Positions 1 to 64,000 of a stretch of 64,000 nt of DNA are shown here, in pieces. This DNA comes from Eledone cirrhosa (lineage: Eukaryota). The notes under the pieces are model-generated. The model was not told where the DNA came from, ran no database searches, and worked only from the letters and a program-made list of their open reading frames with translations. The stretch is from contig OZ024752.1 of the NCBI GenBank assembly GCA_964016885.1, positions 48,918,001-48,982,000 on the forward strand, in the 5' to 3' direction. Made by a program: the position numbers and the translations under genes. Within the stretch, counting starts at the first letter, position 1, and each line of letters opens with the position of its first letter.

Positions 1-420
1 ATCTCGGCAGGATTTGCCAATAATAAAGATGATAATAATTGTTTCTACTTTTGGTTGGCACAAGGCCAGCAATTACCCCAGTGTATTACTGGTACTTTAT
101 TTTATCGACCCCCGTAAGGATGTAGGGTAGGGCAAAGTTAATCTCGGCAGGATTTGCCAATAATAAAGATAATAATTGTTTCTACTTTTGGTTGGCACAA
201 GGCCAGCAATTACCCCAGTGTATTACTGGTACTTTATTTTATCGACCCCCGTAAGGATGTAGGGTAGGGCAAAGTTAATCTCGGCAGGATTTGCCAATAA
301 TAAAGATGATAATAATTGTTTCTACTTTTGGTTGGCACAAGGCCAGCAATTACCCCAGTGTATTACTGGTACTTTATTTTATCGACCCCCATAAGGATGT
401 AGGGCAAAGTTAATCTCGAC
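1..420 (-). repeat. Three tandem ~140-bp copies of the 3' half of SINE family A
   Basis: Unit atctcggcaggatttgccaataat...ggcacaaggccagcaattaccccagtg...ggcaaagtta recurs at ~1, ~141 and ~278; matches the SINE-A body and tail elsewhere in the window. Confidence 0.85.
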
Positions 421-432
421 ACGATTTGCCAA

Positions 433-1080
433 TAATAATGGTTTCTTATATAGGCACAAGGCCAGTAATTTGGGGGGGAGGGGGAAGTCGATTAAATCGA
501 CCCCAGTGCGTGACCGGTACTTTATTTTATCGACCTCCGTAAGGATGAAAGGCAAAGTTAACCTCGGCAGGATTTGAACCTAGATCAGAAAGGGGCGTAA
601 CTCTGTGCTGCAAAGCATGGCGTCCGACCCTCTACTGATACTGCCAAACCACAACAGGCCATTCAATAATAATAGCTTGTCAATAATAATAATAATAATT
701 GTTTCTACTTTTTGGCACAAGGCCAGCAATTACCCCAGTGGATTACTGGTACTTTATTTTATCGACCCCGTAAGGATGAAAGGCAAAGTTAACCTCGGTG
801 GGAGTTGAACTCAGAACGTAAAGGGCCATGAATCTATGCTGCAAAGCATGGTGCCCGACACTCTACTGATACTGCCAAACCAAGAAATAATTGTTTCTAC
901 GTTTGGCACAAGGCCAGCAATTACCCCAGTGCATTACTGGTACTTTATTTTATCGACCCCGTAAATATCAAAGGCAAAGTGAACCTCGGCGGGATTTGAA
1001 CTCAGATCATAAATGGACGTAACTCTATGCTGCAATGCATGGTGTCCGACCTTCTACTGATACTGCCAATACCCCGCCAA
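433..1080 (-). mobile_element. Cluster of three tRNA-derived SINE family A copies (~433-650, ~695-880, ~886-1080)
   Basis: Minus strand shows A-box-like tggcagtatc(a/g)g and B-box-like gttcaaatcc, core gcctttcatccttacggggtcgataaaataaagtaccag, and tail ggccttgtgccaaaagtagaaacaattatt. Confidence 0.85.
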
Positions 1081-1141
1081 TCCTAGAAATAATGTCACTG
1101 TATATAGTTTGACATTAAAACCTTGGTAGGTTTTCATTAAA

Positions 1142-1500
1142 TTACTCTTCCATCTTCTTGTTCCAGACGTCCTGACCTCTCATTGCAGCAAGGAGATCCC
1201 ATCTAATGAGGTCAATGTCCCTCACCAGTAGAGTCCAGATGGTTATATTCCGACATCTTCCTTGGCACTTTGCATCTGATAACAAGAAAAGCAGTTTCCT
1301 TGCAGATTCATCATGGCAGGAAACATGACTAACAAGAGTCAAGTAACGGGACTGAATGTTCGATGAAACTTGTGGCAGATCACCATAAATAACTTTATTG
1401 GTAGTGTGACTTTGCCATAAAATGTTGCACACCACATGTAACATCTTGGTCTAGAAACCATCAGGTGTCCTTGAGCGAGCAATACTGAAAGTCCAGGATT
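1142..1500 (-). pseudogene. Decayed RTE-clade LINE ORF C-terminal fragment
   Basis: Translation ...IYGDLPQVSSNIQSRYLTLVSHVSCHDESARKLL...GRCRNIT...RDIDL...AAMRGQDVW parallels the 22.7-23.3 kb fragment (LYGSLPKVSSRVAQRRLRLAGHVHRH...GRPRLTY...AAMMRDRDRW). Confidence 0.65.
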
Positions 1501-1552
1501 GTGTTTGAATCTTAAAGAACCACAGTTTTATAAAAAAATTTGATTAATTAAG

Positions 1553-1883
1553 TGATCATCATCATCATTTTACGTCCGCTTTTCCCTGCTTGCAAGGGTG
1601 GGACGGGAACTGATTCTGGCTTGATTTCTACAGCTGGATGCCCTTCCTAACACCAACCTCATTTACAGTGAGTGCTGGGTGCTTTTTTGCCGTGGCACCT
1701 CCACGACCACTTTGCAGTGGAATGATAGGGACCCCAGTCCCTATCATCTCATTTCTACAGCTGAGTAAACTGGAGCAATAAAGTGTCTTGCTCAAGGAAA
1801 CAACACATCACCCGGTCTGAGAATTGAACTCACAACCTTTCGATTGCAAGGCCAATGCTCTAACCACTAAACCATGTGCCTCC
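1553..1883 (-). mobile_element. tRNA-derived SINE family B (CORE-like body, RTE-type tail, (GAT)n end)
   Basis: Head ggaggcacatgg.ttagtggttagagc...gagttcaattc, body ccttgagcaagacacttta, tail cccgtcccacccttgcaagcagggaaaagcggacgtaaaatgatgat; near-identical copies elsewhere. Confidence 0.9.
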
Positions 1884-2109
1884 ATATATATATAATAATT
1901 TCTTAAATATTTTCGCTATTATGGAAACAACCAAAGCAGTGGAGAGGATTGTATACTGACATGATCTATAGTATGATCTGGTATGGGTGTAGACTGTATA
2001 GTGGGAAATGACGGTGTAGTAATTTGGTTAGTGTCATCTGAGCAAAAAAGTGTCAAAAAATTTGGTTTGAAATTATTGTATCTTTTCTTGTAATTCAAAG
2101 GGACAGCTG

Positions 2110-2380
2110 CGTCACACACACTGTAAAGTTGAGTCTCCCTGAGAATTATATTAAGTGTACACGAGTCTGTGGACTGCTCAGCCACTTACAGTATAGTAAA
2201 AGATGGACTGTACCTCTAATTCGAAGAGTTAAGTTTTGTCACACACTATGTAAAGCTGAATCTCCCTGAGAATTACATCAAGTGTACATATATCTGAGGA
2301 ATATTCAGCCACATACCTATAGTACAAGATGAACTCTACCTGTAATTCATTCTACATATCTGTGGAGTACTCAGCCACTT
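2110..2380. repeat. Diverged ~127-bp direct duplication plus a partial third copy
   Basis: gtcacacac...gtaaag.tga.tctccctgagaatta at ~2111 and ~2238; tctgtgga.t.ctcagccactt again at ~2360. Confidence 0.7.
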
Positions 2381-2899
2381 TGCAGTAATTTCATGAGCAG
2401 GCTATTCCATTGATCAAACAACTGGAACACTCATCATTGAAACTGATGGAGGTCCATTCCAGTATATATAATAAAATATAACATAAATATAATAAAATAA
2501 AATAAAATACAATAATATACAATAAAATAAAATAAAATAAAATAAAAAAATTCCCCAGATATTCTCTCTTCGCATTCCATAAAAGAAAGTAAGCAACGCA
2601 AAGCAAAGCAGAGAAAACTTTGGAAAGGAACATAGATAGATGTGTTTGCCTCGTGTTTGTGCCTTAGTCCCCAGCTAGCAACAAAAAGAAATTTGATTAG
2701 AACCTAAACTAACTTATTTACTGGCTAATGGATACAGCTTTTGATTCACTAAGAATACTACAACACAACAGCACTATATACAACATTACACCACTATATA
2801 CAACACTACACCACTAAACAGAACAGAAAAGCAATTAGCAGCAATTGCGTTAAATTCTCTAATGTAATAAGGACAAGCTTTGCAATCAGTAATTGATAG

Positions 2900-3425
2900 A
2901 TATACACATATAGATGTGTGTGTATATGTGCATATATATATATATGTATGTATGTATGTATATATGTATATATATATTTTTATATATGTATATATATGTA
3001 CATATATATATATATATGTATGTATATATGTATATATGTATATATATATTTTTTTATATATGTATATAAATATGAACTTATATATATATGTATGATTATA
3101 TTTATGTATATATATATATTTTTATATATGTATATATATATATGTACTTATATATATATATATTTATATATATATTTTTATTTATATGTATATATATATG
3201 TATTATATATATATATATATTTATATATGTATATATATATATGTATGTATATATATATACATATATAAAAATATATATTTTTATATATGTATATATATGT
3301 ACTTATATATATCTATATATCTATATATATCTATATATGTATATATATATAATGTATGTAATATATATATATATATTCATATACATACATATATATATAT
3401 GTAATATATATATATATATATATGT

Positions 3426-3457
<32 letters not shown>

Positions 3458-3736
3458 AGGTATATATATGTATGTTTATGTGTATATATATATATGTATA
3501 TATATGTATATATATATGCGTGTATATAGATTTACACATATATATATATATATATATATATACTTTATATATATATATATATATATATAAAGTGTATATA
3601 TAAAATCATACATCTATGTATCTACACCCATACACATATGGATGTATGTTCATAGACATCTACATTACACATCTTTAAATATACATACATGCAAAGGTTT
3701 ATTTATATCAACATGACGCATCTGAGTATATATCTA

Positions 3737-3773
<37 letters not shown>

Positions 3774-3774
3774 A

Positions 3775-3820
<46 letters not shown>

Positions 3821-3828
3821 TACACATG

Positions 3829-3863
<35 letters not shown>

Positions 3864-3996
3864 GTATATATATCTATATATTCATGTATGTATACATGTT
3901 TATAATCAAATCTACACCCTACATTCTTCCACCAGGTTTTTTCAATACATTCATGTATTTGTGTGTGGACACACATATATATATATATATATATAA

Positions 3997-4031
<35 letters not shown>

Positions 4032-4129
4032 CGCAAATTCATACATATACAAATGAGTATACATGCATACTAACATATACATGTACATGCCAATATATCT
4101 GTACAGACACAGAGAGAGAGAGAGAGAGA

Positions 4130-4178
<49 letters not shown>

Positions 4179-4196
4179 TTAAATATACACCAATAT

Positions 4197-4273
<77 letters not shown>

Positions 4274-4330
4274 CATAGGCATATAAATATACAAACACTC
4301 ACACAGACACACAAATATACGTGAAATGTT
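2900..4330. repeat. Compound (TA)n/(TG)n/(CA)n microsatellite field
   Basis: Directly visible; source of the Y/I/C/M/V-rich ORFs. Confidence 0.95.
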
Positions 4331-4795
4331 TATATAGATAGAAGTATGAACTTTTGCTCTTGATAAATATATATATAACATAAAACAAGGCTAAGATCTC
4401 TAGAAAAGGAGGCTACAAAAGTACAGCTATATCCCTGTTGTAGCCATACAACATCATACAAAATATACTTCTGGGGAATGACCTCTATCACATATTTTAC
4501 CTTTCACCTCTCACCTCTCAGTCAAAATGGCTAATAACCTATTTGTGGGCTCTGCTGATTAAGAATAATCAAGAAATATACACTGTTCATTCTCACAAGA
4601 GTTCTAAAAAATTAACTAATTAATTTACCTGTGTATATATATGTGTGTGTGTATGTGTATGTGTTGTAGTGTATCTGTATATATATATATATATATATAA
4701 ATGGACTAATTCCGTCGGAAAGGTCCAGGAAAAAAGAGTGCTCTATGTAGGTTATAGAGCTTATTAGTTATGTAATAAACAACATAAGATAATTA

Positions 4796-4855
4796 TTTCA
4801 TTTACCAGTGGTTTCTTGAAAGCAAACAAATTTGCTTTCAGTCATCAGAATGAAA
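4796..4855 (-). ncRNA. Type I hammerhead ribozyme motif
   Basis: Minus strand: tttcatt CTGATGA c-tgaaagcaaa-tttg-tttgctttca-a GAAA cc-act-gg TA aatgaaa. 7-bp stem I, 10-bp stem II, short stem III, GUA triplet. Confidence 0.8.
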
Positions 4856-4868
4856 AAATCCTGGTGTT

Positions 4869-4899
<31 letters not shown>

Positions 4900-5020
4900 C
4901 GTTAAGACCCTCTTCCTGCTATTTCAAGCGTTAATCTAATATATTCCTTCCCTATACTGTACTGATTGTGTTGTTATTTCCGTTTACCTTTTAGATATAT
5001 ATATATATATAAAACAAAGA

Positions 5021-5184
5021 AAGTACTCAATACTTAGGGTAATAGAGGGGGTAATAGGAAAATAGTCAGGACCCTGACGGCTGGGCTCCGGTCGTTACGA
5101 CAGCTACATCCAAATATGGATCTAAACTTTGAATTTAGCTGCTGAAATGGCCGGAGCTCAGCCGTCGGGGTCCTGACTCTTTTC
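5021..5184. mobile_element. (TA)n-flanked repeat family F with terminal fold-back (arms ~5058-5105 and ~5137-5184)
   Basis: Shares agtactcaatacttagggta.tagag with copies at ~22401 and ~30392; imperfect inverted repeat visible. Confidence 0.7.
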
Positions 5185-5223
<39 letters not shown>

Positions 5224-5351
5224 ATTATCTGAAGAAGTGTCGATTAAGAGTTGGGATCCAATCACATGATCAAACCTAAGCTGATCGATATTTATTATAT
5301 GTAATAAAGTTTACAAAATGCTGCAATTTTTATTATCAATTTATATATACA

Positions 5352-5392
<41 letters not shown>

Positions 5393-5399
5393 TAATAAT

Positions 5400-5576
5400 T
5401 ATTATTTTTACTTTAGGCACAAGGCCAGCAATTACCCAGTGCATTACTGGTACTTTATTTTATCGACCCCGTAAGGATGAAAGGCAAAGTCAACCTCGGC
5501 GGGATTTGAACTCAGATCGTAAAGGGAGGTAACTATGCTGGAAAGCATGGCGTCCGGCCCTCTACCGATACTGCCA
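5400..5576 (-). mobile_element. SINE family A copy
   Basis: Same head, core and tail as other family A copies. Confidence 0.85.
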
Positions 5577-5665
5577 TAATAATAATAATAAATTTGAAGA
5601 CTAAAATCCAAAGAGAGCTCGATAAGGATAAATATATATCAAATATATAAGAACCATAGAGCAAA

Positions 5666-5852
5666 TATTTATTAAAATAACAGATTAAAGTTTAAGCAAA
5701 GAATCGCTGCTTTCACCCTTAAGGGCTCAAGAAAGATTATATATATATAAATATATATAAAAACTGTAGAGTAAATAGAGTTTCAGAAGATCCCGTTAAG
5801 GGTGAAAGCAGCAATTCTTTGCTTAAACTTTAATCTGTTATTTTAATAAATA
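5666..5852. repeat. ~60-bp-arm inverted duplication containing a decayed hammerhead-like motif (~5777-5818)
   Basis: tatttattaaaataacag...tttcacccttaaggg versus cccgttaagggtgaaagc...ttaataaata; cAgaaga tccc-gttaa-gggt GAAA has a mutated core. Confidence 0.6.
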
Positions 5853-6380
5853 TATATATATTAGAGCCACGTCACAGTGGGATTGAGCCTGTGACCGTAA
5901 GGCTGTGGCTGTGTGAGGCTAAATACTAAACTCCACATCTATGACTTGATAGACAAATATATCAGCCATGAAAGGAAACCAACCCCATTCCTGACCCTAA
6001 AGCTATCCATCTGATAACTTAACTTTATCAACATTTACTGGACATTTCACTTTTGTTATATTTTCCTGCTGTTGTTCCAAGCCAACCATATTTCTTCAAT
6101 TTCACTTCTTTTCTTGGCATGGCAGTGAATTAATAAAGATATCGCATCTGATCAGAAGGGTCTATGAGTGAATATATATTATTGTTTAAGCAAACTGATC
6201 CATCATCTCTTGCTTCTTCACTGAATAAAGATATTCTGGCAATGATATGGCTTTTACACAACAGCAGATATTAACTGTTGGCTTTTGATTGCAAGCTCAG
6301 CTGACTTTACCTAGTGGTGGCATTATATACATGCAGATATACATATAATCATGCAGGTACACATGCACCCACCCACTGAC

Positions 6381-6442
<62 letters not shown>

Positions 6443-6554
6443 TAAGAGGAATTCCAACTTTGTCTGATTTACTCGTTTTATTTACAATCCTTTAAAATTT
6501 ATAATGGTATTATAATGAAATAGTATGGTAGAATATTAAATGTTAAGTGTTAAT

Positions 6555-6593
6555 TGAACAAGTACTTTCATGCTTTCGCAATCTTCAGGTTCA
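6555..6593 (-). ncRNA. Minimal type I hammerhead motif (left arm of fold-back)
   Basis: Minus strand: tgaac CTGAAGA t-tgc-gaaa-gca-t GAAA g-ta-c TT gttca; palindromic stem III region (aagtactt). Confidence 0.75.
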
Positions 6594-6632
6594 TAATGTG
6601 TGGTGACAGTCAAGTTTGCAATTTCAACATTA

Positions 6633-6671
6633 TGAACCTGAAGATTGCGAAAGCATGAAACTACTTGTTCA
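6633..6671 (+). ncRNA. Minimal type I hammerhead motif (right arm; stem III G>C mismatch)
   Basis: tgaac CTGAAGA ttgcgaaagcat GAAA ctac TT gttca. Confidence 0.6.
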
Positions 6672-6847
6672 ATTAACACTTAACATTTAATATTCTATCA
6701 TACTATTTCATTATAATACCATTATAAATTTTAAAGGATTGTAAATAAAACGAGTAAATCAGACACAGTTGGAATTCCTCTTATTAATATAATCTTCTAT
6801 ACACAATCACATACACCCGTGTATATTTATCTATCTATCTATATATA

Positions 6848-6897
<50 letters not shown>

Positions 6898-6911
6898 TAT
6901 ATATATATATA

Positions 6912-6963
<52 letters not shown>

Positions 6964-7062
6964 TATATATATATATATTAATATATACATATGGAAAAGA
7001 TAAAGTAAAGAAGAGTGCTCTATGTATAGTACAGAGCTATTTAATTACGTAATAAACAACAC

Positions 7063-7152
7063 AATATAATTATTCCATTACCAAAGGTTTCAGGAAACTA
7101 GACGATCCTTATAAAAACATCCAGCTTGTTTATCAGATGAAATAGTTATATT
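7063..7152 (-). ncRNA. Hammerhead motif with G8>A core change, same family as 4796-4855
   Basis: Minus strand: aatataactatttcat CTGATAA ... GAAA cc-ttt-gg TA atggaataattatatt; flank aagagtgctctatgta...gtaataaacaac is shared with 4735-4783. Confidence 0.6.
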
Positions 7153-7194
7153 TTGGATATAAGATTTGAAAGTAATATCTATTAAAAATGAAAG

Positions 7195-7435
7195 TGAGGT
7201 CGAGTTAAAATAACATCTTATATACAGTTCTTTTAATATCAGGGTTAGTTGATTGTCAGTATTGTATTTTATCACCACATTCAATCAACTAGGGTGTAAT
7301 AAGGCTTAAGGAATCAACATCAGTTGAACCTTTTCAGGTAAGATCTGGTGTCACATAATCTGGTACTCAATGGAATATTGGTTTGCTCATAAATAACAAG
7401 ACATAGTTTTATATATTATAAGGTATATGATATGC
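7195..7435 (-). pseudogene. Frameshifted GIY-YIG endonuclease remnant of a Penelope-like element
   Basis: Minus-strand reading across frameshifts: HIIYLIIYK/LCLVIYEQTNIPLSTRLCD/HRSY ... LILKELYIR. Resembles the PLE pattern IYxIxCxxCxxxYIGQTxxxLxxRxxxH...KExxxI and lies directly 5' of a hammerhead on the same strand. Confidence 0.5.
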
Positions 7436-7540
7436 AGACTCTGGTAGAGGAGTTATTGGTTGTCCAACATTGAATCAACAAATGTTGAGTGAATAAAATG
7501 CCATCTGATGATGCTGTGTCAGACTTACGTAATCTATTTA

Positions 7541-7715
7541 TAATTGTTTATACTTTTTGACACAAGGCCAGCAATTATCCCAGTGTATTACTGGTACTTT
7601 ATTTTATCGACCCTGTAAGGATGAAAGGCAGAGTTAACTTTGGCGGGATTTGAACTCAGACCATAAAGGGCCGTAACTCTTTTCTGCGTCCGACCCTCTA
7701 CCAGTACTGCCAATC
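7541..7715 (-). mobile_element. SINE family A copy
   Basis: Family A core and tail. Confidence 0.8.
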
Positions 7716-7891
7716 CTATTTATAATGACTCTGAAATGTACATAATAGTTGTTAATCAGTAAATTGAAATATGGAAATGCAGAACCATGTGATCATATAT
7801 ATATATATATTAATATGTGTGTGTGTATTTGTATATCTATTTCTCTCTGCCTCTCTCTCCCTCCCTAAATATATAATATATATATATATAT

Positions 7892-7946
<55 letters not shown>

Positions 7947-8267
7947 CATATATATATAGAGAGGCTTCAGAGCCTTCAATAGACAATAATGAAAACACTT
8001 TTAACACATTATGTTGGAATTTCAATATTGAAATTATTAATCATATTATATAGGAACTTGAACAAAAGACAAATAATTTTAATTGTTTATAACCAAACAA
8101 AAACAAAAGATTCAGGTTGGAAGAAAAGATTAGATTAGATTATAATTGTTTTCAAAGGATTTTCTATTATTTTATATTTTTTTTTTCCATTTAATTTCTA
8201 GGTACATTTGTTTATCGGTTTACTTTTTTGTGATGTATGTTTCATTGCAATTATCTCATATATTTAT

Positions 8268-8318
<51 letters not shown>

Positions 8319-8528
8319 CTGTGTGTGTACTAAATCATGTTAGGATAATTTGTAGACTAGTCAGGACTTGTCAACAATAATCTTTTGTCAAGTATTAAAA
8401 ATGTATTTATATTAAAATATATATATATATATATACACATATTATTATATTCTTTATATATATGTGTGTGGATTGGAAATCCAGTACAGCAGAAAGGGTA
8501 TGAAAAAAAAAAAATGATTAAAGTAAGT

Positions 8529-8718
8529 GAAGAAGAAGAAGAAGAAGAAGAAGAAGAAGAAGAAGAAGAAGAAGAAGAAGAAGAAGAAGAAGAAGAAGAA
8601 GAAGAAGAAGAAGAAGAAGAAGAAGAAGAAGAAGGAGAAGAAGATGAAGAAGACGAAGAAGAAGAAGAAGAAGAAGAAGAAGAAGAAGAAGAAGAAGAAG
8701 AAGAAGAAAAAGAAGAAA
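8529..8718. repeat. (GAA)n microsatellite
   Basis: Directly visible; gives the poly-E, poly-K and poly-L ORFs. Confidence 0.95.
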
Positions 8719-9026
8719 ATGGTGATGGTGATGGTGGTGATACAATCTAAAACTGTTTAATGTAAATGTGAATGAGATAATATTTTGATAGAAAACTATA
8801 GACAAAAATACATCTAAAATACTACAATATTTTCATGTCTGTTATTTGATCACCTGCAAGGTAAGAAAATAAAGGAATCAATAATTATTTTTATTATTAT
8901 TATTGTTGTTTCTACTTTAGGCACAAGGCCAGCAATTTGAAGTGAAGGGGAAGTCGATTTAATCAACCCCTGTGCATATATATATATTATATATATACAG
9001 AATATAAATATATGTGTGTATATATA

Positions 9027-9182
9027 TCATCATCATCATTTTACGTCTGCTTTTCCCTGCTTGTAAGGGTGGGACGGGTCCTATTCAGCACAGCATCTCT
9101 CCACTTGTCACGGTCCTTCGTCATCTCCTCCATGAGTTTCAGTGATCTGAGGTCTGCTCTCACCACCTCCGCCCATGTTTTT
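9027..9182 (-). mobile_element. RTE LINE 3' end whose tail matches the SINE-B tail
   Basis: Minus translation KTWAEVVRADLRSLKLMEEMTKDRDKWRDAVLNRTRP aligns with the end of the 60.6-kb ORF (MTWDEVIKADL...MTHDRDFWRHAVIQGTRP); ends cccgtcccaccctt.caagcagggaaaagc.gacgtaaaatgatgat. Confidence 0.8.
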
Positions 9183-9191
9183 CATGTGTAT

Positions 9192-9528
9192 ATAATAATA
9201 ATAATGAAATTATTGTGTAAAGTGCTAAGGTGCACTACAACTCGTCAAAGGTGTATGTATAGTACATAGAATAATACACAAATGTCAGGGAAGTACATGT
9301 GTGTATGTGTTAGCTGTAGTGTTACCGGATCTCGGGAAGCATGGAGGCCTTAAAGGATGCAGTGTCTCGACAGCTAACAACTGATGCAGGTAGTTTGTTC
9401 CATGCTTCAGCAACTCTGAGCGTGAAAAAATGTTTCCGAAAGTCATGGGAACTGTGCTGTTTTCTTACTTTGTGGGCATGTCCACGTGTGTTAGACACAT
9501 GGAAATCAAAAAGGCACTCAGGGTTGTT
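9192..9528 (-). mobile_element. CR1/L2-group LINE 3' fragment with 3' UTR and (TTA)n tail
   Basis: TRGHAHKVRKQHSSHDFRKHFFTLRVAEAWNKLPASVVSCRDTASFKA is the typical CR1-group ORF2 C-terminus; a short piece of the same tail recurs at ~29486-29528. Confidence 0.8.
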
Positions 9529-9639
9529 GTATATATCTATATATACATACATGTGTGTGTATGAATATATATAGATATTTCTACACTATGCATAGTCAGT
9601 AATAGAAATGATGATGATAACGATAGTAATAATAATAAT

Positions 9640-9831
9640 AATAATTGTTTCTACTTTTGGCACAAGGCCAGCAATTATCCCAGTACATTACTGGTACTTT
9701 ATTTTATCGACCCCATATGGATGAAAGGCAAAGTTAACCTCGGCGGGATTTGAACTCAGACCATAAAGGGACGTAACTATGCTGGAAAGCATGGCGTCCG
9801 ACCCTCTACCGATACTGCCAATCCACCGCCC
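9640..9831 (-). mobile_element. Full-length SINE family A copy in (TAA)n
   Basis: Head gggcggtggattggcagtatcggtagaggg through to tail, flanked by (AAT)n on both sides. Confidence 0.9.
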
Positions 9832-9865
<34 letters not shown>

Positions 9866-10422
9866 GATAATAATAATAATTGAAGTTAACTCATCGGATT
9901 TGTCTAGTCTTGTTTTGTTGATGTTTAAAAGAGACAGAAAAAGAAAAAAAAATTGAGTAGAACATGATACAACATAGTCTTCTTTAAGTGGGGAGTAGTG
10001 AAGACTAAAATAACAGCTTAACCAAATAAACAATATAGAAACAATATAGAAATAATATAGAAGTAATATAAAAATAAAACAGTGAAGTTTTTTTTTTTTT
10101 TACTTAAAGATACAAAGATACTAGAAAGTTCTATGGAAACTTGTCCAATCTTGCTGGAGATTATCTTTTACTAATCCTCAGTACATAAGCTTCTATGTGA
10201 CTGAAAAGAAAGTTTATTTTAAGTGAAATTATATACATTATATATGTATGTATGTATATAGGTAGGTAGGTAGGTAGGTAGGTATGTATGTATGTATGTA
10301 TGTATGTATGTATGTATGTATGTATGTATGTATGTATGTATGTATGTATGTATGTATGCATGCATGTATGTATGGATGGATGTATGGTGATGTGCATGTG
10401 CTTGTATGCAAGTGACTATGCA

Positions 10423-10506
<84 letters not shown>

Positions 10507-10534
10507 GTGGTTACACAGCAGTTAGTTCACCATG

Positions 10535-10574
10535 CCGAGAACAATTGTTTCACCTTCGCGGATCTTCAGCTCAG
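10535..10574 (-). ncRNA. Minimal type I hammerhead motif
   Basis: Minus strand: ctgag CTGAAGA tcc-gcgaa-ggt GAAA c-aatt-g TT ctcgg; palindromic acaattgt; homologous copy at 53589-53631. Confidence 0.8.
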
Positions 10575-11013
10575 GATGTATATGGTTATAGGATGAGGAA
10601 GGACAACCGTACGAACACGCATGCGCAGAAACTCGGTCACTTCACACAGGCAATAGTAGACTGCGTGCGGGGGGGGGGGGTGTAAGGGAGATAACTGCGA
10701 AAGTCCGGAAAGTTTTTTGGTTGAAAATAAAATAAAAAAATTTAAAAATAAAATTACAAAGAATCAGTCCGAAGCCTTGTAGTTATGTAATAGATGTTTG
10801 GTGACGTGTGGACAACGTGTGAAAAATTCACTTCTCGTGTTTAGGCAATCACTATGTATATATATATACACACACAAATATATCTATATAGATATATATA
10901 CGTACATATACATTTACATATATCCATATATACATTTATATATACATGCATATATATTTGCATATAACCATTTATATATATATACATATATATATTATAT
11001 AAGCATATATATG

Positions 11014-11048
<35 letters not shown>

Positions 11049-11106
11049 GTATATATATGTATATACATATATTATATACATATGTATATATATACATACA
11101 TATATA

Positions 11107-11700
11107 TGATGATGATGATGCGATGAAATGATGATGATGATGATATAGTGATGAAATGGTGATGATGATGATATAGTGATGATGATATGGTGATGGAGAT
11201 GATGATGATATGGTGATGGTGATGATGATATGGTGATGGTGATGATGATGATGATATGGTGATGTGATGATGATGATATAGTGATGATATGGTGATGATG
11301 ATGATGATGATATGGTGATGGTGATGATGATATGGTGATGTGATGATATGGTGATGGTGATGATGATGATATAGTGATGATATGGTGATGGTGATGTGAT
11401 GATGATGATATAGTGATGATATGGTGAATTGATGATGATGATATAGTGATGATGACGATATGGTGATGATGATGATGGTGGTGATGATGATGATAATGAT
11501 GATATGGTGAAGATGATGATGATGACGATATGGTGATGATGATGATGATGATGATGATGGTGGTGATGATATGGTGTTGATGATGATGATAATGACGATA
11601 TGGTGAAGATGATGATGATGATGATGGTGGTGATGATATGGTGTTGATGATGATGATATAATAATGATGGTATGGTGATGGCAACGGTGATGATGATGAT
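11107..11700. repeat. Degenerate (GAT/GGT)n trinucleotide array
   Basis: Directly visible. Confidence 0.9.
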
Positions 11701-11962
11701 TGTTGAATTGCTGTGCTAAAATCTCAAGTATTGTTATCAACCAAAACCTGTGGCTGACAAGATGGCGTACTATCCAGAAAGGAGGGTATCTATGAAGCAG
11801 CTAATGACGTGAAAAGTTACTTAAGTCTTAGTATATATGGGGTCACCTTATGGGGTCACCTATGCTAACAAATACAAACAAAAACATACACACAAAAAAA
11901 AAAAATAAGAGAAAGAAAAAAGTTATTGTGAAAATAAATAAAATATATATATATATATATAT

Positions 11963-55281: not shown

Positions 55282-56060
55282 AACATATATATGTAGGCAT
55301 ATAAATACGTATATATATATATATATACACAAACATATATATGTAGGCATATATATACACATATTTATATATATATATACAAACATATATATGTAAGCAT
55401 ATATATATACAAACATATATATGTATATATGTATATATATACATATATATGTTTATATATATATATACATATATATATATATACACTTCATCTAAATGAA
55501 TATATTCACTGGGAGATAATAAAAATTCATATACATTTAAACACAAACACACCATATCCCACTTTATATTTATAATGTATCTATATTGATGTAGGATTAA
55601 ATTGATTGAATGGTGATGTTTCCTCTACTACGAGTCTTGTTTTTTGTCATAGTTGTTGCTGTTGTTGTTGTTGTTGCTGTTGTTGATGAGGAGGAAAGAC
55701 GATGTCTTTGTGGTTGACTATAATACGGCATTTCCTTTCTCATTTATAAGACGTGTTGTTTTAATTTTTGCTTTTGCAGCTTTGGAAAATGGTCATTTGA
55801 AATAAACATATACCATATAAATTTTACGTTTGTTTCAGGGATAAATAGCTAAATCCCTGGATTGACTGTCTTAAGATATGACAGCCTGGTTTCTTCTGTG
55901 TGGAGATGGTGGAGGAGGAGGAGGATGGGGGGTGAGGGGTGGAGGGTGAGTTGGAGGAGTAAGGGGTGATGAGGAGAGAGAGGGAGGACAGAGAGAGTAG
56001 AGAGATAGAAACTAAATAGAGACAGTGAGAGAGAGAGAGAGAGAGAGACAGATAGACACT

Positions 56061-56095
<35 letters not shown>

Positions 56096-56423
56096 TAGAC
56101 ACTAAAGAGAGAGAGAGAGAGAGAGACAGATAGATAGCAAGGAGTGAAACGATGTTTGAGAGAAGAGCAAGAGAGAGAGAGAGAGAGAGATACTGAGAAT
56201 TCAGTAAGACAATAAGTGGAACAAAAGACAGAGAAAGAAACAAAGAGAAAGAGGGAAAGAAAAAGAACAAATGAAGTAGAGGAGGGGGGGGGGGGAATGA
56301 AGTAGAAAGAAAGAAAGAAGAAACGGAAGAAAAGCTATGACAATATTTTGATAAACTTTAAATGCAAAACAACCAATAATTACATAAATGAAGCAGTTTA
56401 CATATGTACACACATATACACAA

Positions 56424-56472
<49 letters not shown>

Positions 56473-57254
56473 AACACACACACACATATATATATATATA
56501 CATACACAAACACACATATATATATATACATACACACACAAACACACACATATATATATATATATACACATATACACAAACACACACATATATATATATA
56601 TGTACACACATATACACAAACACACACACATATATATATACACACATACACAAACGCACACTATATATATATACAAACACATACACAAATACACACATAT
56701 ATATACACACATACACAAACATATATATATAAATATACACACACATACACAAACACACACATATATATATGTACACACATACACAAACACACACATATAT
56801 ATGTACACAAATATACACAAACACACACACACGCATATATTTATATATACACACATAAACAAACACACATATATATATATACATAGACACATACACAAAC
56901 ACACATATATACATACACATCATCATCATTTTACCTCCGCTTTTCCCTGCTTGCAAGGGTGAGACGGACAACATATAAACTTATACATACAGAAATTCCT
57001 ATATACATAGAAGTACACCAAGATACACAAAAAACACAGACACACACACATATATATTACATACATGCATATATACATTAATACATACATATAAGTACAT
57101 CCAAATACACAAATATATAAAAATACACTCACATACACAAATATTATATACATACATATATATATATATATACACACAAACATATATATATATATATACA
57201 CATATATACACACATGAACACAAATATGTGATTGTATGCATTAATATCGACAGT

Positions 57255-57478
57255 CAGTCAATCAATCGACTTTCATGAAATCAGACTGAGGAAACAATGT
57301 TTCCATTGGTCTTTTTAATTGCTAACACTATCTATTGGCTGCAACTCAAAGGTAGAAAGAGCAGTGAGAAATAAAGTGTCTTGCCCAAGGACATAAGGCA
57401 TCGACCGGTCCAGGGAATCAAACTCACAACCTCAAGATGACAAATCTAATTCTCTACCAACTCAGCCATGCGCCTTCA
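57255..57478 (-). mobile_element. tRNA-derived CORE-type SINE (family E); partial copy at ~40445-40561
   Basis: Head tgaaggcgcatggctgagttggtagag; CORE-like ccttgggcaagacactttattt; body atcgactttc...aacaatgtttcc shared with 40.4 kb. Confidence 0.7.
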
Positions 57479-57489
57479 CACGTATATAT

Positions 57490-57830
57490 CATCATTCATT
57501 ATTTCATTTTACGTACGCTTTTTCCCTGCTTGCAAGGGTGGGACGGGAACTGATTCTGGCTTGATTTCTACAGCTGGATGCCCTTCCTAACACCAACCTC
57601 ATTTACAGTGAGTGCTGGGTGCTTTTTTGCCGTGGCACCTCCACGACCACTTTGCAGTGGAATGATATAGACCCCAGTCCCTATCATCTCATTTCTACAG
57701 CTGAGTAAACTGGAGCAATGTGAAATAAAGTGTCTTGCTCAAGGAAACAACACATCACCCGGTCTGAGAATTGAACTCACAACCATTCGATTGCAAGGCC
57801 AATGCTCTAACCACTAAGCCATGTGCCTCC
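57490..57830 (-). mobile_element. SINE family B copy
   Basis: Near-identical to other family B copies. Confidence 0.9.
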
Positions 57831-57948
57831 ATATATATATGGCACATGTCTCTCAGACATGATACCCTTAATTTAATTTTGGATATATATATATAATATA
57901 TATACAATGATATTAAATAAATGGAAACTATATTTATGAAACCATATT

Positions 57949-58010
57949 TATTCTATTATATATATTTCAAGGATACCAAAAACTTTGGTACGCTTTCATC
58001 AGATAAAATA
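57949..58010 (-). ncRNA. Type I hammerhead motif (family of the 52.4-52.9 kb element)
   Basis: Minus strand: tattttat CTGATGA aag-cg-taccaaa-gtt-tttggta-tc-ctt GAAA tatata TA atagaata. Confidence 0.8.
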
Positions 58011-58181
58011 CAAAGTGAGTTTTATAAATTTTGACATAGCCAAGGAACATACCTTAACGGTTGAAGTTTTCCTTGGATATATAATATATATATATATATT
58101 TTGCTATATTTCAAGGGCATTTTGCCAATGAAAACACATGTACCATTTGATTTTCACTTCAATTTTATTATTAGTGGTTAG

Positions 58182-58223
<42 letters not shown>

Positions 58224-58230
58224 TACATAT

Positions 58231-58452
58231 ATCATCATCATCGTTTTTATGTCCATTTTTCCATCCTTGTATGAGTTTTACGAGTCCTTCTCCACACAGC
58301 ATCTCTTCAATACGCCACAATTCGAACACACGCATCATACAGTTGTCCTTTTGTACATTGGGAGAAACTATTTGCTTTCAACAGTGGGAGCAGTTCTCTA
58401 AACTTCTTCCATCCTATCCTTATTCTAACTATTATGATCTCAGAACATCCTC
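58231..58452 (-). mobile_element. Internally deleted RTE LINE fragment
   Basis: Minus translation GCSEIIIVRIRIGWKKFRELLPLLKANSFSQCTKGQLYDACVRI matches the 60.6-kb ORF, then jumps to an RTE tail with (GAT)n. Confidence 0.8.
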
Positions 58453-58676
58453 ATGAATTCATCAGAAGAAAACAGTCCCATACCAACTACTGCATCTTGA
58501 ATTGCATACGGGTCGCCATACGAAATGGTTATAATGAATATACGCATTATATAATCACATCTTTCTTAATGTTATTCTTATATACATAAAATAAAGTACC
58601 AGTAATGCACTGGGTAATTGCTGGCCTTGTGCCTAAAGTAGAAACAGTTATTCTTATATACATACATATATATAAA

Positions 58677-58880
58677 TTATAAATATAAGCTATCACCATA
58701 TTTTGACTGAAGAAATTAAAGAAATTATTTAGCGGAGAAATGGAAAAAGATGAGTATTGACGTACATGTACGTCAATACTCATCTTTTTCCATTTCTCTG
58801 AGGGTTCTTAACCCCACTATCAGGCTAAATAATTTCTTTAATTTCTTCAGTCAAAATACGGCGATAGCTTATATTTATAA
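58677..58880. repeat. Fold-back with perfect 64-bp central palindrome (58735-58798) and outer ~57-bp arms
   Basis: Centre gtaca|tgtac at 58766/58767; outer arms 58677-58733 and 58824-58880; ~25 nt present only on the right side. Confidence 0.88.
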
Positions 58881-59222
58881 ATTCAAGCTCGTTCGCTGTT
58901 TCGAAAATATTCTTACTTGATATATATATAAGAAAATTAGTTTTTTTTTTTAAATGAAAAAAAAACCGAGATGTCCTACACGAGTGAAAGTATAAGGAGA
59001 AAAGATGAAATCGAAAATGCATCTGGAGTCTTTTTAAGAAATATTTATTTGTTTCCTTTACCAGATTCATAGTTCTTATGCTTTTCAAAAGTGAGAATTG
59101 AGATGGTTTTTCTCACATATATATATAAAATAATTAGAATTTTATTTCTCGCCCTAGCACAGCTGATACATAAATATATGTATGCATATGTACACACATA
59201 TATATGTGTTTACATATGCATA

Positions 59223-59271
<49 letters not shown>

Positions 59272-59281
59272 TCAGCAATCA

Positions 59282-59324
<43 letters not shown>

Positions 59325-60378
59325 AGTTGATTGCTGAGAGAAAAGTGTACTCATTAGTGAAGTAGAATTTTAATATTCATTTATATTGAGGCTAAAAATA
59401 TATACATACATACATACACACACAATTACATACATACACACATATATAAACATACACACGCACACATACATAAACATAATTACATACACACATATATGAA
59501 CATACACACATAAACGTACACACATGCACACACACACACATATATATAAACGCACACACACACACATATAAACACACACACACATACATAAATGATACAA
59601 GGTGAAATCTAAACTTTACACTTATCAGAATATCCGAATATCCATCGGCAAAGGAAATATCTTTTATAGGCTTATTGGAAGTTAAATATCTCCCCCACCC
59701 CTCCCACTCTCCTACCTATACCTTCCTATTACCTAATCTTATTAATTTCATCATTCATCATCATTATCATTATTACTACTATTATTATTATTACTACTAC
59801 TACTTCTACTGATTTTGCTTAAATAAATAATTAAATGCAAATACAAATATACATATGCATACAAAGAGACATGTGTGTGTGTGTGTATGTGTGTGTATGC
59901 ATGTGTAGATATGTATGTATATCACATACATACATGCATATAGAAACACATACATACATGCAGGTTCACAAGCACATACATACATGCATATAGAAACACA
60001 TACATGCAGGTACACAAGCATATACATACATGCACACACATGCACATACAGAAACAAAAACACATACAGAAACAAATACACATACATGCAGACACACATG
60101 CACACACAAAATGTTTCTTTTTAAATTTATTTAATCAATATTTCTTCAATTTGTTATCTTCCTTTTGTTTTATATGATTTTGTTGTTATATATGTATATA
60201 TACATATATATATATGTATTATATATATGTATTATATATATATGTAATATATATATATATAATATATATATATATATGTTATATATATATGTTATATATA
60301 TATATGTAATATATATATATATGTAATATATATATATATGTGTAATATATATATATATATATCTAATATATATATATG

Positions 60379-60440
<62 letters not shown>

Positions 60441-60511
60441 TAATATATATATATATATATGTAATATATATATATATATATATATGTAATATATATATAT
60501 ATATATATATG

Positions 60512-60580
<69 letters not shown>

Positions 60581-60607
60581 GTAGCATATATATATATATG
60601 CAGTAGC

Positions 60608-62089
60608 ATCATTGTCAACTGCTACAAAGGTAAAGGCGATGCACTAGATAGAGGAAACTATAGAGGTATAAAGTTGATGGACCAGGTCATGAAAGTAACA
60701 GAAAGAGTTATAGCACAGCTGATTAGGGACCGGGTGAATATAGACGAGATGCAATTTGGGTTTGTACCAGGGAAAGGCACCACTGATGCCCTCTTCCTTG
60801 TGAGGCAATTACAGGAAAAGTACCTAGCTAAAAGTAAGCCACTCTACTTGGCATTTGTCGACCTTGAGAAAGCCTTTGACAGAGTTCCACGTGCAGTAAT
60901 CTGGTGGGCTCTTAGAAAACTAGGAGTAGATGAATGGCTTGTGAAAGCGGTACAAGCCATGTATAGGGGAGCAGTCAGCAAAGTTAGGATTGGCAATGAG
61001 TATAGCGAGGAATTTAGCGTACAGGTTGGGGTCCACCAGGGCTCTGTTCTTAGCCCTCTCCTGTTCATCATAGTCCTGCAGGCAATAACGGAGGAGTTTA
61101 AGACCGGATGCCCATGGGAACTCCTGTATGCTGATGACCTCGCACTCATAGCTGAATCTATGGTAGAACTAGAGAATAAATTCCAAACCTGGAAGCAGGG
61201 ACTAGAGAGAAAGGGCCTCAAAGTCAACATGACAAAGACTAAGGTCCTTATAAGTAGACGAGAAAACAGAACCCAGATCCCCTCAGGGAAATGGCCTTGC
61301 TCAGTATGTAGGAAAGGTGTAGGTAGGAACTCCATTCTTTGCCCCAAATGCAAACAATGGGTACACAAGAGATGTAGCGGGATCTCAGGAAGCTTAATTA
61401 AGAATGTAGGATTCACATGCAGCAGCTGTGCTGAAACAGCAAGCAAACAGCCACAGGAAACAAGTACCACCAATCTCTGGGAGGGCCCTGTAGAAACAGT
61501 AGACAGCTTCTGCTACCTGGGTGACCGAATTAGCAACGGAGGTGGGTGCTCAGAAAGTACAATAACTAGGGTAAGAACGGGATGGAAGAAGTTTAGGGAA
61601 CTACTACCACTGCTAGCTGCAAAAGGCTTCTCCCTCAGAATGAAAGGCAGACTGTATGATGCGTGTATCCGAACAGCGATGTTGCATGGTAGTGAGACCT
61701 GGGCGCTGAAGGTGGAAGACTTACGTAGATTAGAGAGAAACGAAGCCTGCATGCTCCGATGGATGTGTAACAGTAATATACGTGAACGACAAAGCATAAA
61801 TGAATTGAGAGAGAGACTGAGCATAAGAGGAATCAAATGCTGCGTGCAGGAGAGGCGGTTACGCTGGTATGGACATGTGATGCGTATGAAGGATGACAGC
61901 TGCATAAAAAGGTGCAGAGCACTAGAAGTTGATGGAAACCGCGGAGTGGGGAGACCCAAGATGACTTGGGATGAGGTGATAAAAGCCGACCTTACCCAAC
62001 TACACCTCTCAAAGTCAATGACACACGACCGTGACTTCTGGCGTCACGCAGTAATACAGGGTACCCGACCTCCCATGGGTACATGCTGA
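60608..62089 (+). mobile_element. 5'-truncated RTE-clade non-LTR retrotransposon; open reverse transcriptase frame with PHD-like zinc finger
   Basis: Frame opens at the (TA)n junction: [23 protein letters not shown]...QFGFVPGKGTTDA...FVDLEKAFDRV...GVHQGSVLSPLLF...YADD...FCYLG...RRLRWYGHVMR...GRPKMTW; no endonuclease domain retained. Confidence 0.95.
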
Positions 62090-62129
62090 AGCATATAAAC
62101 AACATGCCCCCCCCCCCCACCCCACCGCA

Positions 62130-62393
62130 AGGTGGTCGTGGAGGTGCCACGGCAAAAAAGCACCCAGCCCACACTGTAAAGTGGACGTGTAGGCGCCACG
62201 AAAAAGCACCCAGCACTCACTGTAAATGAGGTTGGTGTTAGGAAGGGCATCCAGCTGTAGAAATCAAGCCAGATCAGTTCCTGTATGAGCAAGGCATGGT
62301 CAGCCGACCAGACACTGCCCACAACAGGACAACCCGTCTAACCCATGCTAGCGTGGAAGAACGGACGTAAAACGGTGATGATGATGATGATGA
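62130..62393 (+). mobile_element. SINE 3' part: family B-like body with family C-like tail
   Basis: gtggtcgtggaggtgccacggcaaaaaagcaccc...aaatcaagccaga, then acccgtctaacccatgctagcgtggaagaacggacgtaaaacggtgatgat. Confidence 0.75.
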
Positions 62394-62512
62394 TATAATT
62401 TTTTTTTTCATGATGTAGCGTAGTTCATAGGTATTTTTGATCCTTATGAATGAATATAACACAGAGCGAGAGATGTTGACTTGATCGAGTATAATATTTG
62501 TTTTCACCTTTA

Positions 62513-62563
62513 TATGCTCAGATGATTCCAGACTTATATCTGAATGAAACGATTGTAAGCTAT
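62513..62563 (+). ncRNA. Hammerhead motif with U4>A core change, similar to 27552-27603
   Basis: gct cAgatga ttccaga-cttata-tctgaat GAAA c-gatt-g TA agc. Confidence 0.5.
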
Positions 62564-62591
62564 TAAATGTTTTAAACACATTTTGATTGTA

Positions 62592-62634
<43 letters not shown>

Positions 62635-63093
62635 TAACTCTTTTACCTGTTCCAGCTATCCGGCTGAGGCCATGCTGGAGCACCGCATATATATATATAT
62701 ATATGTATTTATTTCTTTTTAACATCCCTTCAATCTCTCCCCTTCAATACCAATCCCTGCCTGATATCCTTCCCTCAATTCTATCAAAACGAAACTTAAA
62801 ATCACGTAGTATAATAAAAATCTTTTTTAATTTCTGCACAGAATTCAAACCGTTTTGCAAGAGCGTCCATTCTTCCAGCATTGCAACATTGGATGGTAAA
62901 TCATTTCTTTTTCTCCTTCAAGTCAGTCAAACACAACAAAACAAAATCTCCATTTTATATTAATTATTCGACTCCCTAATCAGATTACATCGTCAGAAAA
63001 GCACGAGCTTGCAATGTAGAAAAATGAAATTCAACCAAGGATAAATTTCATAAAACATCACAACTTACAAGAATAGACAAACAACTTATTATT

Positions 63094-63126
<33 letters not shown>

Positions 63127-63204
63127 TATATGTTCATTGCTTTGTTTTGGTTGTGAGAATGTCATTTCTTTCCTTTATGTATATTTATTTGTGTGCAATA
63201 TGTC

Positions 63205-64000
63205 GCCTATATGTCTTTATGTATATGTGTGTATGTATGTCTTTATGTATATTTGCTTGTATGTGTATGTACATATGTATGTCTTTATGTATATCTGTAT
63301 CTATGTGTGTGTATGTATGTCTTTATATATATTTGCTTCTATGTGTATGTATGTCTTTATGTATTATATTTGCTTGTATATGTATATATATGTATGTCTT
63401 TATATATATTTGCTTGTATGTATATATATGTATGTCTTTATATATATTTGCTTGTATGTATATATATGTATTTGCTTGTATGTATATATATGTATGTCTT
63501 TATATATATTTACTTGTATGTATGTATATGTATGTCTTTATATATATTTGCTTGTATGTATGTATATGTATGTCTTTATATATATTTGCTTGTATGTATA
63601 TATATGTATGTCTTTATATATATTTGCTTGTATGTATGTATATGTGTGTCTTTATATATATTTGCTTGTATGTATATGTATGTGTGTCTTTATATATATT
63701 TGCTTGTATGTATATATATGTATGTCTTTATATATATTTGCTTGTATGTATATATATGTGTGTCTTTATATATATTTGCTTGTATGTATGTATATGTGTG
63801 TCTTTATATATATTTGCTTGTATGTATATGTATGTATGTCTTTATATATATTTGCTTGTATGTATATAAATGTGTGTCTTTATATATATTTGCTTGTATG
63901 TATATATATATGTATATCTTTATATATATTTGGGTATATATGCCATATATATGTATGTCTTTATATATATTTGCTTGTATGTGTATGTATATATATATAT
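63205..64000. repeat. ~40-bp microsatellite-derived minisatellite
   Basis: gtatgtctttatatatatttgcttgtatgtatatatat repeated to the window end. Confidence 0.88.

Follow-up and report, generated by a model that had tools for sequence, protein, structure and literature searches.

The window analysed here is a stretch of 64,000 nucleotides from Eledone cirrhosa (assembly GCA_964016885.1, contig OZ024752.1, positions 48,918,001 to 48,982,000), and all coordinates below are positions within it. A sequence-only reading had placed a decayed GIY-YIG endonuclease here, directly upstream of a hammerhead motif, and had linked both to a Penelope-like element (PLE). We found that the interval 6994-7480 is a composite of two repeats, the 3' end of a PLE (family A1) and part of a family that we term B. 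A copy of a further family, A2, lies 2.1 kb away, and a family C pair is found next to the A1 copy. The features of the locus are as follows.

4700-4870, minus strand: 5'-truncated 3' end of a younger sister PLE, probably of the Hydra clade (family A2), with (TA)n on both sides
4760-4740, minus strand: tail hairpin of A2, within the 4700-4870 copy
6439-6835, plus strand: pseudo-LTRs (pLTRs) of a Neptune-type PLE arranged as a fold-back pair, with a minimal hammerhead (family C), a neighbour outside the main finding
6840-6990, no strand: (TA)n tract receiving the A1 tail
6994-7222, minus strand: 5'-truncated 3' end (pLTR part) of a probable Hydra-clade PLE (family A1), assigned by consensus match and linkage
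7017-7037, minus strand: tail hairpin in A1, common to A1 and A2
7071-7144, minus strand: type I hammerhead-shaped motif of A1, with a minimal helix III and the core change G8A
7223-7414, minus strand: 3' non-coding part of B, aligned without gaps to consensus positions 157-348 (154 of 192 identical), with a TATA end at the A1 junction
7413-7481, minus strand: 5' part of B, with consensus positions 3-61 aligned at 7471-7413
7493-7544, plus strand: first segment of B's inverted arm, including the CUGAUGA half of its hammerhead
7545-7715, no strand: short interspersed repeat of 171 nt that interrupts B's inverted arm; the flanking 11-bp target duplication lies at 7534-7544 and 7716-7726
7716-7790, plus strand: second segment of B's inverted arm, including the GAAA half of its hammerhead and ending in (TA)n

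Concerning family C, its sequence is 86-97% identical to eight endonuclease loci, in which the hammerhead is located 354-412 nt past the end of the ORF. This is a direct link from the window to a PLE for the third island.

Two repeats joined at 7223/7222

Genome searches were carried out with the best 40 candidates scored in each. With 7000-7540 as the query, there were 2098 candidates at first look, of which the best 40 were scored, and 45 genome matches were obtained. All 44 matches other than the locus itself started at query position 314 or later, corresponding to window position 7227 or lower. A second query, 7215-7520, gave 48 candidates and 41 matches with identities of 69-83%. We then compared the surroundings of 30 loci each for A1 and B, the window locus included, leaving 29 others per family. 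B did not precede A1 in any of the 29 other A1 loci, and A1 followed B in none of the 29 other B loci. Upstream of most other A1 loci, a conserved T-run and a TG-rich tract were recognized by eye. The other B copies end at or just short of the point equivalent to 7223, mostly running into microsatellite. As the join was absent in both directions, the B/A1 junction at 7223/7222 is private to the window locus among the loci examined.

The primary structure of family B was then examined. The B consensus, for which 28 plus 28 copies were used, has a length of 348 nt, with a CUGAUGA...GAAA core at positions 67-116 and stop codons in all six frames, and the copies have a common 5' start. An adjacent inverted (fold-back) arm was present in 22 of 54 B loci, and a tandem arrangement in none of them. 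In the forward arm of the window copy, a deletion of ~96 nt at 7413/7414 took out the whole hammerhead core. The repeat at 7545-7715 is presumably a SINE; repeats resembling it recur in many of the retrieved loci. B resembles the animal non-LTR retrozymes (PMC7229834; 10.64898/2026.07.22.740005) in being ~350 nt, low in GC and non-coding, with a type I core and PLE-like insertion ends; it differs from them in its lack of tandem copies (0/54), in its fold-back pairs (22/54) and in its age (~20% diverged). A coding parent of B was not found, either in genome searches or upstream of B copies. The peptide QSLHI, upstream of the B hammerhead, was considered as the C-terminus of an endonuclease and rejected, as B copies start ~40 nt before it and no conserved coding sequence lies upstream.

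The GIY-YIG reading at 7150-7480

The three peptides on which the endonuclease had been based do exist in the sequence: IIYLIIYK at 7431-7408, LCLVIYEQTNIPLSTRLCD at 7406-7350 and LILKELYIR at 7242-7216, distributed over two frames. After RLCD, the frame gives TRSY and not the HRSY that had been read, and stop codons separate LCLVIYEQTNIPLSTRLCD from LILKELYIR. Nor do the peptides derive from one element. IIYLIIYK spans the ~96-nt deletion in B, LCLVIYEQTNIPLSTRLCD corresponds to the 3' flank of B, and LILKELYIR, whose first half derives from the 3' non-coding part of B, spans the B/A1 junction. Because the window aligns with B positions 157-348 without gaps, the frameshifts that the reading needs are not the result of ORF decay.

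A frameshift-aware search had been proposed for 7150-7530. We examined 7150-7480 by frameshift-tolerant local alignment against 10 endonuclease domains from the same genome, and the similarity was at chance level. The best score of the window was 29, against a mean of 31 for shuffled sequences, and 144 of 200 dinucleotide shuffles scored as high. For comparison, the score was 27 for the B consensus and 319-417 for five decayed Hydra endonucleases. Endonuclease profiles were also used (Neptune, 39 sequences; Poseidon, 5; Hydra, 117; and Neptune plus Poseidon). With these, scores of 25-28 were obtained for 7150-7480, where shuffles averaged 24 and 46-108 of 300 reached the same level. For cross-clade controls, the Neptune, Hydra and mixed profiles gave 34-75, and the highest shuffle scores were 38-46. 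The Poseidon profile, made from five sequences, missed the Hydra controls, so a very remote endonuclease could escape detection by this approach. Pfam gave no match on three stop-free stretches of the window, a result of little weight because Pfam was likewise blank on true Hydra proteins. These results revealed that 7150-7480 holds no GIY-YIG remnant. The genomic consensus of 7223-7414, with its stops in six frames, had no endonuclease similarity either, the outcome that had been named beforehand as refuting the reading, and on this evidence the endonuclease call is withdrawn.

We regard it as extremely improbable that 7460-7150 represents the decayed C-terminal GIY-YIG domain of the element that carries the hammerhead. 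The short peptides have a superficial Y..Q.....L..R and L.ELYI look, and their spacing of ~75 codons resembles that in Poseidon-type endonucleases of the same genome. Nevertheless, the scores are those expected by chance, the reading runs across both a deletion and a junction specific to this locus, and the real endonuclease of the family, described below, differs in sequence and lies 1-3 kb upstream. It also seems highly unlikely that the 3' part of B is a very old endonuclease remnant of another clade, now fixed within a hammerhead repeat and no longer coding. Our panel consisted of Neptune, Poseidon and Hydra types only, and the absence of a coding parent for B would agree with such an origin. 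However, the stretch is located 3' of B's own hammerhead, where such PLEs have a non-coding tail, and the B consensus, interrupted in every frame, scored 20-27. Taking into account the composition of the locus, it is very probable that B (7223-7790), an older hammerhead repeat without coding sequence, lies immediately beside A1 (7222-6994), and that the GIY-YIG reading is a chance product of the non-coding flanks of B, the deletion and the junction. The site itself is ordinary, a cut-off PLE tail beside a different non-coding repeat. A false gene call is thereby removed, and the case is a useful warning that insertions nested within (TA)n tracts can look like a frameshifted protein.

Parent elements and hammerheads of A1 and A2

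In order to identify the parent of A1, we walked upstream from 20 A1 copies. The walk passed through a long TG/TA-rich UTR and reached an endonuclease in one locus (L114), which L111 and L128 share. A search with the L114 endonuclease listed 40 matches, from which 37 new loci were retrieved. An A1-type core was present downstream on the same strand in 11 of the 37, at distances of 183-3912 nt. Six of these cores were at least 82% identical over at least 87 nt; the other five, from sister subfamilies, were partial or only 71-78% identical. In a control set of 109 loci (437 kb) picked by other queries, there was one weak A1 match. As for A2, locus L153 links it to a related endonuclease. From 40 endonuclease matches listed on this side, 20 loci were retrieved, and A2 was found 980-2902 nt past its endonuclease in 11 of the 20, the seed locus included. 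Within the retrieved stretches, a same-strand downstream hammerhead was absent in 26 of 37 loci on the A1 side and 9 of 20 on the A2 side; truncation and nested insertions would explain such loci. The endonucleases of the A1 and A2 parents are 66% identical in DNA. A1 and A2 are sister families, and the proposal that both islands come from one PLE family did not hold.

The parent ORFs were recovered in pieces, with the motifs RWK, DKT, YRDD, CxCx5C, CxxC and CxH. RMRWK was observed in L268 and L216, and DKT, in place of DKG, in L270, L268 and L195. In the translations, a CxCx5C linker was present together with CxxC and CxH around the E and N of the endonuclease, and a CCHH pair was absent within the GIY-YIG core. 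Reverse transcriptase (RT) and C-terminal GIY-YIG domain occur in one ORF, as the 478-residue ORF of L258 contains both YRDD and the endonuclease. This was the longest ORF in the retrieved A1 and A2 parent copies, none of which had an unbroken full ORF; that of L270 has one in-frame stop, and the copies on the A1 side are fragmented. Both parents have a 3' hammerhead and insert into (TA)n. A protein search gave 907 relatives, of which the best 120 were 39-57% identical and nearly all unnamed. With tblastn at 1e-5, the parents did not match the Neptune or Poseidon loci L097, L092 and L102. Neither in the parent ORFs nor in three homologues did Pfam name an RT or a GIY-YIG domain, so the clade was called from motifs, homologues and a by-eye likeness to Hydra-1_Obim. 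On these grounds, the parents of A1 and A2 are assigned to the Hydra-clade PLEs.

The sequence-only reading was thus correct in regarding the islands as 5'-truncated 3' ends of endonuclease-positive PLEs, as shown by their linkage to a probable Hydra-clade RT/GIY-YIG ORF elsewhere in the genome, and the upstream PLE RT that it had suggested looking for was found, 1-3 kb upstream in longer genomic copies. The endonuclease is not directly upstream of the hammerhead; in these copies a microsatellite-rich UTR of ~1-3 kb intervenes. Two abundant hammerhead repeats can now be assigned to their parent retroelements.

A genome search with the Pfam GIY-YIG model, in which the best 150 of 10596 candidates were considered, retrieved Neptune and Poseidon types, and none of the 50 retrieved loci had A1, A2 or B downstream. 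A Neptune family with a TG-rich UTR (L086, L097 and L107) was tried as the parent of A1 and rejected, as its 3' end is different and its 30 loci contain no A1 match. In L097, the Neptune-type ORF is 1096 residues long, copies of its endonuclease region are 97-98% identical (602 candidates), and the 3' end contains CAGUUUGACGAG instead of the canonical core. In L086, a long fold-back duplication, apparently of a 5' PLE region, breaks the TG-rich UTR at ~2200-3260.

Craig et al. 2021 (PMC8557442) have published PLEs of the Hydra clade that have hammerheads and insert into (TA)n, one of them from octopus. Hydra-1_Obim from Octopus bimaculoides is described there with a preference for (TA)n and a 3' hammerhead, and RWK, DKT, CxCx5C, CxxC and CxH are given as features of the clade. 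A1 and A2 share with the clade, as there described, RWK, DKT, the CxCx5C linker and CxxC/CxH around the endonuclease E and N, and also the 3' hammerhead, (TA)n insertion, 5' truncation, inverted 5' copies and a one-sided tail. Their RT stretches resemble Hydra-1_Obim by eye, whereas the hammerhead listed for that element differs. In the part of the supplement of PMC8557442 that was covered, three A1/A2 motifs were absent, and A1 and A2 are other families than those listed in it. In addition, their 3' UTR is 1-3 kb and rich in TG/TA, in contrast to Hydra elements described in the same source as short (<3 kb), and their one-sided tail is 60-65 nt rather than the 30-40 bp of the general PLE scheme given there. 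A1 and A2 add two new families to a published clade that had already been described from octopus, and two Hydra-clade families with long microsatellite UTRs are a modest by-product of this study.

We next examined the hammerheads. In the window copy of A1, which has 12 mismatches to the A1 consensus over 229 nt and whose tail stops ~16 nt short of the usual end, a motif is present at 7144-7071, within the minus-strand hammerhead that had been called at 7063-7152. Its core lies at 7136-7130, GAAAC at 7091 and a GUA triplet at 7081-7079. The core reads CUGAUAA in place of the family form CUGAUGA, and the fold is no better than that of shuffled sequences (z -0.84; 41 of 200 shuffles as good). C3-G8 is a pair of the hammerhead core (PMC4209133). 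The change G8A breaks this pair, and the A1 hammerhead in the window is therefore likely inactive, as far as its sequence indicates. An intact core is kept in 20 of 29 other A1 copies. The hammerhead at 4700-4870 had been called intact, and this was confirmed for the motif at 4855-4795, whose core is unchanged and whose predicted fold is a three-way junction (z -2.21, equalled by 4 of 200 shuffles). The elements of a type I hammerhead (CUGANGA, GAAA, NUH and three helices) were present in this motif and in 24 of 24 A2 copies, whereas the window A1 copy departs from this core at G8. At the gathering score, Rfam reported neither the 7144-7071 nor the 4855-4795 motif, and at E<=1 a hammerhead was absent among the matches listed (150 of 310), which were dominated by microsatellite matches to miRNA models.

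The window copy of A2 has 4 mismatches to the A2 consensus over 181 nt. An A2 query gave 1168 candidates at first look, and full-length matches were 97-99% identical. The common tail leading into (TA)n at the A1 and A2 islands, noted earlier from the sequence, was confirmed, the two consensus sequences being 81% identical across 118 nt. The hammerheads of A1 and A2 resemble the PLE hammerheads of PMC4209133 in their type I topology, long helix II and tiny helix III. As in that study, they occur mostly as single dispersed copies from truncated PLEs, with some opposite-strand pairs; metazoan pLTR hammerheads are reported there to be mostly single motifs from truncated elements with low activity in vitro. 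The pair G10.1-C11.1, highly conserved in PMC4209133, is replaced. At the helix II positions adjoining the core, C and A occur in all 24 of the 24 A2 copies, and A1 copies mostly have A and U.

Some arrangements were seen besides these. In L146, 1.5 kb upstream of an A2 match, an inverted A2 pLTR is followed by the 5' two thirds of a Hydra ORF and then directly by the A2 hammerhead; this is an internally deleted element. Upstream of the A2 copy in the window there are two more short repeats, at 5036-5170 and 4930-4990, each in (TA)n, and sequence like these recurs in L035, L055 and L153.

Proposed insertion history and the tail hairpin

Identity to the consensus is 80% for B, 95% for A1 and 98% for A2 in the window, and the relative ages (B older than A1, A1 older than A2) fit the following order of insertion. 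B would have entered a (TA)n tract first, in the form of a fold-back pair, after which a short repeat may have split the inverted arm and the deletion of ~96 nt may have removed the ribozyme of the forward arm. Later, a Hydra endonuclease likely nicked the terminal TA tract of B, an RT would have copied ~230 nt of A1 RNA from the 3' end before stopping, and the cDNA may have joined the target via TATA microhomology. The copy at 4700-4870 would have come from A2 by the same route. Hammerhead processing of the parent RNA is a proposal of the literature. According to PMC8557442, PLE insertions are often 5'-truncated and often have an inverted 5' copy and a one-sided tail.

An alternative for the junction is that a longer A1 and B were once apart, and that a later deletion brought the end of B beside A1 position 1. 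Another deletion did occur 190 nt away in B, and a target duplication would be unreadable in TA repeats. We nevertheless consider this rather unlikely, as B retains its full usual 3' end and meets A1 at a shared TATA, as expected for a truncated insertion. A second alternative concerns the source of the short A1 and A2 copies, which could derive from a separate small non-autonomous, retrozyme-like RNA instead of truncated copying of a PLE transcript. The candidates are numbered in thousands at first look (2098 for A1, 1168 for A2), and a derivation of non-autonomous hammerhead repeats from pLTRs is proposed in 10.64898/2026.07.22.740005. On the contrary, the 5' ends vary, reaching back by degrees through the TG-rich UTR into the ORF, and tandem arrays were absent among the A1 and A2 loci viewed by eye, making this origin quite improbable. 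Truncated copying of the PLE transcript is the reading we prefer.

The 3' ends of the copies were also examined; their proportions are biased, because loci were chosen by full-length queries. A1 copies prefer to end at consensus positions 185 (8 of 57) and 245 (25 of 57), and the hairpin begins at 186. In A2, the preferred ends are 106 (13 of 48) and 171 (25 of 48), with the hairpin at 111. One class of A1 and A2 copies thus stops 0-4 nt before the hairpin, and the other 60-65 nt farther. The ends of B cluster at 179-192 (26 of 47) and 338-348 (9 of 47). A 13-nt piece of the hairpin is also present in the published Hydra-1_Ajap consensus. A limited literature search found no paper on the families A1, A2 and B or on a Hydra tail hairpin. 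These observations raise a possibility, doubtful when its parts are taken jointly, that the hairpin of A1, A2 and the sea-cucumber Hydra element is an RNA signal placing the start of reverse transcription, that A2 transposes with a hammerhead without the usual core-adjacent pair, and that B is a short non-coding passenger whose 5' end is fixed and which has a one-sided extension of 160 nt. If true, A2 would be a clean family for testing the roles of PLE hammerheads and tails. With its copies 97-99% identical, A2 is young enough for tests of hammerhead activity and of the start of PLE reverse transcription.

In two loci of a sister Hydra subfamily (L220 and L221), the tail hairpin occurs twice, 86-153 nt apart. 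Elsewhere in the window, a relaxed scan gave two more minimal hammerhead-like cores of another family, at 53595 on the plus strand and 10569 on the minus strand, and a near-perfect inverted pair at 52545-52782 contains core-like text on both strands.
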